From positions 1-60,298 of the forward strand of contig DVJF01000002.1 of assembly GCA_018716965.1 (NCBI GenBank): a DNA stretch of 60,298 nucleotides. The letters run 5' to 3'. The stretch's first letter is position 1. The number at the start of each line of letters is the position of its first letter. This document shows, piece by piece, positions 1 to 60,298 of the stretch. Under the pieces are notes generated by a model. That model was not told where the DNA came from. It did not search any database and saw nothing but the letters and a program-made list of their open reading frames with translations. The translations under genes and the position numbers were made by a program. This DNA is from Candidatus Caccenecus avistercoris. Lineage in GTDB: Bacteria; Bacillota_I; Bacilli_A; RF39; UBA660.

Positions 1-3000
1 CCCCATGAATCATATTCATAACTGCATAGTAAATTATGATTACTATCCGTTAATCCTATGATATCTTCTTGCATGTTTTTAATACAATAATATATTGTAT
101 TATTATATTTAAATCCTATTAAACTTCCTTCCTCATCTCGTATATAGTATATCATATTATTTCCGGTTTGTTCAAATATTATCTTATTATTTTCTGTAAA
201 GTAATTGGTTATAGTATTATTTATTTTCTTTTGAGTTCTTATTCCATCTTTATTATAAGTATAAGTAATACTTAAATCATTATCTGTATAGCTTGCTAAT
301 TGTCTTCCATTTACCCATGATAGTACTTTATTTCCGATAGTTAATGGATTACCTATTTCATCATAAGTAATTGATTCGTTGTTATATTTAGTTAATTGGT
401 CTTCCCAATTAATATTATTATATTCATAAGTATCTGTATGTAATAGATTATAAGTATCTAATTCATATTCTTGTTTCTTAAGTATATTTCCAGCATTATC
501 ATAAGTATATCTTATTGTTTTATTTAAATTATAATCATCTTCTTTAATAAGTTCATTAAAGTTATCATATTCATAATGATTAATTAATTTCTTATTTAAA
601 TAAATATCAGTGATATTATATAAATTATCATAATAATATTCATATAAATCATTATTTATTTTCATAGAATTTAATACCGTAGAAGTTTTATTACCATTAG
701 TTATATAAGTATACTCTATTTTTTGATTACCATTTATATCTTTGCTAGTTAATCTTCCTAGATAATCATAAGTATAATTTAAATTATTATTATCAAATGT
801 TACTTTGGTTATAGCATCGTCGGTGTTATATTCAAAAGTAACTGTTTCTTGATTATTTAATGTGTACTCTTTTTTTAATATATTATTATTTGAATCATAA
901 TCATATTCAATATTAAAGTTATTTGCTATATATTTACTTATTCTACTTGATAAATCATAATAATAATCATAGTTTTCATTTAAACTTGTTATTTTAGCTA
1001 AATTGCCTAAATTATCATAATGATAAGTATAGGTGTTAATATCATTTGTCATCGTTTTAATTCTATCAAGTTCATCATAAGTATAACTAAATGTATCACC
1101 ATTACCATAAACACTTGATAATAAATTACCATTGTTATTTTCATAATTATTAGTAATAAGAGTAATATTGTCTCCTATTTTTATTTGTTTGGCATTTAAG
1201 AAATTATCATAGGTAAAATTATATTCTTTGTTATTTGATGTTATTTTGGATAATAAATTATTAGTATTATAAGTATAATTAACTTCTTTGTTTTCTTTTT
1301 GTACTTTGGTTATTTGATCTTTTGAGTTATAAGTATAATAAGTTGTTATATTGTTTGCATCAGTAATACTATTGGTAAGTCCATTTGTTGTATTTATATC
1401 ATATGTTGTAACTTTATCTAGAGAATCTATTGTTTTGGTAACAAATTTCCCATCTAGGGTATATTCAGCTTTCGATTCAATAAACAATTGTGTATCTATA
1501 TCTTCAAAATAGAATTGTTCTTCAGACTCTTTGGTATCTTCTGTTTTTAAAGATAATTTATCATTTACACAAGCTAAATTATGTTCAAGTAAGGTATTGT
1601 CTTTTGTTTTGGGAATGATTATGTAACTATTGTTGTTTTGGAGGGATAATCTGAACAGAGAATCATCATTTATTAACTTGGTTAAACCAATGGAATTATT
1701 AATTAATGTTACATATTCTTCCCCACTTTTTATTCGGTAATAATCTCCTTCTTTAGTTAATAAATAAGCATCATGACTACAATTATCTTCTTTTAAAGAT
1801 ATTTCATTTGTTATGAAATTACTGTCCCAATATTTTTGTGATCCTTTAAGACGGATATAATATGTTTTACCATCTATTACATCTTGATCAGGATTAACAT
1901 TATTGATAAGTGTTTTAATAGGATTACCAAAATCATCATATAAAATTTCATTGGATATTCCTGATGGTGATATTCCTTTTAATACGCGATCTGTAACTGT
2001 ATTATCATATTCAAATTTAAAATTATTACCTAATGGATTAAACATGCTTGTTAATTGATTATTTTCATCATAAGTAAAACTAGTATGAGAACTATCCATG
2101 TTTCTAATGCCTTCTAAATTACCATTTTCACTATTATGATAATTATAACTTTGTTCTATATCTTTTGATAGAGTAATATTAGCTATATATAAATTATTAG
2201 CATTATAATTAGAAAATATAGTTAAGGCTATAGTATCATAGTTATATAAACTATCAGCTGGAAATGGAGCAGAAAAATATTGCCATTCATTATTGTGGGA
2301 TGGAAGACCAATAGGATCAAGTCCATAACCCATATCTTCGGGAATATTCGTATAATAAAAACTTAATAGTACAGAATTACTATATTCCATACCGGAGCCA
2401 CTTTTTGGTAAACCTTCATTTTTATACCAGAAAGATAAATTATATAAATCCCCTACTCTATCTTCTGATAAATTACCAATACCATTTACTTTTAATATTG
2501 TATCAACAGAAATATCTAAATCAGGATTAGATGCTATTTTTAAGGCTTTTACACCACCATCTAATGTTACTACACTAGCAACATTAGAATATTCATTACC
2601 ATTTTTATCATGAGCTGATACTTCCCATCCTTCTAATCCATTATGAAAATCACCATTTTCTAACATGTTATAATAATTGGCAATTTCTCCTTCTTCTAGT
2701 TGGATATCATCTAGGTAAGCTGTACCTTTTTCATTTGAAGTTATCGTTACTGAAATATATCCGCCTTCTTCTTCAGAAGAAGGATAATCACCCGTCACGC
2801 TATATTTTGCAAAATCTTCATTTGGAGGAATAGATATTATATCTAAAGTATCCGTTTTATTTAATCCTCTTCTTTCTAAACTCATAGTTAAGGGTTTATC
2901 ATTTTTAAAGTATCCACTAAAAGTATAATTTCTTCCTCTAGGAGGAAGAGATGGATCCTCAAAATAGCAATAATCAGAAAATTTTAAACTATAACTTCCA

Positions 3001-5404
3001 GTTCTTTTTTCTTCCGTTGTTCTAGTTCCAATAAAAAATGTTTCTTCATCTTCAAAGCTACTATTTTTAATTAGATTTTTGGTATATTTAACAGCTAAAA
3101 TTTCATTAGCTATTTTATTACCCGCTCTATTTACGTCTTCAAAATAACTACCATTATTTTCTTTATAAGTTGTATTATTTTCATAAACTGTTCCTTTACC
3201 ATAGGCATTATTTAAATTAGCTTCTTCATTTAAATTCGTAATACCAATTGTATTTCCTTGTTCATTAAAAATATAAGTATTATAACGATTTTTATTATCT
3301 TTTACTCTTGTTACTAAAAAGCCATAATCAAACTCTAAAGAAGCTCCTTGTTCATTATTTAAACCATATTCCGTAATTTTCTTTACTTTATAGGGACTTG
3401 TTTCATAATAAGTAAAATATTTACTTAAACCATTAACATCCATTATTTTTTCAATTAAACCATTATTATTATAAATAAAACTAGTTGTACCATTTTTAGT
3501 TACAATATTAGTTATTTTATTATTTGTATAGTTTATTGTAGTGGTAGTACTATCACTACTAATAACTGTATTATCCGTGTTATAAGTAATATTAATACTA
3601 GAATTATTGGCATCTGTTATTTTATTAATGCGATTAGATGTATCATAGAAAATAGTAACAGTATCTTTATTAGTATTTGTTAGTTTTGTTAAATAATAGA
3701 TATTGTTATTTAAAGTAAAGCGATATTCATTATTATCTATATCTGTTACTATATAATCGTTATTTTCTTTTGTTGCTTTTAATCCTAGACCATCTTCATC
3801 TATATATTTATTATCAATTTTATTTCCTTCATCATCCAATTCATTTCGGAAATAATGAATGGTTCCATCTGCGTCGGTGTATTCCAAATAATTATTATTA
3901 TCAATCGTAACTTCTTCTATAGTTTCATTTAAATTGAATTTATAACCGGCTTTATATCCATAGTCTTTATTTAATACAACATCATTAGTATTATAAATTA
4001 AACTTAAATTAATAGGATATTTTCCACTTATGGTTTCATTTAAATTAAATACTGTTGTTAAATTACCAGTTAAGTTATTGATGTAGCTTGCCCCATCAGT
4101 ATATTCTTGAGTCTGGTAAGTCATATAGTCTTCTAAACCATTTTGATTACGATAAGTAATAACTAAATATGGTTTGGGATTATCCATTTCTTCTTCTTCA
4201 CTAATATTATTATTTTTAGAATAAAATGTATACTCTGGACAATCCTCATTATATACTTCTTTATTGAATTTTAACATAACACCATAATTGGGTGAACCAG
4301 AATACCATTTTTTCACTAAATTAGTTATATCAAATGTGGAAGTTTGAAGTTTGTAGATATAACCCATTTCATCTGGATTAATATCTAGTATTGTACGATA
4401 GGCATAGCCAAAATCTTCTACCTTATTTTCAAACTTGTCATTCATTGTGTTCCAATTTGCTGTATCTTCTGTCCAATTGGTATTAACCTCATGCACTGTT
4501 ATATTTTCGTGATATAAATCATGTAAAGCCACTCTATCATCAGCATGACTAATAAGATTAAAATAAGCTTTTATAATATCATAGCCAGTCCCAATGGTAG
4601 GTAAATCAAATTTTAGTAAAGAACGATAAACTATATTGTTACTAGCGACTCCAACTTTTAATTTATCAGTGTTATTTCGATCTACATTATCATCACCTAA
4701 ATAAATATAAGTATCATAAACATTTAATTCACTTTTATTTACTATCGTTGGATCAATAATAACTGGAAACTCGGCTTTATTTAGCCATTCTTGATCTAAA
4801 TTTAAATTTAAATAATAAGTATTATCTTTTAAATTTAGATCATAATTTATATTGTAATTGTATGAACCACTATTATCTTTCATAAATGGTGCATCAATTA
4901 CAAATATGTTTTTATCTTTATCTTTAGCTATGATACTACCCTTTGTTGCTAATTCTAACACAAGATTCGTATCTATTTTAAAAGATAAAGAGGAAGGAAT
5001 ATTATTTTTATTTTTTAAAATAATAGATTCCTTTAATTTCGTAGATATTACTTTATAATCTATATCTATATCTTCTAAAATATTTTCAAATATTAAATCT
5101 TGTTTATTTCTTTTAATATTTGTATTATTATTTTTGGCTTTTAATAAATAGATTTTTAGATAATAATTATCTTTCGTAATATCTACTAATAAATTTGTGT
5201 TTTTATCTTTCGAAAAACTAGTATGAAAGTTATTTGCTTTATTGATAATAGTATTTCCTTTTTCTATTAAAGTATTATCTATGTCTAAATATTCACCATT
5301 CTTAAGATAATGAATATCATTGTTATAGAGATATAAGGAAATTGTCCCATCATCATTTAAGAAATGTTTTTCATTTCGTTTTCGAAGATGTTTTAATTCT
5401 TTCA
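1..5404 (-). CDS. RHS/YD-repeat polymorphic-toxin-like giant protein, N-terminal ~1800 aa; the 3' end runs off the left edge
   Basis: Hand translation of the minus strand from the ATG at 5404 (SD ggggtg upstream) gave no stop codon down to base 1. N-terminus MKELKHLRKRNEKHF. A DNRLRE-like segment is present (YDTYIYLGDDNVDRNN...LLKFDLP...VHEVNTNWTEDTANWNTM). There are dozens of YD repeats (YTYDELDRI, YHYDNLGNL, YTYDYLGRL, RYTYDNAGNI, ITYDEIGNPL). The left edge ends in ...YYCIKNMQEDIIGLTDSNHNLLCSYEYDSWG, typical of the approach to the RHS core end. It is absent from the ORF track because there is no stop in the window. Confidence 0.9.
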
Positions 5405-5435
5405 TATTTTCACCCCGATATATAAATATGAAGAA

Positions 5436-5801
5436 TTATACTAGTATTTCGCTAGATTTCATAAGATTTTCTAAATTTTTTATGTCTTCTTTAATTTTGG
5501 GATAATAATTTTTCCAAATAGTAGATACATCGACATCATAAGTAATAGATACTTTATCTATAGCCCTGGTAATATTAGTTCCTTTTACAATTACTTCATA
5601 AAACAATTCTTTTTCTATTCCTTTTAATTCTTTTAATTTAACTTCTATTAAATTTAATATATTATTCAAATTACTTTTTAATTCTATTAATGATTCTTTT
5701 TCTTTATTTAATTGTACTTCTTTCGCTTCTAATGATTGAATTTTAAGTGTAACTAAATCTAGCTCTGTTTTAATATTTACATAAGCTTTGAAATTTTTCA
5801 T
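5436..5801 (-). CDS. hypothetical coiled-coil protein with possible C-terminal HTH, directly upstream of the RHS gene
   Basis: 121-aa ORF with SD agggaggt before the ATG. The N-terminal half has heptad-like L/E/K periodicity. The C-terminal part (GTNITRAIDKVSITYDVDVSTIWKNYYPKIK) looks like a sigma region-4 / phage small-regulator HTH by eye only. Confidence 0.6.
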   Translation of the reverse strand: MKNFKAYVNIKTELDLVTLKIQSLEAKEVQLNKEKESLIELKSNLNNILNLIEVKLKELKGIEKELFYEVIVKGTNITRAIDKVSITYDVDVSTIWKNYYPKIKEDIKNLENLMKSSEILV

Positions 5802-5855
5802 ATGACCTCCCTTCTAGATAGTTTATGAACTATTTAGAATTAAGAATTGGCTATA

Positions 5856-5883
5856 AACTAAAAAAACATCAAAAAGATGTTTT
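5856..5883 (-). terminator. rho-independent terminator after the tail-collar gene
   Basis: Stem aaacatc/gatgttt with a 5-nt loop, followed by a U-run on the minus strand, immediately after the stop at 5884. Confidence 0.6.
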
Positions 5884-6885
5884 TTAAGCTGTACGTTGCC
5901 AAATATATACAGCAAAGTATGGAGGCATATTGTTGTGAGGTTGATTACCACCTGTGTCAGCTCCTCCTGCTCTAAGAGTATAACCTATTGAAGGATTGTT
6001 TATTGTAAATCTGTCCCCTCCTTCTCCCCAATCATAATTATTCATTGCTCCAACATTATGAGCATGAGAGGGCATTTCATCTACGGTTAGAGTATGAGTT
6101 GCTTCTCCACCAGTTGAACCATTACTGTAAATATCACCACAAGCTAATAAAAAGCGATCCTTAATTTGACTCCATGTTCCTCCAAATAGAGTGCTTGGAT
6201 TCGTATTATTTACACTCATATAAATAGAACCGACGGGATATATTTCATCAAAGTTAGTTTGGGAGGTAGAAATGCTAGTGGTTAAGCTATTGACCGTTAA
6301 ATTACCATCACTATCTAAATTAAACTTATTATTTAAAGATGTTAAACAATTAATATTTAAATTATTGAATGTAGCATTAATATTATCATCTATTTTAGTA
6401 AAAGCATCTTTAAAATAAATATCATCTAAACTTAATATTTTACTTGCATTATTACTAGCATAAATAATATTGTTTAGATAATATTTCACAAAATCTATAT
6501 TTTTAGGATAAATTATATCTATAGTAGCATTTTCATAATTGGTATAAATATAATTGGTTCCTTCAAATAAGAGAATGTTTTGATATGCAATGTCTATTTC
6601 TTCAGATGAAGATATATAAGCTTTTAATTCCACTTTCTTATTATTAATAACTGGTTCCATAATAAATTTATCATTTACAGATAATTTATCATTTAAATTA
6701 AAAGTGTAAGTTTTTCTGTTTTCCGTAGGTGTAAGTGATGTATCAATGTAAATATTTAATTCATTTGTAGTAGGTATTTCTGTATTATCATTAATAGTAA
6801 TTTTTAAACCTAGTAGTGATGTTGGAAGAGCATCCTCTACATGAACACTGTTAATCCCGGATACTTTTAAATCATTTAAATTCAT
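5884..6885 (-). CDS. phage tail-collar (Collar/MdpB-like) domain protein, tail-fibre-like
   Basis: The C-terminus (IYPVGSIYMSVNNTNPSTLFGGTWSQIKDRFLLACG...GGEATHTLTVDEMPSHAHN...PPYFAVYIWQRTA) matches the phage tail collar signature known from tail fibres and microcystin-dependent proteins. The start was moved to MNLNDLKV at 6885 because of the SD aaggggat; the ORF-track start is 6930. Confidence 0.8.
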   Translation of the reverse strand: MNLNDLKVSGINSVHVEDALPTSLLGLKITINDNTEIPTTNELNIYIDTSLTPTENRKTYTFNLNDKLSVNDKFIMEPVINNKKVELKAYISSSEEIDIAYQNILLFEGTNYIYTNYENATIDIIYPKNIDFVKYYLNNIIYASNNASKILSLDDIYFKDAFTKIDDNINATFNNLNINCLTSLNNKFNLDSDGNLTVNSLTTSISTSQTNFDEIYPVGSIYMSVNNTNPSTLFGGTWSQIKDRFLLACGDIYSNGSTGGEATHTLTVDEMPSHAHNVGAMNNYDWGEGGDRFTINNPSIGYTLRAGGADTGGNQPHNNMPPYFAVYIWQRTA

Positions 6886-6972
6886 AAAAATCCCCTTTCT
6901 TAAAAATGCTACAATTATTTTTATGAACAAGTATACCGGATAAGCGCTAGAAAAAATAAAAAAAAGCTTATT

Positions 6973-9900
6973 TTAAGCCTTCTTTGTTACAATATTTGCT
7001 TTATGACCATTTAAATCAATTTCATTTTCTACTAATTCATCAAAAATAAGCTCTTTAGCTAAAGTTTCACTCTTAATATAGTCATTAAACATATTTACAG
7101 CTTCCTTAATATCTTCATCACCATTGTAAGTAATAATAATACGATCTACTACATTATAATCTTCTTGTTTTCTAATATTTTGAACTTTAGAAATAAACTC
7201 TCTAGCTAAACCTTCTAGAATTAATTCTTTTGTACGAACTGTATTTAAAATAACAAATAAATTATTTTCCATACCGACATTATAACCCTCTTTAGCATTA
7301 ATTCTAATATCTGTATAAGTATCATCTATTTCATATTCTGTATCATCTATTGTTACTTTAATCGTTTCTTTATTATTTAATTTAGTAATTTCACTATCAG
7401 TTAAATTAGCTAAAATATCACTAAATACTTTGATATTAGAACCAAATATCGGTCCTGCTACTTTAAAGTTTGGTTTTACATAAAAACTCATATATTTATT
7501 TAAATCACTAGTAAAAATAATTTTTTTAACATTTAATTCTTCTAAAATTAAATCTTTCAAATCGCCAATTAAACCTTCTAAATCAGCATTAAGTAAGCAT
7601 TCTGCTAATGGCTCTCTAACCTTTATTTTAGCTTCTTCTCTAATATTTCTACCAATACTAATAAGAGTTCTTACAGTATCCATTTTACTTTCTAAAGCTA
7701 GATTAATATACTCGGTATTATATTTAGGGAATACGGCTAAATGAACTGATTCTTCCCCAGTTAAATTGCGGTATAGTTCTTCACTTAAATATGGAATGAT
7801 TGGTGCAATCATTTTAGATAAACCTACTAATACATCATAAGTTGTACTATATACAGCTTTTTTAGAATTATCAAGCTCGCTACCCCAGAAACGATCTCTA
7901 TTTCTTCTAATATACCAGTTTGATAAATCTTCAGAGACAAAATAAGTTATAGCTTTTACTACTTTATTTAAATCGTATTCTTCGTATGATTCGGTTACAT
8001 ATTTAAGTAAATTATGATATTTTGATAATAACCATTTATCTATTTCTTCTAACTCTTCATATTCTACTTTGCATTCAGCAATATCAATGTTATCAGTATT
8101 CGCATACATGGCGAAGAAATTATAGGTATTTCTTAAAGGATTAAAGAATTTGGAATATACTTCTTTTAAACCTTCTTCATCAAATTTAATTGGAGTCCAT
8201 ACCGGAGAAGTAAACGGTAAGTACCAACGAATAGTATCAACACCAAAACGTTCCATTAAGCTGAATGGTTCAATCGCATTTCCTTTGGATTTATGCATTT
8301 TCTTACCATATTTATCAAGTAATAATTCATTTACTAATACATTTTTGTAAGGACTTACGCCTTTAACAAAGGTAGATATGACAAGTAATGAATAAAACCA
8401 ACCTCTGGTTTGATCAATTCCTTCACAGATGAAATCAGCTGGGAATTGGCTTTCAAAAATTTCCATATTTTCAAATGGATAATGATACTCTGCAAAAGGC
8501 ATTGATCCTGAATCAAACCAGCAGTCAATTACTTCTGATGTCCGATGCATTATTTTGCCACATTTAGGACACTTAATATGAACATCATCGACATAAGGGC
8601 GGTGTAAATCAATAGTCTCATCAATTTCTTCAATAGCTTTTTCGACTAGTTCTTGTTTTGATCCAATCATATCCATGTGTCCACATTCACATCTCCATAA
8701 AGGTAGTGGTGTTCCCCAATAACGACTTCTAGATATAGCCCAATCATTTAAATTTTCGAGCCAGTTACCAAAACGTTTTTCACCAACAAAGGCTGGATAC
8801 CAATTTACTTTCTTATTATTCTCTACAATTTTATCTTTTATTTTGGTAATCTCTAAATAATAACTTGGTTTAGAATAATAGATTAATGGAGTATTACAAC
8901 GCCAACAATGAGGATAGTTATGTTTCATACGGATTTTTTTGAATAATTTATTGTTTTCTTTCAAATATTTAATCACTTCTTTATCCGCATCAAAGACAAA
9001 CATACCCTTCCACAATCCTTCCGTGTAACAGCCATCATCACCAACAGGATTTAATACTGGTAAGTTATATTTTCTTCCTACTTCATAGTCATCAGCACCA
9101 AAAGCAGGAGCAATATGAACAATACCGGTACCATCTTCCATCGTAACGTAAGAATCACATGTTACATAAAAAGCTTTTTTGTTTACAGTTAGACTTGGTA
9201 TTAATTGCTCATAGCCAACATTTTCTAAAGTTTTACCTAAAAAGCGATCTAATACTGTGTATTCATCACCCAAAACGTTTGAAGCTAATTTTTCAGCGAC
9301 AATAAATTTATAGCCTTTTGATTCTACTAAAGAGTAGTATTCACTAGGATTTACACATAAAGCGACATTAGAAATTAGTGTCCATGGGGTTGTTGTCCAT
9401 ACTAAGAAATATTCATCCTTATCTACTCTTTTAAAAGGAACAATAACGGTATCAACATCAATTTCTTTATATCCTTGTTGCACTTCATGGCTAGCTAAAC
9501 CAGTTCCACATCTAGGACAATATGGAAGTATTTTTAAGCCCTCATAAAACAATCCTTCATCAAAGAATTTCTTTAAAATCCACCACTCTGTTTCAATGTA
9601 GTCATTATCATAAGTAATGTAGGGATGCTCTAAATCAATAAATTGACCCATTTCTTTGGTAAGTCTAGAAAAAGCATCTTCATTTTCCCAAACGATTTCC
9701 CGACATTTTTGGTTAAATTCTTTAATACCGTATTTTTCAATATCCCCTTTACCAGTGAAGCCTAATTTTTTTTCAACTTGAACTTCTACCGGTAAGCCAT
9801 GCGTATCCCAACCAATTTTTCTAAGTACGCGATAGCCTTGCATAGTCTTATATTTACAAAAAGTGTCTTTTAGAAATTTGGCTACCATATGATGAAGTCC

Positions 9901-10065
9901 AGGCATACCATTAGCAGTTGCTGGTCCATCATAAAAAACAAAATTATTATCTTTATCTCGAGAGTCAATACTGCTTTTTAATATATCAATTTTATCCCAG
10001 TAATCCCTTATATCCTTTTCTACTAAATTAACATTTCTTTTGTCTAAATCTTTAAAATCTTTCAT
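6973..10065 (-). CDS. ileS: isoleucine--tRNA ligase
   Basis: About 1030 aa, with a class I HIGH-type motif (PATANGMPGLHHM), a KMSKS-type motif (KKMHKSKGN) and Zn-ribbon cysteines (CPRCGT, CWRC, CPKCG). The start MKDFKDL at 10065 follows SD aggagg; the track start at 10125 lies inside the T-box terminator. Confidence 0.97.
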   Translation of the reverse strand: MKDFKDLDKRNVNLVEKDIRDYWDKIDILKSSIDSRDKDNNFVFYDGPATANGMPGLHHMVAKFLKDTFCKYKTMQGYRVLRKIGWDTHGLPVEVQVEKKLGFTGKGDIEKYGIKEFNQKCREIVWENEDAFSRLTKEMGQFIDLEHPYITYDNDYIETEWWILKKFFDEGLFYEGLKILPYCPRCGTGLASHEVQQGYKEIDVDTVIVPFKRVDKDEYFLVWTTTPWTLISNVALCVNPSEYYSLVESKGYKFIVAEKLASNVLGDEYTVLDRFLGKTLENVGYEQLIPSLTVNKKAFYVTCDSYVTMEDGTGIVHIAPAFGADDYEVGRKYNLPVLNPVGDDGCYTEGLWKGMFVFDADKEVIKYLKENNKLFKKIRMKHNYPHCWRCNTPLIYYSKPSYYLEITKIKDKIVENNKKVNWYPAFVGEKRFGNWLENLNDWAISRSRYWGTPLPLWRCECGHMDMIGSKQELVEKAIEEIDETIDLHRPYVDDVHIKCPKCGKIMHRTSEVIDCWFDSGSMPFAEYHYPFENMEIFESQFPADFICEGIDQTRGWFYSLLVISTFVKGVSPYKNVLVNELLLDKYGKKMHKSKGNAIEPFSLMERFGVDTIRWYLPFTSPVWTPIKFDEEGLKEVYSKFFNPLRNTYNFFAMYANTDNIDIAECKVEYEELEEIDKWLLSKYHNLLKYVTESYEEYDLNKVVKAITYFVSEDLSNWYIRRNRDRFWGSELDNSKKAVYSTTYDVLVGLSKMIAPIIPYLSEELYRNLTGEESVHLAVFPKYNTEYINLALESKMDTVRTLISIGRNIREEAKIKVREPLAECLLNADLEGLIGDLKDLILEELNVKKIIFTSDLNKYMSFYVKPNFKVAGPIFGSNIKVFSDILANLTDSEITKLNNKETIKVTIDDTEYEIDDTYTDIRINAKEGYNVGMENNLFVILNTVRTKELILEGLAREFISKVQNIRKQEDYNVVDRIIITYNGDEDIKEAVNMFNDYIKSETLAKELIFDELVENEIDLNGHKANIVTKKA

Positions 10066-10084
10066 AAGTCCTCCTTCTAAACAT

Positions 10085-10250
10085 AAAAAAGGTAGCACCA
10101 AAGGGCGTAAAATACGCGGTACCACCTTTATTTATTACTATTTCTTTTTAACGCTTTGTAGCGGAATATTCTATTTACTCAAATATCCAACTCCCAAGTG
10201 ATCTTTTAAAAGTTCGCTTCTTGATTTTCACCAACCATCAAGTCTCTTTG
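10085..10250 (-). promoter_or_regulatory. T-box leader (tRNA-Ile sensing) upstream of ileS
   Basis: On the minus strand the conserved T-box sequence AAAGGTGGTACCGCG is present (core at 10115..10126). It is followed by an alternative terminator helix and a U-run just before the ileS SD. A candidate specifier AUC lies in GGUGAAAAUCAAGAAG (plus-strand gat at 10223..10225). The boundaries are approximate. Confidence 0.75.
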
Positions 10251-10262
10251 TAAGCTACCCTT

Positions 10263-10532
10263 CTAAACGTCTTGTTCTGTGTTGTTCATATCATTTATAT
10301 GGTTCATAGTAAACATAGAAATAATCGTCTCTAAAATATTAGGGTCTTCTACTTCTTCTGTATACAACGTACCATCTTCTATTACTTCTTTAAAATATTT
10401 ATATTCTTGTTTAGGCATTTCTTCACTATCAATTTCTACACAATATAAATATCTTTCATGATTTAATTCTACGATATCTAGTACCATATATTCTACATTA
10501 TCTTCTAATGTAATAATATCATCTATATTCAT
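10263..10532 (-). CDS. DUF1292-like small acidic protein
   Basis: 89 aa. The sequence IITLEDNVEYMVLDIVELNHERYLYCVEID resembles the UPF0473/DUF1292 pattern. It overlaps the upstream gene by 4 nt. Confidence 0.65.
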   Translation of the reverse strand: MNIDDIITLEDNVEYMVLDIVELNHERYLYCVEIDSEEMPKQEYKYFKEVIEDGTLYTEEVEDPNILETIISMFTMNHINDMNNTEQDV

Positions 10533-13500
10533 GATCTTCCCCTTCCTTGCTCAACATTCTCTAGTAAATACATATCCCAATCATCAGGAATTTCGGCTGG
10601 AAGCTTAATAACATTCGATGGAAGATTTTCGATATCAAGTTCTTCAGGTCTAGGCTGTGATTCTACAACAGGTTCTTCCCTCATATGTCTAGCTTCTGTA
10701 TCAATTTGTTCCGTAGCTTTTTGTAAATCATTATTTACGCGATTAACAAACTCTTCAGCTGTTTCTTCTTTCATATGTTTAGGACTGCTTGATAAAGCTT
10801 TGTCTAAATTATTGTTAATGGTAGAAGCAATATCTGGAGTTTCTTCCATGTGTCTTGGTGTAGGTTCTTCTAGCGAATTGCTACTTAATTCTGAAGCCAT
10901 ATGACGAGCTCTTTTATCAATTCGTTCTTGAGCTTCTGCTAAATCGTTATCGCTTAGGGATGCTGGAAGTTCAGGATAGCTTTCTGTGTAATTGGCATCA
11001 TAGGCTATTTTTTCATTCATTAGTTCTTTATTTAAATTAATATTGTTACTATCAACATTATAAACAGCGTTCATTCCTACTTCTTTTAAAGTATCACCAG
11101 CTGTATTTACTTGTTCTTTAGCCCTTGTGCGATCATGAACTAAATTATGTCCAAATTCTTTTATTTTATCAATTAAATCTTTTTTAAATGGATCTGGCAA
11201 TCTATCAGGAACACCTTCTAATTTTTTAGATAGAAGAGTTTTCATTACAGCAAAACTACTTAAGCCAATAACTCCTATTTTACCTAAAGCTACAAGCATA
11301 GCTTCTAGAGTATAACCAGCCGCAATATTATAATTAATAGCTCCCACACCACCTACGAAACTAGCTAGGCTATGATTTATAGCACCGGTAATACCAGATA
11401 ATAATGGTGCTGCTTGAGCAAGACAACTATTTGCATAAATCATCGCTGGTACTAAAGATGGTAAAGTAAGAGATACAACTGCTAGCAATGAACCAATTAA
11501 TATTACTTGTTTCTTATGCTTTTGCCACCATTCTTTTTTCTTAGATTTTCGAATAGATTTAACTGCTTTTCTTTTACCTAATTTTTCACCAATTTTTTTG
11601 CCAACTTCTTCTACTTTATCTAAAGCTTTATTCATTAAGCCAAAATCATATTCTTCTTCCTCATCTGGTAATGCTTTTTCTTTGCTTTTTTTCTCTAATT
11701 CTTGCATTTCTTCTTCACTCAATGTTTGTAATTCAACATTTCTAGTTGGGTTAGAAACTGGTGGAATAATAACAGTAGGCGTTTCTTCCACTTTATTTTC
11801 ATCAGGAAGTGGTATTACTGTGTTGTCTTTATTATTTTCCTCAGTTTTAGTTGGAGCTTTATTTAATAATCTTTTTATTTGAATTTCATTTAAATTTTCT
11901 AATAATTTACGATATTCTGATTCTTTACCTGCATTTATTAAAGCTCCATTTACTTCTACAAGTGGTTCATTAGGATTTACACTTTTAAGCATTTTATATT
12001 GTTCACTTAATAAATTGTATTCTTCTAAGTCGCTAGCAAGTATTTCTTTACCTTCAGCTAAAATGGCATTTGGAGTATTTTTTGCTCTTTTAATCAATTC
12101 CGTTAATTCGGCTTCAATTTTCTTTTCGACTTCCCCATTTTGATTAGCAATTTTTTCTTCCTCTGATACTTTTGGAGCAAAATATTTTGTTTTACTGATT
12201 AATTCTTTATATTTAGCTAAGTCTTGATAAGAAACATTTCCACCTTCACTTATTTTATATAAATTATCTTTAGAAGATTCTAAAATACTTATAATAGCCA
12301 AAATATTTTCATATTCTTCTTTATCTTCTGGTAAAATAATGGCATCATTTACTTTGGTTAGAGGAATATTTGTAGTACCTTGATAATTTCTTACTTTATC
12401 TTCTAAACTAGTTAAGTAATCTTTTAACTCTTTAATTAATTTTTCATTTTCTTCCATTAATTTTACATCTGGATCATAACCATGGAAATAGGAAGTTGTT
12501 TTAATTAAATTAATAAAAGCTTCGCGATCAGGACCATTGACATAAGCGATATCCCAAATTGGAGTTAAAGCAAATTCTTGGTCATTAGCCCTATTTAAAT
12601 AATTTAAGACTTGAATTAATTTATTATATTCTACTTCTAATGTTGGTTTATTTTCTTTGGCCATTAATTCTTTTAGACGATCTAATTCTTTAGAAATGTC
12701 TTTAATTAGTTTATCATTTGGCTTTTCATTATTTACTTCTACTTTGTTTTTACTTGCCATATGTAATAAATCAATTTTTGGTAATAATTCTTTTACCGCA
12801 TCTTCTTGATGAGGATTTACACATAAAGTGTTATTAATGCATATAATAGGATCTTTTTCATTAACATTTTCAATAATTTTTAATAATATGTACAAATTAT
12901 CATAAGCTTCTTTATCTTTGGCTAAAATAGATGCACCATCTAGGCCAAAACCAGTTGCAGTTCCTCTTTTGGCATTTAGATAAGCATTTCTAAGAGTAGC
13001 CATTTCTTCTTCTACTACTTTTTTAACTTCACTATTTACATTATTCTTAATTTCGATCATCGCATTTTTAAGAATATTTTCGTTTTCTCTTAAGGTAGAT
13101 AAGGTATTTTGCAAATTTGTTATTTCTTGCCAAATTCTTGTATCCGTAATATCTTTTTTGCTTAATTCTTCTAATAACTTGCGATAACGGTCTTGATCTT
13201 GTCTATTAGTATTTAGACTATTTTGTAAAGCATTAAAGCGATCAATTTCATCTTTATTGGCTGTATATAAGGCTTCTTTCTTTTCTTCTTGAGCCATTTT
13301 TCGATCTTGGGTAATCTCTTCTTCTAAACTATCAAAGACAATATTTAAATAATCTTCATTACCAACGGTAGGTATATGATTAACAATTTGATAATAAAAT
13401 CTGGCGTAGGCTTTAAATTCGTCTACTCTTCCAATTTTTACTTTAATATCCGTTCCAGGAATAATTTCTAATTCGTTTTCATCTAAATTTCTTGCTTCTT

Positions 13501-13543
13501 CAATTATATCTAATAACGTCTCTTTTAAAGCTTCTTCGTTCAT
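10529..13543 (-). CDS. large coiled-coil membrane protein, unknown function
   Basis: About 1000 aa. The N-terminal ~690 aa are E/K-rich with recurring modules, followed by about 4 predicted TM helices (VILIGSLLAVVSL..., AAPLLSGITGAI..., LEAMLVALGKIGVIGL...). The acidic tail carries four [KR]HM-x-E motifs. The probable start is MNEEALKE at 13543. Confidence 0.8.
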   Translation of the reverse strand: MNEEALKETLLDIIEEARNLDENELEIIPGTDIKVKIGRVDEFKAYARFYYQIVNHIPTVGNEDYLNIVFDSLEEEITQDRKMAQEEKKEALYTANKDEIDRFNALQNSLNTNRQDQDRYRKLLEELSKKDITDTRIWQEITNLQNTLSTLRENENILKNAMIEIKNNVNSEVKKVVEEEMATLRNAYLNAKRGTATGFGLDGASILAKDKEAYDNLYILLKIIENVNEKDPIICINNTLCVNPHQEDAVKELLPKIDLLHMASKNKVEVNNEKPNDKLIKDISKELDRLKELMAKENKPTLEVEYNKLIQVLNYLNRANDQEFALTPIWDIAYVNGPDREAFINLIKTTSYFHGYDPDVKLMEENEKLIKELKDYLTSLEDKVRNYQGTTNIPLTKVNDAIILPEDKEEYENILAIISILESSKDNLYKISEGGNVSYQDLAKYKELISKTKYFAPKVSEEEKIANQNGEVEKKIEAELTELIKRAKNTPNAILAEGKEILASDLEEYNLLSEQYKMLKSVNPNEPLVEVNGALINAGKESEYRKLLENLNEIQIKRLLNKAPTKTEENNKDNTVIPLPDENKVEETPTVIIPPVSNPTRNVELQTLSEEEMQELEKKSKEKALPDEEEEYDFGLMNKALDKVEEVGKKIGEKLGKRKAVKSIRKSKKKEWWQKHKKQVILIGSLLAVVSLTLPSLVPAMIYANSCLAQAAPLLSGITGAINHSLASFVGGVGAINYNIAAGYTLEAMLVALGKIGVIGLSSFAVMKTLLSKKLEGVPDRLPDPFKKDLIDKIKEFGHNLVHDRTRAKEQVNTAGDTLKEVGMNAVYNVDSNNINLNKELMNEKIAYDANYTESYPELPASLSDNDLAEAQERIDKRARHMASELSSNSLEEPTPRHMEETPDIASTINNNLDKALSSSPKHMKEETAEEFVNRVNNDLQKATEQIDTEARHMREEPVVESQPRPEELDIENLPSNVIKLPAEIPDDWDMYLLENVEQGRGRS

Positions 13544-13678
13544 ACTAGTTTCCCTACTTTCACACCAAAAATATAATTTATAAATCTTTATAATTATATC
13601 ATAGATGATGGGGATAAGCAACTTGAATTTTATTCTTTTTTATGATAGTATTATTAGAGAAATAGAAAGAGGTTAAAT

Positions 13679-15034
13679 ATGAATCCTAATATATTTAGAG
13701 AATATGATATTCGGGGTGTGTATCCTACAGAAATTAATGAAACTGTTGCTTATACGATTGGAAAAAGTTATGGTAGTTATTTACAAGAAAAACTTAATCA
13801 AACAACTTGTATTGTATCTTATGATAACCGTGTAAGTAGCCCTTCACTAGCCGCTTATCTTACTAAAGGTATTACTGATAGTGGGCTTAACGTTTATAAT
13901 TATGGGCTTACGACAACACCAATGCATTATTATGCTAGATTTATTCATAATTTATTTGGTATTATGATTACGGCTAGTCATAATCCGAAAGATGATAATG
14001 GTTTTAAATTTTCTTTTGATACTCTTGCTAATGCTCGTGGAGAAATGATTGAAGACTTTAAAAAATATACACTAGCGGGACAATTTAAGAGTGGTAATGG
14101 TACGGTATCTAGTGGAAATATTACAGAGAAATACGTTGAATTTATTAGATATGGCGTCCAATTTGGACGAAGAAAAAGAAAAGTTATTTTAGATTTAGGA
14201 AATGGCACTACTTCTATTATTGCTAGAAAAATATTTCAAAAAGTAAATGTTGATTTTGAAATCTTGTTTGAAGAAAGTGATGGAAATTTCCCTAATCATC
14301 ATCCAGATCCTAATGTTGAAGCGAATTTGGAGACTTTAAAGAAAACCGTACTGGCTAAAAAAGCGGATGTGGGACTTGCTTTTGATGGAGATGGTGATCG
14401 ACTTGGTATTGTAAATGAAAAAGGAGAAGTTGTACCTAGTGATCACTTTATGATTTTAATTGTTAGAGATATTATTAATAAAGTTAAGAATAAAACTTTC
14501 CTTTATGATGTTAAATGTTCGAAAGCTTTAGAAGACGAAATAAAAAGATTGGGTGGTACACCAGTATGCTATAGAACGGGAGCTAGTTATACACAAGCAA
14601 AAGTAAAAGAAGATAATATGCCTTTTGGTGGAGAATACTCCGGGCACTTTTATTTCAGAGATAAAATATCTGATGTTGGAAGTGGTATTTATGCAGGACT
14701 CCGACTTCTTGAAATACTTAGCAGGACCAATAAAAGCTTAAGTGAGCTACTTTCTGATATTCCTAAGTATTATAGTACTCCAGAAATTAAATTTCCAAGT
14801 CCTGATAATAAAAAGTTTGATGTTATTAAAATGGTTAAAGAGTTTTGTGAAATGCAAAAATGGTCTTTAAATACGATTGATGGTGTTCGAGCTAATTTTA
14901 AAACTGGTTGGGCTTTAGTTCGAGCTAGTAATACTGGTCCTAATATTACCATGCGATGTGAAGCAACAGATGAAGCAGGACTTAAAAATTTAGAGACAAT
15001 ATTTACAAACTTAATAAATACTTATAATAAATAA
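13679..15034 (+). CDS. phosphomannomutase/phosphoglucomutase family enzyme
   Basis: N-terminus FREYDIRG, active-site TASHNPKDDNGFKF, metal loop FDGDGDRLG, and GEYSGH. SD aagagg before the ATG. Confidence 0.9.
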   Translation: MNPNIFREYDIRGVYPTEINETVAYTIGKSYGSYLQEKLNQTTCIVSYDNRVSSPSLAAYLTKGITDSGLNVYNYGLTTTPMHYYARFIHNLFGIMITASHNPKDDNGFKFSFDTLANARGEMIEDFKKYTLAGQFKSGNGTVSSGNITEKYVEFIRYGVQFGRRKRKVILDLGNGTTSIIARKIFQKVNVDFEILFEESDGNFPNHHPDPNVEANLETLKKTVLAKKADVGLAFDGDGDRLGIVNEKGEVVPSDHFMILIVRDIINKVKNKTFLYDVKCSKALEDEIKRLGGTPVCYRTGASYTQAKVKEDNMPFGGEYSGHFYFRDKISDVGSGIYAGLRLLEILSRTNKSLSELLSDIPKYYSTPEIKFPSPDNKKFDVIKMVKEFCEMQKWSLNTIDGVRANFKTGWALVRASNTGPNITMRCEATDEAGLKNLETIFTNLINTYNK

Positions 15035-15056
15035 GAGAGATTCTCTTATTTTTTTG
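15033..15056 (+). terminator. weak rho-independent terminator
   Basis: Short stem aagag/ctctt followed by attttttt, directly after the stop codon. Confidence 0.45.
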
Positions 15057-15103
15057 ATTAAATTAACCCTTTTTCGTTCATACTACTTATAGGAGGTATT
15101 TGT

Positions 15104-15292
15104 ATGACACAAAAAGAATTGTTATATGTGGAAGATGCTATAGGTCATGAACAAAATGTAAGTGCTATTGTAAGTGATGCGATAAGCAAATTAGAGGATA
15201 AAACACTGAAAACATTTTTAAAAAGTGAACTAAAAAAACATCAAGCCATAGAAGCTAAATTAATGAATTTATTGGAGAGTGAAGCAAAATGA
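15104..15292 (+). CDS. small helical protein, partner of the CotF-like ORF
   Basis: 62 aa, SD ggaggt, and a 4-nt overlap with the next ORF. Confidence 0.5.
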   Translation: MTQKELLYVEDAIGHEQNVSAIVSDAISKLEDKTLKTFLKSELKKHQAIEAKLMNLLESEAK

Positions 15293-15540
15293 ACGATCAA
15301 TTAATTATGGAAAATATTCTACTTCTACTTAAAAGTAATATGGAAGTATATGTTCATGGAACCCTTGAAGCATCTAATAAACTTGTTCATGAAGTCTTAC
15401 ATTATGGACTAGAAGAAACACTTAAAATGCAACATAATCTTTATAATAAGATGACCGAATATGGTTGGTATCAAGTGAAAAATGTTGATGCAAAAACGAT
15501 TAAAGATACTTTAAAAAAAATAAAAAAAAGTAATTCATAG
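15289..15540 (+). CDS. spore coat protein F (CotF)-like
   Basis: ILLLLKSNMEVYVHGTLEASNKLVHEVLHYGLEETLKMQHNLYNKMTEYGWY fits the Coat_F pattern as I remember it. Confidence 0.6.
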   Translation: MNDQLIMENILLLLKSNMEVYVHGTLEASNKLVHEVLHYGLEETLKMQHNLYNKMTEYGWYQVKNVDAKTIKDTLKKIKKSNS

Positions 15541-15543
15541 TAA

Positions 15544-15578
15544 AAAGAAGCCTAATAAGTTTAGACTTCTTTTCTTTT
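15544..15578. terminator. bidirectional terminator between convergent genes
   Basis: Stem aagaag(c)ctaa / ttag(a)cttctt with a T-run on the plus strand and an A-run before it. Confidence 0.5.
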
Positions 15579-15584
15579 ACTCTA

Positions 15585-16883
15585 TTATTCTTTATTTCCA
15601 AGTGATTTAAACATTTTGCGCCATAATTTACTGGAAGAATAGTTTAGAATTCCTACTTTGTAAATTCGAAGACCATATTTGTATAAGAAATATGTTACTA
15701 CTACTGTTAACAAGGTTGATAGTGCTAGAGATAACAGACTCATCTCCCCTATTAAATAAAGGGTTGGAGCAATCATTACAGATAATAATGGAATATAAGC
15801 CATAATTTCGATAAATATGGATCCATCAAACATTACAGCCATTAAGGCTACATAATAACCAACTAGCATAATAATCATAAGTGGTGTTTGAAGTTGTTGG
15901 AAATCTTCAATATTGGTAGTCATACTAGCTAGTATAGCCGCCGCAATAGCATAAGCAATAAAGCTGACCACAAAGAGAATGATTAAAACAATACTTCCTT
16001 TAGCTAGCAAGCTAAATATTCCCGCACTCTTTAGCATAGTTATAATTTCACTAAACATACTTACTGTACCAGTTGCCTCGGCACTTGTTGCTAAAACGCT
16101 TCTTAAAAGCATTGCTATACCACAGAAAATTAATAGTAATGCTCCTTGAATTAAGACATAAGATAAGGCCGCAATAACTTTGGATATAAAGTGGGTTTTA
16201 GCAGGTACACTTGAAATAATAATTTCCATTCCACGACTTGTTTTTTCATCATTTATCTCGGCACCTAACATTTGTACCATTGTAATAATTAAAATAAAGA
16301 AAGGAACAATTAAGACCGTTGTTACAATCGCCCCGACATTTTCTTTTGTTTCATTGTTCTGAGCATCGCTATTTAACACTCTTTCCGTAATTTCTACAGG
16401 ATTTGTTAGAGATGCTATTTGTTCTGGTGTTAGACCACTTGTATTTAAAACAAGTTCACTTTTTACCGCATTCATAGTATTTACAATCATTTCATAAGTT
16501 GTTCTAGATACCGTATCAAAAGAAACAATTTCTCCTTCTAAATATTCGGTATTAGATGGATTTAGCACAACTATTACTTCATCATCTATGGCACTTTCAT
16601 CTTGCAAAATATCTTGATCTAATATTATTTCATATTCCCCATTATCTAACTCGCTTGCTAAAGCATTAAAATAACTAGAAAAAGTATCAAAAGATCCTAC
16701 GTTGTCGACAACATAGATTTTCTCTTTATCTTCAAAATCACCGCCAAATAAATTAATTAAATAATCCATATTTACTAAGAAAACAATTAAAATTAATAAT
16801 AAGACATTTACTATTTTAAACCATTTCGTATCAATTTTTTTCTTTAGACTATATTTAATTAAATATTTAAACTTATTTTTCAT
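15585..16883 (-). CDS. ABC-2 type transporter permease (NatB-like)
   Basis: An N-terminal TM helix, a large extracytoplasmic loop, then 5 C-terminal TM helices. Translationally coupled to the upstream ATPase. Confidence 0.8.
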   Translation of the reverse strand: MKNKFKYLIKYSLKKKIDTKWFKIVNVLLLILIVFLVNMDYLINLFGGDFEDKEKIYVVDNVGSFDTFSSYFNALASELDNGEYEIILDQDILQDESAIDDEVIVVLNPSNTEYLEGEIVSFDTVSRTTYEMIVNTMNAVKSELVLNTSGLTPEQIASLTNPVEITERVLNSDAQNNETKENVGAIVTTVLIVPFFILIITMVQMLGAEINDEKTSRGMEIIISSVPAKTHFISKVIAALSYVLIQGALLLIFCGIAMLLRSVLATSAEATGTVSMFSEIITMLKSAGIFSLLAKGSIVLIILFVVSFIAYAIAAAILASMTTNIEDFQQLQTPLMIIMLVGYYVALMAVMFDGSIFIEIMAYIPLLSVMIAPTLYLIGEMSLLSLALSTLLTVVVTYFLYKYGLRIYKVGILNYSSSKLWRKMFKSLGNKE

Positions 16884-17772
16884 ATGCAACACCCACCAAA
16901 CTCACAAATATTTCATTTAGTGATGCATCTTCTACTACAAACTTAGTAATATCACTGCCTTTTTTTACTATTTTAAAGACGTCTTCTACATATTCATCAC
17001 TTTCAATTTTTACAATAATATCAAGGGCTTCCTCATTTACTTCAATAACTCCCTTACAATTTCTTAGAGCATCCATATCGACATTGCCATTAATACGAAT
17101 TACTTTTTTACGGTAATTCTTTTTTATTTCTTTTAAGGAGCCACTTAAAACCGTTTTTCCTTTTAATAAAATGACTAATTTCTCACAGAATAGTTCGACG
17201 TGTTCCATTCGGTGAGATGAGAAGATAATCATTTTGCCTTTTTCTTTGAATTCTCTTATAACACTCATGAATAATTCGACATTTATGGGATCTAGTCCGG
17301 TAAATGGTTCGTCTAACACAAGTAAGTCTGGTTCATGAATAATGGCAGTAATAAATTGAATTTTTTGCTGATTTCCTTTGGATAATTCTTTGATTTTACG
17401 ATTTTTATATTCACTTATTCCAAACCGATCTAACCAGTAATCTAATTTTTTTAGAATATCACTTTCTTTCATTCCTTTAAGGGTTGCATAATATACAACT
17501 TGTTCTTTTACCGTTAATTTGGTAAGTAAACTTCGCTCTTCCGTTAAAAAGCCAATACGTTCACTTACATCATAACCTACAGGCTCACCATTTAAAGTAA
17601 TAGTTCCTTTGGTTGGCTCAAGTAGGCTCATAATCATACGAAATGTTGTTGTTTTACCAGCCCCGTTCACACCTAACAAGCCAAAGATTTCCCCATCATT
17701 TATCGTAAATGATAGATCATCAACTGCTAGGACATCGCCATAATATTTTGTTACATTTTCTACTTTTAACAT
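16873..17772 (-). CDS. ABC transporter ATP-binding protein (NatA-like)
   Basis: Walker A GVNGAGKTT, signature LSKGNQQK, Walker B LLVLDEP. Confidence 0.93.
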   Translation of the reverse strand: MLKVENVTKYYGDVLAVDDLSFTINDGEIFGLLGVNGAGKTTTFRMIMSLLEPTKGTITLNGEPVGYDVSERIGFLTEERSLLTKLTVKEQVVYYATLKGMKESDILKKLDYWLDRFGISEYKNRKIKELSKGNQQKIQFITAIIHEPDLLVLDEPFTGLDPINVELFMSVIREFKEKGKMIIFSSHRMEHVELFCEKLVILLKGKTVLSGSLKEIKKNYRKKVIRINGNVDMDALRNCKGVIEVNEEALDIIVKIESDEYVEDVFKIVKKGSDITKFVVEDASLNEIFVSLVGVAYEK

Positions 17773-18833
17773 AAATCCTCCCTCACTAACATATTTATTT
17801 TATCATGAAATAGATATTTTTGCTCTTTAAATTTCCAAAATTGTTGTAACTTGTCATTACATAAGACATCAAAATCCGTGATACGCATAGTCTTTGGACC
17901 TATTTGTACTAAGGGAATCGCATATCTTTTTTTAGCATCTACTGCAACATAATATCCACTTGGACATATGTTGCTAGATTTTACATAGTCTATTTTTTCA
18001 AAAGTTTGCCATATTTCATAGTTTTCTTTTAATAAAGATACTATCTTCTCCTCTTTTAAAGTGTATAAATCTCTTAAAGTTAATAGGCCATCTTTGATAG
18101 CAATGCTTAATAAATCAGCGATGAATTGCATTGGATATTTGTCTTCTTTACTTTGCATACAATAGGCATAATTAAGCATTAGTTCAAAAAATAATTGACC
18201 AACTGCAGGAGTTTTAAAACCTATTTCTTCTTTCCCTTGTTCATTTGTTAATACTCTCAAATCATTTAAAATAGTTTTAATATCTTCTAAAGCACATGTA
18301 TTTAACCATATATAATTGATATGCATGATTCCTTCTAGTCTATCGACACATAATCCGGGTCTAGGTAGATCAATTAGAGAATCCTGTTCTAAAAAGCAAA
18401 TGTCTTCTAATGTTAGACCATCTTCTTTTAAATAATTTAAAAACTCTTTAGAACTGCTTAACATTCTTTTTCTATCTATTAAGCTTTCTGCGGCATTTTG
18501 ATTTATAGTATCTTTTAATAAAAAGTCGATGGTATGAGCAAAAGATACGGTACTTAAGTCATGGCATAAAGCTTTAATCGTTCTTTTTTTATCTTTAGTT
18601 AAGTGCCAAATAATACCAGCACAATTCATACTATGGTCTAGACGGTTATATTTACTTTTGGGGTGAAAGAGATTAGCATTTTCGACACCACAAAATTGAC
18701 CTTTTCCTTCTAAGGTTTGAAACATCGGTAATGTAAGATACCTTTCTAAAAAATCAGGAATATCTCCATCAAAAAAAGCTTTAGTATATTCATATAATAC
18801 TTGATTATCTGCTAGTTTGTCTAAATACTTCAT
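17766..18833 (-). CDS. HD-domain phosphohydrolase-like protein
   Basis: The residues H...HD (RLDHSMN ... ALCHDLS) have HD-superfamily spacing. The function is otherwise unknown. Confidence 0.55.
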   Translation of the reverse strand: MKYLDKLADNQVLYEYTKAFFDGDIPDFLERYLTLPMFQTLEGKGQFCGVENANLFHPKSKYNRLDHSMNCAGIIWHLTKDKKRTIKALCHDLSTVSFAHTIDFLLKDTINQNAAESLIDRKRMLSSSKEFLNYLKEDGLTLEDICFLEQDSLIDLPRPGLCVDRLEGIMHINYIWLNTCALEDIKTILNDLRVLTNEQGKEEIGFKTPAVGQLFFELMLNYAYCMQSKEDKYPMQFIADLLSIAIKDGLLTLRDLYTLKEEKIVSLLKENYEIWQTFEKIDYVKSSNICPSGYYVAVDAKKRYAIPLVQIGPKTMRITDFDVLCNDKLQQFWKFKEQKYLFHDKINMLVREDLC

Positions 18834-19480
18834 ATTTCTCTCCCCTGAAAACTTGCAAATTCTTTTGGTAATTTAGCTACAAATTCATGAGTTATGTTAT
18901 TTACTTTCACATCTAATTTATAGGCATGTAAACCTAATCTTTTTATCGGGTTTGTTTTACTTCCATATTTTTTATCACCGATTATTGGATGATTAAGAGA
19001 GGCAAAAGCAACTCTGATTTGATTTTTCTTTCCGGTTTTGATAAGGACACGGACTGTAGTAGTATTCTTAGCTCTATTTATTACCTCATAGTGTGTTTCG
19101 GCATAGGCTCCTTTTTTATTTTGGGAAATATATACTTTATGGGTACGATCTTCTAATAAATAATTTTTAATAACACCACTATTTTCTTTTAGATTTCCTT
19201 CTAAAATTGCAATATATTCCCTATTAGCATAATCATTCCAATTATCTTGCAACAATTTTTTTATTTTCTCGTTTTTAGCAAATAACACAACTCCTGAAGT
19301 ATCTTTATCTAGACGATGGACAATAAATATTTTATTGGATTTATGCTTTTTCTTCTCGTAACTTCTTGCCATACTATATAAAGTAGATGCACTCGTTCCA
19401 TCACTAACCGTTAATATTTTAGCAGGTTTATTTACTACTAATATTTCTTTATCCTCATATATTATATCTAGTTTTTTCAT
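18830..19480 (-). CDS. RluA-family pseudouridine synthase
   Basis: Catalytic motif HRLDKDTSGVVLFAK and the C-terminal KNQIRV motif. Confidence 0.9.
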   Translation of the reverse strand: MKKLDIIYEDKEILVVNKPAKILTVSDGTSASTLYSMARSYEKKKHKSNKIFIVHRLDKDTSGVVLFAKNEKIKKLLQDNWNDYANREYIAILEGNLKENSGVIKNYLLEDRTHKVYISQNKKGAYAETHYEVINRAKNTTTVRVLIKTGKKNQIRVAFASLNHPIIGDKKYGSKTNPIKRLGLHAYKLDVKVNNITHEFVAKLPKEFASFQGREI

Positions 19481-20466
19481 TTTCTTCTTCCTCTTTCTTC
19501 ATCTTGAAATATTCTAGGCGTTAGGGCAAGATGGCAGTAGTAATCTATTTCTTGGTCACTTAAAATCTCATAAGAATGATCTTGAGTTAAAAAATCGGTA
19601 ACTAAAAAGGCGGAAAATTGGTCTAATTCTTTTTTTCTGATGGTTTCATCTTGATATAAGTTTTGTAGTTTTTCTCCATAACAAAGTATGAGAAATTTAT
19701 TTATTTCTTGGAATAAATGTTTTATTTTTAGCCATTCGCTTTTGGATATTTTCTCTTCATTTAGGTAAGGCTTTACTGCATCAATACTAGCAATAAATTT
19801 TAGGATTTCTTCTTCGGAAAAATACTTTCGTAAATCACTTATTAGTCCTCCTAAATTACTTGTCATATATAAATAGCGCATTCTTTTTTGACCAATTATT
19901 TGTTCTAAATTGGCAGCGATAACCGTTAAATAAAAGTAAGCATAGTTATCAGGATTAAAATATCTTTGATTTAAAAGTTCGGTATAACCTTCATTGAGGC
20001 CTTTCCCTAAAACACTATCATAAGAAGAATAACTAAAACCAGAATAAATTGTATCTTTTTCCGCTCTTGTGCTAGCCATATGGAATAACTCATGGAATAT
20101 TGCTGATTTAAAAGTATCTTCTGTAATAAAAATTTTGTTTTTTTGGGCTTTGTATACGCCCACTATATGTTCATTAAAAAGAAAGTTAGAAATTCTAAAA
20201 TTTTTAAAATCAACTTCTAAACTAGCAAGATTATGATAAAAGTTTGTTAATTCTTGAAAAGTAAAATAGCTTTGAAGAACTTGTTTGAATCTTGCTATGG
20301 CTTCTTCAAAATTATCTTGAAGGCTTGTATTTGTTTTTAATTTACTAGGATATTTCGTTACTACACTATTTTGAAAATTCTTTCTTTTTAATTTATGAAA
20401 AGCTAATGGATGATTATTACTATATTTTATTAATAATGTTATATTCTCTAAAATATTTTTATTCAT
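19477..20466 (-). CDS. putative zinc metallopeptidase (HExxH), unknown family
   Basis: HELFHM followed by GLNEGYTE, a possible third ligand. The start MNKNILEN at 20466 follows SD ggaggtg. Confidence 0.65.
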   Translation of the reverse strand: MNKNILENITLLIKYSNNHPLAFHKLKRKNFQNSVVTKYPSKLKTNTSLQDNFEEAIARFKQVLQSYFTFQELTNFYHNLASLEVDFKNFRISNFLFNEHIVGVYKAQKNKIFITEDTFKSAIFHELFHMASTRAEKDTIYSGFSYSSYDSVLGKGLNEGYTELLNQRYFNPDNYAYFYLTVIAANLEQIIGQKRMRYLYMTSNLGGLISDLRKYFSEEEILKFIASIDAVKPYLNEEKISKSEWLKIKHLFQEINKFLILCYGEKLQNLYQDETIRKKELDQFSAFLVTDFLTQDHSYEILSDQEIDYYCHLALTPRIFQDEERGRRK

Positions 20467-20615
20467 AGTGGTTTGCACCTCCATATAAGTATACCATATT
20501 TTAGAAAAGTAGAAAACTTTTTCCAGGTGGGCTTTCATTTTTGCAATAACTTGCAATTATCTTTTTGGATTTAAATTGTAATATTCTATATTACGAGTTA
20601 CTTCCCGCTCTTCTT

Positions 20616-20654
20616 CTTTAGCAACTGTCGCAAATTTTGCGACAGTTGCTAAAG
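20616..20654. repeat. 39-nt near-perfect palindrome (19-bp arms)
   Basis: The sequence is ctttagcaactgtcgcaaa t tttgcgacagttgctaaag. There is no adjacent U-tract on either strand. Confidence 0.9.
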
Positions 20655-20770
20655 AAATTATCATTAGTAAACTCTTGCGTATATCTTAAATTACAAGCAG
20701 ATATTCCCTTTAAATTTGGAAACTCTATTTTTAAGTCTTTTGCTATTATATCTATAAAAGATAAACCCAG
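20655..20770 (-). pseudogene. possible remnant of a DUF1016/YhcG-like nuclease gene
   Basis: The minus-strand translation KLGLSFIDIIAKDLKIEFPNLKGISACNLRYTQEF resembles the N-terminal LSKDL..EFP..KGFS..NL..M..F segment of DUF1016 proteins. It has no start codon, and it runs into the palindrome and stops there. Confidence 0.35.
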
Positions 20771-20780
20771 TTTATTATTT

Positions 20781-21707
20781 TCAAGTTAAAAAATTCATAA
20801 TTAATTGGATTAACAATTCTTTTTCTTTAGGATTTGATTCGGCTATTAAAAGAGTTAGAGATGCTAAAGTGTTGTTATCAATAATAGCTTCATCATTTAC
20901 ATATAAAATGTCATAAAACTGTAGGAAGTAAATGAAAAGAGTTGCAGCAATTCTTTTATTACCATCAATGAATACATGATTTTTTACACAAGTATATAAG
21001 AAGTTAGCAGCCTTCTCCTCAATACTTTCATACACATCTTTGCTATCAAAGGTTTGATAAATATTATTAATGATACTTTCTAATCCTTTATCTCTTTCCA
21101 TGGCAAATATATCACTTTTTTCATGAAACTTTAATGTTTTAATAATATCTATACAATTTTTATAGGTTATCTTCTCATTACTAATACTCCCCTTTGGTTT
21201 GGTTAAGGTTTTATGATCGTAATCATCTAATAAATCAAGTGATTTTGTGTATCTTTGTAATACTTTGATGATATCACTAGCCCCTACCCCGTCTAATCCT
21301 TCTAAATTACGGCTGGCGATATCAATTAATTTAACTGTTTTTTCTAAGTATTCTAATCTTTTTTCATTGACAACATACCCTTTTATTAAATAATCTTTTA
21401 AAATTTTATTTGCCCATTTTCTGAATATTACACCATTTTTAGATTTAACCCGATAGCCAACACTGATAATAACATCTAAGTTATAAAAATTAACTAGTTT
21501 ATCAGAATTTGCAATTTGCATTTTTTGCAAATTGCTTTTTTCATCTAATTCTTCTTCAAAAACATTTTTAATATGACGTGAAATAACTCCAACATCTCTA
21601 TCAAATAGCTTTGCTATTTGCGCCTGTGTCAGCCAAACCGTTTCATCTTTCATGCTTACTTCTAGTTTTACATTTTGATTTTCAAATATTATAATTTCAT
21701 TTTTCAA
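20781..21707 (-). CDS. RhuM-like N-terminal domain fused to a Fic/Doc domain
   Basis: N-terminus IIIFENQNVKLEV..DETVWLTQAQIAKLF...VISVGYRVKS (RhuM pattern). The C-terminal HVFIDGNKRIAATL matches the Doc-type H-x-F-x-D-G-N-K-R motif. Confidence 0.85.
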   Translation of the reverse strand: MKNEIIIFENQNVKLEVSMKDETVWLTQAQIAKLFDRDVGVISRHIKNVFEEELDEKSNLQKMQIANSDKLVNFYNLDVIISVGYRVKSKNGVIFRKWANKILKDYLIKGYVVNEKRLEYLEKTVKLIDIASRNLEGLDGVGASDIIKVLQRYTKSLDLLDDYDHKTLTKPKGSISNEKITYKNCIDIIKTLKFHEKSDIFAMERDKGLESIINNIYQTFDSKDVYESIEEKAANFLYTCVKNHVFIDGNKRIAATLFIYFLQFYDILYVNDEAIIDNNTLASLTLLIAESNPKEKELLIQLIMNFLT

Positions 21708-21823
21708 TACAAATACCTCCTTTTAAACAAAATTATAAAAGTTACACTCCTACTATTATTTATTACTAGCACAATTCTTATCTCCTTTTTTATTTGCATC
21801 ATTTTACAATATTTTACATATTT

Positions 21824-22075
21824 TTAGGCAAAAAAATCCACTAGTTTCCTAGTAGATTTTTTCATTATTTCTGAATTAGAAAAGTGCATTTTTTGCACAT
21901 TACTATCTTTATCTAATTTTCCTTCTTTAAAAATATTATTAATGTGTTTGGTAATAACAGTTCTATTTTTATCAAATAGTTCTGCCATGTGCTCTTGAGT
22001 AAGCCAGACTATTTCATCTTTCATGTTTACTTCTAGTTTTACATTTTGATTTTCAAATATTATAATTTCAATTTT
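21824..22075 (-). pseudogene. truncated RhuM-like paralogue
   Basis: About 55 nt at 22021..22075 are nearly identical to 21651..21705 of the intact gene. The reading frame EIIIFENQNVKLEVNMKDEIVWLTQEHMAELF has no ATG at its 5' end and stops after about 85 codons. Confidence 0.75.
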
Positions 22076-22127
22076 CTCAAAGCCTTAATTTTAAATAAGC
22101 ATTAAAAATTTATAAAAAGGAATAAAA

Positions 22128-22168
22128 AAACAAGCACTAAAAATTTAAGATTTAAAATGCTTGTTTTT
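22128..22168 (-). terminator. terminator after the SDR gene
   Basis: Stem aaacaagca/tgcttgttt with a large loop and a U-run on the minus strand. Confidence 0.45.
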
Positions 22169-22235
22169 ATTAGGCTTTATCTAGATTTGACATGTAACTT
22201 ACTTCATACTAGAAATTATAGAGCCCTTTAATTAA

Positions 22236-22994
22236 TTATACACAAGTATATCCACCATCAACTGGTAAGATAACTCCAGTTACATAACTTGCTTCACTAC
22301 TTCCTAAGAAGATAGCTGCAGCATTTAACTCGCCTTCATGACCATATCTTCCAAGTGGAACAGTCGATTTCATGTAGGCTGTAAATGAATCAGTAATTAA
22401 TGTTTCATGAGTAAGTTCAGTATCAAAATATCCTGGGCAGATGGCATTACATGTAATACCATATTTAGCTAGTTCAGCAGCAACGGCACGAGTAAAGTTA
22501 ATTACTCCACCTTTACTTGTATGATAAGCAACAGTATCCATAGCCATATTTCCGACCATGCCATACATAGATGCAATGTTTATGATACGACCATAATTTT
22601 TTTCTTTCATGATACTCGCAAATGCTCTTGTTACATAGAATAAACTTGTCATATCCGTTTTGATTGTGAAATCCCAATCTTCGTCAGTCATGTCTAAGAC
22701 TCCAGCATTTTTAGCACTTCCAGCACAGTTAACTAAAACATCAACTTTGCCAAATTTCTCTTTAACTTCTTTAGCAGCGGCATTTACGCTTTCTACATCC
22801 GTTACATCACATTTAATTGGGTATGCTTCAGCGCCAATTGCTCGTATTTCATCCGCAACAGCTTCTAGTTTTTCCATTCTTCTTGCTGTTATTACTACGA
22901 TAGCTCCCTGCTTCGCATAGCCTAAAGCCATTTGACGACCAAGTCCTGATGAGGCACCAGATACTACGACTACTCTTCCTGTATAATCAAACAT
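22236..22994 (-). CDS. SDR-family oxidoreductase
   Basis: Cofactor motif GASSGLG, NCAG, and the catalytic YHTSK. Confidence 0.9.
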   Translation of the reverse strand: MFDYTGRVVVVSGASSGLGRQMALGYAKQGAIVVITARRMEKLEAVADEIRAIGAEAYPIKCDVTDVESVNAAAKEVKEKFGKVDVLVNCAGSAKNAGVLDMTDEDWDFTIKTDMTSLFYVTRAFASIMKEKNYGRIINIASMYGMVGNMAMDTVAYHTSKGGVINFTRAVAAELAKYGITCNAICPGYFDTELTHETLITDSFTAYMKSTVPLGRYGHEGELNAAAIFLGSSEASYVTGVILPVDGGYTCV

Positions 22995-23007
22995 CTTGTT
23001 TCCTCCT

Positions 23008-24444
23008 TTATTTTGTAATATTTTTTAGAATAACAGTTTTGGTTCTAGACATTTCTTTTAGAGTTGTCATAATTCCTTCATTACCAATTCCAGAATATTT
23101 CCAGCCACCAAATGGTTGTTCAAAGGAACGGAAGAATGATGCACCATTAATTACGAATCCACCACATTCCATTTTCTCACTAACTTTAATCGCTTTACTA
23201 ATATCTTTCGTGATAATTGAACCAGACAAGCCATAAATAGATTTATTAGCTATTTCAATTGCTTCCTCTAAGTCATCAAAACCAATTACTGGAATTACTG
23301 GGCCAAAGATTTCCATATCTTTAGCTACTTCCATATCTGGAGTAACATTATCTAAAATTGTTGGTTCATAGAATGCACCATTACGTTTACCACCACAAAC
23401 AAGTGTTGCACCAGCAGCAATTGTTTCGTTAACTTGACGTTCTACTTCGATAGCAGCTTCCTCACTTACTAAGCAACCAATATCTGTAGACATATCTTGA
23501 GGATTGCCTTGTTTTAATGAATTAATTTTATCAGTCATTTTTCTAATAAATTCATCTTTAACTGAATTTTCAACTAAGAATCTTTTTGAGGCACAACATA
23601 CTTGACCAGTATTATAAAGTCTTCCCCAAACAGTTTCTTCAATAGCTAGGTCCATGTCCCCATCAGCACAAAGTATAAAGGCATCGTTTCCACCTAGTTC
23701 TAGGGAACTATGAGCACAATGATCTGCACAATTTTTCGCAGCATCAATTCCGGCAGCAGTAGATCCAGTAAGACTCACCATATCAACTTTCTTGCTACTA
23801 GTTAGAGTTTTTCCAACTACAGAACCACTTCCATGAACAACAGAGATAACACCAGCTGGAACTCCTGCTTCAACAAGTAATTCAACATATCTTGTAAGAG
23901 TTAAAGGATTTACACTAGCAGGTTTTAAGATTACCGCATTTCCCATTAATAATGCAGGTGGTACTTTATTAATAAATATATCACTTGGGAAATTGAATGG
24001 AATAATTGCTACTACTACGCCTAAAGGTTGTTGTATCGTATATTGAATAGTATTTTCTTGACCTTTCTCTGTTCCACGATAAACAATATTTCCATATTCA
24101 TGTTTTACTTTTTCAACATATCCAGGAACACCAATCCCAATATTTGCTATTTCGTTATAAGCTTCTTTAATTGGTTTACCTGTTTCTTTTGATAAAAGCA
24201 TTGCTAATTCATCTTTATTTTCTTCTACTAATTCAGCAAATCTTGATAATACTTCACAACGTTCAATTACACTTTTTGCTTCCCAATCCTTTTGATGCGC
24301 ATCCGCATAGTCAATTGCTCTTTCTACATCTTCTTTTGTCAAACTTGGTACGGTATCAACTAGTTCATTTGTGGCAGGGTTATAGACTTCTATAACCTTG
24401 CCATCAGATGAATCGCACCATTTATTTCCAATTAAACTTTTCAT
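23008..24444 (-). CDS. NAD(P)-dependent aldehyde dehydrogenase
   Basis: ELGGND, the catalytic Cys in GQVCCASKR, and EIFGPV. Confidence 0.9.
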   Translation of the reverse strand: MKSLIGNKWCDSSDGKVIEVYNPATNELVDTVPSLTKEDVERAIDYADAHQKDWEAKSVIERCEVLSRFAELVEENKDELAMLLSKETGKPIKEAYNEIANIGIGVPGYVEKVKHEYGNIVYRGTEKGQENTIQYTIQQPLGVVVAIIPFNFPSDIFINKVPPALLMGNAVILKPASVNPLTLTRYVELLVEAGVPAGVISVVHGSGSVVGKTLTSSKKVDMVSLTGSTAAGIDAAKNCADHCAHSSLELGGNDAFILCADGDMDLAIEETVWGRLYNTGQVCCASKRFLVENSVKDEFIRKMTDKINSLKQGNPQDMSTDIGCLVSEEAAIEVERQVNETIAAGATLVCGGKRNGAFYEPTILDNVTPDMEVAKDMEIFGPVIPVIGFDDLEEAIEIANKSIYGLSGSIITKDISKAIKVSEKMECGGFVINGASFFRSFEQPFGGWKYSGIGNEGIMTTLKEMSRTKTVILKNITK

Positions 24445-24463
24445 ATAATTCCTCCTTTATGTT

Positions 24464-25636
24464 TTATTCTCCAAATGCAGTATAAGAAAGTGATAATCCA
24501 CCAACAGTATTAGATGAATGATCTCCTCTACCATATTCTCCAAAGGTAAATACCATTAAGAATTCTTTATCAGGAATAGCTTTCTTAACTTCTGGATAAA
24601 TTTTATCTTCAATACTTGCTAGGGCAAGTCCAAGTCTACGTCCACCACAATGAACTAAGAAATAACTTTGTATCTCGCCTTCCATCATATCAGTTACTTT
24701 TTCAATGGTTTCTTCATTGGCTTTTAATATTCCTTCTGGAGTATTAGATAATTGTATTACAGCTGTATTAACAGCTAAGTCTGCTCCAATATTCATAGAA
24801 TAATCATCATTACCATTCATTGGATGACGAACAGCAATAACTTTGCCGATAGGATCTTTTACTCCTAGTGGTGCACAAATTGTTTCAGTAAGAAGATTTC
24901 CTCCCATTAATGAATTTACGTCTTTGCCAGTCCATTCAGCATATTTTTTAAGTGCTGGTTCATGGTCAATTTCAACAAGTGTTCTAGAACCATTTACTTT
25001 TGTAATAATACCAGCATTCCCTGTTTCATGATAAGCTCCGGTATAAAGGTTCTTCATTTCACCATTGGTATAGAATATAGCGATAACACAACCATCAGCA
25101 AAAGATTCGCCATCCATCAAAATACTCCATTTACCTTCTACAGTGTTATCAGCAGCAGAACCACCAAATACTGGAACATCGCCAATTACATCTTGAATAC
25201 CTTTCATGTATTCTTCTTCATTAGCAGGACTTGCACTCATAAAGAAGAAATCCGGTTCTAAATCTTTACCTTTTACTTTACTAATTGCTTCTTCAGCAAT
25301 ACGTCTACCTATTTCTCTAGGGCTTTCATCTGTTTTTTTAGAGCCAGCTGTAACTACTTCTAGATCTCCACCAAATAGCATCATTCCTGAATATCCAGTT
25401 TCTTTATTTAGATATCCATCTTGTGTACATAATGCTGCAGAAGATGTACAACCGATAATTGGAACATCACCTAGTACACTTTTTGCTCCTTCCATAAGTT
25501 TTGCTTGATCTTGAACACAACTTGTGAAGAATAATCCAACTTGAGGATTTTCAATCACATTTGCCATTTTAGCAGTTTCTACACCTGATGCATAAGCATC
25601 TTCCAACTCACTATATCCAACTTTTGTTTTTAACAT
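24464..25636 (-). CDS. FIST-domain protein
   Basis: A FIST_N-like segment (GLFFTSC...VPIIGCTSSAAL) and a FIST_C-like segment (FLVHCGGRRL...FTFGEYG), judged by pattern only. Confidence 0.6.
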   Translation of the reverse strand: MLKTKVGYSELEDAYASGVETAKMANVIENPQVGLFFTSCVQDQAKLMEGAKSVLGDVPIIGCTSSAALCTQDGYLNKETGYSGMMLFGGDLEVVTAGSKKTDESPREIGRRIAEEAISKVKGKDLEPDFFFMSASPANEEEYMKGIQDVIGDVPVFGGSAADNTVEGKWSILMDGESFADGCVIAIFYTNGEMKNLYTGAYHETGNAGIITKVNGSRTLVEIDHEPALKKYAEWTGKDVNSLMGGNLLTETICAPLGVKDPIGKVIAVRHPMNGNDDYSMNIGADLAVNTAVIQLSNTPEGILKANEETIEKVTDMMEGEIQSYFLVHCGGRRLGLALASIEDKIYPEVKKAIPDKEFLMVFTFGEYGRGDHSSNTVGGLSLSYTAFGE

Positions 25637-25812
25637 TTTTTCACTCTCCTTTACTTAACTAATGTCTAACGAAATTTGGACTAAATTCATTTTTCATTTA
25701 TCACTCTTCATCTACTTTAGTGCACCATTACCTCCATTCTCTATTATTAATTCTACCACAAAATTATCTTTTCTACTTCATTAATTAAAAAATTTAACAC
25801 AAAAATGTAAAG

Positions 25813-26694
25813 CTAAATTATTTTATTTATTTGAGTAATTAAAGCCGCAATAACTTTTTTATCTCCTATTTTGGTAATAGAAAAAGTTTTATAACCAATT
25901 CTATTGATACTAGCTCCACAGTGATATACAATACTATTATCTAATATAAAGTATCTATCATGAAAAGTATTGTCATATTTTATAACTAAATTATGATATT
26001 CTTTGTTATATTTTTCTATAGTAGTTTTTGATAGCAGACTAGGTGTTTTCGTTATAATTGTTACATTTATATTGGGTACTTCTTTTATAATATCAAGAAG
26101 TGTTTTATCAGCATAAGCATCTATGATTATTAATTCTTTTTTAGCACTTTTAAATATATCTAATATTTTAGAATAAGCATCATAAATCTGTCCATTAAAA
26201 TAAATTTCACTGTCTTTTCTTTTTTCTTCAAGTTTTTGAAATGATTCTTCTAAAACTTGTATTTTATTATGATCTTCTAATACTAAATTGTTAATATATT
26301 TTTGTTCTATTAAATTAACTCCAATGTATTTTCGCATAGCAACAAAGGCGTTCATAATAGCAATACTTACCTCTATGGCAACTTCACTATTTAAAATAGC
26401 TGATAGCATTGCAACGCCTTGCTCAGTAAAAACATATGGTGGACGTCTTAATCCTATTTTGTCATTATTGGACATCACATTTTGTGATCTCCAATTTAAA
26501 AATTCTTTTTGATTTAGTTGAAAGCAAAATTCTTCAGGGAATCTTTCTATATTTCTTTTTAATTTCTGAATTAGCACCCTTGTTTCTGTTTTATACAATT
26601 TTGCTAAATCTCTGTCTAACATGACTTGTTTTCCTCTTATTTCATAAATTAAATTTGTTAGTTTTTCTTCCTTTTTTACAACAATATTATTCAT
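25813..26694 (-). CDS. ORF6N (KilA-N-like) domain protein
   Basis: IYEIRGKQVMLDRDLAKLY...RRPPYVFTEQGVAMLSAILNSEVAIEVSIAIMNAF is the ORF6N signature. The start MNNIVVKK at 26694 follows SD aggggga. Confidence 0.85.
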   Translation of the reverse strand: MNNIVVKKEEKLTNLIYEIRGKQVMLDRDLAKLYKTETRVLIQKLKRNIERFPEEFCFQLNQKEFLNWRSQNVMSNNDKIGLRRPPYVFTEQGVAMLSAILNSEVAIEVSIAIMNAFVAMRKYIGVNLIEQKYINNLVLEDHNKIQVLEESFQKLEEKRKDSEIYFNGQIYDAYSKILDIFKSAKKELIIIDAYADKTLLDIIKEVPNINVTIITKTPSLLSKTTIEKYNKEYHNLVIKYDNTFHDRYFILDNSIVYHCGASINRIGYKTFSITKIGDKKVIAALITQINKII

Positions 26695-26790
26695 CTTTAT
26701 TCCCCCTATCATTTTTATAAGCAAATTATATTATGCATACATATGTGTGTCAGAAGAATATAAGAAAAATAGGTTTTTTACCTACTTAAT

Positions 26791-27055
26791 TTAATATAAA
26801 GTATCGATCATGAAATTAATTGATATAAATTTACGTATAGTAACAAAAGCATCCATAATCTTAATGCTCATTTCTTCCACAGCATTAGTTCTAAGAACTG
26901 TGTCAAGCATGGCAACACTCTGTTTAGTAAATATATACGGTAAAGTTCTAGACTTGCTATTTATTTTTGTGGTTTCAGACTGAAACCGCAAATTATTATA
27001 TTCTTCTTTAGCAATCTACCTTTTAAAGGCGATATTTTTGACCTCAAGTTTGATG
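26791..27055 (-). pseudogene. decayed ORF6N paralogue
   Basis: Same family (RTLPYIFTKQSVAMLDTVLRTNAVEEMSIKIMDAFV) but with an in-frame TAG upstream. An internal deletion joins it out of frame to the family's C-terminal FHDRYFIL segment. The string taatataaagtatcgatcatgaaa at 26791 region repeats the one near 25946. Confidence 0.7.
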
Positions 27056-27093
27056 TTTCATCTGTAGTTAAAATTTAAAAATAGGTTTTTCAC

Positions 27094-27801
27094 CTATTTC
27101 CTAAACTTTAAAATATAGCCTTTCATATATTCAGATACTCTATAACTATCTCTAATCTTACTTATAGCTTTATTCACTGTAAATTTATTCAAATGATTAT
27201 GTTCTAAATACTTAAGTCCAATATTTTCATATTTAATAAATATTTCACATATTAACCAAGCTTCAGCCATATTTACATAATATTCATCACTTTTAATATT
27301 ATCTAAATATTTTATAATTAAGTCTAAATAATTTTCTTCTACATAAAAACATAATAATATAATTAATCCTACTCTTATATGATAAGTTTCATTACTATTT
27401 ATTAGTTCATCTATTTTTGTTAAGAAATAATCTTTATTTTTATTTATGAGTTTTAAGCTGTTGCAAAAAGTATCACATAAAGCCCAATTATCAATTAAAT
27501 TAACAGCATCATCAAAATAAATCATTAATTCATCTATATCTTTAATATTTGCTATAACAAGTAATTTAATCATTACTTCTTCATAATAAGTAGATTTACA
27601 AATCTTTAAAAAAGATTTGTAATCACTCTTACTAATTTCTTTAGCTATACTTCTTAATTTAGGAAGTCTTATTCCTAACATTTCATATTTCGTAAAAGTT
27701 ATTTTTTCACTAAATTCTTTATAAGAAATTTCACTAATACTTTTTAAATAATTAATAAAATTATTATAACTATTATTATCCCATATAATATTTAAATCCA
27801 T
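27094..27801 (-). CDS. DNA alkylation repair (AlkD-like HEAT repeat) protein
   Basis: GIRLPKLRSIAKEI...NWALCDTFC...VNMAEAWL matches the DNA_alkylation family pattern. A terminator hairpin (aaataggt/acctattt) overlaps the stop codon. Confidence 0.65.
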   Translation of the reverse strand: MDLNIIWDNNSYNNFINYLKSISEISYKEFSEKITFTKYEMLGIRLPKLRSIAKEISKSDYKSFLKICKSTYYEEVMIKLLVIANIKDIDELMIYFDDAVNLIDNWALCDTFCNSLKLINKNKDYFLTKIDELINSNETYHIRVGLIILLCFYVEENYLDLIIKYLDNIKSDEYYVNMAEAWLICEIFIKYENIGLKYLEHNHLNKFTVNKAISKIRDSYRVSEYMKGYILKFRK

Positions 27802-27844
27802 ATATATCACCAAATATATGATAACAAGGATAAAATATTATGGC

Positions 27845-27897
27845 AAGAAAAAAACTGATAAACTATCAAATTTTAACTTTGACATATTTATCAGTTT
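27845..27897 (-). terminator. rho-independent terminator ending the 414-aa/75-aa operon
   Basis: 11-bp stem aaactgataaa/tttatcagttt followed by ttttttt on the minus strand. Confidence 0.7.
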
Positions 27898-27902
27898 CTA
27901 TA

Positions 27903-28130
27903 TTAACATTTATAAATATCTTCATATTTTCTTATTATATCTAAATTGTCTAATACTAGATAATTAATATGTAATTTTTGTAATTGATATTCAATATTAA
28001 CATTTTTCTTTAATCGTTTTAATATTAAGGTATCAATACCATAAGATACATATTTACCTTTTCTTATTATGATAACTAGATAATTCATATATACTTTTTT
28101 AGCAATATGATATCTATTATATATTCCCAC
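27903..28130 (-). CDS. hypothetical 75-aa protein co-transcribed with the VR-bearing gene
   Basis: GTG start preceded by a good SD (aaagagggga). I could not recognise a family with any confidence. Confidence 0.6.
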   Translation of the reverse strand: MGIYNRYHIAKKVYMNYLVIIIRKGKYVSYGIDTLILKRLKKNVNIEYQLQKLHINYLVLDNLDIIRKYEDIYKC

Positions 28131-28160
28131 ATTTATCCCCTCTTTACTTGTGGATAAGTG

Positions 28161-28378
28161 AGGCCGGCTCGGGAAGACTTCGCCTTCCTGCGAGCCATGT
28201 CACGCTTTCAAAATATACGGGTTATTCATAGTTCCATCTCCTCCCGAAATACCAACATTCGATGTTAGATATACCGAAGGACGGACCCCGTTCGAGTCGT
28301 CCCCACGGCCGTCGCTGTTCACATACCCGGAAGGGTACACAAGGAAGATGTTGCCGATGTCCCTCGAATACGGGGTTA
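28161..28378 (-). other. compositionally aberrant block; candidate DGR variable region plus IMH-like flank
   Basis: By hand count, 28141..28380 has 124 G+C of 240 nt (about 52%) against 23-28% in the adjacent 60-nt blocks. NNC codon runs are gac atc ggc aac atc ttc (28344..28361) and aac agc gac ggc cgt ggg gac gac tcg aac (28290..28319). Confidence 0.5.
28166..28196 (-). other. GC-rich imperfect hairpin 3 nt past the stop, no U-tract
   Basis: Minus strand: GGCTCG-CA-GGAAG-GCGAAGT-CTTCC-CGAGCC, an 11-bp stem with a GAA-centred loop. The sequence after it is ggcctcacttatcc, so it is not a canonical intrinsic terminator. Confidence 0.85.
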
Positions 28379-29444
28379 GTGTCCATTGATAATCATTATT
28401 AAAAATCCAATCGTTATTCTTGCAATCACTATAGCTTGATGATTCCCAATTATATAATTCTTTTGCTAAACATGCTTCTCTATTTGTTGTTGATCCTCCG
28501 CTAGTGGCGTATCCATAATCACTTGGATACATTAAAGCAATTTTGCCTTGCCATGTTGTTGGCCTTCCACTATAGACTGTGGTACCACGTTCATATCCAT
28601 ACCAATGACTTGCTAATCCATTACTAGCACTTGTATAGCTTGCTGTTCCTCCCAATTTCCATGTTACATTGGCTATCATATTTCTGGTTGTATTATTTTT
28701 TATTCCCGTTGCAGCATAAGATCCACTGTCATTTAAATAATCACCATTTAGTGTTGTTTGCAAACTTGCTGTACTCCAATTATTTGTGCCATCACTATCC
28801 CAAACAATGTCTCCTAGAGAGTTACTTCTAATTAATTTTACTAATTTTTCTCCACTTATTCCATGACTATTTTCATTAAATACACCTATGATTCGCCATA
28901 ACTCACAAGTACTACTACTTGGATTATTATAATCATCACAATTAAAATAAACATAATTATTCGGATTTGCTCCTATATATCTTAAATTATTATCTACAGT
29001 TCCATCATAAGCTAGCATTCCTTGATTTTCTTCATAGGCATCTTCTATAATGTCTGATGCTCCAGACTTTTCTTCAAAATACAAATAGCACTTAGTACCC
29101 TTTTTAGTCATCGGACTAACAGATAGTCCCTTTGTTGCACTATCATAACTTAGTGTTATAGACTCATCTTTTACATCATCTTCTGTTGTACAATAAGATT
29201 CACTAGTAAGTGCATAATTACCATCAGGTAGTGTATCTATCTCACTACCATCTAAATACATGGCTACGATATTTAAATCGGCTAAAGTATAATTTATTGT
29301 TCCATTAAGTAATGGCATACTTTGTGTCGTTCTATATTTAGCTCTAGTAAAATTTAATACTATGGCACTAATTATTCCTATTGCTATTAAAGCAATAATG
29401 ATATTTCTTTTTAAGTGGCTCCTTTTTAAAGTTTCAAATGTCAT
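28200..29444 (-). CDS. membrane-anchored secreted protein with a hypervariable-looking C-terminal domain
   Basis: 414 aa. The N-terminal signal anchor is KRNIIIALIAIGIISAIVLNF. The C-terminal scaffold motifs WTLTPYS ... GVRPSVYL bracket the GC-rich block. Confidence 0.9.
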   Translation of the reverse strand: MTFETLKRSHLKRNIIIALIAIGIISAIVLNFTRAKYRTTQSMPLLNGTINYTLADLNIVAMYLDGSEIDTLPDGNYALTSESYCTTEDDVKDESITLSYDSATKGLSVSPMTKKGTKCYLYFEEKSGASDIIEDAYEENQGMLAYDGTVDNNLRYIGANPNNYVYFNCDDYNNPSSSTCELWRIIGVFNENSHGISGEKLVKLIRSNSLGDIVWDSDGTNNWSTASLQTTLNGDYLNDSGSYAATGIKNNTTRNMIANVTWKLGGTASYTSASNGLASHWYGYERGTTVYSGRPTTWQGKIALMYPSDYGYATSGGSTTNREACLAKELYNWESSSYSDCKNNDWIFNNDYQWTLTPYSRDIGNIFLVYPSGYVNSDGRGDDSNGVRPSVYLTSNVGISGGDGTMNNPYILKA

Positions 29445-29751
29445 AGATAATTCCCTCTTTCTTAACTCGCATCATAACACATTTAAAATATGGTTTCATT
29501 ACGTTCGACAAAACATGTCAAAACTTCTTATTTTTCATGTTATGAAGTGCTACTTCATTTAAATAGTTTGAATTATAAGCTATGATATAGTTTCCTAGCT
29601 TATAGTTAAATTATAAAGTTAGGTAGACTAAAAGTCAAGAAAAATGTTCTATTTTATGACGTTTTATTTTTTGTCACGACACATAGTTCTCTATTTCGGT
29701 ATTTTATGTAAAAATAAAAACAAGTATGGAAAGAGAGTTTGTGAGGAAATA

Positions 29752-30210
29752 ATGAGACTTAAAAAAGTACGTGTTTATGCCGATTTAAATATAAAAGAAG
29801 TAGCTAATATGCTTGGTGTATCTAGAAGTAGTTATAACACTTGGGAAAGAGAATATGACATTATTCCTTTAAGGCAATTAGATAGGTTTTGTAGTATTTT
29901 TCATGTGTCATTAGATTTTGTTTTGGGGTTTAGTGATGAATGGAGTTATCCAAATAGTAGAGATACAATTGATCCAGAGTTACTCGCTAAGAGGATTAAA
30001 AGAATTAGAAGAGAAAATGATTTAACACAAGATGAGTTATCAAAAATACTTAATATAACACGTTCTTCTATAAGTAAATATGAACATGGTATTAATTTAG
30101 CTTTAACTTCTTATATAATGGGTTTTTGTAAATATTTTCATATATCTGCTGATTTTGTAACAGGAAGAATTGATGAAGAAATAATTTTAGATGCGAAGAT
30201 AAATAGTTAG
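29752..30210 (+). CDS. XRE-family regulator with two HTH domains
   Basis: Two HTH_3-like units (LNIKEVANMLGVSRSSYNTWE and LTQDELSKILNITRSSISKYE). The start MRLKKV at 29752 follows SD gaggaa. Confidence 0.85.
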   Translation: MRLKKVRVYADLNIKEVANMLGVSRSSYNTWEREYDIIPLRQLDRFCSIFHVSLDFVLGFSDEWSYPNSRDTIDPELLAKRIKRIRRENDLTQDELSKILNITRSSISKYEHGINLALTSYIMGFCKYFHISADFVTGRIDEEIILDAKINS

Positions 30211-30231
30211 AACTTATCTTCGTCTTTTTTT
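30194..30231 (+). terminator. rho-independent terminator of the XRE gene
   Basis: Stem cgaagataa/ttatcttcg enclosing the stop codon, followed by tcttttttt. Confidence 0.8.
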
Positions 30232-30292
30232 ACCATATTTTACCACTTGATTTAATACAATTGTTTGCTATAATTAAGTTAGGTGATGCAAA

Positions 30293-31552
30293 ATGGATCA
30301 GGTTTATTTACATAGAAATTTTTTATGTATTGATTTAAAGAGTTTCTTTGCTTCTGCTGAATGTTTAGATAGAGGGCTTAATCCTTTTACTACTCCTTTA
30401 GTAGTTGCTAATCCAACACAGGGAAATGGTGCTATTACACTTGCTGTTACTCCCTATTTAAAAACTTTAGGAGTTAAATCAAGAGGAAGACTTTATGAAA
30501 TACCTAAAAGTATTAAATATATGATTGCTAAACCAAGAATGAGTCTTTATTTAGCGAAATCAAGAGAAGTAGTTGAAGTATATTTAAAGTATGTTTCGCT
30601 AGAAGATTTACATATTTATTCGATTGATGAATGCTTTTTAGATGTGACGAATTATTTAAAAATGTATGGAAAAAGTGATTATGAACTAGCTTTAGATATA
30701 TTAGAAGATGTACAAAAGTCTACAGGACTTACCGCTACCTGTGGAATTGGACCCAACATGCTTTTAGCCAAACTTTCTATGGATATTGAGGCTAAACACA
30801 ATAAAGATTTCATTGCTAAATGGACTTATGATGATATACCTACCAAATTATGGCCAATTCATCCGTTATCTAAAGTTTGGGGAATAGGTCCTAGAATGGA
30901 AGTTAATCTAAATCGTTTAGGCATTTATTCCGTATATGATTTAGCTCATTATGACCGTAATAAATTAAAACAGAAATTTGGAGTTATTGGTACAGAGCTT
31001 TGGAATCATGCAAATGGAATTGATTTGAGTTTAATTGGAGATATGAAAAAAACAAAAGATAAATCTTATTCTCATAGTCAAGTTTTATTTAAAGATTATA
31101 ATGGGAATAATATTAAAATTATTATTCGAGAAATGGTAGAAGTAGTTACAATGAGATTACATAAAAATCATGTTACTTCTTCTTTAATTGGTCTTGGTAT
31201 TGGGTATTCTAAAGATGTAGGAGGTAGTTTTTATCATCAAATAAAACTGGATCAACCAACTGATATAGAAAGTGTTATTTTAGCGAATGCTTTAATGATT
31301 TTTGATAAATATTATGAAGATTTACCTATTAGAAAAGTTACTGTTTCTTGCGGGAGGTTGCAAGAAAAAAGTGGCGTGCAATTAAATATTTTTGATAATA
31401 TTGAAAAAATTAAGGAGCAAGAACAAATAGATGAAGCTATATTAGAAATTAAAGATAAATATGGAAAAAATGCCCTACTTAAAGCTTCTAGTCTACTTAA
31501 TGATTCGACTATTCATGAGAGAAACAAAAAAATTGGAGGACATAGTGCATGA
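30293..31552 (+). CDS. Y-family (UmuC/DinB-like) translesion DNA polymerase
   Basis: CIDLKSFFASAE, the SIDECFLDVT catalytic motif, and the GIGP helix-hairpin-helix. A likely promoter (ttgatt ... tataat) lies upstream. Confidence 0.9.
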   Translation: MDQVYLHRNFLCIDLKSFFASAECLDRGLNPFTTPLVVANPTQGNGAITLAVTPYLKTLGVKSRGRLYEIPKSIKYMIAKPRMSLYLAKSREVVEVYLKYVSLEDLHIYSIDECFLDVTNYLKMYGKSDYELALDILEDVQKSTGLTATCGIGPNMLLAKLSMDIEAKHNKDFIAKWTYDDIPTKLWPIHPLSKVWGIGPRMEVNLNRLGIYSVYDLAHYDRNKLKQKFGVIGTELWNHANGIDLSLIGDMKKTKDKSYSHSQVLFKDYNGNNIKIIIREMVEVVTMRLHKNHVTSSLIGLGIGYSKDVGGSFYHQIKLDQPTDIESVILANALMIFDKYYEDLPIRKVTVSCGRLQEKSGVQLNIFDNIEKIKEQEQIDEAILEIKDKYGKNALLKASSLLNDSTIHERNKKIGGHSA

Positions 31553-31866
31553 TTGACCGAGGATTTGTAAAGTGGCAGCCTTTTAATAGTATTACACCAT
31601 CTAAAGATACGATAAAAGCTATAAAGGAGAAGGAAAAAGATGAAAGACCAGTGTTATTTCCAGAAGAAGTAAGTGTGCTTATTGATACTTTAATGGATGG
31701 ATATTATACCAAAGATAAAATACACTTAACTTATTATGAATCGTATCATATTAAAAATATTACTAGTACTATTAAAAAAATACATCCTAGCTCTAATACT
31801 ATTGAACTAGGATGCGGGAAAACACTTTATTTTGACCAAATTATTCATGTTTCAACACTCGAATAA
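31549..31866 (+). CDS. YolD-like protein
   Basis: MIDRGFVKWQPFNSI, with the size and position after a Y-family polymerase that are typical of YolD. Confidence 0.75.
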   Translation: MIDRGFVKWQPFNSITPSKDTIKAIKEKEKDERPVLFPEEVSVLIDTLMDGYYTKDKIHLTYYESYHIKNITSTIKKIHPSSNTIELGCGKTLYFDQIIHVSTLE

Positions 31867-32726
31867 ACATAATCATATAACCAGTTATGATATAAAAGTG
31901 TAGAGGTGGCATGCCAACGATACATTGGTTCTTTTGCACTATCATTATCTTTATAATAATTACAAGGAATATTGATATTTAAGCCTTTTTTAATATCTCT
32001 TTTATATTCATTATCTAACGTGTATAAATCATATTCAGCATGACCAGTTAGAAAAACTTTCCTTTTGTCTTTGGACTCGATTATGTATGGCCCAGATATA
32101 TTGGATTTACTTGTTAAGATAAGATCATCTATATCACCAAGTTCACTTTCTACGATACTACAATACCGGGATTGAGGAATATAAAAGTAATCATCAAAGC
32201 CTTTAACTAAATCCGTTTTTTTAACTATATAATGTTCATATAAGCCAGATAATTTTTCTTCTAAATTATAACGATTAACACCATAAAAATATTGCAAGCC
32301 AAATTCAGAGGCCCAACATAGAAAAAGACTTGAGCGCACATGATCTTTCGTGTATTTAAAAAATTCTTTTAATTCGGCAATATAATCTATATCTTGATAG
32401 CTTAAATGTTCTAGAGGAGCACCGGTTATAATCATGCCATCGTACTCTTCTTTTTTGATGGTACTAAAGGAAGTATAATATTTTTGATAATATTCTAATT
32501 TAGCACTATTTGTTTTTTTCGTATCTAGATAAATAAAATCTAGTTCTACTTGTAAAAACTTGGTATCTAACACTTTTATTAAATCACGTTCTGTATCTTC
32601 TAGAGTTGGCATTAAATTTAGTATACCTACTTTTACGTGTGGTTTAGATGTATCAAGGTGAGATATAAAATTAACATCTTCTAGGCGTTTTGCTATTTCA
32701 AGTGATTTTTTTAATAATATTGGCAT
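31845..32726 (-). CDS. metA: homoserine O-acyltransferase (MetA family)
   Basis: VGILNLMP, GMIITGAP, the catalytic Cys in LFLCWAS, GHAEYD, and the NWLYDYVY C-terminus. Confidence 0.88.
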   Translation of the reverse strand: MPILLKKSLEIAKRLEDVNFISHLDTSKPHVKVGILNLMPTLEDTERDLIKVLDTKFLQVELDFIYLDTKKTNSAKLEYYQKYYTSFSTIKKEEYDGMIITGAPLEHLSYQDIDYIAELKEFFKYTKDHVRSSLFLCWASEFGLQYFYGVNRYNLEEKLSGLYEHYIVKKTDLVKGFDDYFYIPQSRYCSIVESELGDIDDLILTSKSNISGPYIIESKDKRKVFLTGHAEYDLYTLDNEYKRDIKKGLNINIPCNYYKDNDSAKEPMYRWHATSTLLYHNWLYDYVYSSVET

Positions 32727-32730
32727 AATA

Positions 32731-33051
32731 TCACCCTTTTATATCATGGCTCATAATTTTTAGAATTAAATCATAATTATCATCGCGAGCCATTTTATTT
32801 TTCTTAATCATTCCACATTTATCACATCGATAAACTATTTTTAAATTGTCTTTCTTACCCTTTTCTATTTCAATAGGCCTTAACACTCCAAAACATTTAC
32901 ACATTCTATCTCCTGGGTATTCATCGACATGCAGACTACATAAACAACTCGGGCAATGATCTCTTGCTGTATAAGATAGCGGAGTTACTTTTGTTTTGCA
33001 GACAATACATTCAAAGGGTTCATCAATCATTGTAAATTTTTTTGCTTCCAT
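32731..33051 (-). CDS. RNHCP domain protein
   Basis: The ARDHCPSCLCSLHVD motif and two further Cys pairs. Confidence 0.75.
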   Translation of the reverse strand: MEAKKFTMIDEPFECIVCKTKVTPLSYTARDHCPSCLCSLHVDEYPGDRMCKCFGVLRPIEIEKGKKDNLKIVYRCDKCGMIKKNKMARDDNYDLILKIMSHDIKG

Positions 33052-33059
33052 AAAAACCT

Positions 33060-34034
33060 CTAATTAAATTTAAATATTTTTCTAGCTATTTTATAGCCAG
33101 GAACTGATATAAAACGCGGTAATTTAGCAAGACGCGCTATTTTTAATTTTTTATAAACTGACTTATTTTTTTCTTTTAAATAATTCCATAATTCTTTACT
33201 TTTTAAGTTTGCTTCTTTCGTATTAGCTAGCTTTAATAAAATGGTTGATATAGTCATCATGATATCTAAATAATGAATCAAATATTTTTGTAAAGACTTT
33301 GGTTCAATGGTTAAGGGATCAAAGAAATCAATCATCATTTTCGTTACTTTTATTTGTTCATCTACCCGTCCAATCATTACACGTTCATTAACAGATTGAT
33401 CTGTTCTTCCAATAAAATAACGATATAGGGGTACATTTAAATAATACATAGTTTTTACAAAGGGTAGCGGATAATAAACAAATATATTATCTACATAAAA
33501 AGTGTGCTCTGGTAAAGTTAAATGAATTTCTTTTAAAAGACTGGTTTTATAAAATACGGAATGCATTAAAAGATACTCACTCACTTTAAAGTGGCCTACT
33601 TCTTGCCAAGTAAAGATTTCGTTTTCTTTAAAAACATTTAAATAACCCATTTCTTTGGGACTACCCTCTTTTTCATAAACGTAGTTTACAATTAACATGT
33701 CGATATCTTGTTTTTTGAGCGTTGCTACGACTTTTTTTAAGGAAGAAGTATCTACCCAATCATCACTATCTACTACTTTAAAGTATTTGCCGGAAGCTAT
33801 GCCTAATCCAGCATTTACCCCACTGCCATGACCACCATTTTCTTTATCAATAACTTTGATAACTTGGGGATATTTTTTTTGATACTCTTTGGCTATTTTT
33901 AAAGTATCATCGGTAGAACCATCATTTACAATAATTAATTCAATATCTTCTTTAATTTCTAAAATCGTATCTAGAGCATGATGCATATAACTACTAGAAT
34001 TGTAACATGGAACAACAAAAGATATTAATTTCAT
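33060..34034 (-). CDS. family 2 glycosyltransferase
   Basis: SFVVPCYNSSSY...IIVNDGSTDDT...DSDDW. Confidence 0.9.
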   Translation of the reverse strand: MKLISFVVPCYNSSSYMHHALDTILEIKEDIELIIVNDGSTDDTLKIAKEYQKKYPQVIKVIDKENGGHGSGVNAGLGIASGKYFKVVDSDDWVDTSSLKKVVATLKKQDIDMLIVNYVYEKEGSPKEMGYLNVFKENEIFTWQEVGHFKVSEYLLMHSVFYKTSLLKEIHLTLPEHTFYVDNIFVYYPLPFVKTMYYLNVPLYRYFIGRTDQSVNERVMIGRVDEQIKVTKMMIDFFDPLTIEPKSLQKYLIHYLDIMMTISTILLKLANTKEANLKSKELWNYLKEKNKSVYKKLKIARLAKLPRFISVPGYKIARKIFKFN

Positions 34035-34549
34035 TTATATACACCACTTTTCTTGAATTCCTTTAGAGCAAGTAACATTTCATGAGTTACTACTTTGTTA
34101 ATTTCTAAATTACCAATATTTTGTTTTAAATACTTTTTTAAACCTTTAAAAGGAACATATTCTAATTCAAAACCACCAATACTTTCTTGTTCATCAAAGT
34201 GAGTATTTGCTAAATTATACCGTTCATCTGTAAAAATATAAAAATAATAAATTTCTAATAAACGATTATTACCTTTTTTAGGATAATCCTTTACCATATA
34301 TTTTAAACAGAAGAATGGTTCATACTCTTTATTTAGAACAATACCCGTTTCTTCCATAATTTCCCTTTTTAAAGCATCATTTAGTGTTTCATGATTTTCT
34401 AAATGACCACCCGGAAATTGAATGGTTGTGTAAGCACTAGCTAGTAATATTTCTTTTTTACTATTTAACATTAAAGCTTTTACTCTAACAACTTTATCAG
34501 TTATATCTTCTTCTTTTAATTTATCATAATTAATTACTCTTGTTTTCAT
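34031..34549 (-). CDS. NUDIX hydrolase
   Basis: Nudix box GGHLENHETLNDALKREIMEETGI. Confidence 0.88.
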   Translation of the reverse strand: MKTRVINYDKLKEEDITDKVVRVKALMLNSKKEILLASAYTTIQFPGGHLENHETLNDALKREIMEETGIVLNKEYEPFFCLKYMVKDYPKKGNNRLLEIYYFYIFTDERYNLANTHFDEQESIGGFELEYVPFKGLKKYLKQNIGNLEINKVVTHEMLLALKEFKKSGVYK

Positions 34550-34617
34550 ATAATCACATTACTATTGTAAACGAAAAAGAGAAATAAGACCAGCTTATAT
34601 CTCTTACTTTACGTCAA

Positions 34618-35583
34618 TTAAAGTGTTCTTTGTAAAATTAAGCCATCACATACATGTTCGGATTGAACACTCTCTAAATAACGGGGAAATACTAAAATTT
34701 CTTCTGTTTTTAAATTTTTTATGTTTACACTAGATGTTAAGATTGGATGGGATTTAAAAGTGGCAGAAGGAATATTATAAAATTTTATTAGGTAAGCTAA
34801 AGCGATGGAAGCATTTTCATTCACGATATTTTTTAGAGAATTTTCATAATTTTGTAATTTAGAATAACCCCAATAATAGCCAAGAGATGAATCAAAATAA
34901 TCGGGAATGTTAGATAAAAAGATTAAATCATATTTTTCTTCTTTTTCACCTAAATTTAGGGCATTACGATATTCAAAAGTGATATTTGCTTTAGCTAAAT
35001 TTTTACGCATGTGTTCGTAAGATGCTAAATCTTTTAAATAAGCATTATTATGAGTCATTTGATAATTTGATGCCATATTCATAAGAAGCATAAGAAATAC
35101 ATTTAATTTTTCTTGATTATTTTTTTGATTTTGATAGTTATATTCCATAACTTCTTGCCAAAATTTACGATATTTTTCCTCCATAAATGGATAGCATAAA
35201 GATACCATACTATTTAATTCTTCTATAGAAGTAGAAGGATTCGTTAATTTTTGATTAAATAATAAATACTCTTCATAAGTAAACGCTAATAAAGCAGCCC
35301 TTTTTAGTCCTAAGGCATAATACTCGGTTAGACGATTTGTATCAAAAGTATCAATATTTAAAATGCCATAATATACTAAATTAAAAATATGATCACCACT
35401 AGCTAAGACACTTAAGGCTTTCTTCTTATTTTTAAAATCAAGCTTTTGCATATAGCCATTAATGTTTTCATTTGTTTCTTTATATACTTTTTGAAATTCA
35501 CTAAAAGGACGACCAAAAATATATACTTTACCAGCATTTAATTGTCTATCTATAATATTTTTAACACCATTTAATGCATCCAT
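34618..35583 (-). CDS. hypothetical protein
   Basis: Long ORF with probable start MDALNGV. I recognised no motif with confidence. Confidence 0.75.
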   Translation of the reverse strand: MDALNGVKNIIDRQLNAGKVYIFGRPFSEFQKVYKETNENINGYMQKLDFKNKKKALSVLASGDHIFNLVYYGILNIDTFDTNRLTEYYALGLKRAALLAFTYEEYLLFNQKLTNPSTSIEELNSMVSLCYPFMEEKYRKFWQEVMEYNYQNQKNNQEKLNVFLMLLMNMASNYQMTHNNAYLKDLASYEHMRKNLAKANITFEYRNALNLGEKEEKYDLIFLSNIPDYFDSSLGYYWGYSKLQNYENSLKNIVNENASIALAYLIKFYNIPSATFKSHPILTSSVNIKNLKTEEILVFPRYLESVQSEHVCDGLILQRTL

Positions 35584-35664
35584 AATAACCCCCACTTATA
35601 GATAATATAATAACATAAAATACTATAAAATGCAAAAAACTGGAAAATCCAGTTCATTTCTAAA

Positions 35665-35740
35665 TGGTGATCTGTACGGGATTTGAACCCGTGAATGTTG
35701 CCTTGAGAGGGCAATGTGTTAACCGCTTCACCAACAGACC
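35665..35740 (-). tRNA. tRNA-Glu (anticodon CUC)
   Basis: GGTCTGTTGGTGAAGCGGTTAACACATTGCCCTCTCAAGGCAACATTCACGGGTTCAAATCCCGTACAGATCACCA folds as a cloverleaf. The anticodon loop is CTCTCAA, the T-loop is GTTCAAATC, and the CCA is encoded. Confidence 0.9.
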
Positions 35741-35925
35741 ATTTTTTCAAGAGCAATAATATCTTATCATATTTTGAAATATTTTACAACCTTTAATCCT
35801 ATAAATAGAATTTTTCCAATCCATCTCTCTATGTTTGAGGCAAATTATTTGTTTTAGAAAAAAATAGAAGAAAGAATTTACTAGAAGTTAGGATGTATGC
35901 TATAATATGAGCAGGAAGTGATTTT

Positions 35926-36567
35926 ATGCGCTATAATGTAATTAAAGATGCTAATAGAATAATTCATAAGAGTCCTTATTTAGTAAATAATCCTAGTGAT
36001 TATAAAAATAAATGGGCTACTCTTTTTCAAAATGATAAACCTATTCATTTAGAACTTGGAATGGGTAGAGGTGAGTTTATCATAAATATGGCTAAAAGGT
36101 ATCCTAATATTAACTTTATTGGTTTAGAATTATATGACTCACAAATGGTTAAAGCTGTGGAAAGATTAAAGGGTCAAGATTTGCCTAATCTAAAACTTAT
36201 TAATGCAGATGCGAAAGATCTAGATAAAATATTTGGTAAAGAAATAGATACTATTTATCTTACATTTTCTGAACCATGGCCTAAAAAACAAGATGAAAAA
36301 AAGCGTTTTACTCATGAGTCTTATTTAAGACTTTATGATAAAATTTTTAAAAAGCATAAACATATTATTTTAAAAACGGATAATAAAGGTTTATTCCAAT
36401 ACTCTTTAGAAAGTTTATCAAAGTATTGGTATACATTTGAAATAGTAAGTTTAGACCTACATCATGATGAGAGAAAAATACCAAATATTATGACCGATTT
36501 CGAAAGAAACTATGATAAAACAGAGAAACGCCCTATTTATTACTTAGATGCTAGATTTGAAGATTAA
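35926..36567 (+). CDS. trmB: tRNA (guanine46-N7)-methyltransferase
   Basis: LELGMGRGEF...GLEL...FSEPWPKK. Confidence 0.9.
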   Translation: MRYNVIKDANRIIHKSPYLVNNPSDYKNKWATLFQNDKPIHLELGMGRGEFIINMAKRYPNINFIGLELYDSQMVKAVERLKGQDLPNLKLINADAKDLDKIFGKEIDTIYLTFSEPWPKKQDEKKRFTHESYLRLYDKIFKKHKHIILKTDNKGLFQYSLESLSKYWYTFEIVSLDLHHDERKIPNIMTDFERNYDKTEKRPIYYLDARFED

Positions 36568-36600
36568 TCTAGCTTTTTTTCATAAAAAAAGCATTTACTA

Positions 36601-36885
36601 CTATGCTTCGTAAACGCTTACTTTCTTTTTATCTCTACCAAGTCTTTCAAAACGAACAACACCAGTTACTTTTGCAAATAGTGTATGATCTTTACCCATT
36701 CCAACATTTACTCCTGGATAAATTTTTGTTCCTCTTTGACGATATAGGATAGAACCTGCTGAAACAGTTTGGCCATCTGCAGCTTTAGCACCTAATCTAC
36801 GTCCACGTGAATCACGACCATTACGTGTAGAACCTTGAGCTTTAACGTGAGCAAATAATTGGATATTCAATTTCATAAAATTCAT
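36601..36885 (-). CDS. rpmA: 50S ribosomal protein L27 with cleavable N-terminal extension
   Basis: [12 protein letters not shown]|[14 protein letters not shown]..., an extension of the type removed by Prp. Confidence 0.95.
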
Positions 36886-36888
36886 GGT

Positions 36889-37197
36889 CTAATCCTCCTT
36901 TATTATTTTAATATTTTTTTTATAAGTTAATGCTAGCTCTTCTAGCATCTCTATCATATTTTCAATTATTAATAAAATACTCTTATTATCACTGGTAACT
37001 TCTATTGTAAGCTTGCTTAACTCTTTACCTTTATATTCTTCCTTATAAATCAAAGAATTTTTATCAAGTTTTAAACATGCATTAATACTAGTAATTACAA
37101 TACTAGAAGCCGATGCACAAACAATATCATCTTCTTCGGCATATTCGGCATGACCAGTCATAACAATTTTATTTTTATTAATACGCACTTTAATCAT
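36889..37197 (-). CDS. prp: ribosomal-processing cysteine protease Prp
   Basis: Lies between rplU and rpmA. Carries GHAEY and DIVCASAS motifs. Confidence 0.88.
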   Translation of the reverse strand: MIKVRINKNKIVMTGHAEYAEEDDIVCASASSIVITSINACLKLDKNSLIYKEEYKGKELSKLTIEVTSDNKSILLIIENMIEMLEELALTYKKNIKIIKED

Positions 37198-37199
37198 AA

Positions 37200-37505
37200 T
37201 TACTTATTAATTTTCTTAACAACTAATTTTGTGTATGGTTGTCTATGACCTTGAGTTTTACGATATTTCTTCTTAGGTCTATATTTGAAGACTTTGATCT
37301 TCTTTTGTTTACCATGTTTTTCAACTAGACAAACAACACTAGCACCTTCAACATATGGTGTACCTACATTTCCATCTACTGCTAAAACATTTGTAAATGT
37401 AATCTCACTACCAGCTTCATTAGGTAACTTTTCAACATAGATTACATCATTTTCAGCTACATAATATTGTTTTCCACCAGTCTCAAATACTGCTTTCATA
37501 TTCAT
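37200..37505 (-). CDS. rplU: 50S ribosomal protein L21
   Basis: [12 protein letters not shown]...[16 protein letters not shown]. Confidence 0.95.
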
Positions 37506-37643
37506 TCCTCCTTACTATTTAAGACGCACCTTTATGGTAAGAATAATTCTTTTGAACCATTTCAGAGTGGTTTTTTACGAATATAAAGCTACTCGCATGA
37601 ATAATTCTAACAAAATTATATGCTTTTGTCAATTTAAATTCCT
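37506..37643 (-). promoter_or_regulatory. possible L21-leader type 5' UTR
   Basis: A 138-nt untranslated gap upstream of rplU contains the hairpin aaccactctgaaatggtt. An L21 leader is known in Bacillota, but I cannot verify the motif by eye. Confidence 0.3.
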
Positions 37644-38207
37644 TTATTTCCTGGTAATTTCTTCTTCATCATTAAATAATTTGCTAAATATATCTCTATT
37701 TTCTATAATTGCTGCAAAATCGCCTTCATAATACAAGTTGGTTAAATATAACAATTGGTCTTTTTCATCTAAACTCGCTAAATCATTTCTTACCTCTAAT
37801 TTATCAATTAAATTATTAAGAAAATTGATAATAAACGGAACTTCTGAATTGGAGCAAATTCTTCTGAGTAAAGTTAAGTCTGTGCAATTACTCATTGTAT
37901 CTAACAACATGTTTATATGATTTATGGCATATATTTCTAAGCTTGTCATATTTTCAATTTTTTGATTATTTTTTACCATTAACAACATTTCTCCAACATA
38001 TTCAAAACTTTGCATTTCTACTAATTGATTTAGTAATATTTCAGCTATGTCACCATTAACACTTCGAGCAATATTATAAATGCATTCAGCATCTGCTTCT
38101 TTTACGGCATCTTTTAATTTAATGACATCAATTTCAATTAAATCATTTAACATTCTGCCATTATCTTTATTAATGCTTAAAAATAAATTTTTTAAATTGT
38201 TATTCAT
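37644..38207 (-). CDS. hypothetical repeat protein (paralogue A)
   Basis: Its N-terminus and C-terminus align with the neighbouring ORF (MNNNLKNLFLSINKDNGRMLNDLIE vs MNQNLRDIILNVEKNQGKLLNLLIE; YYEGDFAAIIENRDIFSKLF vs YINNDFETIKENRNTFQSLF). Confidence 0.75.
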   Translation of the reverse strand: MNNNLKNLFLSINKDNGRMLNDLIEIDVIKLKDAVKEADAECIYNIARSVNGDIAEILLNQLVEMQSFEYVGEMLLMVKNNQKIENMTSLEIYAINHINMLLDTMSNCTDLTLLRRICSNSEVPFIINFLNNLIDKLEVRNDLASLDEKDQLLYLTNLYYEGDFAAIIENRDIFSKLFNDEEEITRK

Positions 38208-38286
38208 ATTAATACCTGCTTTCTTAATTTTTAATTATAAAAGATTAAATTACAAAAGTAAAGATCTCTTTTACTAGTAATTTGCA

Positions 38287-39093
38287 TTATTTTTGTTTGT
38301 TTTCTACACTATTTTGGAATAAACTTTGAAAAGTATTTCTATTTTCTTTAATAGTTTCAAAATCGTTATTTATATATAATTCTTTTAAAGCTTTTAGTTT
38401 TTCTTCCTCATTTAATGTGTTTAGATATATACTTTTAAAGACTTTTTTAAATTCTTTTGTTTTTAACTCATCTAGACATTTTTTTATTTGCAATTTATCA
38501 GAACATGTTTTCATGAATTCGAGTAAATCTAAATAGTGATTTTCTAAATAATTTGTAACAAGATTTTCTTTTGAATCTTTTTCTATTTTTGATTGTTCAT
38601 AAAAGATAATTAGTCTTGCAATATATTCATAAGATCCTAAGTTCATTAAATGATTTATAAACACTTTTATTGGAACATTTGGAACATATATTAAAAAGAA
38701 ATATATAAATTTAGGATCATTGGTGTTAAGCATGGCAAAAGTAAGCTTTTCTATGGGAGCAGATTTTAAATTTCTAGCTAAATAATAAATATATCTTCCA
38801 TCTTTTAAGCTAATTATTTTATTAATTAAAGCCTCGGGTGAAACTCCTTTTAAACAAGCAAATTCACATATATAATAAGGGTCATTTGTATTTATAATTT
38901 TTTCTTCTAAAGAGTCTTTATCCGCACCATTTATATAACGAGCAAAATAATATATAGCTTGGGCATCATTTGATGCCATAACTTCAGCTGTGGCAAGTTT
39001 TAAATCAATAATTTTACTTTCGATTAACAAATTTAATAATTTACCCTGATTTTTTTCGACATTTAGAATGATATCTCGTAAGTTTTGGTTCAT
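38287..39093 (-). CDS. hypothetical repeat protein (paralogue B)
   Basis: See paralogue A. Contains internal repeats of the form A.xIYYFARYINGAD / YIYYLARNLKSAP / FIYFFLIYVPNVP. SD gaggtg. Confidence 0.75.
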   Translation of the reverse strand: MNQNLRDIILNVEKNQGKLLNLLIESKIIDLKLATAEVMASNDAQAIYYFARYINGADKDSLEEKIINTNDPYYICEFACLKGVSPEALINKIISLKDGRYIYYLARNLKSAPIEKLTFAMLNTNDPKFIYFFLIYVPNVPIKVFINHLMNLGSYEYIARLIIFYEQSKIEKDSKENLVTNYLENHYLDLLEFMKTCSDKLQIKKCLDELKTKEFKKVFKSIYLNTLNEEEKLKALKELYINNDFETIKENRNTFQSLFQNSVENKQK

Positions 39094-39132
39094 TATTAAC
39101 ACCTCAAGTGTTTATTATAGAAGAAATTAAAT

Positions 39133-39906
39133 TTAAAGTAAAGATAAATATTTCTTTTCTAAAAGCTTTTTTTCGCTAATATAAGTGTTATTTGTTTTAA
39201 AAAAATGGTATGTATCTTTTTTAAGAAGATTTAAATTAGGTTTTTTTTCATTTTTTATATGATGATATTTAAAATTATAGAGTGCTCGCTCTAATTGAAA
39301 TCGATAATTTTGATATTTAAAATTTTTAAATTCCGTTACCATTTTATAGATTAAAAAAGTAACAATCAGATAATTATTTAAAGGGAATATTTGATTAAAA
39401 GTTATAAAGAATAATATAAAGATAATACTTATGATAGCGCTCATAAGGAATGCTTTTTTATATGGGAATATCAACTCACAAACGCATCTTAAAAATTGAT
39501 AGCCGTCTAGAGGAATAATAGGAAGTAGATTAAAAATTAAAATCGTTGTATTATATGTTTGAAATAATAGATAAGTCCCCTCTCTTATCCAAGACATTTT
39601 AAATAATAAATAAAAGATTAAATAAAGAATAATTTGGAAAATAATACCAAAACTAGCGATAAGAAGATCATGAAGTATTTTGGTATTAATCTTTTTATTA
39701 ATAGTAGTTAATCCTCCACTGGGATAAATATCTACTTTTACTATTTTATAGCCCAATATTTTAATAATAAAAATATGACCTAATTCATGAAAAATAACGA
39801 TGAAATAAATTAAGATAATATTTTTGATTAATCCTGTAAGAAGAAAAGATAAAACAAGAAAATAAGTAGATAAATGAATATTAAATAGACGCTTTGTATT
39901 CTTCAT
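39133..39906 (-). CDS. site-2 protease (M50), SpoIVFB-like
   Basis: HELGH in TM helix 1 and the NLLPIIPLDG motif. Sits in the position it has in B. subtilis synteny. Confidence 0.8.
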   Translation of the reverse strand: MKNTKRLFNIHLSTYFLVLSFLLTGLIKNIILIYFIVIFHELGHIFIIKILGYKIVKVDIYPSGGLTTINKKINTKILHDLLIASFGIIFQIILYLIFYLLFKMSWIREGTYLLFQTYNTTILIFNLLPIIPLDGYQFLRCVCELIFPYKKAFLMSAIISIIFILFFITFNQIFPLNNYLIVTFLIYKMVTEFKNFKYQNYRFQLERALYNFKYHHIKNEKKPNLNLLKKDTYHFFKTNNTYISEKKLLEKKYLSLL

Positions 39907-40534
39907 AATTTATAAATTCGCCATCTTTATTAATGGTCAAATAAATATCTTCACTATTACTTGAGCCTAGAATACTTCCTGCTTCTATATAGTCATATAC
40001 GGATATATCTGTATCTGTAATATTAGAATACCATATATCTACCCCATCATTTCCTTGAATGATTACTGTATTACCTAAATCATCTTTTTCACCAATAAAC
40101 ACAACTATACCACTAGTAATGACACTTATAGCTTCATTCATACCTACAGTTAGTTTTACACCATTTTTAAATGGTTCAATATTCGTATAAGATACATCCC
40201 CAAATACTACTTCACTATCTGTATTATTATCTTGTTTAGCTATATCAACATCACCAAAAACACTTTGATATAATTCATTAATTTTGGTAAATTCTAGAGA
40301 GTCTTCTAATACATATTTTTGATATAAAGCTTTATTATCTTCACTAATATTCGTAAAAATAATACTGCCTAAGACAAAAATAACGGTTATTAAAACGCGA
40401 GAAATTAGATTTTTCGCATACTTTAATTTAAATGGTAAATTTTCTTTATAGGAACTAGTAGTATTACTAGATCCATCTACATATTTTTCTCTTTTTAATT
40501 TATTTTTACGTATGATATCATTTATTTCATCCAT
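39881..40534 (-). CDS. degenerate M23/LytM-domain membrane protein, SpoIVFA-like
   Basis: One TM helix, then GIVVFIGEKDDLGNTVIIQGNDGVDIWYSN...IEAGSILG, which lacks obvious metal ligands. Confidence 0.55.
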   Translation of the reverse strand: MDEINDIIRKNKLKREKYVDGSSNTTSSYKENLPFKLKYAKNLISRVLITVIFVLGSIIFTNISEDNKALYQKYVLEDSLEFTKINELYQSVFGDVDIAKQDNNTDSEVVFGDVSYTNIEPFKNGVKLTVGMNEAISVITSGIVVFIGEKDDLGNTVIIQGNDGVDIWYSNITDTDISVYDYIEAGSILGSSNSEDIYLTINKDGEFINYEEYKASI

Positions 40535-40539
40535 AATGA

Positions 40540-40944
40540 TCACCTAGATAATTTTATGTAGGGTTTTACTAATTTATAACATAAAGCATAAAAGATTAGA
40601 TTGATAATATAATTTTTAATCATGAACGGAAATAAATAAATCATACTATAACCATTAATAAGTCCTAAGGCTAGGACATATAATATATAAATTATGGTAA
40701 TTAATAATATATAATGGCTAAACTTTGTTTGGGTAATATTTAAATGTTTTATTAATATAAATAAAGCGATAAATAACATGGTATTTAGAAAATAGGTATT
40801 TACTATTAATAAATCAAGAACTAATGGTATTAAAATAAATAGAAAGATATTTTTTTTAGAATACAATAAAATATTTATTAGAACAAAGAAAGTAGGAACT
40901 TGGCATGTATAGGATAGTAAAACATCTAATAACAAAAACAACAT
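40540..40944 (-). CDS. mreD: rod shape-determining protein MreD (probable)
   Basis: Small polytopic membrane protein immediately after mreC. SD ggaggt. Confidence 0.6.
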   Translation of the reverse strand: MLFLLLDVLLSYTCQVPTFFVLINILLYSKKNIFLFILIPLVLDLLIVNTYFLNTMLFIALFILIKHLNITQTKFSHYILLITIIYILYVLALGLINGYSMIYLFPFMIKNYIINLIFYALCYKLVKPYIKLSR

Positions 40945-40945
40945 T

Positions 40946-41608
40946 TTAGTTACCTCCACTTAATATGGCTACATAATTAATATCTTCTAACCTAGATAAG
41001 CTTTCTACTTCTAAAATGTATTCTAATTCTAAATTATCTTTACTGATACTTTTAATCGTGCCGATTTTTATATCTTTGGGAATACTGGTTAAACCTGATG
41101 TGTATACAGTATCTCCTTCCTTAATAGTTTCATTTAACTTAATATTCTTAATAATAATTTTTTCATCTTTGCTTGATAAAATACCATAAGATGAACCAAC
41201 ACGAACCGATAATTCCATATCTTTATTAGTAAGTAGTTCTACTACACTACTATTTTTATGAGCTTCTTTAATTACTCCTATTACCCCGAGTTCATTTATT
41301 ACTAAGTCTTGAACTTTAATACCACTACTTGTTCCTACATTAATCGTAATTTCATCATAAAATTCATAAATATCTCTTAATATAATTTTTCCATAAGTCA
41401 CCTCGTAATCACTTTCGGGAATATTTAATAAACTTTGCATTTCCGTGTATTCTTCTTTATAATATTCTAATTTGGTATCATAGATGAATTCTTGCAAATC
41501 TTTGGTATTGGAGATGAACCCTAAAAGATGGTCTTTGGATAAAAAAAGGATAAATATTAGAAGAATTGCAATAATAAACCAGTTTTTCTTTATCATATTA
41601 AACACCAT
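40946..41608 (-). CDS. mreC: rod shape-determining protein MreC
   Basis: TM helix, coiled segment, then beta domains (VINELGVIGVIKEAHKNSSVVELL...GDTVYTSGL). The start could instead be at 41596. Confidence 0.8.
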   Translation of the reverse strand: MVFNMIKKNWFIIAILLIFILFLSKDHLLGFISNTKDLQEFIYDTKLEYYKEEYTEMQSLLNIPESDYEVTYGKIILRDIYEFYDEITINVGTSSGIKVQDLVINELGVIGVIKEAHKNSSVVELLTNKDMELSVRVGSSYGILSSKDEKIIIKNIKLNETIKEGDTVYTSGLTSIPKDIKIGTIKSISKDNLELEYILEVESLSRLEDINYVAILSGGN

Positions 41609-41617
41609 TATTAGTAT

Positions 41618-42118
41618 TTAATTAAATTCATTAATATATTCATTAAATAAATTTAAAAGAGATTTATTTAACGTATCATAATAACTAGTTTCACTAGATT
41701 TAATTAATAATTCATAATTGTTTATTTCTCGTAGGAAAGTACTATTGGTTTTAATTTTTTCTTCATAAAAGTTTAGACCTTGATCATGAAAGTAACTTTT
41801 CATTAAATCTAGTACAGTAGCATCACCAAAAATACCAATAACGATTTTATAAATCCCCTCTTCTTCATAAATAATACTGTTAGGATAATTTCTCTGTTTA
41901 GAGGTAGCTATATCTATATTGTTATAAGAACCCACATAAAGAATTGTTGCTTCCGGATTAAGAGCATAAGCAATGGGTTCCTTAAATTTGTAAGATAGGA
42001 AGAATGCTACAACCATACCTAGTATTAAAGCAATCAAAAATATTTTTATATTTTTTTTCATAAGCATCACAACAATATTAAACCACATTCTTTGGAAAAA
42101 TATTGTCGAACTAACCAA
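41618..42118 (-). CDS. membrane protein with possible SPOR-like domain
   Basis: TM helix (IFLIALILGMVVAFF) followed by an alpha/beta segment (YVGSYNNIDIATSKQ...YKIVIGIFGD). The true start is probably internal, at about 42061-42067. Confidence 0.5.
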   Translation of the reverse strand: MVSSTIFFQRMWFNIVVMLMKKNIKIFLIALILGMVVAFFLSYKFKEPIAYALNPEATILYVGSYNNIDIATSKQRNYPNSIIYEEEGIYKIVIGIFGDATVLDLMKSYFHDQGLNFYEEKIKTNSTFLREINNYELLIKSSETSYYDTLNKSLLNLFNEYINEFN

Positions 42119-42632
42119 AGAAGATAAAAGTTATAATAAAAGCAGCAATAATTCCCATTAAATCTGCAAATAGGCCAACAGGCAGAGAATATCTTGTTTT
42201 GGTTACTTTAATGCTACCAAAATATAAAGCTAAAACATAAATAGTTGTGTCTGTACAGCCTTGAAGTGTAGAAGCTAGTCTTCCAATAAAACTATCTGGG
42301 CCAAAACTAGCAAAAATATCATTCATAATAGCTAATGATGCCGTTCCTGATATTGGTCTTAAAAGTGCCATTGGTAATATATCTATAGGAATATTTGCTA
42401 AATCAAATAATGGTTTTAGAAATCCTAACATGCCATCTAAAAATTTACTATCTAAAAAAATATTGACAGCAAAGACCATCGCCATTATTGTTGGAGTAAT
42501 GTGAAAAACCATGATTAATCCTTCTTTAGCTCCTTCTAAAAAAGAATCATATACATTTACGCGTTTTTTAACACCATAAAGAATAATAAATAAAACAAAA
42601 AGAGGAATGACAATTTTGCTAATTAAATTCAT
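42111..42632 (-). CDS. spmB: spore maturation protein B
   Basis: Nucleoside-recognition-type membrane protein in dacB-spmA-spmB order. Confidence 0.8.
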   Translation of the reverse strand: MNLISKIVIPLFVLFIILYGVKKRVNVYDSFLEGAKEGLIMVFHITPTIMAMVFAVNIFLDSKFLDGMLGFLKPLFDLANIPIDILPMALLRPISGTASLAIMNDIFASFGPDSFIGRLASTLQGCTDTTIYVLALYFGSIKVTKTRYSLPVGLFADLMGIIAAFIITFIFFG

Positions 42633-43210
42633 ACTTTATTCCTCCTTCTTATAAAATAATCTAATATTAAGCCTGATGCACTAGATACAGCGGTAGCTAG
42701 GATACTTGTAATAATAATTTCTGTTGGATTGGCACTTCCATGCATGAGGCGAAGAGCAATAACGGTTGTGGGTATTAAAGTAACTCCGCCGGTATTTAAA
42801 ACTAAGAATGTAATCATAGCTTCGGTTGCCGTATCCTTTTTGGGATTATCTTTTTGAAGTTCATCCATAGCTTTCAAACCAAAGGGAGTTGCGGCACTAC
42901 CTAGGCCTAACATGTTGGCGCCAATATTAGAAGCAATATAACCGAGGGCTAAATGATTTTTAGGTAAACTAGGAAAAAGTCTTCTTAAAATAGGATTTAG
43001 AGCTCTTGCAAAGACTTGCAGTAATCCGGATTTTTCAGCTATTTTCATAATTCCTGTCCAAAGAACAATTAAAGGCATCATTTCTAATATTAAATTAACT
43101 CCACTTGTTGCGTGTGTTAAAATACCACTATTGATGGTATCAATTTCTCCTGTTAATAAAGAATAGATAATAGCAATTAAAATTAAGCCTGCCCATATAA
43201 TGTTTACCAT
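42629..43210 (-). CDS. spmA: spore maturation protein A
   Basis: MVNIIWAGLILIAIIYS..., paired with spmB downstream of dacB. Confidence 0.8.
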   Translation of the reverse strand: MVNIIWAGLILIAIIYSLLTGEIDTINSGILTHATSGVNLILEMMPLIVLWTGIMKIAEKSGLLQVFARALNPILRRLFPSLPKNHLALGYIASNIGANMLGLGSAATPFGLKAMDELQKDNPKKDTATEAMITFLVLNTGGVTLIPTTVIALRLMHGSANPTEIIITSILATAVSSASGLILDYFIRRRNKV

Positions 43211-44295
43211 TTAGAAAACCACCTTAATATTTTTTTAAAGAATCCCTCTTTTTCTTCTTTTTCCTCTTTCACCTCTATTTTTTTCGCATATATACTTTCG
43301 GTATGTAAGACGGTATCATTTAGCATTACTCTTGCTTCTCCTATTTTTATTCCGTCATATATGTTATTGTATTTAAATAATGTAATGTTAATTTTTAAAT
43401 CTTTTTTTTCTTCTTCGGTTACTAAAGCATAATAATTGTTTTTAACATAAAATTCTACATCTTTATAATATGTATCATCTATTTTAAAGTTTTCTTTATC
43501 TATAGCAAGTATGCTATCATACATTGAAAAATAAGTTTCATATAAACTTTTATGATCATTAAAGTCATTGCCATCATTCAGTGTTACTACTACTAAGTTT
43601 TTATTATCCCGGGAAGCCGTGGTAACAAGAGTTCTATTAGCAGCTTCTGTATAACCAGTTTTTCCTCCTGTTGTGTATTCATACATAGAAAATAATTTGT
43701 TTTTTCCTTCCCAATTATATGTCTTCAAATTACTTTCGGCTGTATAACTGCGTGTTCCAAAGATACGGGCAAATGTTTCATTTTGCATAGCTACTTTTGT
43801 TAAAAGAGCCATATCATAAGCAGTAGAAGTATTACCTATCCCATTACTATCTAGGCCATGAGGATTAACAAAATGAGTATTTTTCATACCAATGGTATTT
43901 GCATATTCATTCATTAAGTAAACAAAGGCTTCTTCGGTACCTGCAACCGATTTCGCTACTTGGGTTGCCGCATCATTACCACTTCTAAGCATAAGACCGT
44001 ATAGTAAATCTAAGAGTTTTATTTCTTCTCCTACTTCTAAATAAACACTCGATCCATAAGACTTTAAGACATCTTCATCCACCACGACTGTTTTATTTAA
44101 ATCGCTATACATAATAGCAATTAGGCAAGTCATGATTTTCGAAATAGAGGCAATTAACTGAGGTTCATCTTTATTTAAATCATATAAAACACGGCCACTA
44201 TTTAAGTCCATGACAATTGCTTTAGATGCACTAATAGCAAATATATTAGCTGGAAATACAATAAAAAGTATTAAAGCAATAACAATTTTTTTCAT
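43204..44295 (-). CDS. dacB: D-alanyl-D-alanine carboxypeptidase (S11)
   Basis: SxxK (SISKIM), SGN (RSGND), KTG (GKTGYT), and a signal peptide. Confidence 0.88.
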   Translation of the reverse strand: MKKIVIALILFIVFPANIFAISASKAIVMDLNSGRVLYDLNKDEPQLIASISKIMTCLIAIMYSDLNKTVVVDEDVLKSYGSSVYLEVGEEIKLLDLLYGLMLRSGNDAATQVAKSVAGTEEAFVYLMNEYANTIGMKNTHFVNPHGLDSNGIGNTSTAYDMALLTKVAMQNETFARIFGTRSYTAESNLKTYNWEGKNKLFSMYEYTTGGKTGYTEAANRTLVTTASRDNKNLVVVTLNDGNDFNDHKSLYETYFSMYDSILAIDKENFKIDDTYYKDVEFYVKNNYYALVTEEEKKDLKINITLFKYNNIYDGIKIGEARVMLNDTVLHTESIYAKKIEVKEEKEEKEGFFKKILRWFSKW

Positions 44296-44367
44296 GGATC
44301 TCACCTATTTAAGTGTATGAATAATTTATGTGAATTAGAAGTTTTTTAACCAAGAAAAAAGAACATA

Positions 44368-45051
44368 TTATTTATTCAATGTTCTTTCTTTCTTCATATT
44401 TATATCAATAACTTTTTCTTCTTTACTAGCTAGTTCATCTGCAATAAACTTATCTAAAATTTCATTTTGAAGTCCAAGATTATCTTCGTTTTGTTTTGCT
44501 AAAGCTTCTAAAATAGCATTCCCTAGTTTACTTATCTCTTTTTTTGTTTGTTCTATTTCGAGCAGTAGTTCATCTTCTTTTTTTCTTGCAGCAACTCTTG
44601 CCATATAGTTTTCTTGCATGTTCTTTTTGGTACTATTTATAGTTAATTTTTCAATAGCAATATCATGCTTGTTTTGCTCACGCAATTCTTGATAATATCT
44701 CGCTAAAGCTTCTCTAATAGTAACTACAATACCGACATTAGCAGCATTAGCGGCTATCATTAACAAGATGGATGCTAAAACAGATAAATTTAAATGGATT
44801 AAAAGCGGAATACTAAAAAGTGAGAATACTCCTACTAATACCATTTCTAAAATAAGCATAGCTTTTCTTGTGTTTTCTTCATCATATTTTTCTAATTTAT
44901 GTAGTTCTCTTTCGGAGTTTATTCTTGTCTCATTTAACTTTCTTTCTTCTTGATCCAACATTCTTTTTTCTTCTTTTGCTTCAGCTAGTTTTGGTTCTAG
45001 CTTTGATACATATTCATTTTTTTTACTCCATAAGTCAATATATTTATTCAT
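44368..45051 (-). CDS. hypothetical coiled-coil membrane protein
   Basis: Two central TM helices flanked by E/K-rich helices. SD aggagg. Confidence 0.75.
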   Translation of the reverse strand: MNKYIDLWSKKNEYVSKLEPKLAEAKEEKRMLDQEERKLNETRINSERELHKLEKYDEENTRKAMLILEMVLVGVFSLFSIPLLIHLNLSVLASILLMIAANAANVGIVVTIREALARYYQELREQNKHDIAIEKLTINSTKKNMQENYMARVAARKKEDELLLEIEQTKKEISKLGNAILEALAKQNEDNLGLQNEILDKFIADELASKEEKVIDINMKKERTLNK

Positions 45052-45087
45052 TTTTTCCTCCTTGTAGCTTACTATTCTAGCACATTA

Positions 45088-45285
45088 TTAATCTATGAAC
45101 AAGTCATTTACTAAATCCTTTACATGTTCTTTTCGCTTTTTTGTTAAATCTTTATCGATAATTATTTTTACGACATCACCTTCCTTGGCATTAGGAACTA
45201 ATATTCTTGGCATATTTACTAACTTGCCTTTTTCTATTTCTACTACAGCATAATCTCCTTCAAATCTATCAATTATAACTTCCAT
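45088..45285 (-). CDS. DUF3006 protein
   Basis: VIIDRFEGDYAVVEIEKGKLVNMP...EGDVV, in its usual position next to a ComEC-type MBL hydrolase. Confidence 0.75.
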   Translation of the reverse strand: MEVIIDRFEGDYAVVEIEKGKLVNMPRILVPNAKEGDVVKIIIDKDLTKKRKEHVKDLVNDLFID

Positions 45286-45288
45286 AAA

Positions 45289-46161
45289 TCATTTCTCCGT
45301 TTCTACTTCTATATTTATGCCATCAGACTTTACAATAATACTACCATTTAGATCAGTACGATATATATTATTTGTATATTTTTCTAACTTTTCAATCGTA
45401 CTTGAAGATGGATGATTATAACTATTATTAGCACCAACACTAATAATAGCATAACTAGGATTTACTCTAGCTAAAAAATCATCAGACGAACTTGTATCAC
45501 TACCATGATGACCTACTTTTAGTACGTCTGCCTCTACATCCGCAGTAATTTCTTTTTCACTTAACGCTTCAGCGTCCCCAGTATAAAGAAAAGAAATATT
45601 TCCATAAGTAATTTTTAAGACAATAGAATAATTATTCATACTAGAATATTTTTCGGCATTAGGAGCAAGCATTTCAATTGAAAGATTATCTTCACTTAAT
45701 ACTTCTACTCCTGCTTTACCAGTATGAATACTTAACCCTTTATCTTTAATTGTTTCTAGTAAATTTTCATAAGTTTTACTCGTACTAACAGCTTTAGGCA
45801 TATAAATAGATGATACATCAAAGGTATTTATCACATCTGCAAGTCCACCTATATGGTCCGTATGAGGATGAGTTCCTATAACATAATCGATATCGGTATA
45901 ACCAAGATTTTCAATATAATCAATTACCGTATCACTTTCGTAAGCTTCCCCAGCATCAATTAACATAGTATCTCCATTCGGTAATTCAATAAAGTTAGCA
46001 TCTCCTTGACCTACATCAATAAAGTGCGCAACTAGTTCATCTTCACTAGCTTTAAATTCATTCGTAGTATTAGAACTATTGGAATTTGGTAAATCCAAAT
46101 TAATTTTAGCACAACCACTTATTAAAACTAAAAACATTAAAACTATAATTATCTTTTTCAT
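45289..46161 (-). CDS. MBL-fold hydrolase lipoprotein (ComEC C-terminal-like)
   Basis: Lipobox LISGC, VGQGDA, and HPHTDHIGG. Confidence 0.85.
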   Translation of the reverse strand: MKKIIIVLMFLVLISGCAKINLDLPNSNSSNTTNEFKASEDELVAHFIDVGQGDANFIELPNGDTMLIDAGEAYESDTVIDYIENLGYTDIDYVIGTHPHTDHIGGLADVINTFDVSSIYMPKAVSTSKTYENLLETIKDKGLSIHTGKAGVEVLSEDNLSIEMLAPNAEKYSSMNNYSIVLKITYGNISFLYTGDAEALSEKEITADVEADVLKVGHHGSDTSSSDDFLARVNPSYAIISVGANNSYNHPSSSTIEKLEKYTNNIYRTDLNGSIIVKSDGINIEVETEK

Positions 46162-46274
46162 ATGACACTTCCTATTATAATTATAAAGAAGTTTTAAAAA
46201 AAGAACAATGTTAAAACATTATTCTTGACATAAAACAACATAAATATAAATTTTAATATTTTTGCAAATTAAAA

Positions 46275-46290
46275 CAAGGAAATTTCCTTG
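46275..46290 (-). terminator. perfect 16-nt palindrome acting as a terminator stem
   Basis: caaggaaatttccttg lies directly after the stop at 46292, followed by a U-rich tract on the minus strand. Confidence 0.55.
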
Positions 46291-46291
46291 C

Positions 46292-47200
46292 TTAAAATTT
46301 ACGCATATGAATAGGAACTCTAACCCGGGTATATGATTTCATATTTGGCGTTTCATCAAGTATTTTCATAGCTTCTTCAGAATAATTTTGACATGCCTCT
46401 TTAAAAGACATTTCCATTGAGGTGTTAACATTAATACTTGATAATTCTTCTTTGGGAGTTGCTATTATTGTATCAATTAGTTCTAAAAAATTAGGATTAT
46501 TTATTACTTCTGGAAAACTACATACATAATCAATAGCTTCTATATGTTTTATAGTAGGACAAGTAAAAAGTTTTAAAATAATATGAGTTAGATCATTATC
46601 TAGTAATCTTCTTATATCAATAATTAAATCAGTTTTATATTCTAAATCTTCATCTAATTTGGCATCCTCAGAATGATAATTAATAATACCTTCTAATATT
46701 TCTTTAGTTAATCCTAATTGTTTTACTTTTTCATTTTGCATAATATTTTCTAGCTCTTTTTGATAATATTCTAGGTCTCCGCCTAAAGTTAATAATTTAG
46801 CTTCTCTTCTTAAATTTAGAACATCTTCTTTCGTATTCTTATCTGGTTCATCTACTAAAGATGTTCTTAAAATATTAAATTCCGGATAATCTAGTATTAT
46901 ATTTAAATATTCATAAAAATTAGGACTATTAGCAAATCTTTTATCATAACTTAATTCACAAATGTTACGCATCATATTTGTAAATTTATAGTTATTATAA
47001 TTAGATTTTTCGTTAGTTAAATTAATTATCAAATTATAAAACTTATTTCGATAATTACTAGGAAGATTTTGAAAACCTTCACTTTTAAAAAATTTCCAAA
47101 TCTCATAGTTTGTAAAAGTATCAATATCAGGATTAATTCTCTTTATATTAGCTTTTACTTCACGATTTATTCTAATTTTTTCTTTTATTTCATCAAACAT
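46292..47200 (-). CDS. hypothetical protein
   Basis: Long ORF. The start MFDEIKEK at 47200 follows SD aggaag; the track start at 47290 would overlap the upstream gene. Confidence 0.75.
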   Translation of the reverse strand: MFDEIKEKIRINREVKANIKRINPDIDTFTNYEIWKFFKSEGFQNLPSNYRNKFYNLIINLTNEKSNYNNYKFTNMMRNICELSYDKRFANSPNFYEYLNIILDYPEFNILRTSLVDEPDKNTKEDVLNLRREAKLLTLGGDLEYYQKELENIMQNEKVKQLGLTKEILEGIINYHSEDAKLDEDLEYKTDLIIDIRRLLDNDLTHIILKLFTCPTIKHIEAIDYVCSFPEVINNPNFLELIDTIIATPKEELSSINVNTSMEMSFKEACQNYSEEAMKILDETPNMKSYTRVRVPIHMRKF

Positions 47201-47261
47201 ATTATCACTTCCTGTTTTTATTATAATGGATAGTGGTTTTAAAGTAAAGAAAAAACGAGGA

Positions 47262-47804
47262 TTAATCCTCATTATAATTATATACTCCATGTATTTTTTC
47301 TAGCGTTTCTTCATCAGGCTGTTCAACATACCATTTACCAGATGATTTAGTTACGGTAAATACTATATTATAGGAAATTGTATCATTAGTATCTTTCATA
47401 GTCTCTAATTTGTATTCCATGTATAGGTCATTGTCATACTCTCCATCTGTTAAGAATTCTTCTGGATGAGTATTTAAATAATCACTAGCTTCCTCTTGAG
47501 CTTTATATAAATCATAAACTGTAATTTTTACAGTAACCTTGGCAGTATCTCCATCGTATTCTTCATTCTCAATTGTATAAATTAAGTCTCGATATTGTCT
47601 TTTTAATACTTCTTTATAGGTATCTTTCCCTTTTTCTGTTAAATTTTCACTTTCTACTAATTCATCAATATCTTCTAAAACATAATTATTTAAGCTTTTA
47701 TAATCATTTAAGTATTTTTCTACCGCATCTGCTGCTAAATCATTAGCACATGAACAACCTCCTACTATAAATAAACAAGCTATTAATCCAATTAATTTTT
47801 TCAT
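47262..47804 (-). CDS. lipoprotein, unknown function
   Basis: MKKLIGLIACLFIVGGCSC contains a lipobox. Confidence 0.8.
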   Translation of the reverse strand: MKKLIGLIACLFIVGGCSCANDLAADAVEKYLNDYKSLNNYVLEDIDELVESENLTEKGKDTYKEVLKRQYRDLIYTIENEEYDGDTAKVTVKITVYDLYKAQEEASDYLNTHPEEFLTDGEYDNDLYMEYKLETMKDTNDTISYNIVFTVTKSSGKWYVEQPDEETLEKIHGVYNYNED

Positions 47805-47888
47805 ATTCACCATTCCTTAATTTTATTATGTTACTAAAAAACTTTATTTATACAAAAATTTATAGTATAATATTATTAGGTGATTATA

Positions 47889-48206
47889 ATGGATACATGG
47901 TTACAATATTTAATTATTGCAGTTGTTTTAATTTTAGTTTTATTAATTGTTATTAAATTAACAAGAAGAGACTTTCGAATTGAAGCAAATAAACTTATTA
48001 CTTATTTAGGAGGAAAAGATAATATTGTTAGTGCTGAAGCTAATATGAGTAGATTTAAAGTTATCTTAAAAGATGTAAGTATTGTCAATAAAGATGCAAT
48101 TGAAAAATTAGGTGCTAAAGGGATTGTGGAAATAGACAATCAATTAAAAATAATCTTTGGACCTAATGCTAAAGAATTAAAAAGATATATTGATGATATT
48201 GTTTAA
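47889..48206 (+). CDS. membrane-anchored PTS EIIB-like domain protein lacking the phospho-Cys
   Basis: TM helix, then LGGKDNIVSAEANMSRFKVILKD. The canonical EIIB motif is N-[IV]-x4-C-x-T-R-L-R, and here Asn sits where the Cys should be. Confidence 0.7.
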   Translation: MDTWLQYLIIAVVLILVLLIVIKLTRRDFRIEANKLITYLGGKDNIVSAEANMSRFKVILKDVSIVNKDAIEKLGAKGIVEIDNQLKIIFGPNAKELKRYIDDIV

Positions 48207-48208
48207 AG

Positions 48209-48232
48209 CTAAACTAAAAAGTTTAGTTTTTT
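48209..48232 (+). terminator. rho-independent terminator
   Basis: Stem ctaaac/gtttag followed by tttttt. Confidence 0.65.
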
Positions 48233-48243
48233 AAATATTTGCC

Positions 48244-48273
48244 TTGACGAACATATGTATAACTTGATATAAT
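48244..48273 (+). promoter_or_regulatory. sigma-A type promoter overlapped by a LexA-box-like sequence
   Basis: TTGACG, an 18-nt spacer, then TATAAT. CGAACATATGTATA (48248..48261) resembles the Bacillota SOS box CGAACATATGTTCG, with mismatches in the right half-site. Confidence 0.45.
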
Positions 48274-48365
48274 ATAATTGATTTTAGAAAGATATTAACA
48301 TCAAGAATGTTATCAATATTAATATCTTTAAAATAAAAATAGATAGATGTATAATGAAGGGAGTA

Positions 48366-48787
48366 ATGGTTATGTGTAAATTAGGAGACATTATTTTTGT
48401 AAAGGAATATTTTGGAAGTGACGGAAAAAAAGTTAATCAGCACTCATTTGCGGTAATCAATGATAAGAAAGATTTTATTGAAGGGCTTTGCTATGACTTT
48501 GTAGCCAACGTGATGTTAAGCTTTCATAATGAAGAACACAAAGCAAGAAAATTAAAATATAAAAGAATCTTCCTATCAAAGAAGAGAAAGTTAGTGGCAA
48601 AGATTTAAATGATAGAGAAGGATATATTAGAGCAGACGAGTTATATTACTTCAATAAAAACAAAATTCAATATAAAGTAATTGCTCACATGGATCCAGAA
48701 TTACTTGATGAATTAGTACAATTATTACTATTGTTACATGATGAGAATAAATTAAAAATAGTCACTAAAAATCTGGAAGAAATTTAA
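48366..48787 (+). pseudogene. frameshifted PemK/MazF-like toxin gene
   Basis: Frame 1 reads MCKLGDIIFVKEYFGSDGKKVNQHSFAVINDK... and stops at 48606..48608. The shifted frame, open from 48563, continues KNLPIKEEKVSGKDLNDREGYIRADELYYFNKNKIQYKVIAHMDPELLDELV and stops at 48785..48787. Restoring the frame needs a 1-nt insertion somewhere between 48561 and 48606. Confidence 0.5.
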
Positions 48788-48896
48788 ACATAAACTTAGT
48801 TTGACAAACTATATTAAAAGTGATATTACAACAATCAATTTATATCTATCATTTTTTTAAAAAAGATGTATACTATAATTACAGTAGGAGGTTGTG

Positions 48897-49055
48897 ATGA
48901 AAGAAAAAGAAAAAAAGATTAAATTTCCAAAAGACTTTTTCACGAAAAGTCGACCTCATGCATCAAAACAAGAAAAAGATTACATTCCATTTCAATGGAG
49001 CGAAAATGTCTTAAATGGAAAAAGTAAAGCAAAAATTGTATCACTAAAAAAATAA
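48897..49055 (+). CDS. hypothetical 52-aa basic protein
   Basis: Strong SD (aggagg) and a TATAAT upstream. Product MKEKEKKIKFPKDFFTKSRPHASKQEKDYIPFQWSENVLNGKSKAKIVSLKK. It falls below the ORF-track size cut-off. Confidence 0.45.
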   Translation: MKEKEKKIKFPKDFFTKSRPHASKQEKDYIPFQWSENVLNGKSKAKIVSLKK

Positions 49056-49175
49056 TTAAATAACAAAAACTCTTTGCCTAATACAAGTTTAGGCTTCTAC
49101 CATGGAACTTATCTTTTTGGGTAGGTTCTTTTTTTTACTTAAAAAAGCCCATAAATACAGGCTTTATAGACTAAT

Positions 49176-49251
49176 TGGCTGCCCTAGTAGGATTCGAACC
49201 TACGAAATTACGGGGTCAGAGCCCGCTGCCTTACCGCTTGGCCATAGGGCA
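49176..49251 (-). tRNA. tRNA-Gln (anticodon CUG)
   Basis: TGCCCTATGGCCAAGCGGTAAGGCAGCGGGCTCTGACCCCGTAATTTCGTAGGTTCGAATCCTACTAGGGCAGCCA. Anticodon loop CTCTGAC, T-loop GTTCGAATC. A hairpin with a U-run follows. Confidence 0.9.
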
Positions 49252-49258
49252 ATGAGTA

Positions 49259-50098
49259 TTATATAAGCATAACTTTAGGCTTATATAATTGATCATCTTT
49301 TTGATATATTGCTACTTCTTTTTGTTTGTAGGTAAGTAAAATATTTGATTCCATTACTGGTAATTCTATTTTATTACCATTACTTACCTTTTTATATTCT
49401 AAATCATTTAATTTATATTCTTTTATATCTAAAGCATCTTTAATATGAAGAATTTTAAAATTATTGTTTTTAATATCTTCTAGGGAATTAGCCTCTTCTA
49501 TTTTAAAGTCTCCTTGTTTTATTCTCGTTAAATTATTCATTACACCAAGAACATGCAACTCTTTTGTAATATCTCTAATTAAACTTCTAATATATGTTCC
49601 CTTTTCTACTTTACAGTGGAAAGTAATAATATCTTTATAAAAAGATAATAATTCTAACTCATAAATATGAACTTTTTTAATAGGTAGAGTTACTTCTTCA
49701 CCTCTTCTTGCATATTCATATAGTTTTTTACCATTTACTTTAATGGCACTATATTTAGGTACTTCCATTATGTATTCTCCTATAAACCTAGAAAATACTT
49801 TTAAAATATCTTGTTTAGTAGTCGTAGCACTGCTACTATCTAATATATTACCAGTAATATCTAGGGTATCAGTAGTTATTCCAAGTTTGATTTCAGCGAT
49901 ATATTCTTTATCCTCTGAAGTCAGTAAATCTACTAATTTAGTATATTTACCTACACATAAGACTAATACTCCGGTTGCTAGGGGGTCTAGAGTTCCGGTG
50001 TGCCCTACTTTCTTTTCTTTTAGTACCTTAGATGCAATATTTACGATATCTCTAGAAGTATACCCAATTGGTTTATCAACAACAATTATTCCAGACAT
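49259..50098 (-). CDS. truB: tRNA pseudouridine(55) synthase
   Basis: GIIVVDKP...GHTGTLDPLATGVL. Confidence 0.93.
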   Translation of the reverse strand: MSGIIVVDKPIGYTSRDIVNIASKVLKEKKVGHTGTLDPLATGVLVLCVGKYTKLVDLLTSEDKEYIAEIKLGITTDTLDITGNILDSSSATTTKQDILKVFSRFIGEYIMEVPKYSAIKVNGKKLYEYARRGEEVTLPIKKVHIYELELLSFYKDIITFHCKVEKGTYIRSLIRDITKELHVLGVMNNLTRIKQGDFKIEEANSLEDIKNNNFKILHIKDALDIKEYKLNDLEYKKVSNGNKIELPVMESNILLTYKQKEVAIYQKDDQLYKPKVMLI

Positions 50099-50457
50099 AA
50101 ATCCTTATTTGTTTTCTCAAATTTAAATGTATTAAAAAGGTCTTGGTAAATTGGTTCAAAATCTTTTTCTTCGTTATAGTAAACAGCATTTTCTAGAATT
50201 ACTTTTTTTAATAAATGACTAATTAAAGGCTGTAATAATTCCTTGTTTTTTAAGTAGGCTATATCTTCAATAATAGTTTTATTATTTATAATAGATACAG
50301 CAACAAAACCTAGAAAAGAATTTTGATAATATAGTTTATGAATATGACAATTATTTAAAAGAGATAAATCTTTGTTAGGATATTTTTTTTGGATTAAAGA
50401 AGCTTCTTTGGAAGTAATATTACTAGTTATTATTTCTAATTTTTTCATATTAATCAT
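50086..50457 (-). CDS. hypothetical small protein between rbfA and truB
   Basis: ORF coupled to both neighbours. It could be a GNAT-like fold, but that is unverified. Confidence 0.6.
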   Translation of the reverse strand: MINMKKLEIITSNITSKEASLIQKKYPNKDLSLLNNCHIHKLYYQNSFLGFVAVSIINNKTIIEDIAYLKNKELLQPLISHLLKKVILENAVYYNEEKDFEPIYQDLFNTFKFEKTNKDLCLE

Positions 50458-50794
50458 GTTCCTTTATTTCTTTAATAATATTTTCAATATTTGCTGCATA
50501 ATCGATGGATTCGTCATATACAAATTCTAATATCGGAGTATGACGTAAGTCTAGTCTTTCAGCTAATTCAGCTCTAATAAAAGAACTTGCTTCATTTACT
50601 TCTTTAACTAATGTTTTTCTATCAAGGTTACTTAAGGATGTAAAGTAAACTTTGGCATAACTTAAATCTTTCGATACTTTACATCCCGTTATTGTAATGG
50701 ATTTTAATATTTCATCTTTGGCTTCTTCAAAAATGATTTCACTTATTACTCTAGCAATATCACTAGATATTTTAGCAATTTTATGACTAGGCAT
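50450..50794 (-). CDS. rbfA: ribosome-binding factor A
   Basis: RVISEIIFEE...ITGCKVSKDLSYAKVYF...LRHTPILEFVYDES. Confidence 0.9.
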   Translation of the reverse strand: MPSHKIAKISSDIARVISEIIFEEAKDEILKSITITGCKVSKDLSYAKVYFTSLSNLDRKTLVKEVNEASSFIRAELAERLDLRHTPILEFVYDESIDYAANIENIIKEIKEHD

Positions 50795-52889
50795 TACGTA
50801 CCTCCACCATTTCAAAGCATTCTAATATATCTCCTACTTTAATATCACTAAAATTATCTAGAGTAATACCACATTCGTAGCCTTTCTTCACTTCTTTAAC
50901 ACTATCTTTTTCTCTTTGAATAGAATTTATTTTACCATTATATACAACTATACCATCACGAATTAATCTAACATTAGCATTGTTTTTTATTACTCCATCT
51001 GTAACATAAGAACCGGCAATATTACCAACTTTGGAAAATTTAAATATTTTTCTAATTTCGGCTGTACCTAAAACATGTTCTTCAAATTCCGGATCTAACA
51101 TACCTTTCATAGCAAGTTCTATTTCTTCAATGCATTTATAAATAATTGTATAAAGACGAATATCTACATTGTATTCTTTGGCTATTTCTTTAGTTATATT
51201 AGATGGACTAACATTAAAACCTATAATAATAGCATTCGAAGCATTAGCTAAAACTACATCGCTTTCCGTAATTGTTCCAATACCAGAACGAATCACATTG
51301 ATTTTAACACCTTCAACATTAATTTTTAAAAGACTATTTTTTACAGCTTCTTCTGAACCACGAACATCTGCTTTTAGGATGACATTAATTTCTTTTTGTC
51401 CACTATTAATCTTGTTAAATAAATCATCTAGAGAAATAACATCTTTTTTATACTTATTTTCTTTAGCGTGTAAAGCTCTTTTTTCGGCGATTTCTTTGGC
51501 TTCATGTTCTGTTTCAAAAGCCATAAACTTATCACCGGCACTTGGATTTTCTGATAAGCCGGTAATTTCTACTGGCAGTCCTGGAGGAGCTTCCAAAATA
51601 GATTCGCCACGATCGTTTTTCATTGTTCTAACTTTTCCATACGTAGTACCAACAACAATTGGGTCTCCGAGTCTTAGAGTTCCATTTAATATAAGTAAAC
51701 TAGCTATGCCACCGACATTTTTGTCTTGACGAGATTCAATAACTGAACCAACCGCATATCTTTTCGGATTGGCTTTTAATTCAGACATTTCACTAATCGC
51801 TAGTATTGTTTCTAATAGTTTATCTACGCCAACTCCTGTTTGAGCAGAAATATCGATAAATGGTACATTTCCACCCCACTCTTCAGGAGTAATATTAATC
51901 TCGGCCATTTCCGTTCTAATACGCTCTGGATTAGCATTTGGTTTATCAATTTTGTTTACAGCAACAATAATAGGGACTTTAGCACTTAAAGCATGTTCTA
52001 CAGCTTCTTTGGTTTGTGGCATAACCCCATCATCAGCAGCCACAATTATAATAACAATATCCGTTACGCTTGCTCCTCTAGCACGCATTTCTGTGAATGC
52101 GGCATGGCCCGGTGTATCTATAAATGTTATTTTGTTACCATTTGTCTCTATTTGATAAGCTCCAATATGTTGGGTAATACCACCAAATTCTCCTTCAGCT
52201 ACATGAGAATCTCTAATATAATCTAGTAATGTTGTTTTTCCATGATCAACATGGCCCATAATTGTTACAATTGGAGGACGTGGTACTAAATCAGCCTCAT
52301 CATCAACAATTTCATATTCTTCAAAATTTGATACATCTTGAGTTTCTTCTCTTTTTAAAGTTTTATTGTATTCTAAAGCTACAATTTCGGCATTTTCAAA
52401 ATCAATTGCTTGATTTAGGTTTATCATTAAACCTAAAGTCATTAATTTTTTAATGATATCCGTTCCACTAACATTAAGCTCTCTAGCTAAATCGCCAACA
52501 CTCATACCATCTTTAAAAATAATGACATTGTCATCTTTGCTATTTTTCATCAGCTTATTTTTGTTTTTATACATTTCCTTTTTTAGATGACTATAATCTT
52601 TCGTTTCTTGATCTTTTTTCTTTTTAAGTTTTTGTTTTTTGTCAGTAATATTAATGTTTTTCGTCATATTACTACTTTCAACAATGGCATCTACTACTTC
52701 ATCAATTGTTTCTTCTTCTTCAAACGATTCATCTTCCGTAATTAGATTAATGGCATTATCAAGAGAGATAATTTCTTCATCTGTTAATTCATCATCGCCA
52801 CTTTTTACTTCAATGCCTAAATCATCACACTTCTTTAAAATTTCTGCTACACTTAAATTTACATCTGTTGCATATTCTTTAACAGTCAT
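50787..52889 (-). CDS. infB: translation initiation factor IF-2
   Basis: G domain [20 protein letters not shown], and NKID. Confidence 0.97.
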
Positions 52890-52905
52890 AGTAACATCTC
52901 CTTTC

Positions 52906-53172
52906 TTATTTACACAAATTTATGGCTTCTTCATAAACACTAATTGGTACTTCTACTTCTAATACTCTTTCTAATATTTTACTTTTCTCTGCTTTTTTTA
53001 TAACTTCAATATCTTTTTTTAAGTATGCTCCTCTACCGTTTGCCTTACCTGTTGGATCAATAATAACGCTTCCATCTGGTGTTCTAACTATTCGAAGTAA
53101 ATCTCTTTTTTCACACTTTTCTTTCGTTATGACGCACGTACGCATTGGAATTTTTTTTGCTTTCATACTCAA
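52906..53172 (-). CDS. ylxR: YlxR/RnpM (DUF448) RNA-binding protein
   Basis: PMRTCVITKEKCEKRDLLRIV...GRGAYL. Confidence 0.88.
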   Translation of the reverse strand: MSMKAKKIPMRTCVITKEKCEKRDLLRIVRTPDGSVIIDPTGKANGRGAYLKKDIEVIKKAEKSKILERVLEVEVPISVYEEAINLCK

Positions 53173-53657
53173 CTCTTCCTTTTTTCCCTTGATTCATTTG
53201 CTACAAACTCTTTAATATATCTCCGTAATTCTTGAATATCCATATTAGGATCTTGCATATAAAGACTGTCCATATATTCTTCAATACTTTTTATTACTTC
53301 TTCTAATCGTTCATCATAATCATGATAATAAGAAGATAACTTTATGGCTTCTCTAGCTCCTTTTTCATCGCAATTATAGACATTAAAATATTTTCCACAA
53401 CATAGGCAATAAAAGTTTTCCGCATCATAAGATTTAGGACTAACATCATATCGTAATAATAATTCATGATTACAACTTTTTCTTAAAGTTAATTTATTTT
53501 CTTCTTCTTTTATTTTTTCACGATATTTACGATAAATTTGACCCGTAATATTCATGATCTCTTCATCTCTTTGATTTTTTAAAAAATAAATTTTTTGATA
53601 AACTTCTTCTTCTTCATGTTTTTTGGTAGTCATTGCTATTATTTGTTGTAAGTTCAT
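53169..53657 (-). CDS. hypothetical Cys-containing protein inserted between nusA and ylxR
   Basis: 162 aa, with CNHE...CLCCGK, a possible zinc ribbon. Translationally coupled to ylxR. Confidence 0.7.
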   Translation of the reverse strand: MNLQQIIAMTTKKHEEEEVYQKIYFLKNQRDEEIMNITGQIYRKYREKIKEEENKLTLRKSCNHELLLRYDVSPKSYDAENFYCLCCGKYFNVYNCDEKGAREAIKLSSYYHDYDERLEEVIKSIEEYMDSLYMQDPNMDIQELRRYIKEFVANESREKRKS

Positions 53658-53704
53658 AATTCCTCCCGTAAAAAGCTTATCACACTAGTTAGAAAATATT
53701 CTTT

Positions 53705-54817
53705 TTATTTATTACCTTCGGCATTAATTTGTTCCATGGTCTTAACATTTATTTTATATTTAGTTAGACGGCTAGCTAGACGGATATTGTTTCCAGCCTT
53801 ACCAATTGCTAGAGGTAATTCTTCATTGGATACAACTGCTAAAGCTTCTTTTTTGACAGGATCAGTAATGTTTACAATAGCATTCTTTGCTGGTGTTAAA
53901 GCTTTCTTGATATATTCTTCAGCGTCATCACTGTATAAAACAAAATCTAACTTTTCCCCATTTAATTCCTTTAAAATACTTCCTAGTCTTGAACCACGCT
54001 CTCCAATACAAGTACCAATAGCATCAATACGATCATTCGTCGAAGAAACAGCTACTTTACTACGAATACCTGCTTCTCTAACACACGCATGCATTATTAA
54101 TGTTCCATCTTGTAATTCAGGTATTTCAAGTTCACATAATCTTCTTACAAAGCCATAATGCTTACGAGATAGTAAGATTAGTGGTCCCTTTGAATTTGTT
54201 TCTATTTTTGTTACATAAACACGGATATTACTACCCATTTTAATTGTTTCTCCTGGAATAATTTCACTTTTAGGTAAAATTCCTCTAGTTCTTCCTAAAT
54301 CTATGAAATAGTTTTTGGAATCCTCCATAGCAACAAGACCAAGTAGCATTTCTCCTTCTTTATCTTGAAATTCTTCTATTAAACTATTTTTTTCAGCTTC
54401 TCTAATTCTTTGTGTTAATACTTGTTTAGCTGTAGATGCGGCTACACGACCAAAATCTTTCGGAGTTACTTCTTTTTCAATGGTCTCTCCTACTTTAATT
54501 CCAGGTACCATTTCTTCTGCTTGCTCTAAAATAATTTGGGCATCTGGATTTATTTTAGGAGGTATTTTTACAATATTGCCCTCTTCGTCTGTTTCTTCAG
54601 ACCCATAATCTACATCATCTACTACTACTAAATAAGAATAAACTTTTATTTCACCAGTTTCACGATTAATGTCAACTCTAACATTGGTTTTGGAATCAAA
54701 GTTTTTCTTATAAGCTGTCGTTAAGGCTTGTTCCATGCCTTCAAATACAACATCTTCACTAATGCCTTTTTCTTTCACAATATTTTTAACTGCTTTAATA
54801 AATTCTTCACTATTCAT
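53705..54817 (-). CDS. nusA: transcription termination/antitermination factor NusA
   Basis: N-terminal domain, S1 and two KH segments (GERGSRL..., LAIGKAGNNIRLASRLT). Confidence 0.95.
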   Translation of the reverse strand: MNSEEFIKAVKNIVKEKGISEDVVFEGMEQALTTAYKKNFDSKTNVRVDINRETGEIKVYSYLVVVDDVDYGSEETDEEGNIVKIPPKINPDAQIILEQAEEMVPGIKVGETIEKEVTPKDFGRVAASTAKQVLTQRIREAEKNSLIEEFQDKEGEMLLGLVAMEDSKNYFIDLGRTRGILPKSEIIPGETIKMGSNIRVYVTKIETNSKGPLILLSRKHYGFVRRLCELEIPELQDGTLIMHACVREAGIRSKVAVSSTNDRIDAIGTCIGERGSRLGSILKELNGEKLDFVLYSDDAEEYIKKALTPAKNAIVNITDPVKKEALAVVSNEELPLAIGKAGNNIRLASRLTKYKINVKTMEQINAEGNK

Positions 54818-55076
54818 AATCTTTCCCTCTTTCTTTGCTTGTTACATCTAAAATGTAGGAATCATCTGTAAAATCATAATCATCCACAATGGGATTAATA
54901 ATATTAGTAGCATCTACAATGGTATCTAAATCAATGCCACCAACTTTATCAAGAACAACGGATAGAACATTATAGTTTCCACTATTCTTCTCATAAGTAA
55001 CGCTATCTACAATGATTTCTTTTGCTTCTAAAGCTTCTTTAATTAATTTTTCTAATTCTTCTAGACTTTTTTTCAT
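54810..55076 (-). CDS. short RimP-like protein (N-terminal domain only)
   Basis: Sits immediately upstream of nusA. At 88 aa it is short for a RimP, which I recall as about 150 aa, and it lacks the C-terminal Sm-like part. Confidence 0.55.
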   Translation of the reverse strand: MKKSLEELEKLIKEALEAKEIIVDSVTYEKNSGNYNVLSVVLDKVGGIDLDTIVDATNIINPIVDDYDFTDDSYILDVTSKERGKDYE

Positions 55077-55101
55077 ACACACCTCTTTAAAATAATAATA
55101 A

Positions 55102-55125
55102 AAGTGGGAATAATTATGCCCACTT
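55102..55125 (-). promoter_or_regulatory. leader hairpin between the promoter and the rimP-like start
   Basis: Stem aagtggg/cccactt followed by a U-rich tract on the minus strand. It lies downstream of the promoter at 55141..55168. Confidence 0.5.
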
Positions 55126-55140
55126 AAATCTGTCTATTTA

Positions 55141-55168
55141 ATTATAACACAAAATATTAATTTGTCAA
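55141..55168 (-). promoter_or_regulatory. sigma-A promoter of the rimP-nusA-infB operon
   Basis: On the minus strand: TTGACA, a 16-nt spacer, then TGtTATAAT. Confidence 0.65.
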
Positions 55169-55202
55169 AATTATTTTATAAAACTGTTCAAAAAGAAGAA
55201 AA

Positions 55203-57719
55203 CTAGATGTTTTCCTCTCTTAAAGCGTCTAAAATATTTTCTTTTTTTACTCTTCTAGCTGAATACCACATAGCAATTAGCACTATTATAAATACACCAA
55301 TGATACTTACAAGTAGACTTTCCCATGGAATAATGATACTGGTATCAAAGACATTCGTTAAGCTTAAACTAATAAGTACATTTATTCCAATCGATACTGG
55401 TATTCCATAAATTAAAGATTTAAGACCAAAGAATAAACTTTCCAAGAATAGTATTTTATTAAATCCTCGTGGAGTTAACCCTACACTTCTAAGCATTGCA
55501 AATTCTTTTCTTCTTAAATTAATATTCGTACTAATTGTATTAAAGACACTAGTAACACCAATTAAAGTAACGAGTGTAATAAAACCATAGAAAAGAATTT
55601 TTATAGCTAAAACCATATTTTTTGTATTAGCATACTCTATCGCTGGACTAGAAATAGAATAACTAGAATTTAAACTAATTTTTCCATCTTTTATATCTTG
55701 ATTGATCTCTTGATATTCAGAAGTAAATAAAGCAAGTCTCGCAAAATAATCATCTGTATCATTAAATAATTCCTGATAAGTAGATAAAGATATAACTAAA
55801 ATAGGAACTGGTGTATATAAAGTATTTTTAAGTCCAGCAATATCCTTATTCGTAACTTCTGTTTGTAGGTTAAAAGAATGATTATCATCTAAAACTTGTA
55901 AAGTATAATTAGAGCTATTAAATAAGTCAATATCGCGAACTGTTCTACTACTATCACCATAAATCGTAAAATATTTAGAATTAATAAGTAAACTATCAGC
56001 ATTCGTAATTTCTCTATAATCCTCATCACTTAATACATAATAATTAAAAACAAGTCCATCCTCTTCCACAATATCTTGATATCCTAAATTATGATATTCT
56101 AAAGTAAAATCATTTTCACTTAAATTAGTAACCCGAATAGCTCCATAATTCATAATTTCTAAAGAATGATCAATATCATAAGTACGAAGAATCTCTTCCA
56201 TATCATCTTCTACTTGCAAAAGACTTCCCGATAAATCTATTCCAATATCATAATCATAGTAATCAACTGCATCACTTGCTTTTGTTACATAACCTAAATA
56301 AGAAGTAAAAGTATTAAACATAACGATACTGATAAATAAAGATATAACGGTAATACGATATTTCTTTTTATTTCTTTTAATATTCTTAAAAGCAATATCT
56401 CCTTCTATTCCAAATAATTTTCTAATAAATTTCGGAGTTTTAACTTCTTTTTTAGATATTTTAATATCATCATTTCCTCTTATCGCTTCAATCGGTGTTA
56501 TTTTACTACTTCTCTTCGCTGGTAAATAAGCTGAAATAAAAATAACTAAAACCATAAATATAAGAGGAATAACTAAATAGAGTAAGTTAACATGAAAAAC
56601 AAACTCAATATCAATAAAATCGTAAAGCAAATGATTTAATATTAATATAACTACATATATACCTACAAAAGCTCCAACAACACCAATTACAATACCAATA
56701 ATACCAACAAGAAAAGCTTCAAATAATACGGTTTTAAGAATTTGCTTCCCCGTTGCTCCAACTGATGCATAAAGCCCAAAGCTTTTCTTCCTTTCCATAG
56801 TAGATATGGCAAAAGAATTATAAATAACAATAATACAGCCTACCGAAATAACAGTAAGAGCAATTAAAATAAGTGGTAAGTAAGTACTATTAATATTATC
56901 ATACTGACTAACTCCATAAAAATACAAAAGTTGGGAATTGTAATTAGAAGACAAATCTTCTAAATTTAGATTATTTATGATATCTTCCGTATACTCATAA
57001 GTTTTTGAAGGATTTTTATACTCTAAATAAATATTATAAAGATTATGATTATTGGAATCTTTGCTAAAAGCCATATACCCTGCTGCACTATAATCCTCAT
57101 AAAAAGTTCGCTCTACAATACCTACAATAGTATAAGTCTTACTCATCGTAACACGAAGTTCTTCTGGTTGGAAAGTAGTTGTATCTTCCTCCCAAGACGA
57201 AGCAAGGCCATAATTATGGCTAATTTCCATTTCTTCTCCATCGAGCTTACGAGTACCAATATCAAGAGTAATTGTATCACCTACTTGATAATGAAGTCCA
57301 CCATCGCTATTTACATGTTCACTAATAACAAGCTCATTACTATTTTTGGGCAATCTTCCCTGAATTAAAGTAAGAGTATCTAAAAAATTATTACTAGCTT
57401 CACTAACATAAAGGTAAGGTTTATAATCATTAGTACTATTAATTTTAGCAAATCCCAAAGGTGCAAAATAATAAGAAGAACTTAAATTAATATTATTTTC
57501 TATTATTTCTAAATCTTGATGGTTGATACCTTCAATCATTGCTTGATAGCTACCCCTACTTTTTTCTACATCAAGACGCATTGATTCCAAATAGGATGAA
57601 ACAAGAAGCCCTATTCCAACCATTAAAGCAGTTGATAAAACAATACCAATAATAGTGACTAGAGTTCTTTTTTTATTCATAAGTAAGTGTTTGATAGTTA
57701 GTTTATTAAGAATTTGCAT
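55203..57719 (-). CDS. FtsX-family ABC transporter permease with two FtsX domains
   Basis: 838 aa. TM clusters at the N-terminus, the middle and the C-terminus, with large loops between them. Coupled to the ATPase. Confidence 0.88.
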   Translation of the reverse strand: MQILNKLTIKHLLMNKKRTLVTIIGIVLSTALMVGIGLLVSSYLESMRLDVEKSRGSYQAMIEGINHQDLEIIENNINLSSSYYFAPLGFAKINSTNDYKPYLYVSEASNNFLDTLTLIQGRLPKNSNELVISEHVNSDGGLHYQVGDTITLDIGTRKLDGEEMEISHNYGLASSWEEDTTTFQPEELRVTMSKTYTIVGIVERTFYEDYSAAGYMAFSKDSNNHNLYNIYLEYKNPSKTYEYTEDIINNLNLEDLSSNYNSQLLYFYGVSQYDNINSTYLPLILIALTVISVGCIIVIYNSFAISTMERKKSFGLYASVGATGKQILKTVLFEAFLVGIIGIVIGVVGAFVGIYVVILILNHLLYDFIDIEFVFHVNLLYLVIPLIFMVLVIFISAYLPAKRSSKITPIEAIRGNDDIKISKKEVKTPKFIRKLFGIEGDIAFKNIKRNKKKYRITVISLFISIVMFNTFTSYLGYVTKASDAVDYYDYDIGIDLSGSLLQVEDDMEEILRTYDIDHSLEIMNYGAIRVTNLSENDFTLEYHNLGYQDIVEEDGLVFNYYVLSDEDYREITNADSLLINSKYFTIYGDSSRTVRDIDLFNSSNYTLQVLDDNHSFNLQTEVTNKDIAGLKNTLYTPVPILVISLSTYQELFNDTDDYFARLALFTSEYQEINQDIKDGKISLNSSYSISSPAIEYANTKNMVLAIKILFYGFITLVTLIGVTSVFNTISTNINLRRKEFAMLRSVGLTPRGFNKILFLESLFFGLKSLIYGIPVSIGINVLISLSLTNVFDTSIIIPWESLLVSIIGVFIIVLIAMWYSARRVKKENILDALREENI

Positions 57720-58404
57720 GTTCCTCACCTACTAATTCATCACTTATAATTTTTCCATCTTCAAGAGTAATAATTCTATTGGCATGTAAGGCCAGTTCTT
57801 TATCATGTGTAATCATAATAATCGTTTGATGATACTTTTCATTGGATACTTTTAACAACTCCAAAATTTCCCTACTTGCTTTACTATCCAAATTACCGGT
57901 AGGTTCATCAGCAAGCAACAAAGCTGGATGATTCATTAAAGCTCTACCAATTGATACTCTTTGCTGTTGTCCACCAGAAAGTTCATTTGGTAAATGATTC
58001 ACTCTATCTTCTAAACCCAAAGTATGAATTAAATCATTTAAATATTTTATATCTGGCTTTTTACCATCAAGTAAAACGGGCAAAGTAATATTTTCTTTAA
58101 CATTCAAAATAGGAAGTAAATTATAAAATTGATATATTAGACCTACTTCTCTTCTTCTAAATATAGCTAAATTGTTTTCGTTTAGCTTATATACATCTTT
58201 ACCATTTAAATAAACATGGCCACTTGTTGGACGGTCTACTCCACCTAAGATATGTAAGAGTGTGGATTTACCTGAACCGCTTGCTCCAACTATAGCAACA
58301 AATTCACCCTTATTTACGGTAAAATTAACATTGTCGAGTGCTTTTACAGGTATACCACCAGTATCATATGTTTTACATAAGTTTTCTACTTTTAATATTT
58401 CCAT
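57706..58404 (-). CDS. ABC transporter ATP-binding protein (MacB/BceA-like)
   Basis: GASGSGKST, LSGGQQQR, and LLLADEPTGNLD. SD ggagga. Confidence 0.93.
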   Translation of the reverse strand: MEILKVENLCKTYDTGGIPVKALDNVNFTVNKGEFVAIVGASGSGKSTLLHILGGVDRPTSGHVYLNGKDVYKLNENNLAIFRRREVGLIYQFYNLLPILNVKENITLPVLLDGKKPDIKYLNDLIHTLGLEDRVNHLPNELSGGQQQRVSIGRALMNHPALLLADEPTGNLDSKASREILELLKVSNEKYHQTIIMITHDKELALHANRIITLEDGKIISDELVGEEHANS

Positions 58405-58461
58405 ATTTTTTTCCTCCAATATCATTATATAAAAAAATTATGACTATAGCGTGACTTTTTC

Positions 58462-58477
58462 ATGACAATTTAGTCAC
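58462..58477. promoter_or_regulatory. inverted repeat resembling a BceR-type response-regulator operator
   Basis: On the minus strand GTGAC-taaatt-GTCAT lies about 35-50 nt upstream of a TATAGT/-10-like element and the ABC ATPase start. The B. subtilis BceR box has a similar TGTGAC-N6-GTCACA form. Confidence 0.45.
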
Positions 58478-58526
58478 TTTTAGATATACAAATAGCAGAT
58501 GAATTTATCTGCTATTTTACCATAAG

Positions 58527-59711
58527 TTAATAATTTCTTTTAATGAATATTATTTTAAATGTTGTATATTTTCCAACAACACTGTCTACTTCGATTTTTC
58601 CATTATGTTTTTCAACAATAATTCTAGCCATATTTAGACCTATTCCCATACTATTTTTGGATGAGCTAGTACTATAAAAACGCTTAAAAATATTTTTAAT
58701 GTCATGTCTAGAAATACCTGGGCCATTATCTGTTATTTCAATCATTTTATATACTGGATTATCATCACCCGTAATCGTAATACAGCCTTTTTCCAAAACA
58801 TGCTCACTAGCATTTTTTAAAATATTAGTTAGAGCTTCCCGCATCCAAGAAATATCACAAACAAGATTGAAGTCTAGATGTTTTTTTATTACTGTGACCT
58901 TTTTTAATTCTAGAGGAATAAGTAAGGAAGATAGAGACATATCTATTAAATCTTCTGCTTTAATTTTTTCTTTTTTAAGTTTGACTTGTCCACTATCTAG
59001 TTTGCTTAATTTTAAAAGAGTTGTAATAAGCCATTCCATTTTTTCTAATTCTTTGGTTTCTTTTGATAGGAAATCTTTTCTTTCAGTTGGTGTTAAATCA
59101 TTATTTACTAAGATATCATTTGTAATCATTAAAGCCGTTAAAGGTGTTTTTAATTGATGAGAAATATCTTCTAGGGTGTTCATAAGAAACTGTTGTTCTT
59201 TTTGTTCATAGGAACTTAATTCTTTTAATTTAATTGTTACTTTGTAAATATCATTTTTTAAAACACTTAACTCATTTTCGTTATATTCAGCTATATTAAG
59301 TTCATATTTATCATTTAAAATATCTTGTAAATATTCATTAATAATTTTAATTTCTTTTTTTATTTTTCGACTGTGAAGATAGTAAATGAATAGCCATAAA
59401 AGAATAATTATTAGAAATGCGCTAGTTATGAGAATAATAAGTTCTATTCGAAAATTTTTATAAGAACTTATATTTTTCATTGTACTTTCTTTTATCCCAT
59501 ATTTATTTAAAATATTGGGAGCATTGTTGTCATCTACTAAACTTTCTATTAACTCAAGTTCTTTATTCGAATCAATATTTTCTAAAGAATAAACCATATT
59601 ATTTAAAGTATTATAAATATAACTATCATAAAGTTTTAAGAGAATAACATTTAGTAAAATAATTAAGATGATACTGCTTATTATAAAAAATATAATTTTT
59701 TTATTTTTCAT
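58527..59711 (-). CDS. sensor histidine kinase (two TM helices, short loop, intramembrane-sensing type)
   Basis: H-box EDISHQLKTPLT, N-box NILKNASEH, and G-boxes DNGPGI and GIGLNMA. Confidence 0.9.
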   Translation of the reverse strand: MKNKKIIFFIISSIILIILLNVILLKLYDSYIYNTLNNMVYSLENIDSNKELELIESLVDDNNAPNILNKYGIKESTMKNISSYKNFRIELIILITSAFLIIILLWLFIYYLHSRKIKKEIKIINEYLQDILNDKYELNIAEYNENELSVLKNDIYKVTIKLKELSSYEQKEQQFLMNTLEDISHQLKTPLTALMITNDILVNNDLTPTERKDFLSKETKELEKMEWLITTLLKLSKLDSGQVKLKKEKIKAEDLIDMSLSSLLIPLELKKVTVIKKHLDFNLVCDISWMREALTNILKNASEHVLEKGCITITGDDNPVYKMIEITDNGPGISRHDIKNIFKRFYSTSSSKNSMGIGLNMARIIVEKHNGKIEVDSVVGKYTTFKIIFIKRNY

Positions 59712-60219
59712 TATTGACTTGATAACCTAGTCCTCTTACAGTTAATATAATTTTAGGATTGGTCATATCATCTTCAATTTTTTCTCTTATTCTTTTGATA
59801 TAAACGGTTAGAGTATTATCATTTACATATTCTTCCTCTGTATCCCAAATATTTGCTAAAATGCTTTCTCTGGTAAAGACCTTGCTTGGCTGCATACATA
59901 AAATTAAAAGAATTTTGTATTCTAAAGCAGTTAAGAAAACTGGTTTATCTTTTTTAAATACTTTAGCTTCTTTTAAATGAATAGTAATATCTTGAATTTT
60001 TATAATATTTTGTTCTTCTTTTTTGGTTCTTCTAAGTACTGAATGAATGCGGCTTATTAGTTCTCTTGTTTTAAAGGGTTTCGTTATATAATCATCAGCG
60101 CCACTGTCTAAAGCTTCCACAATACTTAATTCCGAATCGTTCGCTGTTAAAAAAATAGTGGGAATATCGAGACTGCTGAAAAAGTAGTGTAAAAAAATGA
60201 TAATTTGAGATTTTATTTT
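59701..60219 (-). pseudogene. OmpR-family response regulator lacking its 5' third
   Basis: The open frame reads ...SSLDIPTIFLTANDSELSIVEALDSGADDYITKPF plus a complete winged-helix domain. Family similarity stops at about 60180, an in-frame TGA lies at 60220..60222, and there is no ATG or SD. The phospho-acceptor Asp region is absent. Confidence 0.7.
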
Positions 60220-60231
60220 TCAGATTATCAT
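60197..60231. terminator. bidirectional-looking terminator hairpin abutting the truncated regulator
   Basis: Stem atgataatttga/tcagattatcat (one mismatch), flanked by an A-run and a T-run. Confidence 0.6.
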
Positions 60232-60298
60232 TTTTTATTGATTTTTTTTAAATAATACTTTTTTAAATGTTATTTAACTGTGTTTTTTTCTGCTTTTT

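Follow-up and report, generated by a model that had tools for sequence, protein, structure and literature searches.

A probable orphaned target of a diversity-generating retroelement in an uncultured gut Bacilli genome, beside a deletion with an IS21-end remnant

The GC-rich block near the 3′ end of a surface-protein gene is very probably a variable region (VR) written by a diversity-generating retroelement (DGR), the cassette of which has been deleted at this locus, leaving the target as an orphaned relic. The window (the whole stretch of DNA analyzed, 60,298 nt) contains a DGR target and not a complete DGR, with RT, template repeat (TR) and accessory gene all absent. An earlier note on this DNA had proposed a remote or orphan target: the VR was confirmed, the RT and TR are not in the window, and the cassette was found in sister strains. 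Comparing these strains settled the choice among a remote target, an orphan and something new.

Composition of the GC-rich block

Our recount gave 124 G or C among the 240 nt of positions 28141-28380 (0.517), equal to the figure behind the roughly 52% GC reported earlier, with AT-rich 60-nt blocks on either side (GC 0.25 at 28090-28149 and 0.28 at 28390-28449) and 28.2% GC over the whole window. The most GC-rich 120-nt segment of all 60 kb starts at 28271 (0.567, versus a mean of 0.282 and standard deviation of 0.060). Along the target gene (28200..29444, minus strand), third-position GC is 0.17 in codons 1-355, 0.77 in codons 356-390 and 0.29 in codons 391-414, and this coding sequence contains, as quoted, both of the NNC runs described for it together with the motifs WTLTPYS and GVRPSVYL. 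The earlier claim that the anomaly continues past the stop codon holds in that a GC-rich hairpin is located there, but not as one continuous block: the anomaly splits into two features, the VR (28278-28376) and the hairpin (28166-28196), separated by about 80 nt of DNA of ordinary composition (0.37 GC).

The VR comprises 99 nt (28278..28376, minus strand; codons 357-389 of 414; GC 0.61, A 0.18) and sits at the 3′ end of the target ORF. NNC runs and a GC content of 61% would be expected in a genome of 28% GC because the scaffold codons of a TR would have to avoid A (TCG, GTC, GTG, GGG, GCG or CGT), and the AAC/AAT codons of the TR would become NNC/NNT after mutagenesis. No repeat copy of the block, and hence no TR, was present within the 60-kb window; blastn against phage records gave no match, and an Rfam search of the whole window returned a T-box and two tRNAs only, with nothing at the block. 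When a GC spike and NNC runs coincide where a gene ends, they form a DGR footprint that can be read from the 3′ end with no RT in view.

Variation and adenine specificity

Homologues of the target protein are about 85-93% identical outside residues 359-385, where variation is concentrated: mean column entropy is 1.57 bits in this segment, compared with 0.27 upstream and 0.10 downstream. Fifteen columns of the segment exceed 2 bits and coincide exactly with the 15 AAC/AAT codons in the sister-strain TR, in agreement with the variation at NNC codons that had been proposed as a check among relatives. At these hypervariable columns, 575 of 577 residues belong to the set of 15 amino acids that NNC codons encode; K, E, Q, M and W make up 13.8% of the target family overall.

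The template-like near-copy with A-site mismatches that the earlier note had suggested looking for was found in sister strains, where the window VR aligns to the TRs of four loci (L006, L086, L090 and L091). Of the 36 A sites in the L091 TR, 20 are changed in the window VR, compared with 7 of the 63 non-A sites (Fisher p = 3.5e-6); relative to the best TR allele, the VR differs at 19 A sites and 6 non-A sites and additionally by one codon. These A-site differences, together with homologue variation at the AAC/AAT codons of the TR, bear out the identification of the block as a DGR variable region. The actual template of the window VR was not recovered, since every sampled TR has 6-7 non-A differences from it and the VR has one extra codon. 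A template agreeing with this VR outside the A sites would read TCG AGG .. ATC .. ATC, with a five-codon AAC block and with GGG where the known TRs have GCG. Five of the non-A differences are common to the VRs of L091 and L092, and these shared differences do not represent decay after the deletion because L091 has an intact TR; the count is also within the range of published DGR VRs (up to 11 non-A differences). In sister strains, comparison of each TR with its own VR gave A-site/non-A differences of 18/0 (L006), 14/0 (L086) and 19/1 (L090). L091 and L092, the latter a different paralogous locus, have a 5′ VR half identical to that of the window, showing that VR haplotypes are exchanged among loci and strains.

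Homology between TR and VR stops at the GC-rich 3′ end of the VR, GGGGTCCGTCCT (28278..28289, minus strand), beyond which the VR reads on as TCGGTATATC and the TR as AGAGCTTTC; the TR follows the pattern ACCCCG..GGGTATGTG..CGTCCT. The GGGGTCCGTCCT segment is identical in every active and remote VR of the subfamily, and from this sequence pattern it resembles a putative IMH-like homing boundary. A scan of GTDB genomes for the 3′ part of the VR, as an exact pattern with N at A sites, gave no matches.

A composition jump of this kind could, on its own, also reflect foreign DNA of higher GC content or ordinary selection on the protein, with no retroelement involved. This explanation is practically untenable: the GC-rich segment is common to all homologues from AT-rich genomes, it has no match among phage records, and a non-coding A-rich copy of it adjoins an RT and Avd. 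The adenine-specific differences between VR and TR, along with the restriction of hypervariable columns to the NNC set, refute both versions.

Cassettes in sister strains

Three sister loci (L006, L086/L087 and L090) carry the target, a 94-aa ORF, a TR, a weakly MutS_I-like ORF, Avd and a DGR-type RT, with all cassette parts located between the target gene and a DNA-alkylation-repair gene, which the RT directly precedes. In L091 the same order continues past the TR into the MutS_I-like ORF, in the first part of which the contig ends. All four share flanks consisting of YolD, Y-family polymerase and HTH genes on one side and DNA_alkylation, ORF6N, FIST and Aldedh genes on the other, and in each the TR begins 10-20 nt past the 94-aa ORF. 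The sister-strain Avd matches NCBIfam DivGenRetAVD (E = 2.7e-13) and Pfam bAvd, and the RT matches RVT_1, with the motifs IGNLTSQ and YMDD. An RT and Avd next to the template copy, another of the checks proposed earlier, were thus seen in L006, L086/L087 and L090. A separate search for RT homologues placed the representative of the species' RT cluster on a 2.4-kb contig, without useful context.

The MutS_I match of the 119-aa cassette ORF falls below the Pfam threshold (E = 0.0083; 16.8 versus 20.6 bits). The 94-aa ORF matches no Pfam or NCBIfam family, and it was rejected as a second MutS-like protein, with no significant BLASTP match to the 119-aa ORF. It is full length in the cassette-bearing loci and also in L004, which has no cassette.

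Deletion of the cassette and the IS21 remnant

Searches of the 60-kb window for an RT (tblastn queries: the sister-strain RT plus 11 diverse DGR RTs) and for the sister-strain Avd gave no match; with the TR also missing, the earlier statement that none of the three occurs in these 60 kb stands. Compared with the sister strains, the window lacks about 2.06 kb that begins at codon 73 of the 94-aa ORF and includes the stop codon of the RT at its other end; lost are the end of that ORF, the TR, the MutS-like (MSL) ORF, Avd and RT. Window positions 29600..27910 correspond to L006 8111..9792 and positions 27826..26900 to L006 11854..12783, and the deletion boundaries agree against L006, L086, L087 and L090. 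What is left of the 94-aa ORF is a truncated copy of 75 aa (27903..28130, minus strand), cut after codon 72 and matching residues 1-72 of the L006 protein at 89% identity by tblastn.

Abutting the truncation point is a 66-nt terminal fragment of an IS21-family element (27849..27914, minus strand), 97-98% identical to the rve-side end of a complete element in L089; the latter has rve and IstB genes, is about 2.34 kb long, is bordered by AATAGT on both sides and has ends beginning TAAATGT. The window contains no transposase gene, and its IS21 part, 66 nt of one terminus, is a fragment and not a member element. Within this fragment lies the U-tract hairpin (27848-27897), which is part of the IS21-family remnant, contrary to its earlier interpretation as the real terminator of the operon. 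Between the fragment and the resumed synteny, the junction alignment leaves a 21-nt segment (27828..27848, minus strand), and because these 21 nt of unexplained origin follow the IS fragment, the junction is not a simple one-step deletion. Synteny with L006, L086 and L090 resumes at position 27826, upstream of the DNA alkylation repair gene (27094..27813, minus strand; Pfam PF08713) that forms the right-hand flank. The junction is not a misassembly, since three assemblies (L001-L003) show it in identical form. A deletion of about 2 kb, marked by an IS21-end remnant, accounts for the missing parts, and the mechanistic novelty that had been offered as one possibility is not supported.

The window could instead represent the ancestral state, with the cassette inserted in other strains and the GC-rich block acquired by recombination with a diversified allele. 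Such exchange has some precedent in the data, as VR haplotypes travel (the 5′ half shared with L091 and L092) and L089 joins the flanks of two paralogous loci. We nevertheless regard this scenario as very unlikely: the window copy of the 94-aa ORF is cut at codon 72, precisely where the IS21 terminus starts, the ORF is full length both beside cassettes and in cassette-less L004, and the two ends of the deletion coincide in comparisons with four sister loci.

Under loss of the cassette from a once complete DGR, established DGR biology would predict that an A-rich TR was transcribed and then copied by the DGR RT with Avd, that random bases entered opposite template adenines, and that the resulting cDNA replaced the VR up to the GC-rich boundary GGGGTCCGTCCT. 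Loss of the cassette would most likely have involved insertion of an IS21 element followed by deletion, after which the VR would be a frozen relic at the window locus unless an unlinked DGR still acts on it. Three routes of loss were observed, namely the IS21-associated deletion of the window and fusions of the TR to the 3′ ends of two different paralogues (L008 and L012), and they provide concrete examples of how cellular DGR cassettes are lost with diversified targets left behind. They leave the understanding of the DGR mechanism unchanged, and loss of the core with retention of targets is already documented.

Possible action of a second cassette

The target-side sequences of the window are intact, and the VR might therefore still be an active remote target, with positions 28278-28376 rewritten in trans by a second DGR cassette elsewhere in the genome. 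We consider this possible yet rather doubtful. The GC-rich boundary and the whole 3′ flank of the window VR are identical to those of VRs beside intact cassettes, and sister strains have remote targets at least 57 kb from the cassette with pure A-site differences; that DGRs can act in trans is established (PMC5758913). One such remote VR, L007, has 18 A-site and no non-A differences from an L086-type TR; its match is to a TR allele different from that of its own contig, which is also the contig of L006. The mismatch hints at other TR sources or recombination, and could mean that a second TR source exists; several related gut Bacilli MAGs also have two to three RT loci.

Against a second cassette, the 60-kb window has no RT, Avd or TR, and the only cassette seen in each sister strain examined occupies the position deleted in the window. 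The closest GTDB MAG, BRZ_NT__bin122, has many target paralogues and no RT among the best 80 RT loci, and both of its TRs are truncated fusions. The same target protein sequence was present on five contigs from at least three assemblies, which weighs only weakly against continued rewriting since the cassette-linked allele P0018 also repeats, on seven contigs. Samples with the window contig include ERZ1478588 (scaffold_549), ERZ1478589 and ERZ27234804. Repetition of an identical protein was accordingly discarded as a sign of a frozen VR, as P0018 recurs with equal frequency and some raw data may be common to the assemblies.

The hairpin and the 94-aa ORF

The GC-rich hairpin noted earlier, 3 nt past the stop, with a GAA-centered loop and no U-tract, is at 28166-28196 as described. 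The element (GGCTCG-CA-GGAAGGC-GAA-GTCTTCC-CGAGCC; minus strand, identified by folding) starts 3 nt past the TGA stop and 81 nt beyond the point where the VR ends and has no T-run, with predicted folding energies of -19.6 kcal/mol as RNA and -10.2 kcal/mol as DNA (z = -1.98; 5 of 200 shuffles as good). It is kept in the targets that precede the 94-aa ORF (L006, L008, L012, L086, L090 and L091), where changes are limited to the loop and one G-C to G-T pair, whereas half of it is deleted in L004. The GDPD-linked paralogues and most other paralogues have AT-rich terminators in its place.

The hairpin, likened earlier to the cruciform needed for DGR homing, is at most a putative one. Published DGR hairpins have a 7-10 bp stem and a 4-nt GRNA loop and lie 4-34 bp from the VR (PMC3240598), and such a repeat is present in only 34% of DGRs. 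The hairpin of the Bordetella phage BPP-1 DGR, with an 8-bp stem and GAAA loop, directly follows the IMH, whereas that of the window is 81 nt away, has a bulged stem of 6+5-7 bp and a loop of 3-7 nt (GAA or GCGAAGT), and is absent or broken in paralogues that still show A-specific diversification.

The 94-aa ORF and the hairpin occur between the target stop and the TR at all cassette-linked targets, and also in L004, where the hairpin is broken. It is conceivable, and in our judgment improbable, that together they form a putative undescribed target-linked DGR module and that recurrent cassette loss serves as a switch that freezes VRs in a population. Such a module could define the 5′ end or the processing of the TR transcript, or mark a preferred homing site, and recurrent loss could act at the population level by freezing a useful VR allele.

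Relation to known systems

One of the closest parallels is Treponema denticola, in which strains without the core DGR keep VR-bearing targets (Front Microbiol 2016, PMC4891356). As in that species, the DGR is cellular and not of phage origin, its targets are several scattered paralogues that encode surface proteins, RT and TR are gone from some strains that yet retain targets, and the VRs differ from the TR mostly at adenines. The two systems differ in phylum, the window host being an uncultured gut Bacilli; in accessory genes, which are Avd and a small weakly MutS_I-like ORF here and HRDC in T. denticola; and in the target domain, related here to DUF6273 instead of FGE-sulfatase. Furthermore, the loss event itself is visible in the window as a deletion with an IS21-end remnant.

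The sister cassette also resembles MSL DGRs, which constitute architecture D of Wu et al. 2018 and include the Legionella DGR (PMC5758913), in having Avd and a 119-aa ORF with a weak MutS_I match, a single orientation and the TR upstream of the RT; 3-nt indels by AAC repeats and several non-A substitutions also occur, in line with descriptions of cellular DGRs of this type. Unlike those systems, its MutS_I match falls under the Pfam threshold and it has an extra conserved 94-aa ORF between target and TR, and the window itself holds none of those parts. Similarity to the BPP-1 DGR (mtd, avd, TR, brt) lies in the VR at the 3′ end of a receptor-binding-type gene, the diversified AAC codons, the GC-rich boundary where mutagenesis ends and a GC-rich inverted repeat downstream of the VR. 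BPP-1, however, is a phage element with one adjacent target, and the system considered here is chromosomal with several paralogues.

The target family and its hosts

The 414-aa target protein has a transmembrane helix at its N-terminus, followed by a conserved extracellular region and, at the C-terminus, a variable domain. No Pfam or NCBIfam family reached threshold, and a profile search against PDB sequences gave no match. In distant relatives, the C-terminal region passes the Pfam DUF6273 threshold over the W-T-[LM]-[ST]-P ... G-V-R-P segment that holds the VR, with an additional weak match to Lcl_C. DUF6273 has been modeled as C-type-lectin-like with the VR on its surface (PMC10743442), and its occurrence in distant relatives gives indirect support for a lectin fold of the variable domain of the target. 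This relationship recalls the DUF6273 targets of gut phages ("tentaclins", Faecalibacterium prophage; PMC10743442). In contrast to those phage tail proteins, the window protein is under every Pfam threshold, and is cellular and membrane-anchored. Its putative lectin-like fold was not confirmed by structure prediction: two AlphaFold2 runs, using 51 close homologues and 63 sequences including paralogues about 35% identical, returned low pLDDT values (45 and 42), and the C-terminal domain scored below 50.

At least 7991 homologues of the target were found in gut metagenomes, and its host lineage is the "Mycoplasma sp. CAG:776" group of uncultured gut Bacilli. The known DGR targets thereby gain a large unannotated family of surface proteins anchored in the membrane, with more than 7,900 gut-metagenome relatives, many paralogues per genome, a subfamily that lacks a Pfam model, and hosts among uncultured small-genome gut Bacilli. 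Divergent from the target in the window is a gene for an XRE-type regulator with two HTH domains (29644..30210, plus strand; Pfam HTH_3 twice), and such a regulator gene is also found upstream of the target paralogues at L004, L006, L007, L086 and L089-L091.

A variable region separated from its retroelement

The window holds a target of a diversity-generating retroelement (DGR) and not a DGR. The features that define a target were found, namely a variable region (VR) at the 3' end of a gene, a GC-rich boundary, differences from a template repeat (TR) biased towards adenine, and hypervariability restricted to AAC codons; the last two support the main reading of an earlier note, made from this DNA alone, that the block is a DGR variable region. 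The parts that define the element itself (reverse transcriptase, TR and accessory gene) were each tested for and were absent: our searches of the 60 kb detected no RT or Avd and no second copy of the GC-rich block, in agreement with that note. The closest precedent is provided by T. denticola strains that lack the core DGR but still carry VR-bearing targets (PMC4891356). The host comes from a lineage of uncultured gut Bacilli, relatives of "Mycoplasma sp. CAG:776", whose genomes each carry many paralogues of the target.

The target gene (CDS 28200..29444, reverse strand) encodes a membrane-anchored surface protein of 414 aa, with the VR at 28278-28376 (codons 357-389). A recount reproduced the composition described in the earlier note (124 of 240 nt G or C over 28141-28380, against 0.25 and 0.28 in the adjoining 60-nt blocks and 28.2% in the entire window), and its NNC runs, the motifs WTLTPYS and GVRPSVYL and a GC-rich hairpin 3 nt past the stop codon (28166-28196) were all located as described. 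The GC maximum of the 60 kb lies in the 120 nt from 28271 (0.567; mean 0.282, sd 0.060), and third-position GC in the target rises from 0.17 in codons 1-355 to 0.77 in codons 356-390, falling to 0.29 thereafter. The anomaly falls into two parts: some 80 nt of unremarkable composition lie between the coding block and the hairpin. A scan of the window placed no Rfam family at the block.

Homologues of the target are numerous in gut metagenomes (at least 7991), and the 40 closest (overall identity 83-93%) showed that the GC-rich block is hypervariable in exactly the manner of a DGR. Variation was concentrated at residues 359-385, where mean column entropy was 1.57 bits as compared with 0.27 upstream and 0.10 downstream. 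Fifteen columns in this segment exceeded 2 bits, and 575 of their 577 residues belonged to the set of 15 amino acids reachable from AAC or AAT when only the first two bases change; elsewhere in the family, 13.8% of residues are K, E, Q, M or W. These 15 columns are the 15 AAC/AAT codons of the TR found in sister strains.

The cassette of sister strains and its template

Both flanks of the window are common to a sister-strain locus, L006 (YolD, Y-family polymerase and divergent HTH gene on one side; DNA_alkylation, ORF6N, FIST and Aldedh on the other), in which the interval between the target and the DNA_alkylation gene holds a 94-aa ORF, a 96-nt A-rich repeat (the TR), a 119-aa ORF, a bAvd gene and an RVT_1 gene. 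This arrangement recurs in L086/L087 and L090, and the order is also kept in L091, whose target is the closest relative of the window protein (93% identity), up to the contig end inside the 119-aa ORF. The sister-strain Avd matched NCBIfam DivGenRetAVD (E = 2.7e-13), and the RT carries the motifs IGNLTSQ and YMDD; [ILV]GxxxSQ is the hallmark of DGR RTs. The 119-aa ORF matched MutS_I weakly (E = 0.0083), which is in keeping with the "MSL" accessory class described by Wu et al., and the cassette resembles their MSL-containing architecture. Differences between the TR and the adjacent VR fell at 18 A sites and no other site in L006, 14 and none in L086, and 19 and one in L090.

The TRs have 45-48% GC and 33-36% A, and their constant codons avoid A (TCG, TCC, GTC, GTG, GGG, GCG, CGT, CCT), presumably because any adenine in the TR would be mutagenised. 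VRs have 54-61% GC and 15-20% A, and mutagenesis would swap about half of the TR adenines. A-avoiding constant codons and the loss of adenines would together produce a GC-rich VR with rare G/C-ending codons, and may thus account for the composition jump.

Compared with the equal-length TR of L091, the window VR is changed at 20 of 36 A sites and at 7 of 63 non-A sites (odds ratio 10, p = 3.5e-6); against the L086/L090 TR allele it has 19 A-site and 6 non-A differences and one additional codon in the AAC run. Five non-A differences in its 5' half are identical bases in the VRs of L091, which adjoins an intact TR, and of L092, a separate paralogous locus from another strain. Decay after loss of the cassette is thereby ruled out as their source, and they point to an inherited VR haplotype or an unsampled TR allele. 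The TR is itself polymorphic between strains, with two sets of non-A alleles (L006 9868-9964 and L091 2217-2316). The AAC-type block after GTG has four or five codons in TRs and in VRs, whatever the adjacent partner, a pattern compatible with slippage of the RT on AAC repeats or with exchange between strains. In cellular DGRs, up to 11 non-A substitutions per target and 3-nt indels beside AAC repeats have been reported (PMC5758913).

The 94-aa ORF has no known family and follows the cassette-side target copies and that of L004, a cassette-less locus. It starts with GTG behind a well-formed ribosome-binding site and is 89-91% identical between strains. It lies at 9572-9856 in L006, and in the window (27903-28130, reverse strand) it is shortened to 75 aa.

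Loss of the cassette

Alignment by blastn joined window 29600..27910 to L006 8111..9792, and window 27826..26900 to L006 11854..12783; the boundaries against L086, L087 and L090 were the same. The window therefore lacks about 2.06 kb, from the 22 C-terminal codons of the 94-aa ORF through the TR, the 119-aa ORF and Avd to the RT, and has about 85 nt of filler instead. The first 66 nt of this filler (27849-27914) start exactly at the end of the 94-aa ORF homology and are 97-98% identical to one end of an intact IS21-family element in L089, a locus of another strain. This complete element of ~2.34 kb (~7776-10125) carries rve and IstB genes, interrupts a GDPD gene and is bordered by AATAGT at each end. 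Only this solo end occurs in the window, with no full copy of the element, and no source was found for the remaining 21 nt (27828-27848). The hairpin with a U-tract that had been taken for the operon's terminator is present (27848-27897), but belongs to the IS terminus at the junction. The cassette was probably lost when a deletion extended from within an IS21-family element, inserted in the 94-aa ORF, to just beyond the RT gene; insertion before deletion is the proposed order. The junction is identical across three assemblies, which rules out misassembly, and the earlier suggestion of something mechanistically new is unsupported.

Cassette loss is recurrent in the lineage. In BRZ_NT__bin122, the closest GTDB MAG, an unmutated TR runs in register into the 3' flank that belongs to the VR of the GDPD-linked paralogue (L012 2945-3060), and at a second locus a TR cut after GTGAACAAC is fused to the 3' end of a paralogue that is more distant (L008 1800-1965). 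Each fusion removes the MutS_I-like ORF, Avd and RT, and none of the 80 best RT loci came from this MAG. L089 has a left flank of the window type (YolD, polymerase, HTH, target), and its right flank is that of the GDPD-linked paralogue; either paralogous target genes have recombined, with a deletion of ~57 kb, or the locus is an assembly chimera.

We consider the window VR to be probably a frozen relic. Continued diversification in trans is a less likely alternative, consistent with several observations. The 3' boundary of the VR and its entire downstream coding flank are identical to those beside intact cassettes, so that, judging from sequence, the site should still be usable for DGR homing. 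Remote targets with purely A-site differences also exist: L007, a paralogous target followed by a GDPD gene on the same contig as L006 and ~57 kb from its cassette, has a VR (11071-11167) that differs from the L086-type TR allele at 18 A sites and no others. Relative to the TR on its own 112-kb contig it is mismatched at 6 non-A sites, and would therefore have been last written from a different TR or imported by recombination. Related MAGs can, moreover, carry 2-3 RT loci. The frozen relic nevertheless remains our preferred reading.

Fold of the target and the downstream hairpin

The target protein matched no Pfam or NCBIfam family and no PDB sequence, and two AlphaFold2 runs gave a low-confidence C-terminal domain (pLDDT 45 and 42). 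Distant paralogues, which share ~35% identity with the window protein and align to it over the full length, pass Pfam DUF6273 across the VR-homologous segment, and one has a weak Lcl_C match. Since models of the DUF6273 domain in phage DGR targets are C-type-lectin-like (PMC10743442), a lectin-like fold of the C-terminal domain is likely by analogy.

The GC-rich hairpin folds at -19.6 kcal/mol as RNA and -10.2 kcal/mol as DNA (z = -1.98). It is kept in targets followed by the 94-aa ORF, with changes only in the loop and in one G-C to G-T pair; in L004 it is half deleted, and in the GDPD-linked paralogues and the majority of the others AT-rich terminators of the ordinary kind take its place. 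Published DGR hairpins have GC stems of 7-10 bp and 4-nt GRNA loops 4-34 bp from the VR (PMC3240598), whereas that of the window is bulged, differs in its loop and lies 81 nt from the VR. A hairpin of the published kind accompanies only 34% of DGRs. Possible roles for the window hairpin are those of a DGR cruciform, of an RNA element situated between target and 94-aa ORF/TR transcript, or of both.

Neighbouring genes and other features

An XRE regulator with two HTH domains (29644-30210, forward strand) lies divergently upstream of the target, and is possibly dedicated to this surface-protein family; at other locations, too, paralogous targets have a similar gene upstream. Directly beside the regulator are genes for a Y-family (ImpB/UmuC-like) DNA polymerase and a YolD-like protein (30293-31866, forward strand), an adjacency that is probably coincidental, since the neighbours differ at other paralogous target loci. 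The 303-aa ORF6N/Rha-like gene is followed by a fragment-like 66-aa ORF of the same domain (25813-26991, reverse strand); in sister strains the gene is otherwise split or shortened (133+137 aa, or 190 aa). Rfam identified a T-box leader (10098-10288) and two tRNA genes (35668-35740 and 49179-49251), all on the reverse strand, and nothing else in the window. Two imperfect direct repeats of ~155 nt (21502-22076), 81% identical and 371 nt apart, lie just upstream of a RhuM/Fic-domain gene and extend into its 5' end.
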